Source of the DNA: Treponema sp.
GTDB lineage: Bacteria > Spirochaetota > Spirochaetia > Treponematales > Treponemataceae
DNA: 64,000 nt
Assembly: GCA_024699235.1 (NCBI GenBank)
Contig: JAILPY010000175.1
Span: 10,873 to 74,872 of the forward strand
Direction: 5' to 3'
Shown here: positions 1 through 64,000 of the stretch, one piece after another
Numbering within the stretch: the stretch's first letter is position 1
How the letters are laid out: each line of letters begins with the position of its first letter
Program-made: the position numbers and the translations under genes
The notes under the pieces: generated by a model
What the model was told of the DNA's origin: nothing
Databases searched by the model: none
What the model saw: the letters and a program-made list of their open reading frames with translations, nothing else

Positions 1-1550
1 TTTCTCATTTTTTCTATGAAAGGATTCGCTGTAGGACCTTCGTAACCGTGGTTATAGCTCCAGTTGCTGTCAGTTCCGTCCCTGTTTTCTTCTCCGTTTT
101 CATCGTTATGCTTGTGATTGTAGCTTACAAGGTCGTTTAGCGTAAATCCGTCATGGCAGGAAACAAAGTTTATGCTGTGATTTGGAGTTCTGCCGGATAT
201 TGAATACAAATCGCTTGATCCTGTGATTCTAGTTGCTGCGCTTGTAGAAGCATTTTCATCCCCTCTCCAGAATCTTCTGATTTCATCGCGGAATTTATCG
301 TTCCATTCTGCCCAGCGGCCTCCAGGAAAGTTTCCTACATGATATGCCCCGCCTGCATCCCAAGGTTCTGCTATAATTTTAGTATTTGCAAGAATAGGGT
401 CTTCAGAAATTGCATTTGTAAGAGGTGGCAAGCTAGGAATGCTTCCGTCAGGATTTCTTGTAAGTATAGAAGCAAGGTCAAAGCGGAATCCGTCTATATG
501 AAAGTCAAGAACCCAGTGATGCAGGCAGTCAAGTATGAAACTCCTTACTATAGGATGGTTGCAGTTAAACGTATTGCCGCAGCCTGAATAGTTCATGTAG
601 TACTCTTTGTGACTGCCAACAAGCATGTAATATATGCTGTTTTCAAATCCTCTGAAACTTATTGAAACTCCATGTTCGTTTCCTTCTGCCGTATGGTTGA
701 ACACAACGTCAAGAATTACTTCTATGTTTGCTTTGTGCAGTTCTTTTACAAGGCGCTTGAATTCTGTTACTACTCCCCCAGGCGTTTTATCTGCTGCAAA
801 ACTTGCTTTTGGAGCAAAAAATGCTGTTGTGCTATAGCCCCAGTAGTTTTGCATGCGCTCTCCTGTACGGGGGTTAATGTTTGTATTTTCAAACTCATCA
901 AATTCGAATATTGGCATAAGCTCTACAGCTGTAATGCCCAAGTCTTTTAAATATGGAATTTTTTCTATGAGTCCGTCATAAGTCCCTGGATTCTGGACTC
1001 CAGAGTCTTTGCCTGCGGTAAATCCTTTTGCGTGAACCTCATATATTATGCTCTCGTGCAAAGGCCTGTTTATCGGCTTGTCTCCTTCCCAGTCAAAGCT
1101 GCTGTCATCTATTACTACGCATTTCGGAAAATTAAATGGATGCATGCCGTCTGAATGTGCTATATCTGATTCATCTACTGGCGGCCGGAAACTTGAAGGA
1201 AGGTTCAGGAATATTGATTCATTTGTAAGAGCCTTTGCGTAGGGATCCAGCAGGAAATCTTTTACATTAAAGCGATGCCCTTTTGAAGGATTGAAGGGAC
1301 CGTCTACCTGATAAAGATACAAAGTTCCTGGCTTTAGTTCCGGTATGAAAATATGCCAGATATCTCCTGTTTTGTTCTGTTCTGGATTAAGCTCTATAAT
1401 GTCAGAGGGTTCTTTATCCCCTGCATCTTGAAACAGATTTATGATTACTCTTGTGCCGTTTCTGCTGAATACTGCAAAATTTACACCATTATCTCTTGGT
1501 TCTGCCCCAAGGGGAAATGGACGTCCCGGCAAGGTATCTTTTATATTCAT
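1..1550 (-). CDS. glgX: Glycogen debranching enzyme (isoamylase, GH13_11); 3' end runs off the window
   Basis: Absent from the ORF track because there is no stop in the window. Manual translation from ATG at 1550 gives MNIKDTLPGRPFPLGAEPRDNGVNFAVFS...GDIWHIFIP...LYQVDGPFNPSKGHRFN; near base 1 it gives INFVSCHDGFTLNDLVSYNHKHNDENGEENRDG in the same frame. Both are classic GlgX motifs. Confidence 0.93.
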   Translation of the reverse strand, partial: MNIKDTLPGRPFPLGAEPRDNGVNFAVFSRNGTRVIINLFQDAGDKEPSDIIELNPEQNKTGDIWHIFIPELKPGTLYLYQVDGPFNPSKGHRFNVKDFLLDPYAKALTNESIFLNLPSSFRPPVDESDIAHSDGMHPFNFPKCVVIDDSSFDWEGDKPINRPLHESIIYEVHAKGFTAGKDSGVQNPGTYDGLIEKIPYLKDLGITAVELMPIFEFDEFENTNINPRTGERMQNYWGYSTTAFFAPKASFAADKTPGGVVTEFKRLVKELHKANIEVILDVVFNHTAEGNEHGVSISFRGFENSIYYMLVGSHKEYYMNYSGCGNTFNCNHPIVRSFILDCLHHWVLDFHIDGFRFDLASILTRNPDGSIPSLPPLTNAISEDPILANTKIIAEPWDAGGAYHVGNFPGGRWAEWNDKFRDEIRRFWRGDENASTSAATRITGSSDLYSISGRTPNHSINFVSCHDGFTLNDLVSYNHKHNDENGEENRDGTDSNWSYNHGYEGPTANPFIEKMR

Positions 1551-1557
1551 AAAAAAT

Positions 1558-1587
1558 ATTATAACAGATAGTATTCATTTTTGCCAA
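1558..1587 (-). promoter_or_regulatory. sigma70-type promoter of glgX (TTGGCA-18-TATAAT, extended -10), likely leaderless
   Basis: Minus strand reads TGT-TATAAT, then 7 nt, then ATG, with no Shine-Dalgarno. Confidence 0.6.
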
Positions 1588-1672
1588 TAAAATTATAAAA
1601 ATTATAATTTTAAGATATTTTAAGAGAAAATCGTTTGAAATTTGCCATGAATGTTTTAATTTACATAGAATT

Positions 1673-2512
1673 TTATAAAGCTATGTCTTTAAATTTCATA
1701 AAAGCATCTTTATACCCTAGGTTAATCAAATTTCTTACATAAGATGGAGAAAAGTTAAAAGTTCCAGCTATGCCTCCTATGCTTTGAGAGGGGCTTATGA
1801 CGATGGATTTCATTCCAGAAATTTTATTAGTCTTTCTTCTTGATTTATATGTGTTCGTACTTGGGGAAAGCTTTACTATTATTGCTGTGCTGCATCCTTC
1901 CCGTACAAGAGGTGCTGTTGGAATGTTACATGCGATGCCTCCGTCATAACATAGTCTGCCTCCGACGTATTCTGGCCTAAAGGCAAATGGGATGGCACTG
2001 CTGGCCAACAGGATTTTTTTTATTGATGCCGGATTGTTGGCGTTCAGATGAAAATATCGTATTCCCCTGTTTGGGAGTATTTCATAACTTGTTGCATATA
2101 GGGAACGCTTTGAATTTTGAATCGTTCCCATTGGAATTGAATTCATTATCTGTATTAATCCTGCTCTGCTGCATATTCCGTTCATTCCAATTTTTAATGC
2201 TGTTCCAAGTAAGTTTGGGCCTAATGTCCTTAATGGCCTTCTGAAAAGCAAGCTCTGTGCAAGGGATGGAATTGTCCTTTGTACAGGAAGGTTCATCCTA
2301 AGGACTGTGTTATAAACGTAACGGGTCCAAATTTCTTCTGCCGTTTTGAAACTTGTTGTATCAAACAGCACTGCATTCATTGCCCCTACTGATGTTCCAG
2401 ATACGACTGATATTCTGTCTGATATTCCTTTTTCTACGAGGTATTTCCATACTCCAAGCTGATAGGCTCCGCGGCCGCCGCCTCCAGCAAGGACTAATCC
2501 TAATTTTTCCAT
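1673..2512 (-). CDS. Patatin-like phospholipase
   Basis: GGGGRG oxyanion loop, GTSVG nucleophile elbow, YDGG catalytic Asp. Confidence 0.88.
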   Translation of the reverse strand: MEKLGLVLAGGGGRGAYQLGVWKYLVEKGISDRISVVSGTSVGAMNAVLFDTTSFKTAEEIWTRYVYNTVLRMNLPVQRTIPSLAQSLLFRRPLRTLGPNLLGTALKIGMNGICSRAGLIQIMNSIPMGTIQNSKRSLYATSYEILPNRGIRYFHLNANNPASIKKILLASSAIPFAFRPEYVGGRLCYDGGIACNIPTAPLVREGCSTAIIVKLSPSTNTYKSRRKTNKISGMKSIVISPSQSIGGIAGTFNFSPSYVRNLINLGYKDAFMKFKDIAL

Positions 2513-2564
2513 GCTGCATGGATAATACCATATTTAACATAAATTTACAAATGGTAACAATTGT

Positions 2565-2951
2565 TTACCTTTTGTTATTGTGTAAATCCTTATGATTTTC
2601 TTTTTTTATTTTTGAAGGCAATTTTTTTGGAGCATCGTGATGGTATGGTACAGGTTCATGATGGGGATTATGCTTCATTTTTGCAGGTGAGGGTTCTGGT
2701 GCTGGTTCTGAATGATGTATTTTATGAGGAGCAGGGGGCATCATATCTGGCTGTTCGTATGCGTCTGTTGTTTCTTCGCAAGATTCTTCAGAGGCAACGG
2801 TTATGTTCCAGTCTACTCCTGTTTCTGAAGAAATGGATATGGTGCTGCTTACTTCTGCATAATCAGATGCAGATGCTGCTGCAAAGGCTGTTCCTGTAAA
2901 CGATGCGGCAATGATGCAAATAAGTGCATTTCTGTAAATCTTTTTACTCAT
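2565..2951 (-). CDS. Hypothetical exported protein with acidic N-terminal half and His/Pro-rich C-terminal half
   Basis: Signal-peptide-like N-terminus (…TAFAAA) and an AGGAG Shine-Dalgarno upstream; low-complexity tail. Confidence 0.7.
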   Translation of the reverse strand: MSKKIYRNALICIIAASFTGTAFAAASASDYAEVSSTISISSETGVDWNITVASEESCEETTDAYEQPDMMPPAPHKIHHSEPAPEPSPAKMKHNPHHEPVPYHHDAPKKLPSKIKKENHKDLHNNKR

Positions 2952-3125
2952 AATGAAATCTCCTGCGTTTATAAAGTCTTTTAGGCTTTTATTATTAACC
3001 TGATGTCTTTAATATAGTGTAAGTTGCATTGCAGTTCATGAGCTGTTTTTAAGATGCTGATAAGAAGGTTCTTAGAATTTATTTTATAAACCTGTAACTA
3101 TTGAATAATCCTAAAGTTTTTTTTA

Positions 3126-3980
3126 ATGCAACTATTTTCTTTTACTGTATATGCTGTTATGTGTGGTAGATTTTATATTCAAGCATTTGTTCTTGCCTTA
3201 TTCTTTTTGCCGCTTACAGGCTGTGTCTCTAATAAAGTCCAGAAATTGCCTGTTGCCTTTAATATTGAAGATTCAGAATGGTCAGATAGGGAAAAAATTC
3301 TTCCTTGGAAAAATTATTCTGATAATTGCAGGATTTCCCGCAGCCTGTTTAAAGAAACAGGTAAATCGTTAAACTATTATATTTTTAAAGACAGCAAAAA
3401 TAAAATCATATACCTTATATTTGAAGACTCTCATAGTATTTCTGACTGGGTAAATGACTTTGATTATGTTGCTCTGTCTTATGAGCATGCACCATATTCT
3501 ATAACGGCTCATGGCGGATTTGTAAAGGTCTGGCAGTCTGGAAGTGAAAAGGTTATGAAGGAATTTGAAGAGGCTATTGCAGAAAATCCTTCGTATGAAT
3601 TGGTTATTACTGGGTGGAGTATGGGCGGTGCTTTTGCTCATTTTGCTGCAGAAGAGTTAAACTGGAAGACCCGCACAGAGAAGGCGGATCCAGATACCGG
3701 TAAAAAAGTTCTGCTCATTACTTACGGTTGTCCCCATCTTCTTTATGGAAGGCCGATGTCTGAATATTTTGCCAGGTGTGTAAAGGCTAGCTATAATTTT
3801 GCGCATGTCAAGGATGGATTCGCACGGCTGCCGCCTGAATCATGGGGCTTTTTTATAGAAAACCGCATAGAAATAGGGCAGAATGATCATAGCAGTAAAA
3901 GTCCTCATGTACGATATGGAGAAAAGGAACTGTATGGCAGCATTCATATTAACGACACTTACATTCAGACAGATGAATGA
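3126..3980 (+). CDS. Lipase class 3 family lipoprotein (start may be ATG 3159)
   Basis: Lipobox-like LPLTGC; AHGGF; ITGWSMGG (GxSxG); TYGCP; DGFARLP. Confidence 0.8.
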   Translation: MQLFSFTVYAVMCGRFYIQAFVLALFFLPLTGCVSNKVQKLPVAFNIEDSEWSDREKILPWKNYSDNCRISRSLFKETGKSLNYYIFKDSKNKIIYLIFEDSHSISDWVNDFDYVALSYEHAPYSITAHGGFVKVWQSGSEKVMKEFEEAIAENPSYELVITGWSMGGAFAHFAAEELNWKTRTEKADPDTGKKVLLITYGCPHLLYGRPMSEYFARCVKASYNFAHVKDGFARLPPESWGFFIENRIEIGQNDHSSKSPHVRYGEKELYGSIHINDTYIQTDE

Positions 3981-3999
3981 AGTGCCGTTAATATTATTC

Positions 4000-4629
4000 T
4001 TAGTATTCTATGGTAAATGTTTTTTCTTCGGTCAGCGTAAAGAATTCTACAAGTGGCAATTTAAATGTTTTCTTTTTTCCTTCTGGAGATTCAAGCGTTA
4101 TATTAAGATTTGCCTTCTTTAAGTCTTCTGCAAGATCTTGTCCGTAAAAGACGCTTATAAGGCTAATGTATTCTTCTTTGCTCATTGGTTCTCCTGTAAA
4201 TACAGGTGCTGCAAGCATTGCAAGGTATTCTTGGAATTCTTCTGGCAGCGACTTTGCAAAGTTCTGCATTTCCTGTGGAGATAGATTTAAAATGAGCTGC
4301 CTTTCTTTTCGAAGCAAAACTTTCTGTGTTGATACTGGCAGAACTGTTCCTAAAACCTTAAAGGAATCATCTCCCGTTGCATTTGCCTTTACATTGTAAA
4401 AAGTGTTGTCCTTCATTCCTTCTTTGATTTTTGAAAGGGTCTCGCTGTCATTGAATGGAATTCCGTACGTATCAAGCAGGTTTTTAAGGGCTTTTCCTGC
4501 CTTGATGCTGACTTCTACATCTACTCTGTTATCTGCCCTTGATTTTATGTAAATAGATGGAGCGCAACTTGTAATTGCAAATAAAACGAGAAGGTAAACT
4601 AGTGAATACAGGTATTTTATTTTCTTCAT
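4000..4629 (-). CDS. Hypothetical lipoprotein
   Basis: 209-aa ORF with basic N-terminus, hydrophobic stretch and LFAITSC lipobox. Confidence 0.7.
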   Translation of the reverse strand: MKKIKYLYSLVYLLVLFAITSCAPSIYIKSRADNRVDVEVSIKAGKALKNLLDTYGIPFNDSETLSKIKEGMKDNTFYNVKANATGDDSFKVLGTVLPVSTQKVLLRKERQLILNLSPQEMQNFAKSLPEEFQEYLAMLAAPVFTGEPMSKEEYISLISVFYGQDLAEDLKKANLNITLESPEGKKKTFKLPLVEFFTLTEEKTFTIEY

Positions 4630-4721
4630 ACAAAAATAATAACAACGCTTGCATTCATAGATTACATATTAGATAAAATCGGTAGGTTAAATCTAATATG
4701 CAATCTTATTAGAATTTGACT

Positions 4722-5693
4722 TTACATTGAATATTTTTGTATAAAGGCTTCTGTTTCTGCAAGCGTAGGCAATGCTGGAATGGCCCCTCGTTTTGTTACG
4801 CACAGTGAGGCAACCGCATTTGCAAAAGAAATGTCTTTTTCTATTTCTTCTTTTGTAAAATCCAAAGGATTTTCTCTTCTTGTAAGGCGGTACAGAAGTC
4901 CTCCGTTAAAGCTGTCTCCTGCTCCAGTTGTGTCTGCAACCTTTACTTTAGGCACTCCAAGTTCTCCGCAAAAACCTTGCTTTGCTGCATAATAAACTCC
5001 TTTAGAGCCAAGAGTAATCATTACAAGAGACGGTCCTAAGGAAAGAATCTCTTTTGCACCTTCTTCATAAGAAATGTCTTTTCCAAACAGAAGGGCGAGT
5101 TCTTCATCAGAAACCTTTACGCTGTCTGCCATCGGGAAAATGCTTTTCATTAAAGGAATTGCATCCTGCCTTCCGTGCCACAGGTTTGCCCTGTAGTTTG
5201 GGTCATAAGAAATAAGGCCTCCTGCTTTTCTTACAGTTTCTATTGCTGCCATTGTCGTGCTCTTTGCAGGTTCGTCTGTAAGGGATAGAGAGCCTATGTG
5301 AAGTATTCTTGCCTGTTCCAGCATAGCTGTGTCTAAGTCTTCTGGCTTTATCTGCGTATCGGCTCCTGGATTACGGCAGAAACTGAATGTCCTTTCTCCG
5401 TTCGGGGCAAGGCTTACGAATGCCAGCGTCGTGTGCTGGGTGTCGCTGTAACGCATTCCGCTTGTGTCAACATTCAGTTCATTCAAAACTGCACGTATGT
5501 CTTCGCCAAATGAATCATGGCCTGTCATTCCTATAAAAGCGCCTTTTCCTCCTAATTTGACAACTGCCGATACGCAGTTTGCAGGAGCTCCTCCCGGATT
5601 CTCTTCATATAATTTCTTTCCGTCAGCATTTGTTCCGGAATATGTAAAATCTATAAGGATTTCTCCTAGTGCGACAACATCATATTTTTTCAT
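4722..5693 (-). CDS. PfkB-family carbohydrate kinase, probable fructokinase
   Basis: GEILIDF, NPGGAPAN, YDPNYR and DTTGAGDSF PfkB signatures; last gene of a sucrose-type operon. Confidence 0.88.
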   Translation of the reverse strand: MKKYDVVALGEILIDFTYSGTNADGKKLYEENPGGAPANCVSAVVKLGGKGAFIGMTGHDSFGEDIRAVLNELNVDTSGMRYSDTQHTTLAFVSLAPNGERTFSFCRNPGADTQIKPEDLDTAMLEQARILHIGSLSLTDEPAKSTTMAAIETVRKAGGLISYDPNYRANLWHGRQDAIPLMKSIFPMADSVKVSDEELALLFGKDISYEEGAKEILSLGPSLVMITLGSKGVYYAAKQGFCGELGVPKVKVADTTGAGDSFNGGLLYRLTRRENPLDFTKEEIEKDISFANAVASLCVTKRGAIPALPTLAETEAFIQKYSM

Positions 5694-5694
5694 T

Positions 5695-8631
5695 TTAGTT
5701 CTCCATTAAAGTCTTTAATCTTTCATACGTCAGTTCTGCTGTTGAAGTTACCTGCATGTCTGCTTTTGTAAGCGATTTATCAGGACTTATTCCCACGGCA
5801 GTAAGGCTTCCTTTTTTGATGGCTTCTACTCCAGCTTCGGCATCTTCGATTCCAACGCAATCATTATACCATGCTCCTGACTTTTCTGCAGCCTCAAGGA
5901 AAATGTCTGCTTCTGGCTTTGCTTTTTGTACATGCGCAGCGTCTGCTATTGCCGTGAAGTATTCACTTATGCCAAGGTATTCAAGCACTGCAGGAGCGTT
6001 CTTGCTGCTTGAAGCAAGCGTTGCAGGAATGTTGTGAGCCTTTAGCTCTTTTAAAAGTGGCAGGATGCCCGGCAGAATGTCTTTTTCTGTAAGACCTTTT
6101 AGAAGTTCCTTGTATCTTTCATTTTTTTGTGTACAGCGTTCTGCTTTTTTTTCTGCAGTCCACTCAACTTTATTTTCTGAAAGAATTACTGCAAGAGACT
6201 CTTCTCTTGAAATGCCTAAAAGTTTTTTATTCATCTCTTTGTCAAACTTTAGGCCTTCTGCATCTGCCATTTCTTTCCATGCCTGGAAATGCAATGGGGC
6301 AGTGTCGGTTATTACTCCATCAAGGTCAAACAGTACAGCTCCAAGTTTCTTTTTAAGGCTAAAAGTCTTGCTTTCGCCGGAAGCAAGTGTAAATGTGCAG
6401 TTTCTGTGTGTCAACTTCAGCCCTGAACCTTTTCTCAAAGTGTATGCTGCACTCTCATTTGTAAGAACAATATCTATGATGCATCCTTTTATTGCAAGAG
6501 AAAAACTTACTTTATTCCATTCTTTTGGAAGCTGAGGATTAAAGGAGTAAATGCCTCCATAATCTCTGAAACCTGCAAATCCGTAAACTATGCCCATCCA
6601 GCTGCCAGCCATGCAGGCTGTATGGATGCCGTCCTTGCTGTTTCCATTTACATCGTCAATATCCATGCGGACCGTCTTGTTAAAGTAATCAAGGGCTTTG
6701 CTCCTGTCACCTGTTTCTGCGGCCATTATGCTCATTATGCAGTGTGATAATGAAGAGTCTCCTGTTGTGTAATGCTCGTAAAAGTTAAAGTTTCGGATTT
6801 TTTCTGCGAGTGTAAATCTTCTGCTGAGCAGAAACTGGGCTAGTACAAAGTCTGGCTGCTTTAAGACTCTGTGCCTGTATATTACGAGAGGGTGGTAGTG
6901 CAGCAGCAATGGATAATTTTCTTTTGGGGTATTTTCAAAATCCCATTCTGCCTTATCCATAAAGCTGTCGTCCTGCGGGTAAACGGCACTGTCTTTGTCA
7001 AATGGTATGTACATGCATTCTGCTGCTTTTTTCCATGATTCTTTTTCTTCTGCTGATGCTGAAGTTCCTGCTCTTGCTGCTGATATTTCTAAATTTTCAC
7101 GGGCCATTAAGTTTGTAAATGCATTGTTATTTACGATTGCAGTATATTCATCAGGTCCGGTTACGTCATTTATGCAGAATGCACCTCCCTTGTGAGGCGT
7201 ATAACTTCCAAGTGATGCATACATTCTTGCTGTTTCTGCAGACATTTCCTGAACGGTATCGCTGTCAAACCCTTCGTCTTTTTCATGAGCATTTAAATAT
7301 CTGTTTAATGCAAACATTATGTCTGCATTTATATGATATTGGGCTGTGCCTGCTGGAAAGTAAGCGCTGGTTTCTTCTCCACTGATTGTTCTCCATGGAT
7401 AGAGGGCGCCTTTAAGGCTCATTTCCTTTGCCCTTTCCTTTGCTTTGTCCAGGATTGAAGCCCTGTATTCTAGCAGCTTTTTGGCTACAGATGGTGCCGT
7501 ATATGTAAATACAGGACATACATAACTTTCTGTGTCCCAGAAGAAATGGCCTTCGTATCCTTCTGATGTAAGTCCTTTTGCTGCAATGCTTACCTTTCCG
7601 CTTCTGCCTGCTGACTGCAGCAAGTGAAAAAGGTTAAACTGAAGGGCTTCTTCTGCTGTAGAACTTCCTTTCTTGCGTTCAGAAGCTTCTTCTATATTAA
7701 TGCGTGCAACATTCCAGAAATCTGTAAGGAATTCTTTCTGTTCTTTGCAGACTTTTTCAAATCCACCGCTGGCAAAGTCTGTACATTCATTCTTTGCCTT
7801 TTCTTCCAGTCCTTCTGATGTCTTATCCCATGAATATGTAATGTATTTTAATAGTGTAAAGGAATCCCCCGCCTTTAAGTCGAATTCAGAGACGCTTTGA
7901 GGAACGTTTTCCTCTGTAAAAGAGAATGTCCATCCTATTTTTTCTTCCGCTACAGTAAGCTTGTTTACTGCCATTCCGCTTAAAAATAAGCCGCTGCGTG
8001 CTGTATGGGCAGAAAAGCTCTGTATGCTTTCCTTATCTTTTTCAATGCAGTTGGCACTGTCAATTATAAGAGGCTTATGACGGAATTTTGCGCCTATTCT
8101 TGGATCTACTTCTGCAAGTATGTTTTCTGCTGTAGTATCTATGTAAGATGTAAGCTTTATATGTTCGTTTTTTTGAGATGTATTTGTTACGCAATAACTT
8201 ATTACAGCACAGTCTGAATGAATAAATGAAACTAGACGCTTGCTTATAAGTTTTATGGAACTTCCCTGCCTGTCGTTCCATGATGTTGTTCGTGTAAGAA
8301 TTCCTGCGTCTTCATCAAGTTCAAGATTGAATGACGTAACCTCACCTTCTTCTCCTGTCATGTCAAAGCTGTGTCCGTTTACAGTTAATTCTATACGCTT
8401 AGGGTCTGGCAGATTCAGTATGGTTTCATGGTTCTTTGCATATCCGTATGCATTTTCTCCATATAAGATGCTTTCGCTGTCATAGAAGCCATTGATATAT
8501 GTTCCTTTATGACTTGTACCGTTTTTTTCTTCAGTATCTCCACGAAATCCTAAATTGCCATTTCCCAAGGTAAACAGAGTTTCGTTTCTTGAAGTATCTG
8601 CTTTTCTAAATCTATCTGTTGAAAATTTCAT
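5695..8631 (-). CDS. GH65 glycoside phosphorylase fused to C-terminal beta-phosphoglucomutase (HAD)
   Basis: GH65 motifs ETLFTLGNGNLGFRG, FWDTE, TGPDEY, KQPD, DSSLS; C-terminal FDLDGVITDT, ASSSKNA, KPEADIF, GIEDA HAD motifs; one uninterrupted 978-aa frame. Confidence 0.9.
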   Translation of the reverse strand: MKFSTDRFRKADTSRNETLFTLGNGNLGFRGDTEEKNGTSHKGTYINGFYDSESILYGENAYGYAKNHETILNLPDPKRIELTVNGHSFDMTGEEGEVTSFNLELDEDAGILTRTTSWNDRQGSSIKLISKRLVSFIHSDCAVISYCVTNTSQKNEHIKLTSYIDTTAENILAEVDPRIGAKFRHKPLIIDSANCIEKDKESIQSFSAHTARSGLFLSGMAVNKLTVAEEKIGWTFSFTEENVPQSVSEFDLKAGDSFTLLKYITYSWDKTSEGLEEKAKNECTDFASGGFEKVCKEQKEFLTDFWNVARINIEEASERKKGSSTAEEALQFNLFHLLQSAGRSGKVSIAAKGLTSEGYEGHFFWDTESYVCPVFTYTAPSVAKKLLEYRASILDKAKERAKEMSLKGALYPWRTISGEETSAYFPAGTAQYHINADIMFALNRYLNAHEKDEGFDSDTVQEMSAETARMYASLGSYTPHKGGAFCINDVTGPDEYTAIVNNNAFTNLMARENLEISAARAGTSASAEEKESWKKAAECMYIPFDKDSAVYPQDDSFMDKAEWDFENTPKENYPLLLHYHPLVIYRHRVLKQPDFVLAQFLLSRRFTLAEKIRNFNFYEHYTTGDSSLSHCIMSIMAAETGDRSKALDYFNKTVRMDIDDVNGNSKDGIHTACMAGSWMGIVYGFAGFRDYGGIYSFNPQLPKEWNKVSFSLAIKGCIIDIVLTNESAAYTLRKGSGLKLTHRNCTFTLASGESKTFSLKKKLGAVLFDLDGVITDTAPLHFQAWKEMADAEGLKFDKEMNKKLLGISREESLAVILSENKVEWTAEKKAERCTQKNERYKELLKGLTEKDILPGILPLLKELKAHNIPATLASSSKNAPAVLEYLGISEYFTAIADAAHVQKAKPEADIFLEAAEKSGAWYNDCVGIEDAEAGVEAIKKGSLTAVGISPDKSLTKADMQVTSTAELTYERLKTLMEN

Positions 8632-8646
8632 ATAATCCTCTATGAA

Positions 8647-10461
8647 TTATTGTATGTTTTCTTTTAACCAACGGACTTCATAAGGTTCTAATTCCTGGGC
8701 CAGATGGTTATCGAATATTCTGCCTGTAAGTAAATCAGTACTGTTTTCTGACCAGGCATCAATCATGAATCGGGCGGGACTGTCAGAGAAATTTATTACT
8801 ACATGAATAGTATCCCTTCTGAATGCAAATACTCTGCTGTCCTGTACGTCATAGAATGTTATGTTTTCTCCTCCCAGCATAGGTTCACTCTGACGTACTT
8901 TTATAATGTCTTTTAAGTAATCTGCAATTTCCTTCTGTGATGCAAATCTAGCAGAATGATTCCAGTCTGTTTTTATTCTATGCACCCATCTGGAATCATC
9001 TCGTTTTGTAGGATCTTCCCTATATGAGTAGTCATTTAATATTGCTTTTTCATCGCCTGCATATAAAAGGGGAATTCCTGGCAAAGCAAATTGGGCTGCA
9101 TACATCATCTTTATGCGTGCAACTGCCATTAACCGCCAGTCAAAGTTGCCTCTCTTTTCTGCCTGTTCAAGGCCGGCCAGGCTTGCCATTGTACCGCAGA
9201 TGCGGCAGTCTCCTGTGGAAGGGTTAAGCTGGAAAGGCTCTCCTGCTCCAAAAGTTCCGTCAAAGCGTCCTGTAAAAAATTTATTAAGGAACTGTCTGTG
9301 CTGATATCCGTTAATTCCAAGCTGTGCTGCATCTTCATCGCTGAAAGTCCAGCCTATGTCATCATGACAGCGAATGTAATTTATCCAGGCACAGTTTTTA
9401 GGGATGTACCACCTTTTCTTTAATGACAGTGTCAGCAGGCGAGTATCTCTTGTTGCTATGGTTGACCAGAATAAAGCCATCTGGAGCGGATTGTAGCTTA
9501 GGCAGCATTCATCCTGATTAATATACTGTATGACCTGATCTGGATGTACGATTGCTTCGCTCTTAAAGTGAAGGGAAGGGCAAGCTATTCGTGCAACATA
9601 CTGAAATGCCTGAATGACTGTGTGTGCCTTTGGAAGGCTTTCGCATACTGTTCCTTTTTCTTTCCATACAAAGGCCAGTGCGTCTAGCCTAAGTACATCT
9701 ACGCCAAGGTTTGCTATAAAAAGCATTTCTTCGCACATTGCGAGGAATACTTCTGGATTTGAATAATTTAAATCCCACTGAAATGAGTTAAAGGTTGTCC
9801 AAACCCATTTCTTCTGCTTTTCAAGATAAGTAAAGGACCCTCTTCTGACTGTAGGAAATATTTCTCGCAATGTAGCATTCCAAGAGTCAACTTCTGACTT
9901 ATCTTTATACATAAAGTAAAAGTTTTTATATTTAGAGTCTCCGCGCAGGGCTTTTTTTGCCCATTCATGTTCATTGCTTGTGTGATTAAATACAAAGTCT
10001 AGCACAAGATGTATTCCATTTTTATGGAATTCCTGTGCGACATATCGGAGATCTTCAATTGTTCCAAGTTTTGGCTGTACGCGGCGGTATGAGCTTATTG
10101 CATAACCGCCGTCATTTTCGCCGTCAGGGCAGTCAAACAGAGGCATGAGATGTACATAGTTTACGCCTAGTTCTTGCAGATAAGGAATCTTGCTTACAAG
10201 ACCCCTTAAGTTTTCTGCAAATAAATCAACATACAGCATTATGCCAACTGTATTTTCTTTTAAATACCATGGGCGGGCTGTACTTTCGCTTATAGCATCC
10301 TCATCATTTTGCTTTAAATATTCAGTGCGTTCAGATGAAGCTTTTTTCATTATTGATTCAAGTCTCCCAAGGATTTTATAAAAATCCCAACGTGAACCGT
10401 ACAAATCATAGAGGCGGGATGTAAGTTCCGCCATATTCTGTTCAAGCTGCTCTTTATACAT
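8647..10461 (-). CDS. Amylosucrase-like GH13_4 enzyme
   Basis: DGGYA, DFVFNHTS, TLREIFP, WVWTTFNSFQWDLNYSNP, LRLDA (nucleophile), KSEAIVHPD (acid/base), CHDDIGW, NPSTGDCR; closely resembles Neisseria amylosucrase motifs as recalled. Confidence 0.88.
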   Translation of the reverse strand: MYKEQLEQNMAELTSRLYDLYGSRWDFYKILGRLESIMKKASSERTEYLKQNDEDAISESTARPWYLKENTVGIMLYVDLFAENLRGLVSKIPYLQELGVNYVHLMPLFDCPDGENDGGYAISSYRRVQPKLGTIEDLRYVAQEFHKNGIHLVLDFVFNHTSNEHEWAKKALRGDSKYKNFYFMYKDKSEVDSWNATLREIFPTVRRGSFTYLEKQKKWVWTTFNSFQWDLNYSNPEVFLAMCEEMLFIANLGVDVLRLDALAFVWKEKGTVCESLPKAHTVIQAFQYVARIACPSLHFKSEAIVHPDQVIQYINQDECCLSYNPLQMALFWSTIATRDTRLLTLSLKKRWYIPKNCAWINYIRCHDDIGWTFSDEDAAQLGINGYQHRQFLNKFFTGRFDGTFGAGEPFQLNPSTGDCRICGTMASLAGLEQAEKRGNFDWRLMAVARIKMMYAAQFALPGIPLLYAGDEKAILNDYSYREDPTKRDDSRWVHRIKTDWNHSARFASQKEIADYLKDIIKVRQSEPMLGGENITFYDVQDSRVFAFRRDTIHVVINFSDSPARFMIDAWSENSTDLLTGRIFDNHLAQELEPYEVRWLKENIQ

Positions 10462-10463
10462 AA

Positions 10464-11372
10464 TTAACCCTTTACTGAACCTGCAAGAAGTCCGCGTACG
10501 AAGAATTTCTGCAATCCTAAGAAGACTATAAGAGGCAGAACCATAGAAACAAATGCTCCTGCTGTTAATAGGTGCCAGTCTGTGCCTCTCGTTCCGGCCA
10601 TGTTCATAAGGCGTACGGTAACAACCTGTACCATATTTTTTGATCCGCTAAGGAATACAAGTGATACAAGCATGTCATTCCATACCCAGATAAACTGGAA
10701 AATTGCAAATGAAGCTATTGCTGGAACGCTTAATGGCAGGATTAGCCTTACGAATGTTGTAAAGTGGCTGGCACCGTCTATAAATGCTGATTCAAGAATT
10801 GAACGTGGCAGCGTTGAGATGTAGTTATACATCATGTATGTTGCAAGAGGAAGTCCAAAACCTGCATGTGCAAGCCAGATTCCAAGATATGTACCGTTAA
10901 GGTGTATCTTCTGGTAGTCACGCAATATAGGGATAAGGGAAATCTGCAATGGAACAACCAGTAACGCTACGACCATTCCGAACATTATGTTCCTTCCCTT
11001 AAAGTCGAGCCATGCAAAGCCGTATGCTGCAGCTGCTGCAATAAAGATTGGTATGATTACTGCAGGGAGGGTGACTGTAATAGAAGTAAGGAATGCACTG
11101 AGCATTGTGGCTCCACGAACTGCTTGAGTTCCTGTTGCATTACCAACATTGTATCGCTGTCCAAAAAGGACTTGGTTATAGTTGTCAAGCGTAAAGCTTT
11201 TCAAGTCAGAGAATGCTTTCCACCATCCTGTTGCATTTACAGAATCTGCAGCTCGGAAAGATGTTATGAATATACCTAACGTAGGAATGGTCCACATGAT
11301 ACAGACTAAAACAAGAACTACAGTAATTATTGTTCTTGCAGGTGTTTTCTTACGGTTATCTGCTTCTTTCAT
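10464..11372 (-). CDS. Carbohydrate ABC transporter permease (MalG/AglG-like)
   Basis: Multiple TM segments; ESAFIDGAS EAA motif. Confidence 0.9.
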   Translation of the reverse strand: MKEADNRKKTPARTIITVVLVLVCIMWTIPTLGIFITSFRAADSVNATGWWKAFSDLKSFTLDNYNQVLFGQRYNVGNATGTQAVRGATMLSAFLTSITVTLPAVIIPIFIAAAAAYGFAWLDFKGRNIMFGMVVALLVVPLQISLIPILRDYQKIHLNGTYLGIWLAHAGFGLPLATYMMYNYISTLPRSILESAFIDGASHFTTFVRLILPLSVPAIASFAIFQFIWVWNDMLVSLVFLSGSKNMVQVVTVRLMNMAGTRGTDWHLLTAGAFVSMVLPLIVFLGLQKFFVRGLLAGSVKG

Positions 11373-12460
11373 TTGAATGCCTCCCTATTGCGGAATTCTC
11401 TGAGGTTATAATAAACTACAGGACTGACACCAATCAAAATCAGAATGGCGATGGCAGAACCTCTTCCATAGTTTTGGAATGTGAACATCTGTTTGTACTG
11501 CTGTGAAGCTAAAACTTCTGTACCAAACATACCGTTAGTCATTGAGTAAACGATATCAAAGCACTTAAGCGCTGCAAGCAGGATTGTCGTACTTACGCTT
11601 ATTATGGAACCTCTGATATTAGGGATGATAACCTGCATCAATATGCGGAATTCTCCAGCTCCGTCTATACGGGCTGCTTCTATCATGTCATCAGGAACTG
11701 CTTTTAATGCTGCCGATAAAACAACTAAGGCAAATCCAGTCTGAAGCCAGACGAATATTGCAATTAAAAAGAGATTGTTCCAAGGTGCATTCTGCAGCCA
11801 GTTCTGAGGTTCCCCCCCGCAGACTACGACAAGTGCATTTAACAAGCCTATCTGTTCAGCTCCTCCAAATTTGGCTGAATACATGAACTTAAAAATAACG
11901 CCTGCACCAACCAATGAAATTGACATAGGCAGAAAGATAAATGTTTTTCCAATTTTTTCTATATAGCTTCGGTCAGCAAGAATTGCTGCTATGAGACCTA
12001 ATATTACGCTGAATGCTGTTCCGCACAAAAGCCATATAATTGTATTGCGTATGGAAATTAGCATGGAGCGGTCTGTGAAAAGGTAAATATAGTTTTCCAG
12101 TCCTACAAATTTACTTGAATCTCTGTTCATAAAGCTGAATGCAAGAGAACGGACTGTTGGAATAAGCAGGTACCATGCAAGGATAATTACAGCAGGTCCT
12201 ACAAAGATATAAGGCACTATTTTGTTATATGTTTTTGTAGGAAAAGCCTGAGCCAAAAGGTTAAGTGAATAAAAGATAAGGGCGACACTGCTTACACCCC
12301 ATGCGATAGCAATGATGGTTGTAAGGATTTGTGGGAAATTATCATTCCGCAGCAGAAGAAAGCCGCCGATAGCAACAAGGATTGTAATGGTAACAACTGA
12401 AATTGTTTTTGCTAAATCGGGGGCTGAGACCGTTTGTTTCAGAGCTTTTGTCTCAGACAT
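11369..12460 (-). CDS. Carbohydrate ABC transporter permease (MalF/AglF-like)
   Basis: FVGLENY; EAARIDGAG EAA motif. Confidence 0.9.
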   Translation of the reverse strand: MSETKALKQTVSAPDLAKTISVVTITILVAIGGFLLLRNDNFPQILTTIIAIAWGVSSVALIFYSLNLLAQAFPTKTYNKIVPYIFVGPAVIILAWYLLIPTVRSLAFSFMNRDSSKFVGLENYIYLFTDRSMLISIRNTIIWLLCGTAFSVILGLIAAILADRSYIEKIGKTFIFLPMSISLVGAGVIFKFMYSAKFGGAEQIGLLNALVVVCGGEPQNWLQNAPWNNLFLIAIFVWLQTGFALVVLSAALKAVPDDMIEAARIDGAGEFRILMQVIIPNIRGSIISVSTTILLAALKCFDIVYSMTNGMFGTEVLASQQYKQMFTFQNYGRGSAIAILILIGVSPVVYYNLREFRNREAFK

Positions 12461-12477
12461 ACATCCTCCTTTTATGA

Positions 12478-12504
12478 AAGGCTGAAGGTTTTACCTTCAG
12501 CCTT
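12478..12504 (-). terminator. Intercistronic stem-loop after the substrate-binding gene (partial terminator or mRNA stabiliser)
   Basis: Perfect 12-bp stem AAGGCTGAAGGT/ACCTTCAGCCTT with a 3-nt loop between SBP and first permease. Confidence 0.7.
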
Positions 12505-12538
12505 AATGTGTTACTTTAACAAGACATCATCTATTTGA

Positions 12539-13852
12539 TTAGCGAGGCCATGTTTCATCAATTGTCTTCAAGCACTGTTCTGCGCTTTCAGCACCACTTA
12601 CATAGTTAACCATTCCAGTCCAGAATGAACCTGAGCCAACTTCTGTAGGCATAAGGTCTGAACCGTCAAAGCGGAATACTGTTGCATTTACAAGAATCTT
12701 TGCAATGTCACGCTCAAGGCTGTTTCCGTAGTCATCGAAGTTCTGAGTCTTGTGTGGGAACAAGGCACCGCCGATGCGTGCCCATGGAGCACATGCCTCC
12801 CATGTTGTCAGGAATGTAAGGAATTCTTTTACGCCTTCCTTTTCAGTGAATGCAACGAACTGGTCTCCACCGCCAAGAACTGGTGTTCCCCACTGAGGAT
12901 CAACTCCTGGCAATGCAAATACACCTACGTTTTCTTCAAGATTTGCCTGAATCTCATCCTGCATGAATCCAGTTATAAAGTTACCCTGACGGTTCATCAT
13001 AGCTGTTGGAGGATTTGTGAACAATGGCTTTACACAGTCACCATAGTTCTGGGCAATAATGTTATTAGGACCGCCAAGGGTATACTTTTTGTTCAAGAAA
13101 ATTTCACCACAATATTCAAGTGCCTTTACAACAGCTGGATCATTGAAAGCAATTTCGTGGTTTACCCATTTGTCATATACATCAGGACCTGCTGTTCTAA
13201 GCATCATGTCTTCGAGCCAGTCTGTTCCAGGCCAACCTGTAGCTGCTGCTGATTCAAAGCCAATTGACCATGGTGCAATTCCGTCAGCAACCATCTTGTC
13301 TTCGAGCTTGCGCAATTCATCCCATGTTGTAGGAATTGTATAGCCGCGTTTTGCCCATTCTTTCTTGTTGTACCAAACAAAACTCTTTGCATTTACGCGA
13401 TGGAATATACCATATGTCTGTCCTTTGTAAGAACCTAAATCTTTCCATACTGAAGCATAGTTTGCATCTATTGCTGCAATAACTTCTGAAGGCAGGGGCT
13501 TTAAATATCCGGCTTCTGCAAAACGCTTCATTGTTCCTGGCTGTGGAAGGGCTGCGATGTCAGGAGGAGTGCCTGCCTGAGTTTCAACCTGAATCTGAAC
13601 TTCAAAGTCAGGGCTTCCTGCATAAACTACATTGTAGCCAGTCTTTTCATTGAAAATCTTTACGATTTCCTGGAAACGAGCTTCTTCCTCTCCACGGAAA
13701 GCACCCTCAATGCGGATTGTCTTGTCTTCTGCTTTTCCTGTGCTTGAAGCGCCTGTTGATGTTGCATCATTTTTGCTGCAACCCATAGAAAGTGCGGCCA
13801 ATGCAGCAGCAGAAATTGCTGCCATGGTCTTTACAATTGTACACTTTTTCAT
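12539..13852 (-). CDS. Sugar ABC transporter substrate-binding lipoprotein (alpha-glucoside AglE-like)
   Basis: LSMGC lipobox; GTPPDIAALPQPG; FDGSDLMPTEVGSGSFW; GGAGG Shine-Dalgarno. Confidence 0.85.
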   Translation of the reverse strand: MKKCTIVKTMAAISAAALAALSMGCSKNDATSTGASSTGKAEDKTIRIEGAFRGEEEARFQEIVKIFNEKTGYNVVYAGSPDFEVQIQVETQAGTPPDIAALPQPGTMKRFAEAGYLKPLPSEVIAAIDANYASVWKDLGSYKGQTYGIFHRVNAKSFVWYNKKEWAKRGYTIPTTWDELRKLEDKMVADGIAPWSIGFESAAATGWPGTDWLEDMMLRTAGPDVYDKWVNHEIAFNDPAVVKALEYCGEIFLNKKYTLGGPNNIIAQNYGDCVKPLFTNPPTAMMNRQGNFITGFMQDEIQANLEENVGVFALPGVDPQWGTPVLGGGDQFVAFTEKEGVKEFLTFLTTWEACAPWARIGGALFPHKTQNFDDYGNSLERDIAKILVNATVFRFDGSDLMPTEVGSGSFWTGMVNYVSGAESAEQCLKTIDETWPR

Positions 13853-13897
13853 CCGATACCTCCTGTTTATGTACGGACAATTTAATAGAAACCATAT

Positions 13898-14914
13898 TTA
13901 TCTGGTTGTTTCCCGTTCTATAATGTCAAGTGGAACATTCATGTTTACGACTGGCCTTGAAGGTTCTTTCATCCTTGCCAAGACAAGATCAGCTGCTGCC
14001 TTTCCTGACATATCCAGATTCTGATTTACGGTACTTAGACCGATATATCCAGAAATATCTACATTATCAAATCCCAGCACCTTTATGTCTTTAGGTACTA
14101 GGATTCCTGCTTCCCGTGCAAGATGCACAAAACGTGCTGCAATCAGATCGCTTGAGCAGAATACGCAGTCAGGTAAAGTTTTTGCTGCAAGAAAATCTGC
14201 AATGCCTTTATCTAGCTGCTGATCAGTAAACTCTCCAATCCACACGTGTTCTGGCTGTATTACAATGCCTTGATTTGCAAAGTAAAATTTGAAGCCTCTG
14301 AAACGGTCCTCTGTGGCTGAGACGGCGTAAGAAAGCCTGGACTGTTCTCCTATAAATCCTGGACGCCGGCATCCTTGCTCATACAGAAACTGTGCTGCTT
14401 TCTGGCCTCCCAAAAGGTTATGAATGTTTACACAGTCAAAGTTATCTAAATCGTTCTCAACGAAACAAACTGGAAATTCTGCATCATGCAAAAGGTCTAA
14501 TACAAATCGTTCCAGATGAACGCACAGGAATATTAATCCGTCAACGCGTCTCGTTGTTACCATTGTACTGACGTAATTATTAAGGTCTTCTGTTGAATCT
14601 ATGGAATATATGACCAATTCATAGTGTTCAGGAGCAAGAACCCTTGCTATGCCCCTTAGTCGTTCCATAAATGACGGCTGGGTAAAAAATGGTGCAATTA
14701 CACCTATTTTCCTGTATGATTTCCTTGCATTTGCAACGGCATCTGCCTTAGGAACAAAATTCAATTCCTTTATTGCATTTAAAACTTTGAGCCTTTTGTC
14801 TTCTCCTACTTTATCAGGCTCGTTCAAGACTCTAGAAACTGTTGCAGAACTGACTCCAGCTAGGCGGGCTACGTCATAAATTGTGCTTGGCTTTGCTGTT
14901 TTCATATCTGCCAC
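13898..14914 (-). CDS. LacI-family transcriptional regulator
   Basis: TIYDVARLAGVSSATVSRVLN helix-turn-helix; GFDN motif; GTG start with AAGGAG. Confidence 0.93.
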   Translation of the reverse strand: MADMKTAKPSTIYDVARLAGVSSATVSRVLNEPDKVGEDKRLKVLNAIKELNFVPKADAVANARKSYRKIGVIAPFFTQPSFMERLRGIARVLAPEHYELVIYSIDSTEDLNNYVSTMVTTRRVDGLIFLCVHLERFVLDLLHDAEFPVCFVENDLDNFDCVNIHNLLGGQKAAQFLYEQGCRRPGFIGEQSRLSYAVSATEDRFRGFKFYFANQGIVIQPEHVWIGEFTDQQLDKGIADFLAAKTLPDCVFCSSDLIAARFVHLAREAGILVPKDIKVLGFDNVDISGYIGLSTVNQNLDMSGKAAADLVLARMKEPSRPVVNMNVPLDIIERETTR

Positions 14915-14928
14915 TGTCTCCTTTTGTT

Positions 14929-14958
14929 ATGAAACTGCTTTCATGTAACTAGTTACAT
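14929..14958. promoter_or_regulatory. Two overlapping 16-bp palindromic operators (LacI-type)
   Basis: ATGAAACTGCTTTCAT (14929-14944, imperfect) and ATGTAACTAGTTACAT (14943-14958, perfect), lying between the -10 box and the RBS. Confidence 0.65.
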
Positions 14959-14984
14959 TATACACTGAACATTCTGTATGTCAA
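14957..14984 (-). promoter_or_regulatory. Consensus sigma70 promoter of the LacI-ABC-amylosucrase operon
   Basis: TTGACA-16 bp-TATAAT on the minus strand, with an upstream A-tract. Confidence 0.8.
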
Positions 14985-15043
14985 TGTTTTTTTTTCTTTT
15001 TTTTTGATTTTTAGAGAAATTTACTTTATGGATAGATATTTAA

Positions 15044-15076
15044 GGCCTTGCAGTTAAAGAAATATTCTGCAAGGCC
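15044..15076. terminator. Hairpin downstream of the CDF gene, likely terminator
   Basis: 10-bp stem GGCCTTGCAG/CTGCAAGGCC. Confidence 0.55.
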
Positions 15077-15105
15077 CTATTTTTAAAAGAATTGTATTGT
15101 AATTT

Positions 15106-16248
15106 TTATTCGCTGAAATCTATGTCTATTGCTATTTCCAGCTGATAGTCAGGATATAATTTTTGGATTTCACTGCATACTTCTTTCTGCACCTGTCTTC
15201 GGTCAGGAGCGTCAAAGCTTATTACTATATCGCATCGTATGGTTTTGCTTTTTTCGCTTACATAAAACCCGTGCAGCTGCAGTACATGTTCATGAGCCAA
15301 TGCAAGCTTGAAAATTTTATCCCTCATTTGGGCGCTGCTGTCATTTTTTGTATTTACTGAATATATTCCGACGGCTGTTAAAATTACATTGTGCTTTTCA
15401 TATACTTCACTTGTAATTGCCCTTATAAGTTCGTCTAATTCTCCTGCAGAATATGTATCTGGAATTTCTATGTGTATAGAACCGTTAAATGAGTCTGGGC
15501 CGTAATTATTAAGTACTAAATCATAAGCTCCGCTTACATCTTTAAAAGATAAGACTGTCTTTTTTATAGCGGATGAAAGGTCTGGGTCTGCACGTTCACC
15601 TAAGACTTTTGAAATTGTTTCATGCAGCATCTCAATTCCTGCTTTTATTATGAATAGCGATATAACTGCTCCTAGCCATGCTTCGATTGAAATATTTTTC
15701 CATATATAAAGAAATGCTGCTACAAGGGTTGAAGCAGATATGACTGCATCTAAAGTTGCGTCTTCGCCTGAGTTTACCAAAGATGCAGAGTTTGTTTCGA
15801 TTCCAACTTTTTTTACGAACCGACCTAATAGGATCTTGATTATGACGCCTGTACCTACGATGAAAAGTGAAACAGAAGTGTATTCTGGAATATCTGGCTT
15901 TATTATTTTTTTTATTGATTCTGTTAGTGATGTTATGCCTGCGTATAATACAATGATTGAAATTACCATTGCGCTTAAATATTCGATTCTTCCGTAACCG
16001 AAAGGATGTTTCTTATCAGGTGCCTTACCAGCAAGCTTAGTTCCTACTATTGTGATTAGCGAAGATGCTGCATCTGAAAGATTGTTTATGGCATCCAGCG
16101 TGATTGCAATTGAATGTGAAAGTATTCCTACAGAAGCTTTAAATGTAGCTAAAAATATATTTGTTGCTATTCCAATAGAACTTGTACGAACTATTTTTCG
16201 TTCTCTGTTTATGTCTGAGTCTGATGATGCTTTAAAAAATTTTCCCAT
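15106..16248 (-). CDS. Cation diffusion facilitator (CDF/FieF-like) metal transporter
   Basis: DAINNLSDA, HPFGYGRIEY, DATLD motifs; start placed at ATG 16248 (MGKFF), 6 nt after an extended -10. Confidence 0.88.
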   Translation of the reverse strand: MGKFFKASSDSDINRERKIVRTSSIGIATNIFLATFKASVGILSHSIAITLDAINNLSDAASSLITIVGTKLAGKAPDKKHPFGYGRIEYLSAMVISIIVLYAGITSLTESIKKIIKPDIPEYTSVSLFIVGTGVIIKILLGRFVKKVGIETNSASLVNSGEDATLDAVISASTLVAAFLYIWKNISIEAWLGAVISLFIIKAGIEMLHETISKVLGERADPDLSSAIKKTVLSFKDVSGAYDLVLNNYGPDSFNGSIHIEIPDTYSAGELDELIRAITSEVYEKHNVILTAVGIYSVNTKNDSSAQMRDKIFKLALAHEHVLQLHGFYVSEKSKTIRCDIVISFDAPDRRQVQKEVCSEIQKLYPDYQLEIAIDIDFSE

Positions 16249-16302
16249 ATATAAAATATAACATAATTTCAGCATAATAAAAAGGAAATGCTGTAAATGT
16301 TT

Positions 16303-18258
16303 TTATTTATTGCGTTCTTGTAAAAATGAAATGAAATCCTTTTTATTCATAGGTTTTGCAAAATAAAAGCCCTGTATGTAATCACAGTCCATTTTTTCAA
16401 GAAGCCTGTATTGGCTTTCAGTTTCGACACCTTCACATACAATCTTAAATCCCACGTCATGCATCATTGAAATTGTATTCCTTATGATTGTTTTTCCCGT
16501 AGGCGTTTCTACAATATCAACAATGCTTTTGTCAATTTTTACAAGGCTGAGCGGCAAGTCAATTGCCCTTTTTATATTTGAATAGCCGGTACCGTAGTCA
16601 TCCAATGAAAATGAGAAGTTATTTTTTATAAGAGTTTCTACGTTATTAAATTCTGTTTTTGAATGCATTCCAGCCATAGATTCTGTAATTTCAAGGTTTA
16701 TTCGCTCTGGAGGAGTTCCATATTTATTCTGTAACTGATTGATTTTGTCTAAAAGGTCTTTCTGAAGCAGCTGTTCCATTGACAGGTTTAATTCTATATA
16801 ATGCAATCCTGCATTTATAAGCTCCTTGTCTGTAACGAATGAAAATACGCTTTCTAAAACAAAATTGCCTATTGGCAGGATAAGTCCGGTTCTTTCTGCG
16901 GCAGGAATAAAGGTTCCAGGTGAAAGAAGCCCGTATTTAGGGTCATGCAGGCGTATCAGGGCTTCTGCAGAAACAAATTTTTTTGTCTTTAACTCAAAAA
17001 TTGGCTGATAGTACATTTCAAAGTTATTCTGCTTTAGTCCTGATGCAATGATATCAGAAATGTTTTCTTGGATCTTAAAGGCGTCAGAATTTATTATTTC
17101 GCTGGCTTTTAGCAAGTTTTGTCCCTGTTTTAAATACTGCTGAAAAAACAGGCTGAATTTTACCATTTTTTTAGCATCTGAAAAGTCTTTAGGAAAGTCG
17201 ACTATGCAAATCTTAGGGTCAAGAATGCTTATGTAACTGTCTTCACGAAAGTTTGTCCACATGTCAATGAGTTTTGGAAAGTCTCGTTCTATGTCAACGC
17301 CTTCTTGGTTGAATATAATCTGCATGTTTCCAGAAGAATGGTAATATAATTTATATCCATTCAGGATGCCTATGATTCTTTCAATTTTCTTTTCTGTATT
17401 TTTTATAAAAGTAAAGAATTTTTCATCTCCAAAATTATTTCTGGTTTCATGAACATTTGCAAAATTGATGAGAAGAATGGAAGCTGCTCTTTTTGAAAGC
17501 ATAAGGCATGTTAGCTGCTTTTCAAATGCCAGCCTGTTATACAGTCCTGTGTCAACATCAAAAGTTTCTTCAGAACGGTATAAGATTAAATGTACCATAA
17601 GGAGGGTGAAAGCTGTTGACAGCATTTCAAGCAGGTATCCTGTATTTAAAAACTGATAAATTGCAGCTCCAAATAGCAGCAGGTATGTAGAAACCATTGC
17701 GAGCCATCTCATGTTGCCTAGGTACCGCCTCATTATGCTTAAGTATATAAAGCCGAAAATGCCATATATTATTGAATAAATGTAAAGCGTGGGCATTAAA
17801 GGTCCGCGTTTGTATGCATTTTCTACGGTTATAGTGAATATCTGATGCGTAAAGAGATTTGACATTATGAAAAGGCATGATATTGTTATTGGAAGTATTA
17901 TGAAAATTTTATATGATGCTCTTTTAAGCTTGTATATGCTGTCTGTCTGGACAAATATAAGCACCGTATACGCAAGTGTCATGAATTGTCTGGATAAAAA
18001 GTAGCAGTACCCAAAAAAATATGAAATTACAACGCCGAATTTAAACACGGGTAATAACCTGTAGGACCACCCCATGAATATATCCATAAAGGTTGCTATA
18101 AGGCAAATCCATACAACCCATATAAAAGTTTTGTTTTCTATGCCATTTAGCATTTTCCTGTAATATATGGAAATTAAAATTGCCATATAAATGAAAACAG
18201 CTATGTAATTAAAAACTAGAATACTTTTCAATATTTTAACTCCAGGTAGAATGCACAC
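16303..18258 (-). CDS. Membrane-anchored EAL-domain c-di-GMP phosphodiesterase with degenerate GGDEF
   Basis: About 6-7 N-terminal TM helices; AEALIRL, LEITES, DDYGTGYS, KIDKS, EGVET, QGFYF; no intact GGDEF. Exact start uncertain. Confidence 0.87.
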   Translation of the reverse strand: MCILPGVKILKSILVFNYIAVFIYMAILISIYYRKMLNGIENKTFIWVVWICLIATFMDIFMGWSYRLLPVFKFGVVISYFFGYCYFLSRQFMTLAYTVLIFVQTDSIYKLKRASYKIFIILPITISCLFIMSNLFTHQIFTITVENAYKRGPLMPTLYIYSIIYGIFGFIYLSIMRRYLGNMRWLAMVSTYLLLFGAAIYQFLNTGYLLEMLSTAFTLLMVHLILYRSEETFDVDTGLYNRLAFEKQLTCLMLSKRAASILLINFANVHETRNNFGDEKFFTFIKNTEKKIERIIGILNGYKLYYHSSGNMQIIFNQEGVDIERDFPKLIDMWTNFREDSYISILDPKICIVDFPKDFSDAKKMVKFSLFFQQYLKQGQNLLKASEIINSDAFKIQENISDIIASGLKQNNFEMYYQPIFELKTKKFVSAEALIRLHDPKYGLLSPGTFIPAAERTGLILPIGNFVLESVFSFVTDKELINAGLHYIELNLSMEQLLQKDLLDKINQLQNKYGTPPERINLEITESMAGMHSKTEFNNVETLIKNNFSFSLDDYGTGYSNIKRAIDLPLSLVKIDKSIVDIVETPTGKTIIRNTISMMHDVGFKIVCEGVETESQYRLLEKMDCDYIQGFYFAKPMNKKDFISFLQERNK

Positions 18259-18325
18259 GGTTGCATGTGCATTTTACCATGAGTTTTAATTAAAATCTAT
18301 TCTCTGTATTATATTTTGTAATAGT

Positions 18326-19831
18326 TTATTCGTTTCCCTGCTCATCAACCTTTAGAGGGGTGTTCGTAAAGTCATAGCCTATTGTATACATTCTTCTTCC
18401 AGAGAAATAGTCAGTTGTCAGTTTTACGACAACGCCTGAAAGAATCAGCAGAGAAATGATGTTAGGAATTGCCATCAGGCCATTAACGATATCTGCTATT
18501 GTCCATACGGCGCTTACAGTCATATAAGGTCCTATGAATACTGCTATTATATATAGATAGCGATATAGCTTTACAGGGGTCATATTACCCTTTGAAAGAT
18601 ATTCAATGCAGCGTTCTGAATAATAGTCCCATCCAAGAATGGTTGTAAATGCAAAAAGAACAAGACAAATCATAAGGATGAATGAAATTACAACAGGAGG
18701 AATTCTTGGAAGCAGAGTCTGGAATGCTGCGTTTGTCATTTCAAAGCCAGTCAAATTTGAAATTTCTGGCTTTATCAAAAGTCCGATAACTATTGTAAGG
18801 CCAGTCATAGAGCAGATTACGATTGTATCAAAAAAAGTTCCCGTCATGGATATTATTCCCTGCTGAACGGCATGGTCTACTTTTGCAGCGGATGCTGCTA
18901 TAGGAGCTGATCCTAAGCCTGCTTCATTTGAAAATATTCCGCGTGCAATTCCTTTTTGCATGGCAACAATCATTGCACCTATTGCTCCGCCTGCAGCGGC
19001 TTTGAATCCAAATGCACCTTTGAAAATAGATTCAAATGCGGCAAGCAGATAGGAGATGTTGCAAAGCAGTGCAAGTATTGCGAATACTGCATATATAACT
19101 GCCATAAATGGAACGATAACGCTTGCTACATTGGAAATTCTCTTAAGGCCGCCTATGACAACAAGCGCTACAAGAATTGCCAGTATAAAAGACGAAATTA
19201 CGACAACCATTGAATAGTTTCCAATGCCTGGTATTGTAACTGTAGAAAGAGCTGCTTCTCCTGCAGCTGTTTTTGCGAAAGTCTGGATTCCATTTGTTAT
19301 TGAGTTGACTTGACTGAATGTTCCAATTCCAAAAAGTCCTACCATAGTTCCGAAAATTGCAAAGAGGACTGCCAGCAGCTTTCCAAGTGTAGGAAACTTT
19401 GCACCTACTCCTTTTTCACAGGTATAAAATGGTCCGCCCAAAATATGGCCGTCTGATTTTTCTTCGCGGTAATGGATTGCAAGCAAGCATTCTGCATATT
19501 TAGTTGCCATTCCAAGAAGGGCTGCAAGCCACATCCAGAAAAGGGCTCCTGGACCGCCTAATGCAATGGCTGTTGCTACTCCGACAATGTTTCCTGTTCC
19601 AACTGTTGCTGAAAGAGCAGTACATAAAGCCTTAAAGCTTGAAAGTTCTCCGTCTGCGCCGGCTTCACTTTTGCGGAAAATAGACTTTATTGCAAATTTG
19701 AGCTGTGCAAATTGGACTCCTCTTAACTTTATGGTGAGGAATACACCTGTTGCCAGAATGAGGATTATTAGCGGTAATCCCCAAACGAAGTCATCAATGA
19801 CTCCTAGGATAGAATTGATTTTTGCGAACAT
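18326..19831 (-). CDS. Alanine/glycine:cation symporter (AGCS family)
   Basis: ALSATVGTGNIVGVATAI, GGPGALFWMW, RGIFSNEAGLGSAP. Confidence 0.93.
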   Translation of the reverse strand: MFAKINSILGVIDDFVWGLPLIILILATGVFLTIKLRGVQFAQLKFAIKSIFRKSEAGADGELSSFKALCTALSATVGTGNIVGVATAIALGGPGALFWMWLAALLGMATKYAECLLAIHYREEKSDGHILGGPFYTCEKGVGAKFPTLGKLLAVLFAIFGTMVGLFGIGTFSQVNSITNGIQTFAKTAAGEAALSTVTIPGIGNYSMVVVISSFILAILVALVVIGGLKRISNVASVIVPFMAVIYAVFAILALLCNISYLLAAFESIFKGAFGFKAAAGGAIGAMIVAMQKGIARGIFSNEAGLGSAPIAASAAKVDHAVQQGIISMTGTFFDTIVICSMTGLTIVIGLLIKPEISNLTGFEMTNAAFQTLLPRIPPVVISFILMICLVLFAFTTILGWDYYSERCIEYLSKGNMTPVKLYRYLYIIAVFIGPYMTVSAVWTIADIVNGLMAIPNIISLLILSGVVVKLTTDYFSGRRMYTIGYDFTNTPLKVDEQGNE

Positions 19832-19869
19832 CAGTTCACCTCGAATAATTATGGAATAAAATTTTAAAC

Positions 19870-19898
19870 ATTATATAGAATAAAAGTTGCTGTTTCAA
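19870..19898 (-). promoter_or_regulatory. sigma70 promoter of the AGCS gene
   Basis: TTGAAA-17-TATAAT. Confidence 0.7.
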
Positions 19899-20038
19899 TA
19901 CTTGAAAGTTATCCCTAAAATGAGCAAGGAGAGTTTAGCCTGCTTGTCTGCTCAACGTTGTAAAAATTACTTGAGCTGCTAATTATAAATTTTCATTGTA
20001 AGCAATTTCACCTGTCTTATTGCTAAAATTATCTTGCA

Positions 20039-20154
20039 CAGTGCATATAATCGTTTAGCGCAGTGCATATAATCGTTTAATGCAGTGCATATAATCGTTT
20101 AACGCAGTGCATATAATCGTTTAACACAGTGCATATAATCGTTTAACGCAGTGC
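20039..20154. repeat. Tandem array of a 22-bp unit (5 full copies plus a partial; degenerate flanking units)
   Basis: CAGTGCATATAATCGTTTAACG-like units start at 20039, 20061, 20083, 20105, 20127, with a partial at 20149; differences are confined to the last 3 nt; no spacers. Confidence 0.97.
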
Positions 20155-20326
20155 GTAAAATTATCAAATTCACTGTGGTAAATCGAAAAAGTCGTTGAGC
20201 AAATTTTTATATTGCTAAAAAACACCTTTTTTTGTTCTTGCTATGTGGACACCCATATTGGGGTGCTTGTTTTTAGTAAAAATTCTCCGTATGGTTTGGT
20301 TAATATAAGTCCTCTCTTTTAACTAA

Positions 20327-20355
20327 TAGTCAAAAACGCTAAAAAATGCTATATT
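20327..20355 (+). promoter_or_regulatory. Internal promoter of the R-M cassette
   Basis: TAGTCA-17-TATATT with a TG extension. Confidence 0.5.
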
Positions 20356-20386
20356 TTATTTATAAAATTTATTTTTGGGTGGGAAA

Positions 20387-21700
20387 ATGCATTTTACCAA
20401 ATCTATTAAATTTATAGATTTATTCGCTGGAATCGGTGGAATTCGTAAAGGATTTGAACTCGCATGTTCAGACCTTGGTATAGAAACAGAATGTGTTTTT
20501 ACATCTGAAATAAAGACTTATGCAGTCGATGTATTAAAACAAAATCATCCAAACGAATGTATTAACGGTGATATTACAAAAATAGAAACTTCCGAAATCC
20601 CAGATTTTGATTTTTTGCTTGGAGGTTTCCCTTGTCAGGCATTTTCATCAGCTGGTAAACGGCTTGGATTTGAAGATACTCGAGGAACTCTTTTTTTTGA
20701 AGTCGAAAGAATCCTTCGCGATAAAAAACCAAAAGGATTTATTCTTGAAAATGTTGAAGGATTAGTAAACCACGACAGAAAGAATCCAAAAGATAAAATC
20801 GGAAGAACACTTTCTATAATCTTGGAACATTTGACGGCTCTTGGTTACAAAGTTAATTGGCGAGTCTTGAATGCAAAAGATTTTGGTGTTCCGCAAGATA
20901 GAAAACGTATTTATATTACAGGAACATTTTCAGAAATTCCTGACTTACAAGATTTTGAAACGGTAAATTCAACACTTTCGGAAGTCCTTGAACATGGTTT
21001 GCCTGTGTCTAACAGTAAATTTGTAAATCTTGTTCTCTCACACTATTCTGTAAACCAGCTTTATGGAATGTCTATAAAGGATAAACGAGGTGGAGAAAAT
21101 AATATTCACAGTTGGGATATCGATTACAAAGGTAAAACAACAAAACAGGAGAAAAAATTCCTAAACTTACTTTTAAAAGAAAGACGAAAAAAGAAATGGG
21201 CTGTTGAGTATGGTATAGATTGGATGGACGGTATGCCTCTTACAATCGATATGATTCGTACTTTCTGTAATCCCAACAATCTTGAAGTCATGCTTGAAGA
21301 TTTAGTTTCAAAAAAATATCTCAAGAAAGAGCATCCAAAAAGGAAAGTAGGAAACAAAAGAGTTCAAGATGAATCTTTACCGCTTGGTTATAATATTGTT
21401 GCTGGCAAAATGTCTTATGAAGTCGCAAAGGTTTTAGACCCGAACGGAATTGCTCCTACTCTTGTAGCAATGGATATGGAGCATTTGTTTGTTGGCGATA
21501 ATGGTGGAATTAGAAAATTGTCATTAAGAGAAGGTTTACGGCTTTTCGGTTATCCAGATGATTTTAAATTTAATGTGTCACAACAAGACGGTTATGACTT
21601 GCTTGGCAATACAGTTGTAGTTCCTGTGATAAAGCAAGTTGCTCTTCGAGTTTTAAAAATTTGTGCAGCGGAGAAAAAGAATGAAAGTGAATGCGCTTAA
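20387..21700 (+). CDS. C5-cytosine DNA methyltransferase, M.NlaIV/M.NgoBV-like (predicted GGNNCC)
   Basis: FIDLFAGIGG (motif I), GFPCQ (IV), ENV (VI), PQDRKR (VIII), LGN (X); the variable region KDKRGGENNIHSW…GIDWMDGMPLT matches M.NlaIV as recalled. Confidence 0.9.
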   Translation: MHFTKSIKFIDLFAGIGGIRKGFELACSDLGIETECVFTSEIKTYAVDVLKQNHPNECINGDITKIETSEIPDFDFLLGGFPCQAFSSAGKRLGFEDTRGTLFFEVERILRDKKPKGFILENVEGLVNHDRKNPKDKIGRTLSIILEHLTALGYKVNWRVLNAKDFGVPQDRKRIYITGTFSEIPDLQDFETVNSTLSEVLEHGLPVSNSKFVNLVLSHYSVNQLYGMSIKDKRGGENNIHSWDIDYKGKTTKQEKKFLNLLLKERRKKKWAVEYGIDWMDGMPLTIDMIRTFCNPNNLEVMLEDLVSKKYLKKEHPKRKVGNKRVQDESLPLGYNIVAGKMSYEVAKVLDPNGIAPTLVAMDMEHLFVGDNGGIRKLSLREGLRLFGYPDDFKFNVSQQDGYDLLGNTVVVPVIKQVALRVLKICAAEKKNESECA

Positions 21701-22409
21701 AGTATTTGAAAAATTGCTTGATGAAGATAAATTGCTAGAAATTGAAGGGCAAATAAAATTCTTCTTGGGTGATGTAGATATAATCGTCAAACAAAAAGAT
21801 GTTGTTGGAAATATAATTCAAGAGTGGTTGCAAGGCTGGATGGATAAACGGGGAATTGAATATGCTTTAAATGACAATACTCAAATGCCTCCAGATTTTT
21901 TTTTAAATCCAAAAGATAAAACGACCGATTTGCTTGAAGTAAAAGCCTTTAACCGATCTGCAAGTCCGGGATTTGATATTGCAGATTTTCGAATGTACGA
22001 AGAAGAAATTATTGAAAAACCTTATATGCTCAATGTCGATTATATTATTTTTGGTTATGATATGAGTGATGATGGTGTTGTAACAATAAGAGATTTATGG
22101 CTCAAAAAAGTCTGGGAAATTACCCGCAGAATGGAAGGTTGGTCTATAAACCTGCAGGTAAAGCAAGGGGTTGTACATAAAATTCGTCCAGGAGTTTGGT
22201 ATAGCGACAGACCGGGAAATATTCCTATGTTCAAAAGTATGGAACATTTTATTTCCGCAATTGAAGAAGCTGTATATCAAAATCCCAAAACACATGAATC
22301 TGCTGCAACTTGGAAAAAGAATTTTGTTGATAGTTATAGAAAATTTTATGGTGTTAAATTGGACATTCCAAGATGGCAAGAAATAGCCTCTCAATATGAA
22401 GTAAAATAA
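21681..22409 (+). CDS. Type II restriction endonuclease, NgoBV/NlaIV family
   Basis: KQKDVVGNIIQEW, PPDFFL…LEVK (PD-(D/E)xK), PGFDIADF, QVKQGVVHKIRP; overlaps the MTase 3' end by 20 bp; GGAG Shine-Dalgarno. Confidence 0.85.
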   Translation: MKVNALKVFEKLLDEDKLLEIEGQIKFFLGDVDIIVKQKDVVGNIIQEWLQGWMDKRGIEYALNDNTQMPPDFFLNPKDKTTDLLEVKAFNRSASPGFDIADFRMYEEEIIEKPYMLNVDYIIFGYDMSDDGVVTIRDLWLKKVWEITRRMEGWSINLQVKQGVVHKIRPGVWYSDRPGNIPMFKSMEHFISAIEEAVYQNPKTHESAATWKKNFVDSYRKFYGVKLDIPRWQEIASQYEVK

Positions 22410-22410
22410 T

Positions 22411-22474
22411 CACATAACAAAAGTTCAAAGTCGATACAGACTCAAGGTCTGTGCGGTTTAACTCATTGCTATGC
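22411..22474 (+). other. attC-like recombination site (about 63 bp)
   Basis: R'' CATAAC, spacer AAAA, L'' GTT(C)AAA…TACAGA, loop, TCTGTG…TTTAAC L', spacer TCATT, R' GCTATG. The bulged C22426 corresponds to the conserved extrahelical G of the bottom strand. Confidence 0.72.
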
Positions 22475-22644
22475 AGTTAAATGTTAAAAAGCAAAATTTC
22501 TAAAAAGTATATGCAAATTATTTTTGACGTTGACCAGAATAAGTTTATGCGTCAGAATGAATTTCAAGGATATTTCATAACTGCCCATTTTCTGGCGGAA
22601 GCAATGTTAATGATAATCCTGTATAAAAATGGAGTCTAGTCATA

Positions 22645-23172
22645 ATGAAGATTGTTTTTTTAACAATTCTGATGATTTTTGCCTTTAATTTTTGCTTTGC
22701 TCAGGAAAAGGTAAATTCATGTATGCTCCAAGGCGAATGTTGGGCTTGCAAAATTTCAGCTCCTGATGGATGGGTTTTAGATCAGGAAAGCTTTTCGCAG
22801 TATGGCATTTCTGGATTGTTTTATGAAGAAGGAAAGGCTTTGGGAGGCTCTACTCCAATAATATATGTAAATAGTGAAAAGTTGAGCAGAGATACGGATG
22901 CTTCCTTAAAGCGATTTATAAAATCAGATTTAGGCAAGTATGAAAAAAAAGGTGCTTCTGTAAAGGCTGTAAAATTAGAAGGCGTTACAGATAAGCGGAT
23001 AGACTGTTATAGTATTGAGACAGGCAGAAGTGCTGAGCTTTGCGCTTACACTAGATTCAAAAATGTCTGTTTTTTAATAGTTCTTACGGCAAATACTGCT
23101 GATGGAATTAGCAGAAACATATCTAATATGGAAGAACTTATTAATAATATGGAATATATGGAAAGAAATTGA
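22645..23172 (+). CDS. Hypothetical exported protein
   Basis: Signal peptide (…FCFAQ), GGAG Shine-Dalgarno, 175 aa. Confidence 0.7.
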   Translation: MKIVFLTILMIFAFNFCFAQEKVNSCMLQGECWACKISAPDGWVLDQESFSQYGISGLFYEEGKALGGSTPIIYVNSEKLSRDTDASLKRFIKSDLGKYEKKGASVKAVKLEGVTDKRIDCYSIETGRSAELCAYTRFKNVCFLIVLTANTADGISRNISNMEELINNMEYMERN

Positions 23173-24065
23173 GGAGTTCAGAAATGGTTGAATCTAGTTT
23201 TGGAAATGTAAAGGAATTTACGGCACAGCTTTTTTCTGATTCTAAAAGCTGTTATTCTGACTGTAGCGTAGCAGATAAGAAATTTGTTTTGGGAGAATCG
23301 CCTTTTTATGACGAACGAACAGGAAATCTTTCTTTTGTCGACATTATGAGCCATGCATTTTACATAATTGATAAAAATGGAAAGTGTTCATCTTATGATG
23401 TAGGGCAGATGGTTGGAGCTGCAGTTCCTGCAGAAAAAGCAGGAACGTATATGCTTGCCATGACTGACGGCCTTTATTTGTTTGACGGAAAGGATGTAAA
23501 TTGCATTTTCGATCTGTCAAATATATATGAACCGTACAGGCGCTCTAATGATGCAAAGTGTGATCCTGCAGGAAGGCTGTTTTTTGGTTCTTCTACTTGG
23601 AATAATGAATATGAACCTGGCGGAAATTTGTATTGCTATGATGATGGAACTGTCAGAATCCTTCAGAAAAATACAAAAATTTCAAATGGAATGGCATGGA
23701 CAAAGAATAAAAAGAAATTTTTATTTTCAGATTCCCTGGAACATTGTGTCTTTGTTTATGATTATGATATTTCGACAGGCAATATATCCGGCAGGCGAGA
23801 ACTTTTTCATGTAGATGACGGCGTTCCTGACGGCATGTGCATTGATGGAGATGATAATGTCTGGCTGGCAGTGTGGGGAGGCCGTCGCATTGAATGTCAC
23901 AGTTCTGTAGACGGAAGCCTTCTTGCTAGGGTGAATGTTCCTGCAGAACAGGTTTCTTCCTGTTGCTTTTACGGTACAGAAAAAGACAGTCTTTTTATAA
24001 CAAGCGCTGGCGAAGGCCTTTCAGGAAAATACGATGGACGGCTCTTTAGCTGTAAGGTTTTTTAA
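23169..24065 (+). CDS. SMP-30/gluconolactonase/LRE family protein
   Basis: LGESPFYD, RSNDAKCDPAGR, ISNGMAW, GVPDGMCID. Confidence 0.9.
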   Translation: MRSSEMVESSFGNVKEFTAQLFSDSKSCYSDCSVADKKFVLGESPFYDERTGNLSFVDIMSHAFYIIDKNGKCSSYDVGQMVGAAVPAEKAGTYMLAMTDGLYLFDGKDVNCIFDLSNIYEPYRRSNDAKCDPAGRLFFGSSTWNNEYEPGGNLYCYDDGTVRILQKNTKISNGMAWTKNKKKFLFSDSLEHCVFVYDYDISTGNISGRRELFHVDDGVPDGMCIDGDDNVWLAVWGGRRIECHSSVDGSLLARVNVPAEQVSSCCFYGTEKDSLFITSAGEGLSGKYDGRLFSCKVF

Positions 24066-24082
24066 TCTCTGAAAGGTTGCAT

Positions 24083-24454
24083 ATGAAATTTTGTCTTTTG
24101 ATTTTAATTTTTTTCTGTATGGTAATGCTTGGGTGCAAGTCTTCAGGTGCTGTAAAAAAAGGAACGTCTGATAATGTTCCTGTTGAAAAACCTAGGAGTC
24201 AGGAGCATTCGATGAAAACTGTTATAGTTTCGCTTGCCCATGAAATGTCTGACCAGGAAGTCAAGGATCTTGCAGAAGATTATAATCTTCTTGTCACTTA
24301 TAATTATAGCTCGTTTAATATGTGCGCCCTTTCTTCTTCTGAAGAACTTTCTGAAACTGAACTTTCAGATTTAATAAGGCTTTTGTCAGCTGACAGTAGG
24401 GTTATTAATGTAGAGCGAGATTATGTTATTCAGCTTGATGATATGGAAAAGTAA
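24083..24454 (+). CDS. Small lipoprotein, possible subtilase-prodomain (I9-like) fold
   Basis: VMLGC lipobox; VIVSL…VTYNY…DSRVINVERDYV pattern resembles subtilisin propeptides. Confidence 0.6.
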   Translation: MKFCLLILIFFCMVMLGCKSSGAVKKGTSDNVPVEKPRSQEHSMKTVIVSLAHEMSDQEVKDLAEDYNLLVTYNYSSFNMCALSSSEELSETELSDLIRLLSADSRVINVERDYVIQLDDMEK

Positions 24455-24556
24455 TTTCTGACGGATAAATCCTGAATCCCGTAAAATAAAGTCTGCTGTA
24501 TTTTCCTTGCATAATTTCCTTGTAAATGATAGAAATATACTGGAGGTTTTTGTGGT

Positions 24557-26845
24557 ATGACAGAATTATTAGCACCGGCAGGTAACGTAGAGGCTCTGGA
24601 TGCAGCAATTGGGGAAGGAGCTGATGCCGTATATCTTGGCTTAAAAACATTTAATGCACGCCTCCGTTCGTCCAATTTTGCATGGCGAGAATTTGAAGCA
24701 GCAGTAGAAAGTCTTCATAAAATGGGAAGAAAAATATATGTAACTGTTAATACAGTTACAGAGGAAAGGGAAACTGAGCGTCTTTACAGGTTTCTCGGCT
24801 ATTTAAATAAAATAGGTCCTGACGGATTGATAGTCCAGGATTTTGGAGTTGTCAGGATGTGCCAGGAATTTTTTCCGCAGCTGGAACTTCATGCTTCTAC
24901 TCAGATGAATGTTTCAAGTGCAGCCGCTGCAAATTTACTTTCATCCCAAGGGCTTAAGCGTGTTGTTGTTGCTAGGGAATTAGGCTTGCCTGAAATAGAA
25001 AAAATAAAGAAAAATACAAATGCAGAAATAGAAATGTTTGTTCATGGTGCGCTATGTGTAAGTGAAAGCGGCCTGTGTCAGTTTTCTAGTTTTTTAGGAG
25101 GAAAGTCTGCAAACAGGGGGATGTGCACGCAGGCCTGCAGGCGTATTTATAATACAGATATGTATGGTGCCGAAAAGCACGGCTATTATTTTTCTCCATG
25201 CGATTTGCAGCTTATTGACCATGTTCCTGATTTAATGAAACTCGGCGTTGACAGCTTTAAAATTGAAGGCCGCATGAAGAGTGCTGAATATGTAGGAGCT
25301 GTTACAGCTGCATATCGCTATGTTATGGATCATTGGGAATCTGACCGTAAAGGTTCCATAGCGGAAGGCCATCGCATTTTGAGTACGGATTTTGCGCGTA
25401 CTAAAACTGATTACTGGTATGGATTTAATGAAATTCCATCTGGTGTTGATAATGCAGGACAGAAAATATTGAATCCAAACCAGGCAGGCGGTACAGGAAT
25501 TTATCTGGGGCGTATAAAGATTCTTCGTGAAGCAACTGTCTCTGAAAAAAAGGAATATTCTTCTATAGTAAAGTCTTTTTCTGACGATCCTTCTGGAGTA
25601 AAGGATGCAGCCATTCAGATGGCTCTGCTGGAAGGCGGGTCTTATGATCCTGATCCCGGAGACAGCATTCGCCTGCATAAAAAAGATGATACTGGCCGCG
25701 AAAGCCATAAAGTCCGTCTCGTAAAAACTGATGAAAAGGGTCGCCGGTGGATTGACGTACCAAACGGTTTTACTCAGGAAGATTCTGTTTATCTTTTGCA
25801 GACAAAAGCAATGTCTAAAAGATATAAGAGAGTTCTCCCTCAGGATTTATCTCGCTATAGGAAGCAGCCAGGACCGGAAAAGCTTCCTGTTTTGGATTTG
25901 ACGCCTCTTTCAAAGAAAGAACTGGACTGGTTCCCAGAGGGAATTTATGTAGAGGTATCGACTGTATCTGATGCCCATAACATACAGATGCTTCATCCTG
26001 TCCGCGTTATTATTGAATTGAATAGCGAAACTTCTTATGACTTTTTGCATAAAGACTCTGCTGAAAAACCTTTGCTCCCATTTAGCAAAAAAATGATTTT
26101 TATTGCTCTTGATCCATTTGTGGCAGAAGGAACTTTCGGTGAACTGAAAGACACTCTTTCAGTTTTGCTTGAGCATGGATATAAAAATTTTGTTGTAAAT
26201 AACCTTGCCCAGATAGAGATGCTGCGCAATGAGAAAGATGTTCACCTTGTAGCAGGCCCTTATTTGTATACATTTAACCGTTGGGCTGTTAGTTTTCTTG
26301 AAAACCAGAATATTATGGCTGTGCAGATGCCGTTTGAAAACAGTGAAAAGAATCTTTCCGAAACTTTTGAATCTCCAGTAGAGCATTCCCGCGTATTGAT
26401 TCCTGTGTTTGCATATCCTACTTTATTTAGGATGCGTTTTAAATTGCCTAAAGATTATGACTTTACATTCTTTTCTGATAAAGAAGGCATGAGCTTTAAA
26501 GTAAATTCCACTTCTGACGGTTCATTTGTAATGCCTGAAGCGCCTTTCAGCATTATAGAAAAGATGGAATCCTTGAAGTCTAAAGGCTGGAAGCGCCTTT
26601 TAATTGATTTTTCAAAGACTAAAACTTCTAAATCTGATCTGAAAGATTTGATGACGCTTATTAATAAACGCATGCATATTGAAGGTTCTTCAAAATTTAA
26701 CTGGAAAGACGGTTTTTATGATCCTGAAAAAATGGAAGCTTATCAGGCAAGCAATGCCCGTGCTGCACAGGCACGCAAGGACACTGCCGGTAGGAAAGGA
26801 AACTTTGCTCCTGTAAAGGGAGCAAAAAAGAAGGGCCGCCGTTAG
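24557..26845 (+). CDS. Peptidase U32 family Fe-S protein (RlhA/TrhP-like RNA hydroxylase)
   Basis: ELLAPAG, HASTQ, EMFVHGALCVSESGLC…NRGMCTQACR (4 Cys), FKIEGRMK. Confidence 0.85.
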   Translation: MTELLAPAGNVEALDAAIGEGADAVYLGLKTFNARLRSSNFAWREFEAAVESLHKMGRKIYVTVNTVTEERETERLYRFLGYLNKIGPDGLIVQDFGVVRMCQEFFPQLELHASTQMNVSSAAAANLLSSQGLKRVVVARELGLPEIEKIKKNTNAEIEMFVHGALCVSESGLCQFSSFLGGKSANRGMCTQACRRIYNTDMYGAEKHGYYFSPCDLQLIDHVPDLMKLGVDSFKIEGRMKSAEYVGAVTAAYRYVMDHWESDRKGSIAEGHRILSTDFARTKTDYWYGFNEIPSGVDNAGQKILNPNQAGGTGIYLGRIKILREATVSEKKEYSSIVKSFSDDPSGVKDAAIQMALLEGGSYDPDPGDSIRLHKKDDTGRESHKVRLVKTDEKGRRWIDVPNGFTQEDSVYLLQTKAMSKRYKRVLPQDLSRYRKQPGPEKLPVLDLTPLSKKELDWFPEGIYVEVSTVSDAHNIQMLHPVRVIIELNSETSYDFLHKDSAEKPLLPFSKKMIFIALDPFVAEGTFGELKDTLSVLLEHGYKNFVVNNLAQIEMLRNEKDVHLVAGPYLYTFNRWAVSFLENQNIMAVQMPFENSEKNLSETFESPVEHSRVLIPVFAYPTLFRMRFKLPKDYDFTFFSDKEGMSFKVNSTSDGSFVMPEAPFSIIEKMESLKSKGWKRLLIDFSKTKTSKSDLKDLMTLINKRMHIEGSSKFNWKDGFYDPEKMEAYQASNARAAQARKDTAGRKGNFAPVKGAKKKGRR

Positions 26846-27288
26846 AATGCAGGAAGTTGGTCTTCCTGCTCAGAAGCTGCTGTTGTGGCAGCTTTTATGG
26901 CATTGCTTACAGCATTGTCGGATTTATTCTTTGTAAACAGTCCGTCTGCCAGTCGCTTTGGAAGCTTTAGGAATTCGACATGCTCTGCTATTATGTGTAC
27001 CTTGCTGTGGGCGTTTCCTTCGTCATCTTTCCACCTGTTCTGCTTTATTCTTCCAACGACTCTTATGGATCTTCCTGTGGGGCACCATTCAGAACATCTT
27101 TCTGCAAGCTTTCCAAACGTATCAACGTCAAAATAAGATACTTCTTCTGTTAAAGTTCCTTCTGAATTTTTATATTTAAAATTAACGGCTATAGGTACTG
27201 TACATACAGCCTTTCCATTTGGCATGACTTTTGACAGAGGTGTCCGTACTACATTTCCCTCTAGAATGATTTGATTTAAAGTATTCAT
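26842..27288 (-). CDS. ssb: Single-stranded DNA-binding protein
   Basis: LNQIILEGN, IRVVGRIKQNRW, IIAEHVEF OB fold; acidic tail EDQLPAF; start moved to ATG 27288 with AAGGAG. Confidence 0.88.
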   Translation of the reverse strand: MNTLNQIILEGNVVRTPLSKVMPNGKAVCTVPIAVNFKYKNSEGTLTEEVSYFDVDTFGKLAERCSEWCPTGRSIRVVGRIKQNRWKDDEGNAHSKVHIIAEHVEFLKLPKRLADGLFTKNKSDNAVSNAIKAATTAASEQEDQLPAF

Positions 27289-27441
27289 TGTAATCTCCTT
27301 AGAAGAATAATCTTCTATAGCATGTAGTTTTCCTGATATGTCAATTTTGTATTGAATCATGAAGAAAAAATTAAATTTTATTATTTTTATATTTTATTTT
27401 GCACTTGTTTTCATGTAATACTTTGTATATAATGAACTCTT

Positions 27442-29376
27442 ATGGAAGTAACATCAAACGTTCTTGAATTACTAAAGAATTATTCTTTGAAACAGAGAAT
27501 TGTCAGTATTGAATTTGGTGAGTTCGCTGATTATATTCGTCATTATGCACAGCATCATGTAAATGAAAAAGGATGGCTTGGAGCTTTTCTTGGTACTACA
27601 GACGATACCCTGCAGGATGAATTAAGAAAGCTTGCTTCATCTAGGCAGATTGTTATTACTAATGTGTCTCAGGGAAAGCAGCTTATATTTGTTGTTCCAT
27701 CTTTTATAGAAACTTATTCAGAAAAATATAAAGAAATTGAATTGAATGTAGGTGTTCCTTTTCCTAACATAAATGACTTGCCTAAAAATGTTCCTACAGA
27801 TATAGTTACGAAAGTTCAGGCGGCAGATTTTTTGTATGAACGTCTTGAAAAGGAATCTGCTGATGCACATATATTATACTGTCTTGAATTTGACAAGAGC
27901 ATTCCGGGGCTTTTGTTCCCTTCATCTCTTTCTGTAACGCTTCTTTTAAAGCTTACCCTGAAAAAAATTCAGGATATGTTGAGAAAAGAAGAGTATCATG
28001 ATTATTTCCTGAAAAAACTTACTATCTCAAATCCTGGAAAAGAGCTCTCCATGAAGAATTTCTTTACTCTTCTTGTAGCTCGTCCGGAAGATGCTTTTGA
28101 AGCCGTCAGGACAAATGGAGATAACTTTTACTATTGGTCTCAGCTGTGTTATTTTGTACGTCAGGATTATAATAAGAGAAAGGATTACACTGCTGACGAA
28201 GTAAATACCCTTCAATGCATTTCAATCATTGAAATTTCAACTGCATTCTATAAGTCTCGCGCAGCAGAGCGCAGCCAGACGGAAAGTGCCTTTAAGGAAT
28301 TTGACCGGCTTATATCCTCTCCTCCTTATTATTTTACAAAATCTGACATTGAAAAATTTAAGGATTCTCATGGAAAGTCTTTGCTTGGCCAGTATTCAAG
28401 GGAAGCCTTGAATGATAGGCTGAATGCTATGCATTCTGAAACTGTCGGTAACAGTCTTCCTCCGCTCCTTATATTCAGGGTTGATGAAAAAGAGGGATAT
28501 TTTATTATGAAAGATAAAATCATGCCTCTTATTATACGTCTTTGCAATGAAGCTTCTTCTGTAATTCGTGAAAGTTTGAGCCGTACGTGGTTTAAATCCT
28601 TACTAGAATTTGAAACTTTACCGGAAATGAAAGAGTCTGTTCCGTTTGAAAAGTGCCTTGATCGTGAATTGCGTGCAGCGCAGCCAATCTTGTATTCTTT
28701 GCTTCATGCATCATTCTTGCCGGTTGTAGCTTTTGAAGACAATACTCCTGGACGCATGACTTTATATCGTAACGGACTTTTAGTTCCATATAGTGAATTA
28801 TTATTGGTAAGCCGTCAGGAAATATATTTAAACGCAAAAATGAAACTGCCGGTTTGGTATTCAATTCCTGTAGTTTCATGGCTTGTTTCACTCTTTATAA
28901 AGAAGCCCAAAAAGAAGCGTGCAAAGAAAATTTATCAGACTGCTACAGAGGAAACGATTAATTCCGAAAAGGCAGCAGCTGAAGAAAGGGTAAAGAATCT
29001 TGAGGCAAAGGATAAGGGACCTCGTTCCCGTTCTAAGGCATTCCGAAATATAGCTTCTTCTGCAGAGCAGAGGCTTGTGCCGGAAAATAGTACGTTGGAT
29101 AGAGAATTAAAGGCTTATCTTTCAGAATGGAATGACCGCCTTGACGGTTCTTCTTATGATAACCTTACAATGGATGTAAATAACCTTATCAGAGATTATT
29201 TGAGGAAAGTCTTGAAATCTTTAAAGACTGAAAATATGTCTGAAGAAAGAATTGAAAGCCTTGCTCAGTCATTGGAAGAAAGTCCTAGCCTTATGAAAAT
29301 AAAGAATCATCCGGCTTTGAAGCATTATATACAGTTGTATATGATAAAGCTTTTGAAAAATTTACCTCCTTCTTGA
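27442..29376 (+). CDS. Hypothetical protein (644 aa)
   Basis: Long ORF with its own promoter-like TATAAT; no motif recognised. Confidence 0.8.
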   Translation: MEVTSNVLELLKNYSLKQRIVSIEFGEFADYIRHYAQHHVNEKGWLGAFLGTTDDTLQDELRKLASSRQIVITNVSQGKQLIFVVPSFIETYSEKYKEIELNVGVPFPNINDLPKNVPTDIVTKVQAADFLYERLEKESADAHILYCLEFDKSIPGLLFPSSLSVTLLLKLTLKKIQDMLRKEEYHDYFLKKLTISNPGKELSMKNFFTLLVARPEDAFEAVRTNGDNFYYWSQLCYFVRQDYNKRKDYTADEVNTLQCISIIEISTAFYKSRAAERSQTESAFKEFDRLISSPPYYFTKSDIEKFKDSHGKSLLGQYSREALNDRLNAMHSETVGNSLPPLLIFRVDEKEGYFIMKDKIMPLIIRLCNEASSVIRESLSRTWFKSLLEFETLPEMKESVPFEKCLDRELRAAQPILYSLLHASFLPVVAFEDNTPGRMTLYRNGLLVPYSELLLVSRQEIYLNAKMKLPVWYSIPVVSWLVSLFIKKPKKKRAKKIYQTATEETINSEKAAAEERVKNLEAKDKGPRSRSKAFRNIASSAEQRLVPENSTLDRELKAYLSEWNDRLDGSSYDNLTMDVNNLIRDYLRKVLKSLKTENMSEERIESLAQSLEESPSLMKIKNHPALKHYIQLYMIKLLKNLPPS

Positions 29377-29558
29377 TAGAAGGGTCTGTTTTTTATCATT
29401 ATAGTCTAAGTATAAAGGAGGCATTTTGTGGACGGCGGCAGTTATCCCAATTATTATCAACGCTTGTACATTTTGATATGTACAAATAAAATGCCTTCAG
29501 CATTAATTTTCTGAAAATACATGACTGTCGGCATAATCTTATATAACGGGATTTGATT

Positions 29559-30596
29559 ATGATTACATTCTGGCAGCAAGAACATGGTAGATTAATAGAA
29601 AAATATGAAGATGAGTTAAATCCGGCTCTAAATACATGGGTTGATGCTCGATGTGTGACAAGTGATGATGTAGATGACTTGCAGACAAAGTTTCATATTG
29701 ACCCTGAGAATATTCTTGATATTCTTGACCCAGATGAACTTTCACGTATAGAAAAAAATGACGGGGATGGCTATAACTATATCCTTACGATTTTAAGGCT
29801 TCCCGTATTTTCTCCAAGTGACGACATAAGTTATTTTTGTACGCCCTTGGGCATCATAATGACAGGCAAATTTTTTATAACTATCTGTTGGACTGACTGT
29901 GAAGTTCTGAAAGATTTTGCTGCAAACAGAATAAAAGAACTTTCTCTTAATGATTTTACTGCATTTACCATTCGATTTCTGTCTCGCTCTGATACAACTT
30001 TCCTCCGCTATCTGAAAGAACTTAACAGGCGCGCCGTTACAATACAGAACGAAATGTTCCGTTCTGTAGAAAATCAGGAATTCCTGCAGCTTTTAAACAT
30101 TCAAAAATCTCTTGTTTACTTTGAGACATCGCTTAAGAGCAATCAGTTGCTTCTGGAAAAGCTTAGGAAAACAAGAATTCTTAAGCTTGACGAAGAAGAT
30201 CAGGATTGGCTTGATGACGTTGACATCGATAACCGTCAGGCTATGGAAATGGCTGACACATACACAAACATCATGGCTCAGATGAATGATGCATGTGCTT
30301 CCCTTATATCAAATAATTTGAGCATTGTCATGAAACGCATGACTATCATTTCTATCGTCATAACCATTCCGACATTTATTACAAGCTTTTTTGGTATGAA
30401 TATTCCGTTGCCATGGATGCATTCCGGTTGGATTGGAATGACTTCCATTTCTTTAATCTGCGTTATACTTGCATTATTTGGATGGTTTGTCATTATGAAA
30501 ACATCAAAGTATGCAGATCCTATAGTAACATTAAGAAAAAGAAAGGCCCGCTCCAATAAGAAACAGGCCCGCAGAAAGCGTCGTAAGCAAAAATAA
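29559..30596 (+). CDS. corA: CorA-family magnesium transporter
   Basis: MITFW start; DPDELSRIE; TSFFGMN (GMN motif); two C-terminal TM helices. Confidence 0.9.
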   Translation: MITFWQQEHGRLIEKYEDELNPALNTWVDARCVTSDDVDDLQTKFHIDPENILDILDPDELSRIEKNDGDGYNYILTILRLPVFSPSDDISYFCTPLGIIMTGKFFITICWTDCEVLKDFAANRIKELSLNDFTAFTIRFLSRSDTTFLRYLKELNRRAVTIQNEMFRSVENQEFLQLLNIQKSLVYFETSLKSNQLLLEKLRKTRILKLDEEDQDWLDDVDIDNRQAMEMADTYTNIMAQMNDACASLISNNLSIVMKRMTIISIVITIPTFITSFFGMNIPLPWMHSGWIGMTSISLICVILALFGWFVIMKTSKYADPIVTLRKRKARSNKKQARRKRRKQK

Positions 30597-30624
30597 TTGT
30601 AAGTAATTTATAGGCTGTTTTAAT

Positions 30625-31302
30625 TCAGTCTATGTGTTCAAGAGATGTACTTACTATTTTGAATGCCCCTCCCTGCTTTGTTATTTCTAGCCAGGCATAG
30701 TTTCCTTCTAGTAAGGCTCCAGGATTTATTACTGTAGTATTGCCTATCTGGTCTATTCCTGCGCTTTCATGAATGTGTCCGGTAATGACGGCCAATGGCT
30801 TATATTTTTCTATAAATTCCCGTAATAGGGGACTTCCGACATGCATGCCATTTGAAATTGTGTCACATTTTGTATCTTTAGGAGGATTATGCATAAGTAC
30901 AATCAGGTTGTCCCATTCCTGTTCCCCCTGATTTTTTATAAGGTCTAGGTCAGAAACCAATTCTTCATCAGTGCGCTCAAAAGGCGTTGTTCCTGTGAAT
31001 TTGCTGCCTCCGCCGCTTCCTGTAAAAGAAAGTCCTTCGTAACTTGCAAGACTGTTTTGAACTGATATGTCTTTCTGCTCAATTTCTGAAATGAACGAAG
31101 GGTTATCACAGTTTCCAAGAACTGAAAAAATGGTGTCATGCTTAGAGCAGAGTTTTTCCAAAACTGGAAGGCCTGTCTCTTCATGTTCAAAACGGGCAAA
31201 GTCTCCTGCAAACAGAACGCCATCGGCCTTTTTAAAGCAGTCATCAAGCTTGTCAAGTCCTTCAAGGTTTCCGTGTATATCGCTTATTACTAAAAATTTC
31301 AT
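30625..31302 (-). CDS. Metallophosphoesterase (calcineurin-like)
   Basis: SDIHG, AGD, GNCD, HNPP, GHIHE motifs. Confidence 0.9.
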   Translation of the reverse strand: MKFLVISDIHGNLEGLDKLDDCFKKADGVLFAGDFARFEHEETGLPVLEKLCSKHDTIFSVLGNCDNPSFISEIEQKDISVQNSLASYEGLSFTGSGGGSKFTGTTPFERTDEELVSDLDLIKNQGEQEWDNLIVLMHNPPKDTKCDTISNGMHVGSPLLREFIEKYKPLAVITGHIHESAGIDQIGNTTVINPGALLEGNYAWLEITKQGGAFKIVSTSLEHID

Positions 31303-32450
31303 TATATAGCCTCCATTATTTTTTTGAGAGCTTCCATTTGTTCATGAGTACCTATGGTTATGCGTACAAAATCTTCTATGCCAGGGGTATTAAAATGACG
31401 GATAAGGATGCCTTCCTTTTTTACGGCTTCATATATGGCATTCCCGCTTATGCCGTCTTTTTTTGCAAAAACAAAATTTGTAGAGCTGTCAATTGCAAAC
31501 CATCCTTTTTTTCTTAGGAATGAAATAAAGCCTGTTCTTTCTTCAACAATTTTCTTTGCATTTTCGGCATAGTACCAGGCTGCCTTGCAGGATGCTTTAG
31601 CAGCTGTCTTTGCAAGAAAATCAACAGGGAAGTGGTTAAAAGAATTTTTTACAGTAAAGACAGCCTTTATAAGTTCAGGGGAAGATATTATGTATCCCAA
31701 TCTCATTCCTGCAAAGGACAGGCTTTTACTGAATGTACGTACAATAACAAGGTTTGAGAAGTCTTTTAAAAGAGGAATGCAGCTTTCGCTGCCAAAATCT
31801 GCATATGCTTCATCTACTACAACAATCCTGTCTTTAGGAGCTTTTCTGAGGATGTCTGCTACTTGGTTTCGGGTCAACTCAATTCCGGTAGGTGCATTTG
31901 GATTGGCGAATATAATGCTGCTGTCAGTTTTATCTGCTTCATTGAGCATTTTTTGAACGTCTAAAGTCCAGTCAGATTTTAAAGGAATTGGATTCATCGG
32001 GATATTGTAGTAACCGCAGTATACAGGATAAAAACTATATGTAAATTCTGGCAGTATAAGAGGCCTGTCGCTGTCAAAGAAAGTGTAGAACACAAAGCTA
32101 AGGACTTCATCGCTGCCATTACCGCAGAAAATCATGTCTTTTGTAATTTCGAAAGGCAGTTTGTTTTTATCAGATGGCTTACATGAAGTACCTGTTATGA
32201 CTGTATTTGAAAAAACCCCTCCAGTAGAGTTAAGCATGTCTGCAATTGACTGCCTTAAGTCTGTAACATCAGGGTCTGGATATAATCCTAGTTTTTCCCT
32301 GTGAGTCTCAGCCGCAGCTTTTACAGATTCGGCAACGCTGATATGTGGCGGATAAGGATTTTCATTTGCGTTTAGTTTTATATATTCTCTGTCTGTTGGC
32401 TGTTCCCCTGGAACATAGGGGTGAAGGTTCTTTAACCTCTGAGCAAGCAT
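31302..32450 (-). CDS. hisC: Histidinol-phosphate aminotransferase
   Basis: YVPGEQP, KLNANENPYP, GNGSDEVL, ANPNAPTG, VDEAY, RTFSKS…GMRLGY. Confidence 0.92.
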   Translation of the reverse strand: MLAQRLKNLHPYVPGEQPTDREYIKLNANENPYPPHISVAESVKAAAETHREKLGLYPDPDVTDLRQSIADMLNSTGGVFSNTVITGTSCKPSDKNKLPFEITKDMIFCGNGSDEVLSFVFYTFFDSDRPLILPEFTYSFYPVYCGYYNIPMNPIPLKSDWTLDVQKMLNEADKTDSSIIFANPNAPTGIELTRNQVADILRKAPKDRIVVVDEAYADFGSESCIPLLKDFSNLVIVRTFSKSLSFAGMRLGYIISSPELIKAVFTVKNSFNHFPVDFLAKTAAKASCKAAWYYAENAKKIVEERTGFISFLRKKGWFAIDSSTNFVFAKKDGISGNAIYEAVKKEGILIRHFNTPGIEDFVRITIGTHEQMEALKKIMEAI

Positions 32451-32532
32451 TTTTTACCTCCAGAATTTACATTTTATTGCATTAATTTTATTGAAAATAT
32501 TCTATAACTGCAATAGCTGGATGTGACTGCAT

Positions 32533-32574
32533 AAAAAAGGCCGTCCAAATGTTTAAAAACACTTTAAGACGGCC
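32533..32574 (-). terminator. Rho-independent terminator of the carboxyltransferase gene
   Basis: GGCCGTC/GACGGCC stem with inner pairing, followed by U6 on the minus strand. Confidence 0.75.
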
Positions 32575-32601
32575 GCTGTAAATATTGTAAGAATGTTACT
32601 C

Positions 32602-34101
32602 TTATAGAGGTATATTTCCGTGCTTCTTTGCAGGAGCAACATCCTGCTTTTTGTTTTCAAGGAACTCGAGGCTTCGTGCAACCCTTTCCCTTGTTTCCTG
32701 TGGCTCAATTATTTCGCTTATATAATCACGCTGTGCTGCAATGGTAGGAGTCATGATTGTTTCATGATATTCCTTAGACTTCATTGCTACAAATGCTGCC
32801 TGTGTAGGATCTTTCATTTCCTTTGCATAAAGAATTTCAAGAGCCCCTTCTGCACCCATAACAGCAATTTCGGCCTTTGGCCATGCATATACAAAATCTG
32901 CTCCCAAATGCTTTGAACACATTGCGATATATGCTCCACCGTAAGCTTTGCGTGTAATGACTGTAACTTTAGGTACAGTAGCTTCGCTGTAAGCATAGAT
33001 TACTTTTGCACCGTGACGGATGATGCCCTTCTGCTCTTCATCTGGTCCAGGCAGGAATCCAGGTACGTCAACAAATGTAACAAGCGGGATGTTGTAGCTG
33101 TCACAGTAACGTACAAAGCGTGCAATCTTATCTGAAGAATCGCAGTTAAGAAGTCCTCCCCAGACAGAAGGGTTGTTAGCAACGATACCTACAGACTTGC
33201 CTTCAATCTTTGCAAATCCGACGACAGCCATTTCTGCAAATTCCTTCATTACTTCAAAGAAAGAATTGTCATCTACCACACAGTCAATGACATCACGTAT
33301 GTCATATCCCTTTTTGCTTTCTTCCGGCAGGACAGAATTTATTTTCTTTGCCTTTTTGTGTGCATCAAATTTGTATTTTGCAGCAGCAACGATTTCTTCT
33401 CCGTAATAGTGGGGAATGTAATCTAAAAGCCTGCGAACGTTTTCGTAGCATTCTTTTTCAGTTTCATTACGGAAATGTGCTACGCCGCTTTTTTGAGCGT
33501 GAATGCTTGCTCCGCCCAAGTCTTCTGCAGAAATATCAAGGGAAAGGACGCTCTTGACAACTTTAGGTCCTGTGATGAACAGCTGGCTTATTTTATCAAC
33601 GGCAAAAATGAAATCTGTAATTCCTGGTGAGTATACGGCGCCTCCTGCACAAGGGCCTGCTATAATGCTTATCTGAGGAACAGTTCCACTGGCCCGTACA
33701 TTCTGGTAGAATAATTCTCCGTAACCGCACAGTGCGTCAACTCCTTCCTGAATGCGAGCTCCACCGGAATCATTGATTCCAATTATTGGACATCTTGATT
33801 CTATGGCTTTTTCCATCAATTCAGCAATTTTCTGACCATGTACCTTTCCAAGACTTCCGCCCTGTACTGTAAAATCCTGTGCATAGACAGCAACTTTCTT
33901 GCCATTTATTTTGCCAAATCCAGTAATAACTCCATCGTAAGGAATTTCCTTTGAATCCATTCCAAAACTTGTGCACTGATGGTGTGCAGAGGAGTATATT
34001 TCGTAAAAACTTTCTTTGTCGCAGAGGGCTTTTATACGTTCAATAGCATGAAGTTTACCCTTTGCGTGTTGTTTTTCAAGATTGTATGTGTACTTTGCCA
34101 T
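32602..34101 (-). CDS. Acyl-CoA carboxylase/decarboxylase carboxyltransferase subunit (PccB/MmdA-like)
   Basis: QDFTVQGGSLG, DSGGARIQEG, GPCAGGAVYSP, VDVPGFLPG, RKAYGGAY, KKHGNIPL. Confidence 0.92.
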   Translation of the reverse strand: MAKYTYNLEKQHAKGKLHAIERIKALCDKESFYEIYSSAHHQCTSFGMDSKEIPYDGVITGFGKINGKKVAVYAQDFTVQGGSLGKVHGQKIAELMEKAIESRCPIIGINDSGGARIQEGVDALCGYGELFYQNVRASGTVPQISIIAGPCAGGAVYSPGITDFIFAVDKISQLFITGPKVVKSVLSLDISAEDLGGASIHAQKSGVAHFRNETEKECYENVRRLLDYIPHYYGEEIVAAAKYKFDAHKKAKKINSVLPEESKKGYDIRDVIDCVVDDNSFFEVMKEFAEMAVVGFAKIEGKSVGIVANNPSVWGGLLNCDSSDKIARFVRYCDSYNIPLVTFVDVPGFLPGPDEEQKGIIRHGAKVIYAYSEATVPKVTVITRKAYGGAYIAMCSKHLGADFVYAWPKAEIAVMGAEGALEILYAKEMKDPTQAAFVAMKSKEYHETIMTPTIAAQRDYISEIIEPQETRERVARSLEFLENKKQDVAPAKKHGNIPL

Positions 34102-34110
34102 ATAACTTGG

Positions 34111-34139
34111 ATTGTAACAACATTCGCTTTTATAGTCAA
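34111..34139 (-). promoter_or_regulatory. Promoter of the carboxyltransferase gene (near-leaderless)
   Basis: TTGACT-17-TACAAT with TGn, 9 nt before the ATG, no Shine-Dalgarno. Confidence 0.7.
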
Positions 34140-34161
34140 TATGACAAAATTTGTATATTTG

Positions 34162-35829
34162 TCAGTTAAAACTGTCGTTCTGAGCCTTTATTTTGTTATC
34201 TGCCTCAAGGAGTTCTGAATTTGTTGGAATCCAAGCATATTTTTTTCTTAGTTCCTTTGCAGCTTTAAGGATGTCGCTTCCTTCAGCGTTCATGGCATTT
34301 TTGTACTCTTCAACGAATGCCTTGTAATCAATTTTATTAGACTTGACTGTATTCTGCAGGATATTAGTAATAATCCATCTATCATTAAGGAATGTAAGTG
34401 TTATGCGGTCTTCTTTTTCTTCTGCAAAAAGGGATCCGTCACCTTCATTGTATGCAAGGTAATATGATACTGTCAGATTTTGAGTATCTTTGTTTTTTAT
34501 GTCAGGATTTTCTTCTGTAATTGATTTTGGAAAGCTGTTCCTAGTCGGAGCAGTATAAAACAGGCTTCCTTTTTCTGTTCCGATTGAAAACTGTGTCAGT
34601 CCATACATTGTATAGCTGCCATCATAATTAAACTGAAACCACTCTGCTGGAGAAACTGTCTTTTCTTTGAAATTGTAGGCGCTTCTAGTCTTTGAAGCTA
34701 CATATATAGTACTCAGCATGTCTACCAGATTATCTGCGCTTTTGCATTTTGCACAGGACTTAACGCTGGCAGTGTCTGTATTGTTTACAGCACTATAAAA
34801 CATTTCTACGGTTTCAAAAGATGTTAGTCCTTTTGTTGTGGGCTGCTGCATCATGCTTTGTACTATTGTTCCGACAATGGCAAGGACTGCAGCAAGCGCT
34901 ATTGCAAAAATTCCTATTCCGGTTTTATTATGCCGCATCCATCTCTTTATTTTTAACTTTTTTTGAAATAGCTTTTGCTTTTTCCTTACATCTTCTTCAA
35001 ATTTTTCATTTGAAATATTTGTTTTTCTTATTACTTCTGCAGGGTGTCCTTCAGGAGTTATTCCAAGTTCCTTGTATAAATCATCTATAGGAAAAGGCCT
35101 GTCGGAATTATATTTTTCAGATGAACCCCGCTTTTCTGAAGGCTCTGCCTGGAGGGCTCTGTCAACGGCCTGCGCAAGTTTTTGATTAAGTGACCATACT
35201 TTCTGAGATACTGGAATATAGTTATGATCCTTATAATCTTCTTCCCTCAGTTCTTCGTCCTGCTGTGTAAACGGCAGGTTTCCAGTCAGTACCTTGTAAG
35301 TAATTGCAGCCTGGGTAAACCTTAAGGCTGCAGCCTTCTTTAAATTCTTGTTTATGTACATTCCCTCTGAAAGAGCATAGACTTCAGTTCCTGCACATTG
35401 AGATGCCGTTTCATATAAGCCAAAAGGAATGAATATGATTCTTTCGAATTCTGATGAAATTATAATTCCACCGGCTCCGATTGCGTATAATGGTACATTC
35501 TGCTCTATGGCACTTTCTATGGCACTGCACACAAGAGTGCTTGCGAAATACTGGCGCGTATTATCTTGCGTTTCAAAAAAATCTAGCAGCGTAAGTCCGC
35601 TGAATCCAGAGCCTTCAAGTAACACAGAGTCCTGTTCCGAACCTTCTTCTTTTAGTTTGCTTCCTGTAAAGAACCAGTTCGAAAAAGACCATCCGTTCTC
35701 ATTCTTTGTAGCTATGAAGCCATTTTCGGTAAGACGCAAAGAAAGCCTGGATTTGGAAAAGGCACTCTGTGTCATGCATGTATCTAGATATATGTTGCCG
35801 CTCTTTGAAAATACCAGCTTTCTTTCCAT
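34162..35829 (-). CDS. Hypothetical single-pass membrane protein with a kinase-like remnant
   Basis: TM helix around GIGIFAIALAAVLAIVG; YKVLTGNLPF resembles kinase subdomain IX; 6 bp downstream of hflC. Confidence 0.7.
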   Translation of the reverse strand: MERKLVFSKSGNIYLDTCMTQSAFSKSRLSLRLTENGFIATKNENGWSFSNWFFTGSKLKEEGSEQDSVLLEGSGFSGLTLLDFFETQDNTRQYFASTLVCSAIESAIEQNVPLYAIGAGGIIISSEFERIIFIPFGLYETASQCAGTEVYALSEGMYINKNLKKAAALRFTQAAITYKVLTGNLPFTQQDEELREEDYKDHNYIPVSQKVWSLNQKLAQAVDRALQAEPSEKRGSSEKYNSDRPFPIDDLYKELGITPEGHPAEVIRKTNISNEKFEEDVRKKQKLFQKKLKIKRWMRHNKTGIGIFAIALAAVLAIVGTIVQSMMQQPTTKGLTSFETVEMFYSAVNNTDTASVKSCAKCKSADNLVDMLSTIYVASKTRSAYNFKEKTVSPAEWFQFNYDGSYTMYGLTQFSIGTEKGSLFYTAPTRNSFPKSITEENPDIKNKDTQNLTVSYYLAYNEGDGSLFAEEKEDRITLTFLNDRWIITNILQNTVKSNKIDYKAFVEEYKNAMNAEGSDILKAAKELRKKYAWIPTNSELLEADNKIKAQNDSFN

Positions 35830-35835
35830 TTGTTT

Positions 35836-36837
35836 TTACCGTCTCCCGTTTGAATTATAAAGATACTTAAAGTAATCCATGTTTGTGCTGAATGTAGGGT
35901 CAAAGGAATCCATTGTCTGCTTGTAAGATTCCAAGCTTTTCCAAAATTCATAGAATGAAGGATCCTGACTGTAGGCTGCGTTGTAAATGGCTGCTGCTTC
36001 TGCATCAGCCTTACCTTTTGTTTCCTCACTTATGCGGTAAGCTTCACTTTGGATTGTTCTCTTTTCATTTTCAAGCTTACCTAGCCATTCTGCCTTTTTA
36101 CCTTCTCCAAGGGAACGGTAGGCCTGTGCAACCTGATTCCTTTCCTTTATCATGCGATTGTAAACGCTTTCTGTAAGTTCATCGGAATATTTTATCTGGC
36201 GCGGTACTATGTCTATCAATTCAATGCCATATTCAGCAACCATTTTCCGTGCCTCTGCTACCATTTCTTCACACAGATGGCTTCTTCCTTTTAAGACTAT
36301 TTCATTCTGAGAATTTACGTTTACCAGAGATTCAATTTCTGCAGTTTCATTTTCATCCATTCCTTCCAGCTGAGCGGTCTCGTTTTCTGAAGAACGGTCG
36401 TTTATAATGTTTGAACTGCGGACAATTTCGCTTAAACGGTTTCTGGTAATTATTGTCCTTGTTGAAGAATCTATTATGTCGCTTAACTTTGAATAAGACC
36501 CGCTGACTGTTTTAAAAGACTGATAAAAAAGGGCAGGGTCTTTTATTCTCCATCGGCTGGTTGTATCTACGATTATAAACTGGTTTTCCTTTGTAGGAAT
36601 GCGTTCGCTGTCTCCGTCAAGGGACAGGGTTCTGCTTGGATATGTAGTGACTATATCAATAAATGGAATGCGGATGTATAGGCCTGCTTGAGTCCTTGTT
36701 TCTACAATCTGGCCAAATCTTGTAACTACAGCCTGATTTCCTTCGTTGATAATGTACAGGGGACCGGCTGAAAGGAATGCAATAAGACATATTGCAATTA
36801 TAAAAAGCGATATGTAAAAATTTTTCTTAGTTTTCAT
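35836..36837 (-). CDS. hflC: Protease modulator HflC
   Basis: QAVVTRFG, IPTKENQFIIVD, FYEFWKSLESY; start moved to ATG 36837 (GGAG Shine-Dalgarno). Confidence 0.92.
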   Translation of the reverse strand: MKTKKNFYISLFIIAICLIAFLSAGPLYIINEGNQAVVTRFGQIVETRTQAGLYIRIPFIDIVTTYPSRTLSLDGDSERIPTKENQFIIVDTTSRWRIKDPALFYQSFKTVSGSYSKLSDIIDSSTRTIITRNRLSEIVRSSNIINDRSSENETAQLEGMDENETAEIESLVNVNSQNEIVLKGRSHLCEEMVAEARKMVAEYGIELIDIVPRQIKYSDELTESVYNRMIKERNQVAQAYRSLGEGKKAEWLGKLENEKRTIQSEAYRISEETKGKADAEAAAIYNAAYSQDPSFYEFWKSLESYKQTMDSFDPTFSTNMDYFKYLYNSNGRR

Positions 36838-36859
36838 GAATGTATCTCCCGTCTCACTG

Positions 36860-37843
36860 TCAGTTGCTTTTTGAAGTTCCATTTAAATCTTTGAATGGAA
36901 GCACATTTTTCATAGTTCCGTCTATTAAAGCCGGAGTTCTGTTATTTGTTTCGTATGCCTGGAAAATTTCTTCCATGGCTTCAAGATAAAGTCGTTCTTT
37001 AGTGATGTCAGGTGCTTTTTTGTATTCTGAATATACAGAATTGAAGCGGGCTACATCACCTTTTGCTTTGTTTATTCTTTCTGCAGCATATCCCTGTGAA
37101 ATCTGAATCTGCTGGTCAGCCTGTCCCTGTGTCTTAGGAATTTCAGAATTATAGCTTTCTTTTCCTTCGTTAATGAATCTATTCATATCCTGAATGGCTT
37201 TGTTAACGTCTTCAAATGCATCCTGAACTCCAGCTGGAGGTACTATATTCTGAAGTTTTACAGTGCTTACGTTTATGCCAAGCTCAAGTTTTTTAAATTG
37301 ATCATTCATCATTGAAATTGCAAGGTTTTCAATGTTGGCACGTTCACTTCCCATTATATTCAGGATGGCACGGTCTCCTACAAGTTCATTTATTACAGAA
37401 CGGCTTATGTCCCGTATTGTTCGCTCTTTGTCCTGAACTGAGAAAAGCCACTGCCGAGGGTCGACAATTCTGTACTGAATTATCCATTCTACATCAACTA
37501 TGTTTAGGTCTCCTGTCAGCATTGTTGATTCTGTTGTAATATTGTTTTGATATTGTGAAGAAACATCTGACCTTGTAGTCTTGAAGCCAAACTGCTCTGT
37601 CTGTACTACTTTGTTTCCTGGAACTATATATTTTTTATCAATGCCAAACGGTAATTTTACCTGAAGTCCAGGGCCTAAAGTTTTATAGTATCTTCCAAAC
37701 CTTGTTATGACAGCCTGTTCTGCCTGATCAACAACAAACATGCTGGAAAAAAATGTTCCTGCAACAATAGCAGCAATTAAAAGTGCTATTATGGAAGAAG
37801 GTTTTAATGCAGTTTGCATAACCTTTTTTGTAGAATTGGACAT
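36860..37843 (-). CDS. hflK: FtsH protease activity modulator HflK
   Basis: MLTGDLNIVDVEW, VQDAFEDVNKA, AKGDVARF, KERLYLE. Confidence 0.92.
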   Translation of the reverse strand: MSNSTKKVMQTALKPSSIIALLIAAIVAGTFFSSMFVVDQAEQAVITRFGRYYKTLGPGLQVKLPFGIDKKYIVPGNKVVQTEQFGFKTTRSDVSSQYQNNITTESTMLTGDLNIVDVEWIIQYRIVDPRQWLFSVQDKERTIRDISRSVINELVGDRAILNIMGSERANIENLAISMMNDQFKKLELGINVSTVKLQNIVPPAGVQDAFEDVNKAIQDMNRFINEGKESYNSEIPKTQGQADQQIQISQGYAAERINKAKGDVARFNSVYSEYKKAPDITKERLYLEAMEEIFQAYETNNRTPALIDGTMKNVLPFKDLNGTSKSN

Positions 37844-37880
37844 ATAATGACCTCCTTATATTAGGATAATATACTGACTG

Positions 37881-39806
37881 TTAGGATAATTCAGCAAGTA
37901 TTTCCCATCTTTCATAATCAGATTCCAGTTTTTTGCTTATATTCTTGTATTCATTTCCTGCTGCCGCTGCTTTTTCATAATCGCTGCTGCCCATATCTTC
38001 TTCCAGGACAGATTTTTTCTGTTCAAGCTCCTCAATTTCAACTTCAAGGGCTTCAAATTCTTTCTGCTCTTTGTAAGTTCTCTTACGGGGCTTATTATCA
38101 TTGCGGCTTGCATTCTGTTCAGAAATCTCCTTTTGCTTTTCTGCTTTTGCTGCGCTTTCTTCAGCTTCCTTTTCTGCAATCCTCATTTTACGGTATTCAA
38201 TGTATTCAGAGCATTTGCCTACATACCCTGAGACGCTTCCGTCATCTTCAAGAATAAAAAGCGTATCTGCAACTTTATCCATAAAATAACGGTCGTGGCT
38301 TACAATTAAAAGGCATCCTTTAAATCCCATGAGGAACTGCTCAAGGATATTCATTGTAAAAATGTCAAAGTCATTTGTAGGCTCATCAAGAATCAAGAAG
38401 TTTGGGTTGCTTAGCAAAAGCCTCACCAAAAACAGACGCTTGCGTTCTCCTCCGCTAAGGCTGCTTAAGGGCGAGTACTGTATCTTCCCTTCAAAGCCAA
38501 ACTGTTCCAGGAAGAGAGTAGCGCTCAATGTTGTTCCGTCATTCATCTGCATCACTTCTGCCGCTTCCTTTACATATTCCAGGACAGTCTGATTTAAATC
38601 TTTAAATGCTGGGTTTTGCTGGTAATAGGCAATGGATGTATTCTGGCCCATTACGATAGAGCCTTCGTCTGGCTGCATAGACTGGGTAATAATGTTTAGC
38701 AGTGTTGATTTGCCGCTTCCATTATCCCCGAAAATTCCAATCTTTTCGCCCTTATTAAATGTATAGCTGAAATTTTTCAGTACTGGAAAGCTTTTCCCGT
38801 CAGCCTGTTCGGCATATCCTTTTTGAAAATTTTTTGTGATTCCGTGCAGTTCAAGAATCTTTCCACCCAGCCTTCTTCCTTCTACTTCAAAAGTAAAGCC
38901 TTTGTCTGCCTGGAATTTTTCCCTGTTAATAAGGGCCATGTCATGCTGTATGCGGGCTTTTGCCTTAGTTCCTCGTGCACAAGGTCCCCTCATAAGCCAG
39001 TCTCGTTCTACGCGAAGCACTGATTCTATCCTTCGTTCTGTATTTGCTTCTATTTCCGCTTCTGTTTCTTTCTTTTCCAGATAGAGTGAATAGTTTCCTA
39101 TATAGAGCTTTACTTTGTTTCGGGCAAGTTCATATATATGATTGCATACAGCATCTAGAAAGTATCGGTCATGAGTGACCATTAAAACTGCTCTCTTTGT
39201 TTCTGCAAGATAATCTTGAAGCCAGCTTATTGTTGTTATGTCCAGATGGTTTGTTGGCTCATCCATGAGCAAAAGCTTTGTATCTTCTACAAGAACCTGT
39301 GCCAAAGCAACCTTTTTTATCATTCCTCCGGAAAGTTCACCCATAGTTCTGTTCATGTCCCGAATGCCCAGGACTGTAAGGATGGATTTTACCTGTGCCT
39401 CATAATTCCATAAGTCCCCATTTTCCATTTTAATGGTCAGGGCATCGAACTGCTTTTGCAGGGCATCATTTATGCCTTGTTCCATTTGAGAGCAGACTTC
39501 TTCATATTGTCTGATAATTTCAAGTTTTGGAGATTTTGATTTGAATATATGAGCTTTTATAGTGTCGTCTCTGTTATACTGTGGATTCTGAGGAAGATAA
39601 GAAACTCCTGAACTTTTGTTTATGACTACAGTACCGTCATCTGGCTGCAGGACTCCTGCTATTGTATTCAGCAGCGTAGACTTTCCTGTTCCGTTTCGTC
39701 CTATAAGGGCAACCTTGTTACCTTCGTCAATGCCAAATGTTACGCCGGTAAAAAGAGGCTGTTCCCTTCCTATTTTTGTCAAATTATTTACAGATAACAA
39801 ATTCAT
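37881..39806 (-). CDS. ABC-F family ATP-binding protein (Uup-like)
   Basis: Two NBDs (GRNGTGKS/LSGG/DEPTNHLD and GDNGSGKS/LSGGE/DEPTND), no TM segments, C-terminal coiled coil. Confidence 0.92.
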   Translation of the reverse strand: MNLLSVNNLTKIGREQPLFTGVTFGIDEGNKVALIGRNGTGKSTLLNTIAGVLQPDDGTVVINKSSGVSYLPQNPQYNRDDTIKAHIFKSKSPKLEIIRQYEEVCSQMEQGINDALQKQFDALTIKMENGDLWNYEAQVKSILTVLGIRDMNRTMGELSGGMIKKVALAQVLVEDTKLLLMDEPTNHLDITTISWLQDYLAETKRAVLMVTHDRYFLDAVCNHIYELARNKVKLYIGNYSLYLEKKETEAEIEANTERRIESVLRVERDWLMRGPCARGTKAKARIQHDMALINREKFQADKGFTFEVEGRRLGGKILELHGITKNFQKGYAEQADGKSFPVLKNFSYTFNKGEKIGIFGDNGSGKSTLLNIITQSMQPDEGSIVMGQNTSIAYYQQNPAFKDLNQTVLEYVKEAAEVMQMNDGTTLSATLFLEQFGFEGKIQYSPLSSLSGGERKRLFLVRLLLSNPNFLILDEPTNDFDIFTMNILEQFLMGFKGCLLIVSHDRYFMDKVADTLFILEDDGSVSGYVGKCSEYIEYRKMRIAEKEAEESAAKAEKQKEISEQNASRNDNKPRKRTYKEQKEFEALEVEIEELEQKKSVLEEDMGSSDYEKAAAAGNEYKNISKKLESDYERWEILAELS

Positions 39807-39921
39807 GCTATGTAGTGTAGCATGAAAGGGATAATTGCAAAAGTAGGACTGTTCATGCGTATATTAATCTTCCTTGACTTGGCAGAATGTAAAGAATATT
39901 CTATATATAAGAGGTATTAAC

Positions 39922-40482
39922 ATGAAAAAAGATTTCGGAAAGCAGACCTATATGTTCCCTATGCCTGTCCTTATTATTGCAACTTATGATGAAAATGGAA
40001 TTCCAAATGCAATGAATGCTGCATGGGGAGGAATTCATGACACTAATCAGATTGGAATCTGTCTTAGTCATGAGCATAAAACTGTAAAGAATATTCTTGC
40101 AAAGAAGGCTTTTACCGTAAGTATGGCTGATGTTAAGAATGTTGTTCCATGCGACTATGTCGGAGTTGTATCTGGAAATGATACCAGCAATAAAATTGAG
40201 ATTGCAGGTTGGACGGTAACAAAAAGTCCTAATGTAGATGCTCCTATAATAAATGAACTTCCTATGTGCCTTGAATGTACTCTTGTAAGTTATGACGAAA
40301 AGTCTGACTACATGGTTGCAGACATTGTAAATGTAAGCGCAGAAGAAAATGTTCTTACGGACGGAAAGATAGATGTTGCAAAAGTTAATCCTATAACTTA
40401 TGATCCTGTAAGCCATAAATATTTAAGTCTTGGAGAAGTTGCAGGAACTGCCTTTAAAGACGGACTTAAGCTTAAGAAATAG
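39922..40482 (+). CDS. Flavin reductase family protein
   Basis: PMPVLIIATYD…PNAMNAAWGG, HKTVKNI, DAPII; GAGGT Shine-Dalgarno before ATG 39922. Confidence 0.88.
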   Translation: MKKDFGKQTYMFPMPVLIIATYDENGIPNAMNAAWGGIHDTNQIGICLSHEHKTVKNILAKKAFTVSMADVKNVVPCDYVGVVSGNDTSNKIEIAGWTVTKSPNVDAPIINELPMCLECTLVSYDEKSDYMVADIVNVSAEENVLTDGKIDVAKVNPITYDPVSHKYLSLGEVAGTAFKDGLKLKK

Positions 40483-40514
40483 ATAAGTAGATTAATCTTA
40501 ACGGATTGCACATA

Positions 40515-40541
40515 GTACGGTACTCGTTTGTAGTGCCGTAC
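40515..40541 (+). terminator. Hairpin between flavin reductase and era
   Basis: 10-bp stem GTACGGTACT/AGTGCCGTAC (one G-U); weak U tract. Confidence 0.45.
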
Positions 40542-40582
40542 GCTGTTGCACGTCAATGCTTTTGTGTTTTATAATGAAGCTT

Positions 40583-41530
40583 ATGGATATAAAAGAACAG
40601 GCACAGACAGTGCAGGATCAGCAATTTGAAGAATTGCCGCCAGTCGGACCTAAGACGGCTATGGTTTCAGTTATAGGCCGTCCGTCAGTAGGCAAGTCTA
40701 CATTCTTGAATACTGCAAGCGGAGAAAAAATAAGTATAGTCTCTTCTGTACCGCAGACAACACGTAATGCCATTCGTGGCATTGTAAACACTTCTTTGGG
40801 GCAGTTGGTTTTTATAGATACTCCAGGTCTCCATGAAAGCGAAAAAAAACTGAACCTCATTCTTACTCAGATTGCGGCTGATCAGATGAAGGACTGTGAT
40901 GCAATCCTTTATATAATAGATTCTACCAGAGATCACGGTTCTGAAGAAGAAATGATTGCTTCAATGATAAAACCGTACATAGACAAACTTGTTATAGCTA
41001 TCAACAAGACTGAAGACCCTCGCGCAAATCCTTCTTTAGCGCATGAGTTCATTCAGAAAACTTTTGCAGGCTTTCCTTCTTCACGGGTTGTTGAAATGAG
41101 TGCAAAGGATGACGTAAACGTAAACGATGTACTGAAAGCCCTGTATGATCTGGCTCCTGAAGCACCTCACTTGTATCCAGAAGAATTTTATACTGATCAG
41201 GAAGTAGACTTCCGCATTGCTGAAGTTATTCGCGGCCAGGCAATAAACCGTCTGGAACAGGAACTTCCTCATGCAATCTATGTACGTGTAGAAGACATGA
41301 AGATGGAAAAGTCTAATCTTCTTAAAGTACGTGCCAGTCTGTGCGTTGAACGTGAAAGCCAGAAAGGCATTGTGATTGGTAAGGGCGCTTCCATGATAAA
41401 GACTATAAGGGTCGAATCCATAAAAGAATGCAGGAAGATTTTTCCGTACCGCGTTGACATAGACCTTCAGGTAAAGGTTGATAAGAACTGGAGGCAGAAA
41501 GATGCCACTCTTAACAGGTTGCTCAAATGA
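40583..41530 (+). CDS. era: GTPase Era
   Basis: GRPSVGKST, PQTTR, DTPG, NKTED, KH domain IVIGKGASMIK; start placed at ATG 40583, 7 nt after TATAAT. Confidence 0.95.
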   Translation: MDIKEQAQTVQDQQFEELPPVGPKTAMVSVIGRPSVGKSTFLNTASGEKISIVSSVPQTTRNAIRGIVNTSLGQLVFIDTPGLHESEKKLNLILTQIAADQMKDCDAILYIIDSTRDHGSEEEMIASMIKPYIDKLVIAINKTEDPRANPSLAHEFIQKTFAGFPSSRVVEMSAKDDVNVNDVLKALYDLAPEAPHLYPEEFYTDQEVDFRIAEVIRGQAINRLEQELPHAIYVRVEDMKMEKSNLLKVRASLCVERESQKGIVIGKGASMIKTIRVESIKECRKIFPYRVDIDLQVKVDKNWRQKDATLNRLLK

Positions 41531-42914
41531 TAAAGACACTGCGGTTTCTGAACCTCTGTTTTCAAGCCGTACGTTATGGCAATTGATATGGCCTCTGCTT
41601 GTTGAGCAGCTTTTGCAGATTACCCTTGGCATGGCAGACATAATTATGGTTTCGTCCTTGGGTGAGGCTAGCGTAAGTGGTGTTTCTCTTGTAGACCAGC
41701 TGAATATCCTTATTGTTCAGATATTTGCAGCCCTTGCAACAGGAGGGGCTGTTGTATGTTCTCAATACATAGGAAGAAAAAGTCTTTCCATGGCTCAAAA
41801 GACTGCAATGCAGCTTTTATATGCAACTACTGCTATTGCTGTTTTTTTAGCCGTTACAGGAACTGTTTTTCATAAAGGCATACTTTCGGTTGTCTTTGGC
41901 AATGTTGAGCAGGATGTAATGACTGCCAGCCGCAGGTATTTCCTTATAACTCTGTTAGCGCTTCCTTCCATTGCTATTTATAATGCTGCTGCAGCTATAT
42001 TCCGTTCCCGTGGGAATTCTGGAATAAGCATGTGGATTGCAGCCCTTGTAAATGTTATCAACATTGGAGGCAATGCTATTTTGATTTACGGCTTGCACTG
42101 GGGCGTTGAAGGAGTTGCCGTTCCTACTCTTGTTTCAAGGACTGTAGCAGCAGCGGTTCTCTTTGTGTGCCTTTACAGGGATAGTGATGTCTGCATAAAA
42201 GGAATATTCCATGTTCATATAGACTTTCACCTTATAGGACGCATTCTTCGCATTGGAATTCCAAATGGGCTTGAAGGTTCTACATTTCAGATTGGTAAGA
42301 TTCTTGTGCTGTCATTGATTGCTTCTTATGGAACTTCTGCTATTGCAGCAAATGCTGCTGCAAATACGCTTGCTTCTTTTGAGGTTCTTCCAGGAAATGC
42401 AATTGGCATAGCAATGCTTACGGTTGTAGGGCAGTGCATGGGGGCAAAGGAATACGGTCAGGCGGTGAATTATACCAAAAAGATGATGACGGCTGCATAT
42501 CTGGGATTTCTTGTGCTTAATGTCCCCCTCTTGCTTTTTTCATACAGGATATTGTCTTTTTACGGAATGTCAGAAGAGACGACTCGGTTGGGATGGTATA
42601 TGACGCTGATTCATGGCATATGTGGAATATTCATATGGCCTTTGTCTTTTTCTTTGCCAAATGCCTTGCGCGCTGCAGGCGATTCTTCTTTTACAATGAT
42701 TGTATCTATGGTCAGCATGTGGACTGTACGGGTTGGCTTGAGTTTTGTTCTTAAGGCTACAGGCATATTTGGCCTTGTTGCATTTTTTGGACTCCCAGTA
42801 TCATTTGGCTCTGTTGGAGTGTGGATTTCCATGATTGTAGACTGGATAGTACGCTCTTCCTTTTTTGTTGTTCGCTTTGTACGGGGCAAGTGGAAGCAGA
42901 AGCAGGTTATATAA
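41502..42914 (+). CDS. MATE family efflux transporter
   Basis: 12-TM pattern; LIWPLLVEQ, RIGIPNGLE, ALRAAGD; GGAGG Shine-Dalgarno before ATG 41502. Confidence 0.9.
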   Translation: MPLLTGCSNDKDTAVSEPLFSSRTLWQLIWPLLVEQLLQITLGMADIIMVSSLGEASVSGVSLVDQLNILIVQIFAALATGGAVVCSQYIGRKSLSMAQKTAMQLLYATTAIAVFLAVTGTVFHKGILSVVFGNVEQDVMTASRRYFLITLLALPSIAIYNAAAAIFRSRGNSGISMWIAALVNVINIGGNAILIYGLHWGVEGVAVPTLVSRTVAAAVLFVCLYRDSDVCIKGIFHVHIDFHLIGRILRIGIPNGLEGSTFQIGKILVLSLIASYGTSAIAANAAANTLASFEVLPGNAIGIAMLTVVGQCMGAKEYGQAVNYTKKMMTAAYLGFLVLNVPLLLFSYRILSFYGMSEETTRLGWYMTLIHGICGIFIWPLSFSLPNALRAAGDSSFTMIVSMVSMWTVRVGLSFVLKATGIFGLVAFFGLPVSFGSVGVWISMIVDWIVRSSFFVVRFVRGKWKQKQVI

Positions 42915-42922
42915 GCAGTTTA

Positions 42923-44533
42923 TTAAATGGCTTTGCTTCCAAGCATTTTGCTTATCAGTTCACATTCATGTACGCCATCCATTGCACTGCTTACTATGCC
43001 TCCTGCATATCCAGAACCTTCTCCAGCAGGATACAGGTTTTTGATTGCCGTACATTCGCCAGTCTCTTTGTTCCTCAATATCCTTACAGGAGTGCTTGTT
43101 CGCGTCTCACTTGCAATGAGCAGTGCTTCGGGGCAGACAAAGCCTTTCATGCTTCTGTTGAAATAATTGAAGGCGGAAGCAAGCCTTTCTGTTATTTGCG
43201 GTGGAAGGCATTCCCGTAAATCCCTGCTTACGATGCCTGGGGTGTAGCTCGTCTTAGGAAGATCTGTGCTTACCCTTTTTGCAATGAAATCCTGCATGAG
43301 CTGTGCAGGGGCTTGCTGGCCGTTACCGCATTTAAACGTATTTCTTTCTATATAAGTACGCCACGCAAGACCATTGAGTGCAGGTGCTATGGGACTTGTG
43401 AATTCTGCAGGAATGTCTTCTGGTCGGGTTTCAACGACAATGGCTGCATTGCTCCACTGACTGTTGCGTCCGGCCGCGGACATTCCGTTTACTACAATTT
43501 CTTCAGGTCCTGTTGCACTAGGCACTACAAAACCTCCAGGACACATGCAGAAACTGTATACGCCACGGCCGTCCTGCTGGCTTGTAAGTCGGTATTCTGC
43601 CGCTCCAAGGTGTGAGTCTCTGTTTCCGTGGTACTGTATTTCATCTATGATATGGCGGGGGTGTTCAACTCTGACACCAACCGCAAAAGTCTTTGCTTCT
43701 AGTGCATCAGGTGCTGTCCGTGCAATCATTTCGTATATGTCTGTTGCAGAATGTCCTGTTGCTAAAAGAACTGCATCCGCCATGAACTCTTTTTCTTTTC
43801 CAGTCTTTGTGTTCTTTGTTTTAACTCCCTTTACTGTAATGTTCTCAGCACTGTCAGTTATAAAGTCCGTGCAGCGTGTGTCAAAGTAAAGCTCTGCACC
43901 AAGTTCTTTCAGCTTTGCGTTCATGGCGTTTATTATTGCCGGCAGTTTGTCTGTGCCTATGTGCGGGTGTGCATCTGTAAGGATTTTTTTATCTGCCCCA
44001 AAGTGGGAGAATATCCTTAAAATTGAAGGAATGTCGCCGCGCTTGTTGCTTCTTGTGTAAAGCTTTCCGTCGCTGAAAGTTCCTGCTCCACCTTCGCCAA
44101 AGCAGTAGTTGGAATCTTCATCTACCGTGCCTTTGGTGCTGATTGCTGCAATGTCCCTGCGTCTTTGCCCTGTAGCACTGCCGCGTTCAATGATGATTGG
44201 CTGAATGCCATGCTCTAAAAGCGTGAATGCTCCAAAAAGGCCTGCTGGGCCTGAACCTATTATGATTACTTTTTTGTTTCCGTTTGCATAATGCCATTCA
44301 GGAACGCTGTCGTGATTTGAATCTGGCTTTTCGCCTATGTAAACTTTGTAACGCAGTACAATTTTTACGGAATTGTGGCGGGCATCTATGGATTTTTTTA
44401 CGAAAACGAGAGTTATGGCATTTGAATCAGCTTGTTTTCCTTGTTTTTTTAATGCTTGCAGTATTTCTTGCCTTATGAATTTTTCATCTTTTTCTTTTTC
44501 TGGACTGATTGTAATGGAAACTTCTGTAATCAT
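42923..44533 (-). CDS. FAD-dependent oxidoreductase (COG2509-like)
   Basis: IIGSGPAGLFGA, FGEGGAGTFSDGKL, FCMCPGG, ETRTSTPVRI, GEGSGYAGGIVSSA. Confidence 0.88.
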   Translation of the reverse strand: MITEVSITISPEKEKDEKFIRQEILQALKKQGKQADSNAITLVFVKKSIDARHNSVKIVLRYKVYIGEKPDSNHDSVPEWHYANGNKKVIIIGSGPAGLFGAFTLLEHGIQPIIIERGSATGQRRRDIAAISTKGTVDEDSNYCFGEGGAGTFSDGKLYTRSNKRGDIPSILRIFSHFGADKKILTDAHPHIGTDKLPAIINAMNAKLKELGAELYFDTRCTDFITDSAENITVKGVKTKNTKTGKEKEFMADAVLLATGHSATDIYEMIARTAPDALEAKTFAVGVRVEHPRHIIDEIQYHGNRDSHLGAAEYRLTSQQDGRGVYSFCMCPGGFVVPSATGPEEIVVNGMSAAGRNSQWSNAAIVVETRPEDIPAEFTSPIAPALNGLAWRTYIERNTFKCGNGQQAPAQLMQDFIAKRVSTDLPKTSYTPGIVSRDLRECLPPQITERLASAFNYFNRSMKGFVCPEALLIASETRTSTPVRILRNKETGECTAIKNLYPAGEGSGYAGGIVSSAMDGVHECELISKMLGSKAI

Positions 44534-44717
44534 GCAGTTATTATACAGAAGGTATTATTTTACTGCAAGAAAACTTATGATACTCACAACAAATTCGTGC
44601 GTTGCACTCTTTTCAGTAGATTATTACTTTTGTATAGTTTCTGCATGTCTATTGAAAAAGTTTTGCCTTTATATAAATTATGACATTTGGATTAATCGGA
44701 AAGAGTCTTGAATTGTC

Positions 44718-44760
44718 ATGGCGGCGTAAATATTTTTATATGTTTACGTCGCCGTTTTTT
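44718..44760 (+). terminator. Rho-independent terminator inside a divergent intergenic region
   Basis: About 15-bp stem ATGGCGGCGTAAATA/TGTTTACGTCGCCGT followed by a T run. Confidence 0.7.
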
Positions 44761-44877
44761 GCATTAATTATTTTAAAATATCAACTTTAGTGGATAAATA
44801 CCAAAAAAAATAAGAAAATACTTGCAATTTTTCAAAAGTCAACTGATAATAGATGATGGATATAGGAGTATCTTGTT

Positions 44878-46479
44878 ATGACTACAGAAAAAATTGCAGA
44901 GGAAATTGCCGGAGGAAAGGCAATTCTTGGTATTGAATTTGGTTCTACGCGCATTAAGGCTGTTCTTATTAATTCTGAGAATGAACCTATAGCAAGCGGA
45001 GCTTTTGACTGGGAAAATTCACTTATTGACGGTATTTGGACTTATTCTCTTGATGAAATCCATAACGGAATATCAACTGCTTTTGTTGATATGAAAAAAG
45101 ACGTTCAGTCGAAATATGGCGTAAAATTAACAAAATTGCGCGCTATGGGCATAAGTGCAATGATGCACGGTTATTTGGCTTTTAATAAAGATGATAGGCT
45201 TCTTGTTCCTTTCCGTACTTGGAGAAATACTATTACAGGCGAAGCTTCAGAAAAGCTTTCATGCCTGTTTAACTATCCTATACCTGAGCGCTGGAGCATT
45301 GCTCATCTGTATCAGGCTATCCTTAAGAAAGAAAGTCATGTAAAGGATGTAGCATTCTTTACAACTCTTGCCGGTTATGCACATTGGATGCTGACTGGTG
45401 AAAAGGTTCTTGGCGTTGGAGACGCTTCTGGTATGTTCCCTGTAGATGCTGCAACCGGTGATTATGATAAGGGCATGGTTTCTAAATTTGAAGATCTTGT
45501 TGCTCCTTGCGGTTTTGCATGGAAGCTCAGCAATATATTGCCTAAGTGCCTGCCTGCAGGAGCCAGTGCAGGAACTTTGACTGCTGAAGGTGCAAAATGG
45601 CTTGATCCAGAAGGAACTCTTGAACCTGGAACTCCTCTTGCTCCTCCTGAGGGCGATGCAGGAACAGGCATGGTTGCTACAAATTCTGTTGCACCTCGTA
45701 CAGGTAATGTTTCTGCAGGAACTTCTGTATTTGCAATGGTTGTTTTGGAAAAGGCTCTTTCAAAGGCTTATAATGGATTGATTGACATTGTTGCAACTCC
45801 TGACGGAAAGCCTACTGCAATGGCTCATGCAAATAACTGTACTGGTGAATATGATAAATGGATTAAGATGTTTGGTGCTGCAGCTGAGCTTCTTGGTGCA
45901 AAATTCAGCAAGGGTGAAATGTATGATAAGCTTCTTGCCTGTGCGATGAAAGGCGACAAAGACTGCGGAGGCCTTATTCCTTATAATTATATTTCAGGAG
46001 AAAGCATGACAGGCTTTGCTTCTGGCCGTCCTCTGTTTGTACGTACTCAGAATGCTAAATTTACTCTTGAGAACTTTATGCGCGCCCAGTTGTTTACTGC
46101 CTTGGGAGCTTTGCGTACTGGTATGGATATTCTTTTTGACAGCGAGCATGTAAAGATAGACCGTCTGACCGGTCACGGTGGATTCTTTAAGGCTGAAGAC
46201 GTAGGTCTTCCTGTCATGGCTGCTGCTATGCATACTCCTGTTTCTGCATTGAGTACAGCCGGAGAAGGCGGTCCTTGGGGAATGGCACTCCTTGCTTCTT
46301 TCCTTGTAAATGGAAATGGTGCAAAACTTGCTGACTGGCTGCAGGCAAAGGCTTTTGCCAATGCAAAGGTTTCAACTGTACAGCCGGAAAAGGCTGACAT
46401 TGATGGCTTTAATTCTTTCTTTGCCAATTATAAGAAAGGTCTTGCCGTTGAGCGTGCAGCAGTAGAAAATCTTGACTAA
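44878..46479 (+). CDS. araB: FGGY-family sugar kinase, probable L-ribulokinase
   Basis: LGIEFGSTRIKAVL, ISAMMHGY, PPEGDAGTGM, NVSAGTS; adjacent to araD. Confidence 0.8.
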   Translation: MTTEKIAEEIAGGKAILGIEFGSTRIKAVLINSENEPIASGAFDWENSLIDGIWTYSLDEIHNGISTAFVDMKKDVQSKYGVKLTKLRAMGISAMMHGYLAFNKDDRLLVPFRTWRNTITGEASEKLSCLFNYPIPERWSIAHLYQAILKKESHVKDVAFFTTLAGYAHWMLTGEKVLGVGDASGMFPVDAATGDYDKGMVSKFEDLVAPCGFAWKLSNILPKCLPAGASAGTLTAEGAKWLDPEGTLEPGTPLAPPEGDAGTGMVATNSVAPRTGNVSAGTSVFAMVVLEKALSKAYNGLIDIVATPDGKPTAMAHANNCTGEYDKWIKMFGAAAELLGAKFSKGEMYDKLLACAMKGDKDCGGLIPYNYISGESMTGFASGRPLFVRTQNAKFTLENFMRAQLFTALGALRTGMDILFDSEHVKIDRLTGHGGFFKAEDVGLPVMAAAMHTPVSALSTAGEGGPWGMALLASFLVNGNGAKLADWLQAKAFANAKVSTVQPEKADIDGFNSFFANYKKGLAVERAAVENLD

Positions 46480-46499
46480 AAATTAATGGAGATAAAGAT

Positions 46500-47222
46500 A
46501 TGTCTAAATATCAGACTATAAAGGAGCAGGCTTACGAGGCTAACATGCAGATTCCTGCACAGCATCTTGCTTTGTATACATGGGGAAATGTTTCTGCCTT
46601 TGATAAGGCTGCCGGTGTGTTTGCAATTAAGCCAAGTGGAGTTCCTTATCCTGAGCTTACAGTTGAAAGTATGGTTATTGTAGACCTTGACGGTAAAGTT
46701 GTTGAAGGTGATTTGCGGCCTTCCAGCGATACTCCAACCCATGTTGTTCTTTATAAAGAATTTGCCGTAAATGACGGTGCAAATATAAACGGCATCATTC
46801 ATACGCATTCTACTTATGCTGTGAGCTGGGCTCAGGCAGTTCGCCCTGTACCTCTGTTTGGAACGACTCATGCCGACCATATTCAGACTGAAGTCCCTTG
46901 TACTCCATATCTTTCGGAAGAAGCCGTAAAGAATGATTATGAAAGGGAAACTGGAAATCTGATTGTAAGTCATTTCCGTAATAATCATTTGAATCCTAAT
47001 GAAGTCAATATGGTGCTTGTTGGCGGTCACGGTCCTTTTGCATGGGGTTCTACTGCTGATAAGGCTGTATATAATGCTGCTGTTCTTGAAGAAGTCAGTC
47101 ATATGGCATTGAATACAGTCATGATTCAGCCTGGAGCAACATCCCTGCCTTCTTATATCATTGACAAGCATTATCAGCGTAAGCATGGTCCTAATGCTTA
47201 TTATGGACAGGCAAAGAAATAG
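46500..47222 (+). CDS. araD: L-ribulose-5-phosphate 4-epimerase
   Basis: YTWGNVS, IKPSGV, PSSDTPTH, HTHS, GTTHAD, HGPFAWG, RKHGPNAYYGQ. Confidence 0.92.
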   Translation: MSKYQTIKEQAYEANMQIPAQHLALYTWGNVSAFDKAAGVFAIKPSGVPYPELTVESMVIVDLDGKVVEGDLRPSSDTPTHVVLYKEFAVNDGANINGIIHTHSTYAVSWAQAVRPVPLFGTTHADHIQTEVPCTPYLSEEAVKNDYERETGNLIVSHFRNNHLNPNEVNMVLVGGHGPFAWGSTADKAVYNAAVLEEVSHMALNTVMIQPGATSLPSYIIDKHYQRKHGPNAYYGQAKK

Positions 47223-47264
47223 TCTGCCTTAAATAAGTAATCATACATACATTTTATACTCCTC

Positions 47265-47306
47265 TGTCCTATACGTCTGAAGTTTCAGTGCGTATAGGAC
47301 ATTTTT
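47265..47306 (+). terminator. Rho-independent terminator after araD
   Basis: Perfect 11-bp stem TGTCCTATACG/CGTATAGGACA, inner CTGAA/TTCAG, then T5. Confidence 0.8.
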
Positions 47307-47435
47307 ATTAGAAAAATACTAAAATATTATGAATCCTCCATAAATATCCCTTTATGTTTAAGAATCCATTTGACGAAGGCTGTTAACAAGGATATTATTG
47401 CATGAATATTAAAAATCGTTATTTTGGAGGAAATA

Positions 47436-48644
47436 ATGAAGAAAATGGCAGCTTTACTAGCAGCGGTATGTGCTGTTCTGATTGGTTTTTCTGGGTGTGG
47501 AAAGAAGGACGCTCCTTCTGCCTCCGGATCTAAAGGAAAAGTAACTCTTACTGTATGGGAATCTGTAAACGGTCCTGATGAATTTATCAGGCAGGCAGGA
47601 CTTGCTTACACAAAGACGCATCCTAATGTAGAAATTGAGTTTGTAAATGTAGAAGTTGGCGATGCAGCTGGTCAGATTGCTCTTGACGGTCCTGCTGGTT
47701 TTGGTCCTGATTTATTTGCAGCACCGCATGATAAGCTGGGAGAGCTTGTAACAGGTGGGCATGTTGTTGAAACGGTAAATCCTGCAGAGGTTTCTAAGGA
47801 AGTTCTTGGAACTTGTTCTCAGGCTCTTACTTATGAAGGCAAGATGTTTGGATATCCTATAAGTGCAGAAACTTATGCATTGTTTTATAATAAGGATCTT
47901 ATTTCTGAAAATGATGTTCCAAAAACATGGGAGTCTTTGGCAGAATGGGTAAAGATTTTTAACATAAGAAATCCAAGAAAGTCTGGATTTATTATGGATG
48001 TTGGCAGTGGCTACTATACAATTATCTTTACTACGTCAGAAAATAACCGTCTGTTCGGTTCTTTTGGCACTGATACGACAAAATCATACCTTAACAATGC
48101 GGCTGCCGTAAAAGGTATGAAATTTTTCCAGTCATTGCATTCAATAATTGATGTTCCTGCATCTGATCTTTCTACAGCTGTCTGTGATGCAGCATTCCAG
48201 TCTGGAAATGCTGCAATGTATATTACAGGATTGTGGAATGTTAAATCTTTTGAAGATGCAGGCATTAATTTTGGTGTTGCCCCTTTGCCGGCTTTGCCTG
48301 GAGAAGAAAATCCTGCGGCTTCATTCAGCGGCATCCGCGCTATGTTTGTAAGTTCTTATACAGACCATTCTGAAGAAGCTGCTGACTTTGCACGCTTCCT
48401 TCTTACTCCTGAAATGCAGCAGCTCCGCTTTAATTTGACAGGAGCGATGCCTTCTATTGATACGAATGTTAACAGCAAGTACATGGCAGGTTTCTTGAAG
48501 CAGCTTGAATTTGCATTTCCAATGCCTTCAATTCCTGAAATGTCAGCATTCTGGGATACAATGGATAATGCTAGCAAGAACATTTGGGACGGTGCAGATG
48601 TTCAGAAAGAGCTTGATGCCTGTAATGCAGCTATCATAAAATAA
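47436..48644 (+). CDS. Maltodextrin/arabinogalactan-type ABC substrate-binding lipoprotein (MalE/GanS-like)
   Basis: FSGC lipobox; LDGPAGFGPDLFAAPHDKLG; PMPSIPEMSAFW; own promoter TTGACG-17-TATTAT and GGAGG Shine-Dalgarno. Confidence 0.87.
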   Translation: MKKMAALLAAVCAVLIGFSGCGKKDAPSASGSKGKVTLTVWESVNGPDEFIRQAGLAYTKTHPNVEIEFVNVEVGDAAGQIALDGPAGFGPDLFAAPHDKLGELVTGGHVVETVNPAEVSKEVLGTCSQALTYEGKMFGYPISAETYALFYNKDLISENDVPKTWESLAEWVKIFNIRNPRKSGFIMDVGSGYYTIIFTTSENNRLFGSFGTDTTKSYLNNAAAVKGMKFFQSLHSIIDVPASDLSTAVCDAAFQSGNAAMYITGLWNVKSFEDAGINFGVAPLPALPGEENPAASFSGIRAMFVSSYTDHSEEAADFARFLLTPEMQQLRFNLTGAMPSIDTNVNSKYMAGFLKQLEFAFPMPSIPEMSAFWDTMDNASKNIWDGADVQKELDACNAAIIK

Positions 48645-48860
48645 TTTTTACAGTTTTTTTCTGTCTGATAAATTGTCTGGCTTTTGCCTGGCAATTTATT
48701 GGCAGTTCAATAATATGATGTTGTTTTATATTGACCACGCTTTCAATTTTTGAATTCACTTGCATGTCAGGTCCTGGCATTAGGATTTTATTGTTTCTAT
48801 ATTAGATATTGCTTTTTTCTTTCTTTTTAGAGTAATATAGAAGAAAAAAGGTGTTGAAAA

Positions 48861-50558
48861 ATGTTTTCTTTAGATAAGATTGTTATATCTATTCCTCTTG
48901 TGTTGAGCAGTTTATGTATTTTGCTAATGATGGGTCGAAAACCTTCTACGGAACAGAAGTATGCTTTGGTGATTTCATTTTTAAATATGTTTTTTTCATT
49001 TGGGTATTTCTTATGTTTTGACTCTAACTTTACGCCAATAAGTCTTCTTGGATTGAAAATTGTATATGCATCGGCAATTGCAAGTTTACCTGTTTTTATT
49101 CAGATAGATTCATTGCTTTTTAACATAAGGATTTCTCGAAGGCTGTTTTTTGTTATTACAAGCTTTACAGTGATAGTATTTTTCTTACTTATCCTGACAT
49201 ATGATTCTGCAAAATTTTCTAATATTCTGTCAGGTTCAACTTTAACGCTATATTATTTATATACTATAAGCCTTTCTGTTTTTACTTTTGCAATATTTAT
49301 ATTCCGTATGATAACATGCCCTAAGAATGAGCGTCTGTTTTTTATAAGGATGTTTTGCATTTGCATTCTGCCTGTTTCATCTCTTTGCTTTATACATGTT
49401 AATAAAATATTTTTTATTTTGCCTTCTTATGCTTTATCTGTATTTATAATATATGTAACGGTTCTTGTTTTAAGATATAAATTTTCTAACTTACCGGATC
49501 AGGCTCTTGCTGTTGTAGAAAATGCTGTTCCTGGACCTTGTTTTATTCTTGATGATAAACTTATGGTTCATGATGCAAATCTATTGGCAGTACAAATGTT
49601 TCCTGAATATCTGGAAGTACGTAAAATGCTGAAAAAACCGGTAAAAGCAAATGATTTGCTGCTTCAGATAGTTTTTAATACAGAGAATGACATAGATTCT
49701 GAAAATAACTCGTTTGAAGTTGAAGGCAAGCAGTATCAAGGGTATTGTGTTGCAATAAAATCTGAATATAGGTTCTATGGATATACAGTCGTACTTAAAG
49801 ATATAACAGCCCAAAGTGATGTTGTTCTTAGGCTTGAAAAGAGAAATGCACAGCAAAAGCAGATTTTAAGATATTATGAGAATGAAATTTCAAGTATTCA
49901 GAGCAAAATTGTATCGGGTCTTATGCAGCTTATTTATTCTTCTGATCAAGATACAGGCGGTCATATAAGAAGGGTTAGTAATTATACGAATGTAATTGCA
50001 AGGCAGCTTCTTGCAGATGGAAAATACAGTAACAAATTGACAGAGCGTTATGTTGAAATGCTGACAAAAGTTTCTCCTCTCCATGATATTGGTAAAATTA
50101 AGATAGATAAAGGGCTTGTTACGGTGCCCGATACTTTTTCTATTTTAAATGATGTAGATGTACAGCGTCATGTTTTAAGCGGTGCAGAAGTAATAGACTC
50201 CCTTTTTGTTAATAATCCAGAAGATTTATTTTATTTGCTTTCAAAAGAAATTACTTTATACCATCATGAATGGTGGGATGGAGAAGGTTATCCTAAAGGA
50301 TTGACCGGATACGAAATACCTCTTTCTGCCAGAATTGTTGCCGTTGCTGATGTCTTTGACAATGTTTCTTTCAGGCATTATAAGGAAACGCATAAATCAA
50401 ACTTTAATGAAACTTTTAATGCTGTAGTCATGTATTCTGGCAAAAGATTTGATCCTTCTGTAATAGAATCATTTAAGAATGCAAGAACAAAGATAGAAAA
50501 GCTTTATGAGGAAATGGTTGTTGAAGATTTTTCATTGATTTTTGCTGAAAAAAAATAA
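48861..50558 (+). CDS. Membrane-anchored HD-GYP phosphodiesterase (7TM, PAS-like, HD-GYP)
   Basis: About 7 TM helices; DTGGHIRRV, LHDIGK, HHEWWDGEGYP, ARIVAVADVFD. Confidence 0.87.
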   Translation: MFSLDKIVISIPLVLSSLCILLMMGRKPSTEQKYALVISFLNMFFSFGYFLCFDSNFTPISLLGLKIVYASAIASLPVFIQIDSLLFNIRISRRLFFVITSFTVIVFFLLILTYDSAKFSNILSGSTLTLYYLYTISLSVFTFAIFIFRMITCPKNERLFFIRMFCICILPVSSLCFIHVNKIFFILPSYALSVFIIYVTVLVLRYKFSNLPDQALAVVENAVPGPCFILDDKLMVHDANLLAVQMFPEYLEVRKMLKKPVKANDLLLQIVFNTENDIDSENNSFEVEGKQYQGYCVAIKSEYRFYGYTVVLKDITAQSDVVLRLEKRNAQQKQILRYYENEISSIQSKIVSGLMQLIYSSDQDTGGHIRRVSNYTNVIARQLLADGKYSNKLTERYVEMLTKVSPLHDIGKIKIDKGLVTVPDTFSILNDVDVQRHVLSGAEVIDSLFVNNPEDLFYLLSKEITLYHHEWWDGEGYPKGLTGYEIPLSARIVAVADVFDNVSFRHYKETHKSNFNETFNAVVMYSGKRFDPSVIESFKNARTKIEKLYEEMVVEDFSLIFAEKK

Positions 50559-50642
50559 TTTGTAAAAATTAATGGGAGGGGAGTTTTTCTTAAATCTTAA
50601 ATTTTTGTAACGAATATGCATGTTTGTTCGTTATAATATATT

Positions 50643-53570
50643 ATGACTACTTTTTTATATAGAAAAAAAAATCATTTATTAAATTATGTTGTAGTATTAT
50701 TTACAGCAATATTGATTCCTGTCTTGCTGATAACTGCCTGTTCTGGTTCAAAAGTTAAGCCTTTAGAAAATCTTAGGCAGTACAACCTTGATAATGGTCT
50801 TACCCTATTTACTGCTAAAGACGATTCTGTCCCTCTTGTATATATTGAGATAGCTTTTAGATGTGGAGCTGTTGCTCAGTCTCCTGAAACTGCAGGGTTA
50901 TTCCATTTATATGAACACATGATGTTTAAGGGTAATCTTTTGTATGGAGATGCTGCTTCTTTTAGCCGTGCAGAGAATGATATGGGGGTTGCTTCTCAGA
51001 ATGGCTCAACGGGCATAGATTGTGTAAATTATTTTTTTACAATACCTAAAGATCAGCTTGAAAAAGGACTTGCTTTTTGGAATGCCGCAATACGAACCCC
51101 TCTTATTGATCAAAAAGAGCTTGAAAATGAAAAAAAAGTTGTTTTAGCTGAAATACAGGGCGATGAGGCCGAGCCTAATCAGATATACAGCAGTTACTTG
51201 AGGTATAAGCTTTTTCCAGATGAACCATATCGTACAGATCCAAGTGGTTCTACGGATGTTGTACGGAATGCTACAGTTGCTCAGCTTCGTGACATTCAGT
51301 CTAAATATTATATTCCAAAGAATGCAGCTCTTTTTGTTGGCGGTGATATAGATAGTGATGAGGTTTACGAACTCGTAAAGAAAATATTCGGTACGTGGAG
51401 TAATAACGGCAATGAAAGGCCTTCTGAAGGACGGCAGCAGGAGAAATCACCTTTTGATTCTGTTCATTATGCTGTTATGCCTTATGACCGCATTTCGCCT
51501 CAGGTTGCAGAAGTAGCTATTTGCTTTAGGGGACCTGATGCTGATTTTAACATTGAAGATACGTATGCTGCTGACTATTTGTGCAGTTTACTTGATGAAC
51601 CTGATGGAATTTATAAAACAACGCTTGTAAAAGATGAAGGGCTTATGATTCCAGATATTGATTATGTCTGGAGCGGTTATCATACTTCACGAGCAAGCGG
51701 ACTATTTGAATTTGGCGGTATGATGCTTTCTCCTCAGGAGAATCTTTCTTCGCGCGTTAATTCTTTCCTTTCTGCTGTACAGGAAAAGATTCTTCCTCAG
51801 ATTATTTCTGATAAGTCCTTGTACTCTCGTTCAAAGGTTAAAGACATTGCATTGAAACTTAAGAACTCTGATACCATATCTTCACAAACTGCAGCAGGAC
51901 TTTTAAATACTGTCCGCTTTTGGTGGAATGCCACGTCACCTGAATATTATTATTCATACAATGAAAGGGTTTCTCATGTAAAGCAATCTGAGGTAAAGCA
52001 ATTTGTATCTAATTATTTTGAAGGTAAAAAGCCTCTTGTCCTCTTGCTTATAAATCCTTCTGTTTATGAGTCTGTAAGTAATGAACTTGTATCTTCTGGT
52101 TATGAAGTAATAACATCTGAAAATGCATTCTGGTGGAAAGATCCTAAGTTTTCTCCTGATCCTTTAAAGATTGCAACTGAAGAAAAAGATTTGCTCAAGC
52201 AGGAAATTTATATCCCTCTGGATAAATCAAATGCAGATTCATATGATGTTGGAAAAACTTCGGATGTAAATTCTTATGCCCTTAAAAACGGTATACCTGT
52301 ATATGTTAAATATAATCCTTCTTATAAAGTTGATTCTGTTGATATTGTTGTAAGAGGGGGTATTTCACATCTGACAGAAGAGACTTCTGGCCTTGAGGCA
52401 TCTCTTTTTAATATGATGGCTTCTAGTTCTGAAAAATATGATAAGGCATCCCGTGATATTCTTCAGCATAAAACTCAGGCAGGAATTGGGGTGTATTCAA
52501 AAGTTGCAGGAACGGCACTTACGCTTGGAGTAATTGATGATTATCTGTATGATGTGCTTCCTGTGTTTACAGATGGTTTTTTGCATCCTTCTTTTGAACA
52601 AAGTGTATATGATAATATGATGACTGATTATGAACAGTCTGTGCAGTCCGTGCTTAACAGTCCTTCTTCATTCCTTTCTTATGAAATGAATAGGGAACTG
52701 TATAAGGATCATCCATTTAAAACAAAGGCTAGCGTAAAGCCTGAGTCCCTGAAGAATATTACTATAGACAATATGAAGAATTTGCATTCAAAAATATTGA
52801 ATGCTGCTGATATATTCGTAGTTGCAGTAGGTAGTCTTGATGGTCAGAAACTTGTTTCTGCATTAAATAAGAGTATTGGTCAACTTGAATGGGATGAGGA
52901 GTCTAAGTATGTTGAACAGGATATTCCTATTCTGCAGATTCAAAATGATACTCATGTCCTTACTATGGATTCTGCGAAAGGTACGGGATATGTTTCTCGT
53001 GTATTTACTTCTCCTGTTCCTTCTGATGACGATTATATTCCAGCTGTTCTGGCAGGGGAAATCTACAGTGATATTTTATACAATCTGGTAAGGGAACATT
53101 ACGGGGCCTGCTATACTCCTTCTTCGTTCGTTCCTATTTCTAAGGCTCCACTTGGGATTGAATATCTTTATAATCTTTCTGATCCTGTTAATTTTGTAAA
53201 ATATATGCAGGAGGCCCGTTCTTATATGGCTCAAGGAAAATTTGTAGAACCGTCAAATAAGAACGCATCTTATAGGATTACTGATATTGAGGACCATTTG
53301 GAAAGCTATAAAAATAAATATTATATTTCTACATATTTCGAAGAACAGACTTCAGGAAGTGTTGCTGCAAATATAATTTATAACCAGATGAGTTATGGAG
53401 ATATGTTCTATAATAAAAAACTTGATGCTCAGGTAAAAAATGTTACTGCTGATCAGATTGTAAGTGTGTTTAAAAAGTATTGGGTTGATGCTCCATGTCA
53501 GTGGTGGGTAATGGTAGGCCCAGACTTTAAGTCTGATGCTGAAAAAGCCTTGGCATCTGAAAAAAAATAA
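50643..53570 (+). CDS. M16 family zinc peptidase lipoprotein
   Basis: HLYEH (HxxEH) plus downstream Glu; LITAC lipobox; second inactive M16 half. Confidence 0.88.
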   Translation: MTTFLYRKKNHLLNYVVVLFTAILIPVLLITACSGSKVKPLENLRQYNLDNGLTLFTAKDDSVPLVYIEIAFRCGAVAQSPETAGLFHLYEHMMFKGNLLYGDAASFSRAENDMGVASQNGSTGIDCVNYFFTIPKDQLEKGLAFWNAAIRTPLIDQKELENEKKVVLAEIQGDEAEPNQIYSSYLRYKLFPDEPYRTDPSGSTDVVRNATVAQLRDIQSKYYIPKNAALFVGGDIDSDEVYELVKKIFGTWSNNGNERPSEGRQQEKSPFDSVHYAVMPYDRISPQVAEVAICFRGPDADFNIEDTYAADYLCSLLDEPDGIYKTTLVKDEGLMIPDIDYVWSGYHTSRASGLFEFGGMMLSPQENLSSRVNSFLSAVQEKILPQIISDKSLYSRSKVKDIALKLKNSDTISSQTAAGLLNTVRFWWNATSPEYYYSYNERVSHVKQSEVKQFVSNYFEGKKPLVLLLINPSVYESVSNELVSSGYEVITSENAFWWKDPKFSPDPLKIATEEKDLLKQEIYIPLDKSNADSYDVGKTSDVNSYALKNGIPVYVKYNPSYKVDSVDIVVRGGISHLTEETSGLEASLFNMMASSSEKYDKASRDILQHKTQAGIGVYSKVAGTALTLGVIDDYLYDVLPVFTDGFLHPSFEQSVYDNMMTDYEQSVQSVLNSPSSFLSYEMNRELYKDHPFKTKASVKPESLKNITIDNMKNLHSKILNAADIFVVAVGSLDGQKLVSALNKSIGQLEWDEESKYVEQDIPILQIQNDTHVLTMDSAKGTGYVSRVFTSPVPSDDDYIPAVLAGEIYSDILYNLVREHYGACYTPSSFVPISKAPLGIEYLYNLSDPVNFVKYMQEARSYMAQGKFVEPSNKNASYRITDIEDHLESYKNKYYISTYFEEQTSGSVAANIIYNQMSYGDMFYNKKLDAQVKNVTADQIVSVFKKYWVDAPCQWWVMVGPDFKSDAEKALASEKK

Positions 53571-53632
53571 AATAGTTTATTTTTTGTGCTATTGACTTTT
53601 TTTCTGTAATATTATATCGTTCAATAAATAAT

Positions 53633-53714
53633 ACATCAAAGGCGATGTGAATAGTTTTTTTAGGTTTCTGACTGACTTCAGGAGATTAAAGCAACTGTTC
53701 ACATCGCCTTTTTT
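53633..53714 (+). promoter_or_regulatory. glnA leader attenuator: terminator whose 5' arm overlaps an ANTAR-like hexaloop hairpin
   Basis: AAAGGCGATGTGAA (53638-53651) pairs with TTCACATCGCCTTT (53698-53711) plus a U run. The alternative hairpin ACATC-AAAGGC-GATGT has loop A1/G4 and a C-G closing pair. Confidence 0.7.
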
Positions 53715-53748
53715 ATTTACTATGCAAATATTCTAACGGAGGATATGT

Positions 53749-55839
53749 ATGGCTGTTAATGTCCCTGAATTGTTTGGCAGTATGGTTTTTAACCAGAAAG
53801 TAATGAAAGACAGATTGCCAAAAGAAACTTTTAAGGCTCTCAAAAAGACTTTAGATGATGGAGAACCTCTTCACATAGACATTGCAAATCAAGTTGCCCA
53901 TGCTATGAAGGAATGGGCTATTGAAAAAGGTGCAACTCATTATACTCACTGGTTCCAGCCATTGACAGGAATTACAGCTGAAAAGCATGATTCATTTATT
54001 ACTCCTCAAGATGATGGAAGTGTAATAATGGCTTTTAGCGGAAAGGAACTTGTAAAAGGTGAACCTGATGCTTCTTCTTTCCCTTCTGGAGGCCGCCGTG
54101 CTACATTTGAAGCTCGCGGATACACTGTTTGGGATCCAACTGCATATCCATTTATAAAGGAGCATACCCTCTGTATTCCAACAGCATTCTGTTCATACAC
54201 AGGTGAAGCTCTTGATAAAAAGACTCCTCTTCTGCGTTCAATGGAAGCATTGAATGTTCAGGCAAAACGTATTCTTAAACTGTTTGGCAAAGAGGTAAGC
54301 CATGTTGCTACAACTGTAGGTCCAGAACAGGAATATTTTATTGTAGACAAAAAGCTGTTTGACGGACGCAAAGACCTTCTTATGACAGGACGCACTCTTT
54401 TTGGAGCAAAACCTTCTAAAGGACAGGAAATGGATGACCAGTACTTTGCAGCTCTTAACCCAAGAATTGTAGAGTACATGGAAGATTTGAACGAGACTTT
54501 GTGGAAGTACGGAATCTATTCAAAGACTGAGCATAATGAAGTTGCTCCTGCTCAGCATGAAATGGCTCCAATCTTTACAACTACAAACCTTTCTACAGAT
54601 CAGAACCAGTTGACAATGGAAGTAATGAAGAAAGTTGCAAAACGCCACGGACTTGTATGTCTGCTTCATGAAAAGCCATTTGCAGGTTTGAACGGTTCTG
54701 GTAAGCACAACAACTGGTCTATGTCTACAAATGAAGGTGAAAACCTTCTTGAACCAGGAAAGACACCTGCAAGCAATGCTCAGTTCCTTTTGTTCCTTAC
54801 AGCAATAATTAAGGCCGTAGACGAAAATCAGGATTTGCTCCGCATTTCTGTTGCAAGTGCTGGAAACGATCACCGTCTTGGAGCAAACGAAGCTCCTCCA
54901 GCTATTATTTCTGTATACCTTGGCGATGAGCTGCATGCAGTTCTTGAATCTATAAAAGATGGAACTCCTTATAGCAGTGAGTCAAATAAAAAGATGACAA
55001 TCGGTGTTGATGTTCTGCCACCTATTCCAAAGGATTCTACAGACCGCAACCGTACATCTCCATTTGCATTTACCGGTAACAAGTTTGAATTCCGTTCATG
55101 CGGTTCAAGCCTTTCAATTGCTGGTCCTAACACAGCTCTTGATGCAATTGTTGCTTATACTCTTAAGCAGTTTGCAGATGAACTTGAACAGGCAAAAGAC
55201 TTTAATTCAGCTTTGCAGTCTCTTATTAAGAGAGAAATTACTGCACACTGGAGAATTGTATTCAACGGTAACGGTTATGATGCTTCTTGGGTTAAGGAAG
55301 CTGAAAAGCGTGGTTTGCTTAACTTGAAGACTTTGCCAGATTCAATGGCTCACTATCTTGATGCAAAGAACATCAAGCTGTATACAGAAATGGGTGTATA
55401 CACAGAAGTTGAGATGAAGAGCCACTATGAGATTAAACTTGAAAAGTATGCACAGGTTTTGAACATTGAAGTTCAGACAATGCTTGAAATGATTAATAAA
55501 GACATCTTGCCTGCTGCATATAAGTATATTCGTGACGTAAGCAAGACTGTTGTTGATTTGAAGGCTGTAGTTCCTTCTGCAAAGGCAACTGCTCAGACAA
55601 CACTTCTTTCAACACTTGATGGTCTTGTAAATGAACTTGCTGTAAAGGAAGAGGCTTTGTGTAAGGCTCATCTTGCTGCTAAGACTTCTGACGATCCAAT
55701 GACTATTGCCCGTGCTTATGTTGATTCTGTAATACCAGCAATGACAGAAGCCCGTGCTGTTGCAGATCAGATAGAACCTCTTCTTGGGGAAAACTATAAG
55801 CCATTCCCTTCATACGAAGACCTTCTGTTTAGAGTTTAG
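53749..55839 (+). CDS. glnA: Glutamine synthetase type III
   Basis: [70 protein letters not shown]; 696 aa. Confidence 0.96.
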
Positions 55840-55919
55840 ATTGAATTATAGCCTGAAGGCTGTTATAAGTATTCCTTCCCCTAGATGAAGAGGGGAGGAA
55901 TATAAAAACTTTTCTTCTC

Positions 55920-57179
55920 CTACAGAGTCTGTGTAGCCAGCCAGCTCCACAGACTCTGTTTATTATTAGAACTGTCAGTGTAACTGCATTTGTCATTAAA
56001 AAGATAAATCCAAGACCAGTGACCGTTGTATTCCGTTCCGTCTTCTCCATGTACATCTTTAAACAAAGAAACTTTTGCATTGGGAAGTCTTTTTGTTGTA
56101 GGAATAATATGTTCTTCAGGAATGACAGTCTTGTCACTTTCAGAAGCAACAAACCATAGAGGCGTCTTTTTTAATGTTTCTATATCTTCATCTGAAAGCC
56201 ATTTGTCATTATAGGCTTCACAGATAGGGTATGCAGCGGCAAAGTAATTTTGATAATGCAATAAAAGGTTTATTGTCATGTATCCGCCGTTAGAACATCC
56301 GCCTAGATATATCCTTGAAGGATCTATAGCTTTGTGTTTCTTTACAAATTCTTTTATGACATGCATGCATTCTTCTGTATACTGAGAAGACTTGTCTAAG
56401 ACTTCGTCTTTTGTAATGTCATAATTAGTTTCATGGCTCATCCATACTGTAGGATTCTGTACGCACAGTACGTATGCTCCTTCAGGAAAGTATGCCTGAA
56501 TCTTATCTTCTGCAAGTGCAGTTACCTTGTTTCCTAAAAGAACGAGTTCTGTATCATTGCCGCCTTCGCCAGCTCCATGCAGCCATATAATTAAAGGATG
56601 CTTATTTCCATCATCATATGTTGGAGGTGCATAATAACATGCAGAAAGTCTGTTGAATGTCTTTATGTCATTAAATGCCGTTGTCTGTGGACAGAACATA
56701 TCATTGCAGACCGTAATAGGATTTTCAAATTTTGGATGTGAAATGATGTATGGATATTCTGTTTTCCATTCATTAAGCTGTGCCTTTTCATTCCAGCTGA
56801 ACGGACTTTCTTCTGAATGTAAAGGATGTACTGAAAGTTCTAGGGCAATGTGATCATTTTCTTTGGAATTTTCTAATTGATTTCCGTTTAAATCACAGAA
56901 ATAACATTCTGTTACTTCTCTATGTTTGCCTTCTGCTGTTACAGAAAACATAGAAGGAGACATGTCGTTATCTTTAAAATTTGAAATTGAATCTGTATTT
57001 ACGATAATTTTTTTTATTACAGGTCCCCAGTCACAGCCTTCAATGACAAGCGTGTAAGAATTTGCCTTTTCTTTGAACTGTTCTAGAGTTTCTCTGATCA
57101 TTTTTTTCTTCCAACTTGAAATTATAAAGAAGAGAATGGCCATTACGGCCATTATGACGATTCCTGATGTGGTGTTCAT
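55920..57179 (-). CDS. Alpha/beta-hydrolase (esterase/peptidase-like) with N-terminal anchor
   Basis: IIWLHGAGEGG, GGCSNGG (GxSxG), ESDKTV, GHWSW; TAATG coupling to the upstream gene. Confidence 0.8.
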   Translation of the reverse strand: MNTTSGIVIMAVMAILFFIISSWKKKMIRETLEQFKEKANSYTLVIEGCDWGPVIKKIIVNTDSISNFKDNDMSPSMFSVTAEGKHREVTECYFCDLNGNQLENSKENDHIALELSVHPLHSEESPFSWNEKAQLNEWKTEYPYIISHPKFENPITVCNDMFCPQTTAFNDIKTFNRLSACYYAPPTYDDGNKHPLIIWLHGAGEGGNDTELVLLGNKVTALAEDKIQAYFPEGAYVLCVQNPTVWMSHETNYDITKDEVLDKSSQYTEECMHVIKEFVKKHKAIDPSRIYLGGCSNGGYMTINLLLHYQNYFAAAYPICEAYNDKWLSDEDIETLKKTPLWFVASESDKTVIPEEHIIPTTKRLPNAKVSLFKDVHGEDGTEYNGHWSWIYLFNDKCSYTDSSNNKQSLWSWLATQTL

Positions 57180-57862
57180 TATGACTCCTTGAATATTGAG
57201 ATATGTTTTTTCATGAATTTACCGACGGCAGTAATTGCAGGTCCTATTGCGAATGCCATTATTGTTGAGCCCAACATTGATCCCTGTACTCCGTTTACGG
57301 CAAGTTTTCCTGCAATAAGTCCTATTACTATGGCTAGCAAATCATATATAATTCTGATGATAAAGTAAGGAATCTTATTTATTTTGCTGCTGATTATTTT
57401 TATTGCAGCATCATAAGGTGAAAGTCCCATTTCTGAGTTCATGTATACTGCTGCAGAAATTACAAAAAATATTATCGCCGCAATGAATACAATTACTCTG
57501 ATATAGAAAAAATCAGGATTTGTTACTATTGCATGAAAGCCGATATTTTTCCACAGCCAAGTAAAAAAATCAGCTGTGTAACCTATAAGTACCATGTTAA
57601 GTATTGTTCCTACACCTATAAGCCGTGGATTAAATGCAATTGTAAATATTAGCATGATCAAATTAAGTGTGAATTGCCAGTTTCCTAGAGTCCATCCGAT
57701 TTTATTTGAAATGTTAATGTTCATAAATGAACATGGATCTGTTCCCCATGCTGCTTCAATCAAAAATGAAAGTGTAAAACCCATAAAAAATATTGCGGAT
57801 GCTACTACAATGAATTTTTTCCAGAAATTCTTTACAATAAATTGTTGTAAGTTTAGTTTCAT
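57179..57862 (-). CDS. YczE/YyaS/YitT family membrane protein
   Basis: WGTDPCS, GVGTILN, MGLSPYDA, GSTIMAFAIGP. Confidence 0.82.
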   Translation of the reverse strand: MKLNLQQFIVKNFWKKFIVVASAIFFMGFTLSFLIEAAWGTDPCSFMNINISNKIGWTLGNWQFTLNLIMLIFTIAFNPRLIGVGTILNMVLIGYTADFFTWLWKNIGFHAIVTNPDFFYIRVIVFIAAIIFFVISAAVYMNSEMGLSPYDAAIKIISSKINKIPYFIIRIIYDLLAIVIGLIAGKLAVNGVQGSMLGSTIMAFAIGPAITAVGKFMKKHISIFKES

Positions 57863-58030
57863 GTTTTCCTCGATGCAAGGATTATATTATAGAAGAGAGT
57901 GTGCTTCAAGTATGTACTTGATTTCAAGCAAGTACAAAGAATTAAGACATGAACCATTCCTCGCTTGAAAATATTTCGATTTGCCTGTTTCTGCAATATG
58001 ATAAAAATTTAATTTTTATCATGCAAGTGC

Positions 58031-58059
58031 TTGACAATAAAATCTATTTTGTATATGAT
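58031..58059 (+). promoter_or_regulatory. tRNA promoter
   Basis: TTGACA-17-TATGAT. Confidence 0.8.
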
Positions 58060-58080
58060 ACTAATCACGTTAAGGCGAAT

Positions 58081-58153
58081 GCTCCCTTAGCTCAGTTGGT
58101 AGAGCAACGGACTGTTAATCCGTCTGTCGCAAGTTCAATCCTTGCAGGGGGCG
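58081..58153 (+). tRNA. tRNA-Asn (anticodon GTT), CCA not encoded
   Basis: Cloverleaf: acceptor GCTCCCT/AGGGGGC, D arm GCTC/GAGC, anticodon stem ACGGA/TCCGT with loop CTGTTAA, T arm GCAAG-TTCAATC-CTTGC, discriminator G. Confidence 0.97.
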
Positions 58154-58158
58154 CTTTT

Positions 58159-58186
58159 AGGCTAGGTATAAAACCTAGCCTTTTTT
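58159..58186 (+). terminator. Terminator after tRNA-Asn
   Basis: AGGCTAGGT/ACCTAGCCT stem plus T run. Confidence 0.85.
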
Positions 58187-58264
58187 ATTTTGAATACTGT
58201 ATTACTGAAATTATTCTTTGCAACATATAAAACTCATGGTATAATAAGAATAAATTAAAATTCC

Positions 58265-60079
58265 ATGCATATTAATTGTAATTTGCTTAAATTCTTGACA
58301 AACCTTTCCTTTTCAAAGCGTTTGCTCTTTCTTTTTATTATGAGTAGCATTGTTCCTCTTTTTCTTCTTTCATTTGTATTTATGGAAATAAGTCAGTGGA
58401 TGCTTCAAAGGAATTCTGCTCGTCAGGCTAATGATGTAATTAACTCTGTTGCGAAAACTGCAAGTGAAACTGTTGGTGGAGCCTTTTCTTTGGCGGAAGA
58501 ACTTGCTTCTTCTCCCTTTGTAATTGACTGGTGTGCAGGACTGCACAGTGAGGGAGAAAAAGGCTTTCTGGAAAATAACGTTCTCATTTCAAACTTATTC
58601 CAAGATATTGCTCAGCGAAATAAAGATAATTTCTATCAGGTATATATTGTGTCGTATGAAACCGAACGTACTATTTCTCGAGAAATAGTTCCTGCTGAAT
58701 ATAATCTGTCAGCTTATTCAGATTGGGGGGTATTTCATCGCATTAAGGAAAAAGGATCAGGCACTCTGTTTGTTCAGCCTCATCATCTTATAGGAAAGTG
58801 TATTGCAGCCGTATGCGTACCTGTAGTTAATGTTGATGGTATAAATACAGGATGCATAATTGTTGATATACTTAGAAGCGGCTTTGCTTCAAAGCTTTCA
58901 AAACTGACAGGAATTAACATATTCAGTCAGTTCTATATGTTCGATTCTAGCGGATGCATTGCTTACAGCGGTTATTCTGCAGAGGCGGAAGGTTCTTTTA
59001 TTCAAGATGTTCAAAGGCCTTTGAACAAATCAAAATTACAGCCTGTTTGTCAAACGGTATCTTTTTCTTTTTTAGATTCTTCTCTGTGTGTGTGCGGCCT
59101 TCTTCCTGCAGATGAAAATTTATGGTTTGTTCAGGGACTTCGTCATTTAACGCTAAAAACAGCATTGTTGACAGCATTGTTTGCTGTTTTGATTTCTGCT
59201 GTAATTTCTCGTTCAGTTGCCCAGCCTGTAAAAACTCTAGCAAGTGCAATGCAACGGGCAGAAGCAGGGGAACTCGATGTTCAGTGTCCTGAGCCAGATC
59301 AGCCTTTTGCAGATAGAGACATGACTTTTCTCATCAAGAGGTTCAATAAAATGGTTAAACGAATTTCTCAGTTGACGGATGACCGTGTCGAGCAGCAAAG
59401 GCTGCTAAGGGTTTCAGAAGTAAAATCCCTGCAGGCTCAGATAAGCCCGCATTTTCTTTATAATACGCTTAATTCTATAAAATCAATGGCTAAATTTGCA
59501 GGTGCTTCCAAAATAGCAAAGATGGTTACGAATCTTGGAAAGCTTTTACGTGATAGCTTTGCTTCTGAAGGTGATTTCTGTTCAATAGAGCATTCTCTTG
59601 AAATTGTAAGGAATTATTTTGATATAGAATCTATGCGATGGGAAAATAAATTTTTATTTGTTGAAGAAATTGATCAGGAACTTTTGCCTTATCCTATTCC
59701 AAGGCTTATTATTCAGCCTGTCGTTGAAAATGCTCTTGTTCATGGACTTGAAGAAAAAAACGAAGGAGGAACTTTGTTTGTCAGGGGATTCTTTAAGAAG
59801 CGAGAAGACGGAAATCGTGACATAATTATAGAAGTTCAGGATGACGGCATTGGAATGGATGAGAAGACATTGCTAGAAATTAAGGAAAACTTACGTACTA
59901 TTACAAGATCAAAGCGACTTGGAAGTAACGGAATTGCACTTGTAAATACACATTCTAGGTTAAGACTTTTATATGGGGAACCCTATGGTCTTTCTATCAG
60001 TTCTAAGGAAGGAGAGGGTACTACTGTAATAATATGCATACCGGAGGATTTGCGTCATGATGCGAGTTCTGGTTATTGA
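58265..60079 (+). CDS. Sensor histidine kinase (YesM-like)
   Basis: Two TM regions, HAMP, LQAQISPHFLYNTLNSI, QPVVENALVHG, DDGIG, GEGT. Confidence 0.92.
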   Translation: MHINCNLLKFLTNLSFSKRLLFLFIMSSIVPLFLLSFVFMEISQWMLQRNSARQANDVINSVAKTASETVGGAFSLAEELASSPFVIDWCAGLHSEGEKGFLENNVLISNLFQDIAQRNKDNFYQVYIVSYETERTISREIVPAEYNLSAYSDWGVFHRIKEKGSGTLFVQPHHLIGKCIAAVCVPVVNVDGINTGCIIVDILRSGFASKLSKLTGINIFSQFYMFDSSGCIAYSGYSAEAEGSFIQDVQRPLNKSKLQPVCQTVSFSFLDSSLCVCGLLPADENLWFVQGLRHLTLKTALLTALFAVLISAVISRSVAQPVKTLASAMQRAEAGELDVQCPEPDQPFADRDMTFLIKRFNKMVKRISQLTDDRVEQQRLLRVSEVKSLQAQISPHFLYNTLNSIKSMAKFAGASKIAKMVTNLGKLLRDSFASEGDFCSIEHSLEIVRNYFDIESMRWENKFLFVEEIDQELLPYPIPRLIIQPVVENALVHGLEEKNEGGTLFVRGFFKKREDGNRDIIIEVQDDGIGMDEKTLLEIKENLRTITRSKRLGSNGIALVNTHSRLRLLYGEPYGLSISSKEGEGTTVIICIPEDLRHDASSGY

Positions 60080-60872
60080 AGATGAGCCTATTGTCCGAAG
60101 GGACTTAGTTCTTACAACTCCATGGGAAGAGCTAGGTTGTGTATGTATTGGTGGTGCCGAAGACAGCAAGCAGGCGCTTGAACTTATTAAGGAGCAGAAA
60201 CCTGAAATTATTATTACCGATATAAGAATGCCTGGCCTGAGTGGATTAGACTTAATAGAAATTGTTGCGGAAATGTGCGCTGTTTCTGAGGATGGGTATT
60301 TCTGCGAGTGCATAATACTTTCTGGTTATAGTGATTTTGAATATGCCCGTCAGGCAATGCGTTCTGGAGTACAGGAATATCTAGTAAAGCCTGTTGATGA
60401 TGAAGAACTTGCAAATGCTATACGAAGGGCTAAGCAACGGATTGAAACTCATAAAAATGATGATACTCTAAAAAGAAAGCTGTCTGATTCAACAGAAAGC
60501 ATGCTTATGCTCTTTAAGGAATACCAGCTTGGAGAAAGAAAATCTCCTAACGCAAGATACGTTGAGCAGGCTATCGAACTTATAGCTTCGTCTTATATTG
60601 GAGGCATTACGATAGAGTCTGCTGCAGAAAAAATGTCTATTTCTGCAAGTTATTTAAGTCGTATATTCAAACAGGAAACAGGTTATACTTTTGTAGATTA
60701 TTTAACTTATTATCGCATAAAAAGGGCGACAGAACTGTTGCGTTCCCCTGCTACGAAAATATACGAGGTTGCAGATCTTGTAGGTTATACAGATGCCAGG
60801 TATTTCAGTCAGATATTCAGAAAGCTTACTGGCGTAACTCCAAAGGAATTTAGGGATAGTCAAAAGTTATAA
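60057..60872 (+). CDS. Response regulator with AraC-type output (YesN-like)
   Basis: VIEDE, TDIRMPG, LSGYSDFEYA, YLVKP; AraC HTH YEVADLVGY…YFSQIFRK. Confidence 0.93.
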   Translation: MMRVLVIEDEPIVRRDLVLTTPWEELGCVCIGGAEDSKQALELIKEQKPEIIITDIRMPGLSGLDLIEIVAEMCAVSEDGYFCECIILSGYSDFEYARQAMRSGVQEYLVKPVDDEELANAIRRAKQRIETHKNDDTLKRKLSDSTESMLMLFKEYQLGERKSPNARYVEQAIELIASSYIGGITIESAAEKMSISASYLSRIFKQETGYTFVDYLTYYRIKRATELLRSPATKIYEVADLVGYTDARYFSQIFRKLTGVTPKEFRDSQKL

Positions 60873-61904
60873 TGAACGCCATGCCTGCAGTAATCTATCT
60901 TTTTTTCGTGCAGCATCATTTATGTTATATGGCAATATTTTTAAGTCTTCCATAGGTTTTGCACCGGACGGAAGTTTTATATCTGTACGTACGCTTCTTC
61001 TGTTCCAGTTGTGTACAATCAACTCCTGCACTGTATGGCTTAGAACAAAATCTATAAAAGCCTGGGCATTTTCTTTATGTTCTGCATTTTTTACAAGTGC
61101 GACTCCATCTGGCACTGCAACTGTTCCATCAGATGGATAGACTATTGAAAGACTGTTTTCCGTATGTGCAAATGAAAGGACTGCATCTTCAGAAGTAAGG
61201 CCTGCAAAAAACTCTCCGCATGCTACAGATGGGTGTACATCTGTTGATGATGATGCTAACCCTGCAGGAATACTCTGATGCTTTATTTTACGAAGTAAAT
61301 CCCAGTTTTCTCCTTCAGAAGTAAGAAGTATGGCATTTAGTATTGTATAGGCAGAACCTGATTTTTCAGGATCGGGTATTATTATTCTGCTTGTAAAAAA
61401 GGGATCTTTAAGGTCTGACCAATGATTGGGAATCTTATTTTCAGGAACTAGAGTCCCATTGTAAACAATAACCATTGTCATGACTGAAAAACCTGTCCAT
61501 AAGCCTTCATCATCAATATATGAAGGCTTAATGTTTTTTGCTGCAGTAGATATATATGGCTGAAAAAGTTCTTTTGCAGATTCTAATGACTCAACCCCTC
61601 CTCCCCAAAATACATCTGCAGAAGGTATTTCTGAAAGTTCTTCACCCCTAAGCCGCGAAAGTAATTCGCCTGTTCCTCCGTGAATGACGTTTACATAAAG
61701 ACCTGTTCTCTGTCGGAATTCCCTGATAATGAATTCAATTTTGTCTGTTGGATGTGGAGAATATATTACTAAATCAGGCAATGCATTTTGCTGCTGTACT
61801 TTGTTTTTATTATTATGTGCTGAGCATGAAAGAAGTGCTGCACTAAAAAGTATCCATGGGAGAATTAATAACAGATGCATTGCCTTAATAAAATTTTTTA
61901 TCAT
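60867..61904 (-). CDS. AfuA/FbpA-like extracellular solute-binding lipoprotein
   Basis: LLSC lipobox; GGTGELL, ADVFWGG, PDPEKSGSAY, YPSDGT, AFIDFVLS. Confidence 0.83.
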   Translation of the reverse strand: MIKNFIKAMHLLLILPWILFSAALLSCSAHNNKNKVQQQNALPDLVIYSPHPTDKIEFIIREFRQRTGLYVNVIHGGTGELLSRLRGEELSEIPSADVFWGGGVESLESAKELFQPYISTAAKNIKPSYIDDEGLWTGFSVMTMVIVYNGTLVPENKIPNHWSDLKDPFFTSRIIIPDPEKSGSAYTILNAILLTSEGENWDLLRKIKHQSIPAGLASSSTDVHPSVACGEFFAGLTSEDAVLSFAHTENSLSIVYPSDGTVAVPDGVALVKNAEHKENAQAFIDFVLSHTVQELIVHNWNRRSVRTDIKLPSGAKPMEDLKILPYNINDAARKKDRLLQAWRSL

Positions 61905-62749
61905 TCTTTTCCTGCAGAATAAACTGAAGAACCTCCAACAAAATATTTTGACAGACTGAAAAACAGTATGAATATTGGAATGCTTGCAATGACAGCAACT
62001 GCCATCATTATTCCTTCGTCGGCATATTTTTCTGCAGCAAACTTGACGATATAAGCCGGAATAGTTTTCATCTTCTCACTTTGTGCAACAAGAAGAGGCC
62101 ATAAAAGATTGTCCCACTGCTGGCGAAATGTAAGTACAGCAAGCGTTGCAATTGCAGGAGTGCAGTTTGGCAGGACTGTTTTTAAGAAAATCTGTATTTC
62201 AGAGGCTCCGTCAATGCGGGCTGCATCCAGCATGTCTTCAGGGAATGTTATGATGTACTGTCTCATTTGAAATACTGCAAATGCATTTACCATAAAAGGA
62301 ACAATAAGTCCTCCGTATGTATTCTGCATGTGCATGTTCATAACAACCATATACAAAGGAACCATTATTGTTTCAAAAGGAATCATCATTGTTGCCATAA
62401 TTGCAAGGAATACAATGTTCCTTCCCTTGAATTTATATTTAGCAAGGCCAAATCCTACAAGTGACGCCAATATTATTGTGGTACATGTAACTGCTATAGC
62501 GACAATAAGGCTGTTTAAGATATTTCTCAAGTATATAAATGAATGGTCATTTCCTGCGATTGCATTGAAATAATTCTGAAAGTGAAATGGCTTTGGAATC
62601 CATCTGTAAGGCATTTTCATGATATCAATCGCTTTCATGAAACTTGCAGTCAACATGAATAAGAGAGGAATTACAGTGAGGGCACAGAATAGTATTAGGA
62701 ATGCCCATATTATAAGGTCTGCATTTTTAGCCCGTACATCTTTTTTCAT
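61901..62749 (-). CDS. Carbohydrate ABC transporter permease
   Basis: DAARIDGAS EAA motif; MIPFETIMVPLY. Confidence 0.9.
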   Translation of the reverse strand: MKKDVRAKNADLIIWAFLILFCALTVIPLLFMLTASFMKAIDIMKMPYRWIPKPFHFQNYFNAIAGNDHSFIYLRNILNSLIVAIAVTCTTIILASLVGFGLAKYKFKGRNIVFLAIMATMMIPFETIMVPLYMVVMNMHMQNTYGGLIVPFMVNAFAVFQMRQYIITFPEDMLDAARIDGASEIQIFLKTVLPNCTPAIATLAVLTFRQQWDNLLWPLLVAQSEKMKTIPAYIVKFAAEKYADEGIMMAVAVIASIPIFILFFSLSKYFVGGSSVYSAGKE

Positions 62750-62790
62750 ATATTACTCCTTAGTATAACTGAATTAGTAAAAAAAGTATA

Positions 62791-63711
62791 TTAATAAGAA
62801 ACTTCGTCACTCTTTGAAAAGCGGAACTGTATGCATGTAAGGGTAAGCATTATAAGGAACAGTATAATGCTCATTACGCTTGCTCTGCTTATTGCAAGGT
62901 CTCTCATAGCAGTGTTGTATATGTTCAATGTTATTACGTTTATAGGAGCTAGGGGTGCACCGCTTTGAGTAAACATATATTGTGTACTGAATGTTTTTAT
63001 GCACTGTATCATGGCCATAATCGATACCATTACAATAGTTGGCTTAAGAAGCGGTATTGTTATAGTCCAGAACTGCTGGAATTTACTTGCACCGTCAATG
63101 GTTGCGGCTTCATATACTGTTGTAGGAATTTTGCCTATTCCCGTTATGTAAAGTATTGTAAAATATCCTACATATTTCCAGAAGTATACGAGTATTGTTG
63201 AGAACCTTACCATTTTAGAATCTGACAGCCATTTGTAATCTATGCCTGTAGTACCGTGAATCATATTCATAAACTGATTCATTATGCCCCTCGGATCGAG
63301 CAGTATCATCCAGATAAGTGCTATGACAACAGAGGAAAGTACTGCTGGCGAATATAGAATCATCTGCATTGAACGCTTAGCCCTGCTGCGGGTTGAAATA
63401 AGTACTGCTAAAAGCAGACAGATAATGACTAGAGGTACAAAACATCCCACTGTGAATATTGCAGTGGCCTTCATTGAATTCCAAAAATCTGGACTGGAAA
63501 GTACTTTAATGTAATTTGAAAGTCCTACAAATGAAGGTTTTTTAAGGGAAAGAAGTTTTTTGTTATATAGACTTGTTATAATCGCATTTATAATAGGGTA
63601 AAATGAAAACAATGCAAAAAATATAAGTCCTGGCATTGTAAAATACCAGCCCCATCGAGCCTTCTTCTGTTCAAAAGATATTTTTTTTTGTCGGAACATA
63701 CTTTTCTCCAT
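62791..63711 (-). CDS. Carbohydrate ABC transporter permease
   Basis: FVGLSNY; EAATIDGAS. Confidence 0.9.
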   Translation of the reverse strand: MEKSMFRQKKISFEQKKARWGWYFTMPGLIFFALFSFYPIINAIITSLYNKKLLSLKKPSFVGLSNYIKVLSSPDFWNSMKATAIFTVGCFVPLVIICLLLAVLISTRSRAKRSMQMILYSPAVLSSVVIALIWMILLDPRGIMNQFMNMIHGTTGIDYKWLSDSKMVRFSTILVYFWKYVGYFTILYITGIGKIPTTVYEAATIDGASKFQQFWTITIPLLKPTIVMVSIMAMIQCIKTFSTQYMFTQSGAPLAPINVITLNIYNTAMRDLAISRASVMSIILFLIMLTLTCIQFRFSKSDEVSY

Positions 63712-63750
63712 AAATATAAATAATTGCTATATAAGCTATATAGATAGAAA

Positions 63751-63769
63751 GGGCTGCCTAAGGCAGCCC
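63751..63769 (-). terminator. Intercistronic stem-loop after the SBP gene
   Basis: GGGCTGCC-TAA-GGCAGCCC 8-bp GC stem; TTTCT follows on the minus strand. Confidence 0.65.
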
Positions 63770-63781
63770 CAAGGGGTTGTT

Positions 63782-64000
63782 TTACTCCTCGTCTAGAACA
63801 GCCTGAACATTTTTTCTGAGATCATCTAGTGCTGCTTCCGGGGAGGTGCCGGACAGCATGACTGATTCTACAGCATTTTTGAGTAAAGAATCTATTTTAG
63901 GGGAGTTCTCTGCATAATATACTACACTTCCTTTTTCAAGATCTGTTTTAAATACATCTGAATATGGCATTTGTTTAAATGTATCAGATTCAAAAAGGGC
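63782..64000 (-). CDS. C-terminal fragment of a probable sugar ABC substrate-binding protein (5' end outside window)
   Basis: Frame is open to base 64000 (ALFESDTFKQMPY…SPEAALDDLRKNVQAVLDEE); upstream of two permeases. Confidence 0.7.
   Translation of the reverse strand, partial: ALFESDTFKQMPYSDVFKTDLEKGSVVYYAENSPKIDSLLKNAVESVMLSGTSPEAALDDLRKNVQAVLDEE

What the first reader, a model, noticed from the sequence alone, without database searches (positions are those of the whole stretch)
20238..22474. Restriction-modification system packaged as a solitary integron-type gene cassette
Seen in sequence: two nt after the REase stop is a ~63-bp imperfect palindrome with attC layout: R'' CACATAAC, AAAA spacer, L'' GTT(C)AAA with a bulged C, central stem TACAGA/TCTGTG, L' TTTAAC, TCATT spacer, R' GCTATG. 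The same TTGCTATG occurs 2.2 kb upstream (20238-20245). Joining the two ends into a circle gives R' = GCTATGTG, which pairs with CACATAAC at 7/8 positions, better than the integrated R' GCTATGCA (5/8). Established: that asymmetry is the diagnostic of a cassette excised and integrated by an IntI integrase, and chromosomal integrons are known in Treponema denticola. Inference: a 2228-bp self-promoted NlaIV/NgoBV-like R-M cassette was dropped into an ordinary intergenic site with no integrase or neighbouring cassettes. That would mean integron machinery is seeding defence genes outside arrays.
Basis: partly seen in the sequence, partly recalled or inferred. Interest (0 to 1): 0.85.

Follow-up and report, generated by a model that had tools for sequence, protein, structure and literature searches.

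The report
Lone integron cassette carrying restriction-modification genes
A two-gene restriction-modification defence unit in a rumen Treponema genome is a genuine integron gene cassette sitting alone between two housekeeping genes, a natural case of the already described off-array ("SALIN") route of cassette spread.

Summary
Window 20241-22468 (2228 bp) carries a C5 methyltransferase and an NgoBV/NlaIV-family endonuclease, followed by a 65-nt attC (22411-22475). A covariance model built only from attC sites elsewhere scores this site at 61.4 bits (E 5e-12). It is the only hit in the window and on the 99-kb contig. The same cassette (94% nt identity) lies between two attC sites in an array in another rumen Treponema MAG. 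It also sits alone beside a femAB-like gene in a third genome. Homology among the three copies starts and stops exactly at the G|TT crossover. The cassette's first bases co-vary with its own R'' box. Four relatives have the flanking symporter and lipoprotein-like genes only 92-115 bp apart.

- The genome is not integron-free. It has a truncated intI, an attI-like junction and attC arrays on small contigs.
- The window also carries about 480 bp of further intergenic DNA that the relatives lack, so the exact empty site is unproven.
- The R' core reads GCT, against GTT in 31 of 32 sites first compared, so the site is probably immobilised.

Solitary cassettes, attG insertion and R-M cassettes are all published. 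This is a new member of a known kind.

The parts
20238..20245 (+). Left junction. Chromosomal ...TTCTTG, then the crossover (20240|20241), then the cassette start CTATG. This is the first copy of the 8-bp TTGCTATG.
   Evidence: In alignment A3, homology with the array copy (L021) and the other solo copy (L043) begins exactly at the G.
20241..20247 (+). Distal half of R' carried at the cassette 5' end (CTATGTG). It is complementary to the cassette's own R'' CACATAAC, except that C20241 replaces the usual T.
   Evidence: In L021 the homologous cassette starts TTAGGCG and its R'' is CGCCTAAC. In L043 the start is TTATGTG and the R'' is CACATAAC. This is covariation between the two ends.
20248..20275 (+). 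GAC, then a hairpin CACCC-ATATTG-GGGTG (20250-20265), then a T-rich tail. This is the conserved 'post-crossover hairpin' of Treponema-type cassette starts and looks like an intrinsic terminator.
   Evidence: It is the only terminator-like site in 19800-22700. A hairpin in the same register is present in about 27 of 34 cassette starts from at least 14 genomes, with compensatory stem changes. The window's left end folds at -8.6 kcal/mol and the right flank at -0.4.
20327..20355 (+). Promoter-like site internal to the cassette: TAGTCA, 17 nt, TG-extended TATATT.
   Evidence: The block AATAGTCAAAAA.GCT.AAA.AATGCTATATTTTA is nearly invariant in A3 and is also recognisable upstream of several non-cassette homologues. 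Function is inferred.
20387..21700 (+). C5 cytosine DNA methyltransferase gene (437 aa from the ATG).
   Evidence: PF00145, E 2.7e-83, profile positions 1-322 of 324. It is 97.5% aa identical to the L021 copy and 96.6% to the L043 copy.
21681..22409 (+). Type II restriction endonuclease gene of the NgoBV/NlaIV family (242 aa). It overlaps the methyltransferase gene by 20 nt.
   Evidence: PF09564, E 1.9e-151, profile positions 1-238 of 238. It is 96.7% aa identical to the L021 copy and 96.3% to the L043 copy.
22411..22475 (+). attC site: R'' 22411-18, L'' 22423-30 (bulged C22426 and G22430), stem-loop 22431-22455, L' 22456-62, R' 22468-75 (GCTATGCA). The crossover is at 22468|22469.
   Evidence: Model R1 was built without this site. 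It scores 61.4 bits, E 4.9e-12, with all 67 model positions matched on the + strand, against 12.2 bits on the - strand. nhmmer gives E 6.7e-10. It is the only site on contig C12.
22466..22473 (+). Right junction and second copy of TTGCTATG. The cassette ends ...CATTG, and the chromosome resumes CTATGCAGTTAAATG.
   Evidence: In alignment A4, similarity to the other cassette copies stops after TTG(T/C)TAT. The right flank has no cassette-start hairpin.
18326..19831 (-). Left neighbour: Na+/alanine symporter gene. It is conserved and adjacent to the right neighbour in relatives.
   Evidence: PF01235. It is 90-92% aa identical in G312 and G148, with conserved synteny, and is also present in L079 and L080.
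22645..23172 (+). Right neighbour: a 175-aa hypothetical protein gene, followed by an SGL/gluconolactonase-like gene.
   Evidence: Homologues at 66-72% aa lie 92-115 bp from the symporter start in four relatives.

Best explanation
Window 20241-22468 is a 2228-bp integron gene cassette of the Treponema integron type. It is a self-contained transcription unit. From 5' to 3' it has the distal R' half, a terminator-like hairpin, its own promoter, a C5 methyltransferase gene, an NgoBV/NlaIV-family endonuclease gene (expected specificity GGNNCC) and a 65-nt attC. The cassette circulates horizontally among rumen Treponema species. In this genome it lies outside any cassette array, in the intergenic region between a Na/Ala symporter gene and a hypothetical-protein gene. 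[quoted passage not shown] The most likely route is integron-integrase (IntI) recombination between the folded attC of a circular cassette and an R'-like secondary site (...TTCTTG|CTATGCAG...). In that route the crossover falls after the G, no target duplication is made and no gene is disrupted. The host's own intI is now reduced to a 69-codon remnant, and the R' core reads GCT instead of the near-invariant GTT. The cassette is therefore probably no longer excisable and is kept as a resident, possibly addictive, defence module. What is shown: cassette identity, boundaries, solitary position, horizontal spread and absence from relatives. What is inferred: IntI catalysis at this exact site, promoter and terminator function, GGNNCC specificity and immobilisation.
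For: (1) attC membership. A covariance model built from 16 array attC sites, with the window's site excluded, has 14 pairs with changes on both sides and 82.7% of cells paired, against 30-42% for slid controls. It scores the window site at 61.4 bits, E 4.9e-12, on one strand only. Genome-wide there are 14 sites, and all the others lie on small multi-site contigs.
(2) The same cassette in an array. L021 (M 97.5% and R 96.7% aa, 94.3% nt) has attC sites at 3-68, 1036-1100 and 3264-3330, and the R-M unit lies between the last two.
(3) Boundaries. In A3 and A4, similarity among the window, L021 (array) and L043 (solo) starts at G|(T/C)TA and ends at TTG|(T/C)TAT, with unrelated flanks in all three.
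(4) Circular-permutation signature. The cassette start is complementary to its own R'' and co-varies with it: TTAGGCG/CGCCTAAC in L021, and (T/C)TATGTG/CACATAAC in L043 and the window.
(5) The window's left end carries the GAC-hairpin typical of cassette starts, and the right flank does not.
(6) Horizontal transfer. The cassette is 94% nt identical to copies in genomes whose core genes are at most 72% identical or undetectable.
(7) Absence in relatives. G312, G148, L079 and L080 keep the symporter and 175-aa genes as divergent neighbours 92-115 bp apart, against 2813 bp here.
(8) Integron background. There is an intI C-terminal remnant followed by an attI-like junction and a cassette on C28. 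An intI over the family cut-off is present in 36 of 151 genomes of the genus.
(9) Precedent. SALINs and attG insertion with cleavage G|WT are described.
(10) GGNNCC is the most depleted of 12 NN-gapped palindromes, with O/E 0.74.
Against: The exact empty site was not found. Relative to the four relatives the window has about 340 bp extra on the left (19900-20240, including a 22-bp tandem array) and about 137 bp extra on the right (22469 to about 22605). The cassette may therefore have entered an already expanded, species-specific spacer, or it may have arrived as part of a larger block.
The R' core is GCT at both junctions. A canonical G|TT cassette inserted at G|CT should leave GTT on the left, so one extra T-to-C change or a non-canonical donor is needed. 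GCT also does not fit the IntI1 attG consensus GWT.
GTT is invariant in 16/16 model sites and 15/16 further sites.
No intact intI is present in this 93%-complete MAG.
The array contigs are small and assigned to the genome by binning.
IntegronFinder's own attC model was not available.
Confidence: 0.8

Rival explanations
1. It is a genuine cassette, but IntI did not put it here at this site. The whole block of about 2.7 kb (19900 to about 22605: spacer with the 22-bp repeats, the cassette, and the right spacer) would have been imported or rearranged as one piece. Possible routes are homologous recombination after transformation from a strain in which the insertion had happened, or decay of a small array or attI platform that left one cassette.
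For: Relatives' homology stops about 340 bp left and about 137 bp right of the cassette ends. The GCT core argues against a recent canonical IntI event. Scattered single attC sites with decayed R' boxes occur in related genomes.
Against: The 22-bp repeat family in the left spacer is native to this genome, with four other loci. No attC or attI-like sequence lies left of 20240, and no second attC lies anywhere on the 99-kb contig. The left junction falls exactly at the crossover G, as an IntI event predicts.
Confidence: 0.12
2. Insertion was IntI-independent: illegitimate, microhomology-mediated recombination between a circular or linear cassette copy and the chromosome at the shared 8-mer TTGCTATG.
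For: An identical 8-bp repeat, including the non-canonical C, lies at both junctions. This is what a single crossover within shared microhomology would leave.
Against: It requires a donor whose R' was already GCT, which was not seen in 32 sites. The crossover window coincides with the integrase cleavage position. L043 shows the same cassette solo with canonical GTT at both junctions. The 8-mer alone is common.
Confidence: 0.05
3. It is an assembly or binning artefact: the R-M cassette was joined to this chromosomal contig through repeated attC or hairpin sequence.
For: The genome is a MAG with 210 contigs. attC repeats fragment the arrays. Reads could not be inspected.
Against: Both junctions would have to be chimeric. 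The window's attC and 5' hairpin differ at several positions from every other copy in the genome, so they share no long k-mers. Solo copies of the same cassette occur in independently assembled genomes.
Confidence: 0.02
4. It is not a cassette at all. The hairpin would be an ordinary terminator, the 8-bp repeat would be chance, and the R-M pair would have arrived by some unrelated route.
For: The 8-mer frequency is at chance level. The MFE fold shows only a short stem. More distant homologues of the R-M pair (72-90% aa) occur without attC in Treponema and Clostridia.
Against: The covariance-model score, the array copy, the exact shared boundaries, the R''/5'-end covariation and the cassette-start hairpin all argue against it.
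Confidence: 0.01

Closest known systems
[quoted passage not shown]
   Same: One CDS unit with one attC, with no other att site or intI nearby. It lies in an ordinary chromosomal intergenic site with the crossover after a G. No gene is disrupted and expression is possible without Pc. SALINs were found in 2469 of 21,105 genomes.
   Different: The target core is GCT, not the GWT consensus defined for IntI1. The integrase would be a Treponema-type IntI. Here the same natural cassette is also seen in an array and at a second solo site in other species. Both junction cores carry the same non-canonical base.
Treponema chromosomal integrons (T. denticola and relatives; Wu, Doak & Ye 2013, PMC3607928)
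   Same: attC sites are short (63-68 bp there, 65-69 bp here) with R and L boxes and a protruding base. intI loss that leaves attC sites and cassettes behind is described for T. phagedenis. On C28 the intI remnant has the same orientation as the cassettes, as I recall for T. denticola (from memory).
   Different: The host is an uncultured rumen Treponema lineage, not an oral species. This cassette is outside the array. The paper's search required at least 2 attC sites within 10 kb, so it could not see solo cassettes. It does not mention restriction genes (0 occurrences).
Defence and restriction-modification cassettes of sedentary chromosomal integrons (bioRxiv 10.1101/2024.07.02.601686; mobile integrons 10.1101/2024.07.02.601719)
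   Same: It is a compact type II restriction system packaged as one cassette. Some defence cassettes carry their own promoter.
   Different: Those are Vibrio and other proteobacterial integrons, and the cassettes lie in arrays. This one is in a spirochaete and is solitary.
NlaIV / NgoBV type II R-M systems (GGNNCC; Pfam PF09564 with a PF00145 m5C methyltransferase)
   Same: There are full-length matches to both families, with overlapping M-then-R gene order. GGNNCC is depleted in the genome.
   Different: Specificity and activity were not tested. The family is widespread without attC (Clostridia, Victivallales, other Treponema), so the attC is a secondary acquisition in one sub-lineage.
aadB cassette at secondary sites in RSF1010 and pRAY (classical secondary-site insertions, cited)
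   Same: A single cassette inserted by IntI outside attI/attC at a degenerate core site, which then becomes fixed.
   Different: Those are plasmid targets and a resistance gene that depends on an external promoter. Here the target is chromosomal and the defence unit has its own promoter.

Membership tests
Integron gene cassette (attC-bearing) | A 3' attC with R''-L''...L'-R' imperfect palindrome that is recognised by an attC covariance model | tested here: met
   The clade-specific model R1 (16 sites, this one excluded) gives 61.4 bits, E 4.9e-12, full length and strand-specific. IntegronFinder's generic attC_4 model was not available.
Integron gene cassette (attC-bearing) | Conserved AAC (R'') and GTT (R') triplets | tested here: not met
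   The R'' AAC is present (22416-18). R' reads GCT (22468-70), against GTT in 16/16 and 15/16 comparison sites. I read this as a decayed or immobilised core, not as non-membership.
Integron gene cassette (attC-bearing) | Extrahelical base(s) in the L box that give strand selectivity | tested here: met
   C22426 and G22430 occupy the unpaired model columns between paired columns, as in all 16 model sites.
Integron gene cassette (attC-bearing) | Unit bounded by G|TT crossovers, with a 5' end complementary to its own R'' (circular-permutation signature) | tested here: met
   Pairing is 7/8 across the circular junction and 5/8 when integrated. The two ends co-vary in L021 and L043. Homology with the other copies starts and stops at the crossover.
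Integron gene cassette (attC-bearing) | The same unit is found as a member of an attC array elsewhere | tested here: met
   L021 has three attC sites, and the R-M unit lies between the second and third.
Integron gene cassette (attC-bearing) | Excision as a circle and integration by IntI | not testable with these tools
No intact intI is present in this genome.
SALIN / off-array (attG-type) insertion | A single attC with no other att site or intI in the neighbourhood | tested here: met
   It is the only model hit in the 64-kb window and on the 99-kb contig. There is no TIGR02249 match on C12.
SALIN / off-array (attG-type) insertion | The target is ordinary chromosomal DNA, and an empty site exists in relatives | tested here: inconclusive
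   Four relatives have the two flanking genes 92-115 bp apart without the cassette. The window also has about 480 bp of extra spacer, and no conspecific genome is available.
SALIN / off-array (attG-type) insertion | Target core 5'-GWT-3' with cleavage G|WT (defined for IntI1) | tested here: not met
   The inferred target core is G|CT (compared). The consensus is for a different integrase.
Complete integron | An intact intI with an adjacent attI and array | tested here: not met
   Only a 69-codon C-terminal remnant is present (TIGR02249 positions 256-315; 93.7 bits and 96.7 bits, against a cut-off of 265). An attI-like junction and cassettes follow it on C28.
Type II R-M, NgoBV/NlaIV family | A full-length endonuclease of PF09564 paired with an m5C methyltransferase | tested here: met
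   PF09564 matches profile positions 1-238 of 238, E 1.9e-151. PF00145 matches 1-322 of 324, E 2.7e-83.
Type II R-M, NgoBV/NlaIV family | GGNNCC recognition and methylation | not testable with these tools
   There is only indirect evidence: GGNNCC O/E is 0.74, the lowest of 12 gapped palindromes.

The most novel reading that the evidence does not exclude
The cassette family carries a conserved module, not found described in the papers consulted here, right after the crossover point. It consists of GAC, then a 5-10-bp GC-rich hairpin with a (G)CACT(G)-type loop, then often a T-run. The module shows compensatory stem changes across at least 14 genomes and travels with each cassette. If it is a functional extension of the Treponema-type attC, or an insulating terminator, then each cassette is an autonomous transcription unit (terminator, promoter, genes, attC). 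That would explain why cassettes of this clade function when dropped anywhere in the chromosome, and why scattered solo attC sites are common in these genomes. The shared GCT at both junctions would then mark either a relaxed cleavage specificity of the Treponema IntI or a one-step 'locking' mutation that domesticates a defence cassette.
Probability: 0.25. Interest if true: 0.55.

Novelty: new member of a known kind. Interest (0 to 1): 0.4.

Why it matters
This is a clean natural example of a process so far shown mainly by experiment with IntI1 in E. coli and by bulk SALIN counts. One identifiable cassette (94% nt identical) is seen in three states across species: inside an array, solo beside a femAB-like gene, and solo here. 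That is direct comparative evidence that integron cassettes leave arrays and seed defence genes into core chromosomal regions, here in a gut spirochaete clade in which 36 of 151 sampled genomes (about a quarter) carry an intI over the family cut-off. It also gives testable material. The GCT core can be compared with GTT for mobility. The conserved post-crossover hairpin is a candidate new part of the recombination or expression module. A related genome offers an apparently orphan endonuclease copy. The finding does not change the current picture of integron biology.

Tried and rejected
There was therefore no read support for the junctions, no search for circles and no empty-site variants.
- Exact-protein look-ups of both flanking genes found nothing.
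- A metagenome scan with the 175-aa neighbour found no relative.
- A search of 5.8 billion proteins found no homologue above 72% identity. No conspecific genome is available, so a precise empty site could not be obtained.
- A DNA search of 60 relatives found no right-flank homology. The relatives chosen on symporter similarity (G030, G025, G014) are not syntenic on the cassette side. Only the genus-wide search gave the syntenic G312 and G148.
- The plain MFE fold does not recover the full attC structure, so it was not used as evidence.
- I considered that the left flank might be an attI or a decayed attC. It has no convincing similarity to the C28 attI region or to the attC model, so I rejected this.
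- I considered that the cassette interrupts a gene. No ORF spans the joined flanks.
- I considered that the 22-bp repeats belong to the mobile unit. They are a genome-wide intergenic repeat family.
- The 8-bp repeat is not significant as stand-alone evidence.
- The strict first regex for attC missed about half of the sites. It was replaced by nhmmer and the covariance model.
Full report
**What is in the sequence**

The window lies on a 99-kb contig (C12) of a 2.81-Mb, 210-contig genome. Related records are titled rumen or gut Treponema MAGs.

- Position 20387-21700 encodes a C5 cytosine methyltransferase (PF00145, E 2.7e-83).
- Position 21681-22409 encodes a full-length NgoBV/NlaIV-family endonuclease (PF09564, E 1.9e-151).
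- TTGCTATG occurs at 20238-20245 and again at 22466-22473.
- The 8-mer is not rare by itself: 6 copies are found against 4.6 expected.
- A simple ssDNA fold recovers only the central stem.

The case therefore rests on the comparisons below.

**The genome has an integron background**

A search with the integron-integrase model TIGR02249 finds no intact intI in this genome. It does find a 69-codon open frame on contig C28 that matches model positions 256-315. The score is 93.7 bits in the genome search and 96.7 bits on re-scanning the frame; integron integrase is the best NCBIfam family. About 120 nt downstream lies ...TTTG|TTATGTGGACGCCCGCACTGGGGCGC, followed by a gene and a typical attC.

A regex scan, then nhmmer, then a covariance model found 13 further attC sites. 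They lie on small contigs (C18, C22, C28, C51, C124, C151, C195), most of which carry several sites. The genome thus holds a degraded integron, with arrays fragmented by assembly. In the genus, 36 of 151 sampled genomes have an intI over the family cut-off, and about nine more have fragments.

**attC test**

I aligned 16 attC sites, 12 from this genome's arrays and 4 from related loci, leaving the window's site out.

- The R''-L''-stem-L'-R' structure pairs 82.7% of cells, against 30-42% when partners are slid.
- Fourteen pairs change on both sides.
- The resulting model R1 scores window 22411-22475 at 61.4 bits, E 4.9e-12. All 67 model positions are matched and the bulged bases fall at the model's unpaired columns.
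- The opposite strand scores 12.2 bits, and the next best hit in 64 kb scores 15.4 bits.
- Genome-wide, this is the only site on C12.

The site is a member of this clade's attC family, and it is solitary.

**The same cassette elsewhere**

A genome-collection scan with the endonuclease found close homologues in several rumen Treponema MAGs.

- L021 (M 97.5% aa, R 96.7% aa, 94.3% nt). Three attC sites form an array, and the R-M unit lies between the second and third.
- L043 (96% aa, 93.8% nt). The unit is again solitary. It starts 9 nt after the stop codon of a femAB-like gene downstream of metG, and there is only one attC in 12.7 kb.
- G036. The endonuclease (94.6% aa) and its attC persist, but only the last 45 codons of the methyltransferase remain.
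- More distant homologues (55-90% aa). These occur in Treponema, Clostridia, Victivallales and others without a recognisable intact attC, in all loci whose flanks were inspected or scanned. One of them, L029, retains an eroded half-attC. The attC was therefore acquired by one sub-lineage of an older R-M module.

Alignments of the window, L021 and L043 show that similarity starts exactly at G|(T/C)TA on the left and ends at TTG|(T/C)TAT on the right. The flanks are unrelated in all three.

The cassette's first bases are complementary to its own R'' and co-vary with it. L021 has TTAGGCG with CGCCTAAC. L043 and the window have (T/C)TATGTG with CACATAAC.

The cassette is 94% identical between genomes whose core genes are at most 72% identical or undetectable at DNA level. 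It therefore moves horizontally.

**Absence in relatives**

Two species of the genus (G312, G148) keep gene order over about 19 kb around the site. Two metagenomic contigs (L079, L080) carry the symporter, the 175-aa gene and the SGL gene in the same order. In all four, the symporter gene and the 175-aa gene are divergent neighbours 92-115 bp apart, against 2813 bp in the window.

Homology of the spacer ends at about 19900 (just past the symporter promoter) and resumes at about 22605. The window therefore has, besides the 2228-bp cassette, about 340 bp on the left and about 137 bp on the right that the relatives lack.

- The left piece holds a 22-bp tandem array. It belongs to a repeat family found at four other loci of this genome, so it looks native rather than imported.
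- No ORF spans the joined flanks.
- The relatives are only 80-82% identical in the flanking genes, and no conspecific sequence exists in the searched collections.

The exact empty site therefore remains unproven. I judge it outweighed by the boundary evidence from the other copies.

**The odd core**

GTT in R' is invariant in the 16 model sites and in 15 of 16 further sites from 12 other genomes. The window reads GCT at both junctions.

Canonical recombination cleaves G|TT and, for attG sites, G|WT. Under that rule the left junction should carry the cassette's T, so one of three things must be true:

- a later T-to-C change occurred;
- the donor was non-canonical;
- the crossover arose through the 8-bp microhomology.

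Other scattered sites in related genomes also show decayed R' boxes. With no intact intI and a GCT core, the cassette is probably fixed in place.

**Extra anatomy**

Directly after the crossover, most cassettes of this clade carry GAC and then a GC-rich hairpin. Its loop is usually (G)CACT(G), its stem shows compensatory changes, and a T-run often follows. About 27 of 34 cassette starts have it.

- The window's left end has it: CACCC-ATATTG-GGGTG, -8.6 kcal/mol. It is the only terminator-like site in the region.
- The right flank lacks it.
- A TG-extended -10 promoter-like site at 20327-20355 is conserved in the cassette copies and recognisable in several non-cassette homologues.

The cassette therefore looks like an insulated, self-promoted unit, which fits function at any insertion site. 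GGNNCC is the most depleted of 12 gapped palindromes in the genome (O/E 0.74). This is consistent with, but does not prove, activity of a GGNNCC system in the lineage.

**Comparison with what is known**

- Solitary cassettes (SALINs: 3400 in 2469 of 21,105 genomes) and IntI-catalysed insertion at non-att 'attG' sites are described, as are older secondary-site cases.
- Type II restriction systems are reported as prevalent among integron defence cassettes, some with their own promoters.
- Treponema integrons, including intI loss that leaves attC sites behind, are described. The method used there required clusters of attC sites, and the paper does not mention restriction genes.

This finding is therefore a new member of a known kind: a well-documented natural instance in a new host clade. 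Three details may be new. They are the same cassette seen in array and solo states across species, the GCT core at both junctions, and the post-crossover hairpin.

**Verdict**

- Confidence that this is a genuine, solitary integron cassette is about 0.95.
- Confidence that IntI placed it at this exact site is about 0.65-0.7.
- Confidence for the combined best explanation is 0.8.
- Interest is moderate (0.4).

Noticed in passing
window 20030-20160; also G000 C109:38181-38310, C137:133-257, C157:31173-31272, C153:40-250: There are six tandem 22-bp units (GCAGTGCATATAATCGTTTAAC) just upstream of the cassette. They belong to a genome-wide family of intergenic 22-bp tandem arrays with a shared CAGTG...AATCG core and array-specific variants. 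The relatives' compact spacer lacks the array. Its function is unknown; a phased protein-binding array is one possibility.
   Followed up: partly
window 20248-20275; cassette starts in G000 C18, C28, C51, C151, C195 and loci L021, L043, L060-L075: A conserved GAC plus GC-rich hairpin lies immediately after the G|TT crossover of most cassettes. Its loop is usually (G)CACT(G), its stem shows compensatory changes, and a T-run often follows. About 27 of 34 cassette starts from at least 14 genomes have it. I did not find it described in the papers read here.
   Followed up: partly
L043:4540-6840 (JAEDCT010000016.1, Treponema sp. MAG013): This is a second solitary copy of the same R-M cassette, 9 nt after a femAB-like gene's stop codon, with canonical GTT at both junctions. 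Its own 5' hairpin-terminator (GACGCCATTTCAAGAGCTGAGGTGGTG-T7) is nearly identical to the sequence that follows its attC on the right flank. It differs from the hairpin of the window and L021 copies. This is unexplained. The hairpin may have been exchanged or homogenised, or a remnant of a second cassette may be present.
   Followed up: partly
L018/L022 (G036:C10:6578-7490, NZ_JAHAZL010000092.1): An endonuclease 94.6% identical in aa sequence has an open frame and its attC, but only the last 45 codons of the methyltransferase remain upstream. This is an apparently orphan restriction gene, which would need a protecting methylase elsewhere or be inactive.
   Followed up: no
G000 C28:3000-3179 (L001:1474-1683) and L001:1684-1830: There is a 69-codon C-terminal remnant of an integron integrase in the same orientation as the cassettes. 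About 120 nt downstream lies an attI-like junction (...AATATTTG|TTATGTGGAC-hairpin) and the first cassette. This is a degraded integron platform.
   Followed up: partly
L029:4500-6850 (JAFSJX010000101.1): An R-M homologue (87% and 94% aa) is flanked by direct repeats of about 30 bp (GTTGCRCGTATAGCAAWGYCGTGTTA). It is followed by only the R''/L'' half of an attC (CACATAATAAAGTTTTCAAATACGAC). It looks like a cassette whose attC has been eroded or replaced.
   Followed up: no
whole genome G000: GGNNCC is the most under-represented of 12 NN-gapped palindromes (O/E 0.74). GANNTC is next at 0.81.
   Followed up: partly
G362, G312, G148, G036 (loci L081-L090): Single attC sites are scattered over large contigs in related genomes. 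Several have right flanks that lack the cassette-start hairpin, and some have decayed R' boxes (for example L085 and L088). Off-array cassettes therefore seem common in this genus.
   Followed up: partly

Follow-up and report, generated by a model that had tools for sequence, protein, structure and literature searches.

A gene cassette that stands alone in the chromosome of a rumen Treponema carries the triplet GCT at both of its junctions, in place of the canonical GTT core, and the question is whether the two cytosines reflect an altered recombination specificity or have separate origins. The locus was analysed within a 64-kb window, that is, the whole stretch of DNA studied here, which lies on a 99-kb contig of a metagenome-assembled genome (MAG) of 210 contigs and 93% completeness. 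An earlier note on this DNA had placed GCT at 20240-20242 and 22468-22470, and our reading of the sequence agrees. The 8-mer TTGCTATG occupies positions 20238-20245 at the left junction and 22466-22473 at the right junction, both on the forward strand, in the contexts ...ttgttcTTGCTATGtggacaccc... and ...aactcaTTGCTATGcagttaaa..., respectively; the wider sequence is ...ttgttcTTGCTATGtggacacccatattggggtgc... for 20232-20268 and ...ggtttaactcaTTGCTATGcagttaaatg... for 22455-22485. The 8-mer is not rare, as it occurs 6 times in the window where 4.6 copies would be expected, and what exceeds chance is not its count but its placement, on the cassette-start side at the left and in the attC R' box at the right. 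The left copy is located immediately 5' of the conserved cassette-start motif of the clade (TGGAC followed by a hairpin). The sequence TTGCTAAAA, which had been reported to recur upstream, is indeed present at 20020 and 20212, but only at the frequency expected by chance (4 copies versus 2.97 expected).

The cassette and its attC site

In order to delimit the attC site, a covariance model, R1, was built from 20 Treponema attC sites of the host genome and three other genomes, with the window site left out. Its consensus fold contains 23 pairs, 12 of which show compensatory changes in the seed. The model matched positions 22411-22475 of the forward strand over its full length (1-66) with 65.2 bits and an E value of 5.7e-14, which confirms the earlier view of the element as a genuine integron cassette that has a genuine attC site and, on both sides, a non-canonical core. 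A search of 19800-22700 against Rfam matched no family. The site begins 2 nt past the stop codon of the endonuclease gene described below and consists of R'' CACATAAC (22411-22418) and a spacer, L'' GTTCAAAG with bulged bases (22423-22430), a central stem-loop (22431-22455), L' GTTTAAC (22456-22462) with the spacer TCATT, and R' GCTATGCA (22468-22475), in which G 22468 is the final base of the cassette. The AAC of R'' is present at 22416-22418, and the R' box reads GCT at 22468-22470 instead of GTT. The C in TTCAAA and the next G are unpaired both in the consensus structure and in the fold of the window site; such unpaired bases in the L'' arm are typical of attC sites and mark the recombined strand.

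The effect of the cytosine on the hairpin was calculated with DNA energy parameters, the GTT form being obtained by in-silico substitution. The bottom strand adopts an identical fold with GCT or GTT, at a cost of about 2.5 kcal/mol (-10.0 versus -12.5 kcal/mol in the chromosomal form, and -11.8 versus -14.3 kcal/mol in the circular form), which bears out the earlier proposal that a bottom-strand G-T wobble lets the hairpin fold. R'' CACATAAC and the first bases of the cassette, GCTATGTG, are likewise complementary at seven of eight positions, the eighth being a G-T wobble on the bottom strand. In the top strand, GCT introduces a C-A mismatch, with a loss of about 3.8 kcal/mol (-8.8 versus -12.6 kcal/mol).

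The cassette proper extends over 2228 bp of the forward strand (20241-22468), bounded by standard G/TT crossover points, and a 94% identical copy at another locus (L016) aligns with window positions 20238-22430. It opens with the clade consensus G(T)TATGTGGAC and a short hairpin, of which the window version, CACCC-ATATTG-GGGTG followed by a T run (20250-20275), was scored as terminator-like. The promoter-like sequence TAGTCA-17-TATATT, with a TG before the -10 hexamer (20327-20355), is a putative promoter of the cassette's own, and the block in which it lies is kept in the alignment of L016 and a further copy, L038. Two genes follow on the same strand. The first (20387-21700) encodes a C5 cytosine DNA methyltransferase of 437 aa (PF00145, E 2.6e-83, full length; PADLOC MTase_II, E 1.5e-108), and the second (21681-22409), which overlaps it by 20 nt, encodes a type II restriction endonuclease of the NgoBV family of 242 aa (PF09564, E 1.7e-151, 238/238 profile positions; PADLOC REase_II, E 3.5e-120). 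This adjacent, full-length pair constitutes a type II restriction-modification (R-M) system.

Even at E values up to 10, R1 found no other attC site in the 64-kb window, and tblastn found no similarity to IntI there. With a single attC site, and neither an integrase nor a further att site in the window, the segment 20241-22468 is a complete integron cassette standing alone, a SALIN in the term of Loot et al. The insertion point is intergenic, upstream of a sodium:alanine symporter gene; the left neighbours encode this symporter, an EAL protein and a cation efflux protein, and the right neighbours an orphan secreted protein of 175 aa, an SGL lactonase and a U32 peptidase.

A transposon-style duplication of an 8-bp target was also considered for the repeated 8-mer and rejected: seven of its eight bases fit the attC R' consensus TTGTTATG, and the bases from core position 4 onward (ATG...) covary with the R'' of the cassette in other copies.

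Core triplets in the genus and the host integrase

The earlier note had proposed, as one possibility, that the integrase or the attC family is divergent and that its core specificity is relaxed or altered. We therefore tabulated the R' cores of 301 genomes of the genus with one full-attC pattern in which the middle core base alone was varied. GTT accounted for 678 of the 700 matches (97%), in 143 genomes and with 0 control hits, GAT for 19 (2.7%), GCT for 2, one of which is the window site, and GGT for 1; GCT and GGT are thus sporadic, and the three variants jointly gave 1 control hit. A stricter pattern retained about 201 GTT sites versus 1 genuine GCT site. No GCT family emerges from these counts, which speak against an altered specificity, as does the GTT found at all the other attC-family junctions read in the host genome and at both junctions of the copies of this R-M cassette in two other Treponema MAGs. 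In the whole host genome R1 gave 14 sites; the 13 further matches are on C18, C22, C28, C51, C124, C151 and C195, small contigs that carry array fragments.

The second GCT site (G167:C3, L058:6268-6333) is a genuine attC within an array, in which GCT is followed by a cassette start; the attC of the following cassette is truncated, which is suggestive of decay. The GAT core belongs in part to one cassette, starting ATATGGTGAGCC... (ATATGGTGAGCCAAAAGTCAATATG) and devoid of a start hairpin, that was found in at least nine genomes of the genus (L062, L063, L066, L067, L070, L074-L077 and L080). Because this cassette recurs behind different attC sites, GAT can be regarded as a working variant.

These counts can be compared with the assays of class 1 IntI1 by Frumerie et al. 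(2010, PMC2811028). Recombination of a wild-type attC with attI1-GCT was unaffected, attC-GCT with wild-type attI1 was reduced about 6-fold, and GCT with GCT was reduced 30-fold, the least efficient second-position combination assayed; GAT was a preferred secondary site, and identity between the partners was required at the first base (G) only (PMC2811028). By these counts the Treponema attC family is canonical, and it ranks the tolerated variants in the order reported for IntI1. As GCT is unusual yet within the known tolerance of IntI1, no altered specificity need be invoked; the window site represents a known process in a variant that is rare but tolerated, and the analysis gave no evidence of a new recombinase specificity. 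The mutants of Frumerie et al. share with the window the same second-base T-to-C change in the triplet, and such sites stay recombinogenic, but they were engineered in the laboratory for a class 1 system, whereas the window site belongs to a natural spirochaete chromosome. It would thus be a natural case both of cassette insertion outside an integron and of a GCT triplet, which have up to now been recorded chiefly in laboratory work, and it comes from a spirochaete lineage with an as yet unassayed integrase. The match between the genus census and the tolerance of IntI1 suggests that cleavage-site rules are conserved across very distant integrases.

No intact intI was found in the host MAG, which, being 93% complete, may have left such a gene unassembled. 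The best match to TIGR02249 reached 93.7 bits against a cut-off of 265 and covered model positions 256-315 on C28, and tblastn with the full-length IntI of G002, a relative with an intact integron, aligned only residues 335-418, also on C28. At about 2958-3310 of this contig (G000:C28, L001/L052) the last ~84 residues of IntI are left, with unrelated genes upstream, which looks like the deletion of most of intI. Downstream of the remnant and on the same strand there is an attI-like junction (...ggaatattt/GTTATGTGGACGCCC...) followed by cassettes, a layout that mirrors the intact integron of G002; a complete integron, with intI, attI and array, was not found in the MAG. Among 18 genus relatives sampled, 4 have a full-length IntI. 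With the integrase lost or unassembled, the cores are without maintenance.

These features agree with the Treponema chromosomal integrons described by Wu et al. (2013, PMC3607928) in the architecture of attC, in the loss of the integrase in some lineages, and in the arrangement of intI, attI and cassettes on one strand, as seen in G002 and C28. Unlike in those integrons, the window cassette lies outside the integron.

Origin of the two cytosines

In integron recombination the bottom strand alone is exchanged, between the G and the next base, and in the standard model the bases after the G are those of the downstream cassette. In order to assign the bases of the two junctions, we compared the window with other copies of the R-M cassette. 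With one genome taken per species, the same endonuclease (88-97% protein identity) was found in about a dozen ruminant-gut Treponema or Spirochaetaceae MAGs, and the close R-M relatives carry titles as rumen or ruminant-gut Treponema MAGs. The copies at L016 and L038 are about 94% identical to that of the window over the whole cassette (94-95% in the coding part), and only ~79% identical to it in the 147-nt leader. In L016 the cassette lies within an array, between two attC sites, with the previous attC joined to it as ...CCAGTT/GTTAGGCGGACGCCC... and its own attC ending ...GCAGTT/GTTATGAC..., whereas in L038 it has the sole attC in 8.7 kb and is inserted just past the stop codon of a gene, with the junctions ...aataaga/GTTATGTGGAC... 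and ...CCAATT/GTTATACTGAC.... GCT is thus not characteristic of the R-M cassette as such, since all four junctions are GTT.

In both copies R'' complements the start of its own cassette (CGCCTAAC/GTTAGGCG in L016 and CACATAAC/GTTATGTG in L038), and the rule also holds in cassettes 2-5 of the G002 array. The corresponding window pair is CACATAAC/GCTATGTG, the cassette starting G-CTATGTG. These data place the crossover before core position 4, and the bases beyond core position 3 belong to the cassette at the left junction (CTATG from 20241, after TTG of the chromosomal target up to 20240) and to the target at the right junction. Because R'' covaries with the cassette start, the left C can be assigned to the cassette's own R' box as a derived T-to-C change. 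The right CTATGCA can be assigned to the target, because neither a cassette-start hairpin nor a further attC was found downstream of the right junction. The two cytosines thus differ in origin, and only one of them need be a mutation. The earlier argument that GCT must predate the integration, as two T-to-C mutations would be unlikely, therefore fails in its premise, since a crossover at G/TT gives the two cytosines separate owners. As the leader is only ~79% identical between copies, a single substitution in it is unremarkable.

The history that we consider rather probable is an integrase-mediated insertion at an R'-like secondary site, in which the right C was native to the target and the left C arose by later drift. 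The R-M cassette would have come from the pool of Treponema chromosomal integrons and entered a secondary chromosomal site instead of attI or an array. The target, TTG/CTATGCAG, would have resembled the R' box TTG/TTATGTG at seven of eight positions. At the right junction the G of the cassette would have been joined to the native CT of the target, with no mutation required, and at the left junction the G of the target would have been joined to the cassette start. This start would originally have been TTATGTG, the exact complement of R'' CACATAAC, in which the T has since become C, most likely by drift after immobilisation and less likely shortly before the transfer.

Such an insertion resembles the SALINs of Loot et al. 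(bioRxiv 10.1101/2022.09.11.507474), who showed lone cassettes and efficient insertion at genomic attG sites experimentally. One cassette with one attC, far from integrase and array, has its own promoter (putative in the window), and it is bounded on the left by the target G and the cassette start and on the right by attC and the target. The attG consensus for IntI1-3 is GWT, with hotspots that have CRGM at +6 to +9. In the window target as deduced here, G/CTATGCAGT, positions +6 to +9 are CAGT, so that CAG at +6 to +8 is shared with the hotspot motif; in contrast, the core of this target, GCT, has a C as second base and lies outside GWT, and the left junction has a C as well. The host integrase also differs, being of Treponema type and now truncated.

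The departure from GWT counts against the favoured history, as does the fact that the cited integrase behaviour is that of class 1 IntI1 and not of a Treponema IntI. The native target had to be deduced from the junctions, as neither an empty site nor an excised circle was recovered from metagenome scans or species representatives; among the latter, the nearest symporter has only 78% protein identity and is not adjoined by a right-flank gene. Moreover, the agreement of the derived cassette base with the target base would still be due to chance, with a probability of the order of a percent, although every scenario in which the two cytosines are uncoupled contains such a coincidence.

It is also conceivable, but unlikely, that the circular cassette already carried GCT and that the integrase recombined GCT with GCT at a GCT target. 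The G167 junction shows that another genuine GCT attC can precede a cassette start, the GCT bottom strand still folds, and IntI1 does recombine this combination (PMC2811028). However, that combination is the one reduced 30-fold with IntI1 (PMC2811028), GCT makes up only two of 700 cores, one being that of the window, and the truncated attC of the G167 cassette points to decay. Furthermore, the closest copies of the cassette start with TT, and an exact scan of metagenome contigs for the 25-mer of the window cassette start found nothing.

Quite improbable is a history in which the two cytosines are coupled, either by insertion through the 8-bp identity, as microhomology or with the assistance of homology, or by mismatch correction of a TATG heteroduplex, one base being copied to both junctions. 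The 8-bp identity at both junctions is what such coupling would leave, and the uncoupled scenarios all need a coincidence. The L038 copy may be cited in the same sense, since the 43 nt after GTT are ~88% alike at its two junctions. Against coupling, IntI1 needs identity at the G only, and the second base is not compared from one partner to the other (PMC2811028); moreover, left of the crossover the L038 junctions share only the G. The 8-bp microhomology suggested in the earlier note is not needed for the integration, and would be one possible form of such coupling. In a more general and slightly less probable form, the base after the crossover G would be copied to both products in Treponema-type 'same-orientation' integrons, or their integrase would prefer partners identical at that base. 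Copying, if true, would imply a heteroduplex or repair step that is absent from the current model of single-strand exchange and replication, and coupling would leave lone cassettes with a short target-matched repeat, of which the L038 near-repeat is a possible second example.

We give little credence to pure decay of an immobilised cassette, with both junctions GTT at insertion and each T changed to C independently. The truncation of intI, which leaves the cores unmaintained, and the fast divergence of non-coding cassette DNA would favour it, but two identical substitutions at equivalent positions would be required, and the other attC-family junctions read in the genome keep GTT. Slightly less credible still is the remnant of a small decayed array with an eroded attC or attI at the left junction. 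Arrays of the clade do decay, as seen from truncated attC sites in G000:C22 and G167, and the DNA upstream of the window junction shares the sequence TTYACTGTGG with the attI region of C28; against this, a search that admitted E values up to 10 gave no upstream attC signal, the window showed no similarity to IntI, and the left flank is an intergenic region with tandem repeats that adjoins a housekeeping symporter gene. An assembly or consensus error at both bases, which a MAG of 210 contigs might suggest, is most improbable, as the same error would have had to arise at two places, both of them in unique sequence in the middle part of a 99-kb contig.

Variation of related cassettes and of the insertion region

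The window cassette (20241-22468) and those of L016 (1093-3330) and L038 (2550-4797) combine one R-M pair with three different attC sites, the cassette start agreeing with the attC in every case, and therefore the gene module and the recombination ends have been re-associated. An anti-phage system, here a type II R-M system, packaged as a cassette has a parallel in known defence-system cassettes (bioRxiv 10.1101/2024.07.02.601686); the window cassette differs from them in being a two-gene spirochaete cassette that occurs in several attC frames and as lone insertions. An R-M system is thus spreading among rumen Treponema as a cassette able to leave the array.

The lone R-M cassette of L038 is situated between convergent genes. 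The near-repeat at its junctions (2550-2592 versus 4790-4832) contains a hairpin with a 10-bp stem followed by T7, and represents either a cassette-start-like terminator in the target or a duplicated target sequence; when the native target was sought in relatives of its genome, all matches were weak and distant. For the lone attC sites in G222, G240, G092 and G107, the candidate starts at the left junctions were indistinguishable from chance matches.

Two further junctions deviate from the usual layout. On the minus strand of L069 (about 2603-2646) the junction CAGTTGCTTATGTAGAC reads G-C-TTATGT, which is a one-base insertion in the core and not a substitution. In G000:C22 (about 8829-9046, L051) an attC lacks its R' box, and the expected GCAATT/GTTATGTGGAC is found ~217 nt further on, as if an insertion had happened within the attC spacer.

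Around the window cassette, a 22-bp tandem repeat of 5.6 copies with 93% matches is located just upstream of the insertion site (20039-20161). G000:C109 carries a diverged cousin of this array at about 38180-38290, in an unrelated intergenic region that precedes a sugar ABC binding-protein gene, and the array was consequently rejected as a part of the integron. On the right side, the 175-aa protein (22645-23172) has a signal-peptide-like start; neither Pfam nor PADLOC gave a match to it, and no homologue turned up among 25 relatives or when metagenomes were scanned.

Finally, a hairpin after R' (GTTATGTG) was observed in 33 of 41 distinct attC junctions of the rumen Treponema clade (window 20250-20275, L016, L038 and L050-L080); no mention of it was found in PMC3607928, where the word 'terminator' has no match. 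It consists of GAC or CAC, a stem of 5-7 bp and a (G)CACT(G) loop, and is in some cases followed by a T run, which makes it terminator-like. The stems vary in a compensatory manner (GCGCCC/GGGCGC, CAGGC/GCCTG, GGCGC/GCGCC, CAGCCC/GGGCTG and CACGCC/GGCGTG, with CACCC/GGGTG in the window). Placed between an upstream promoter and the cassette gene, this hairpin could, to judge from its sequence, extend the recombination site or act as an insulator.
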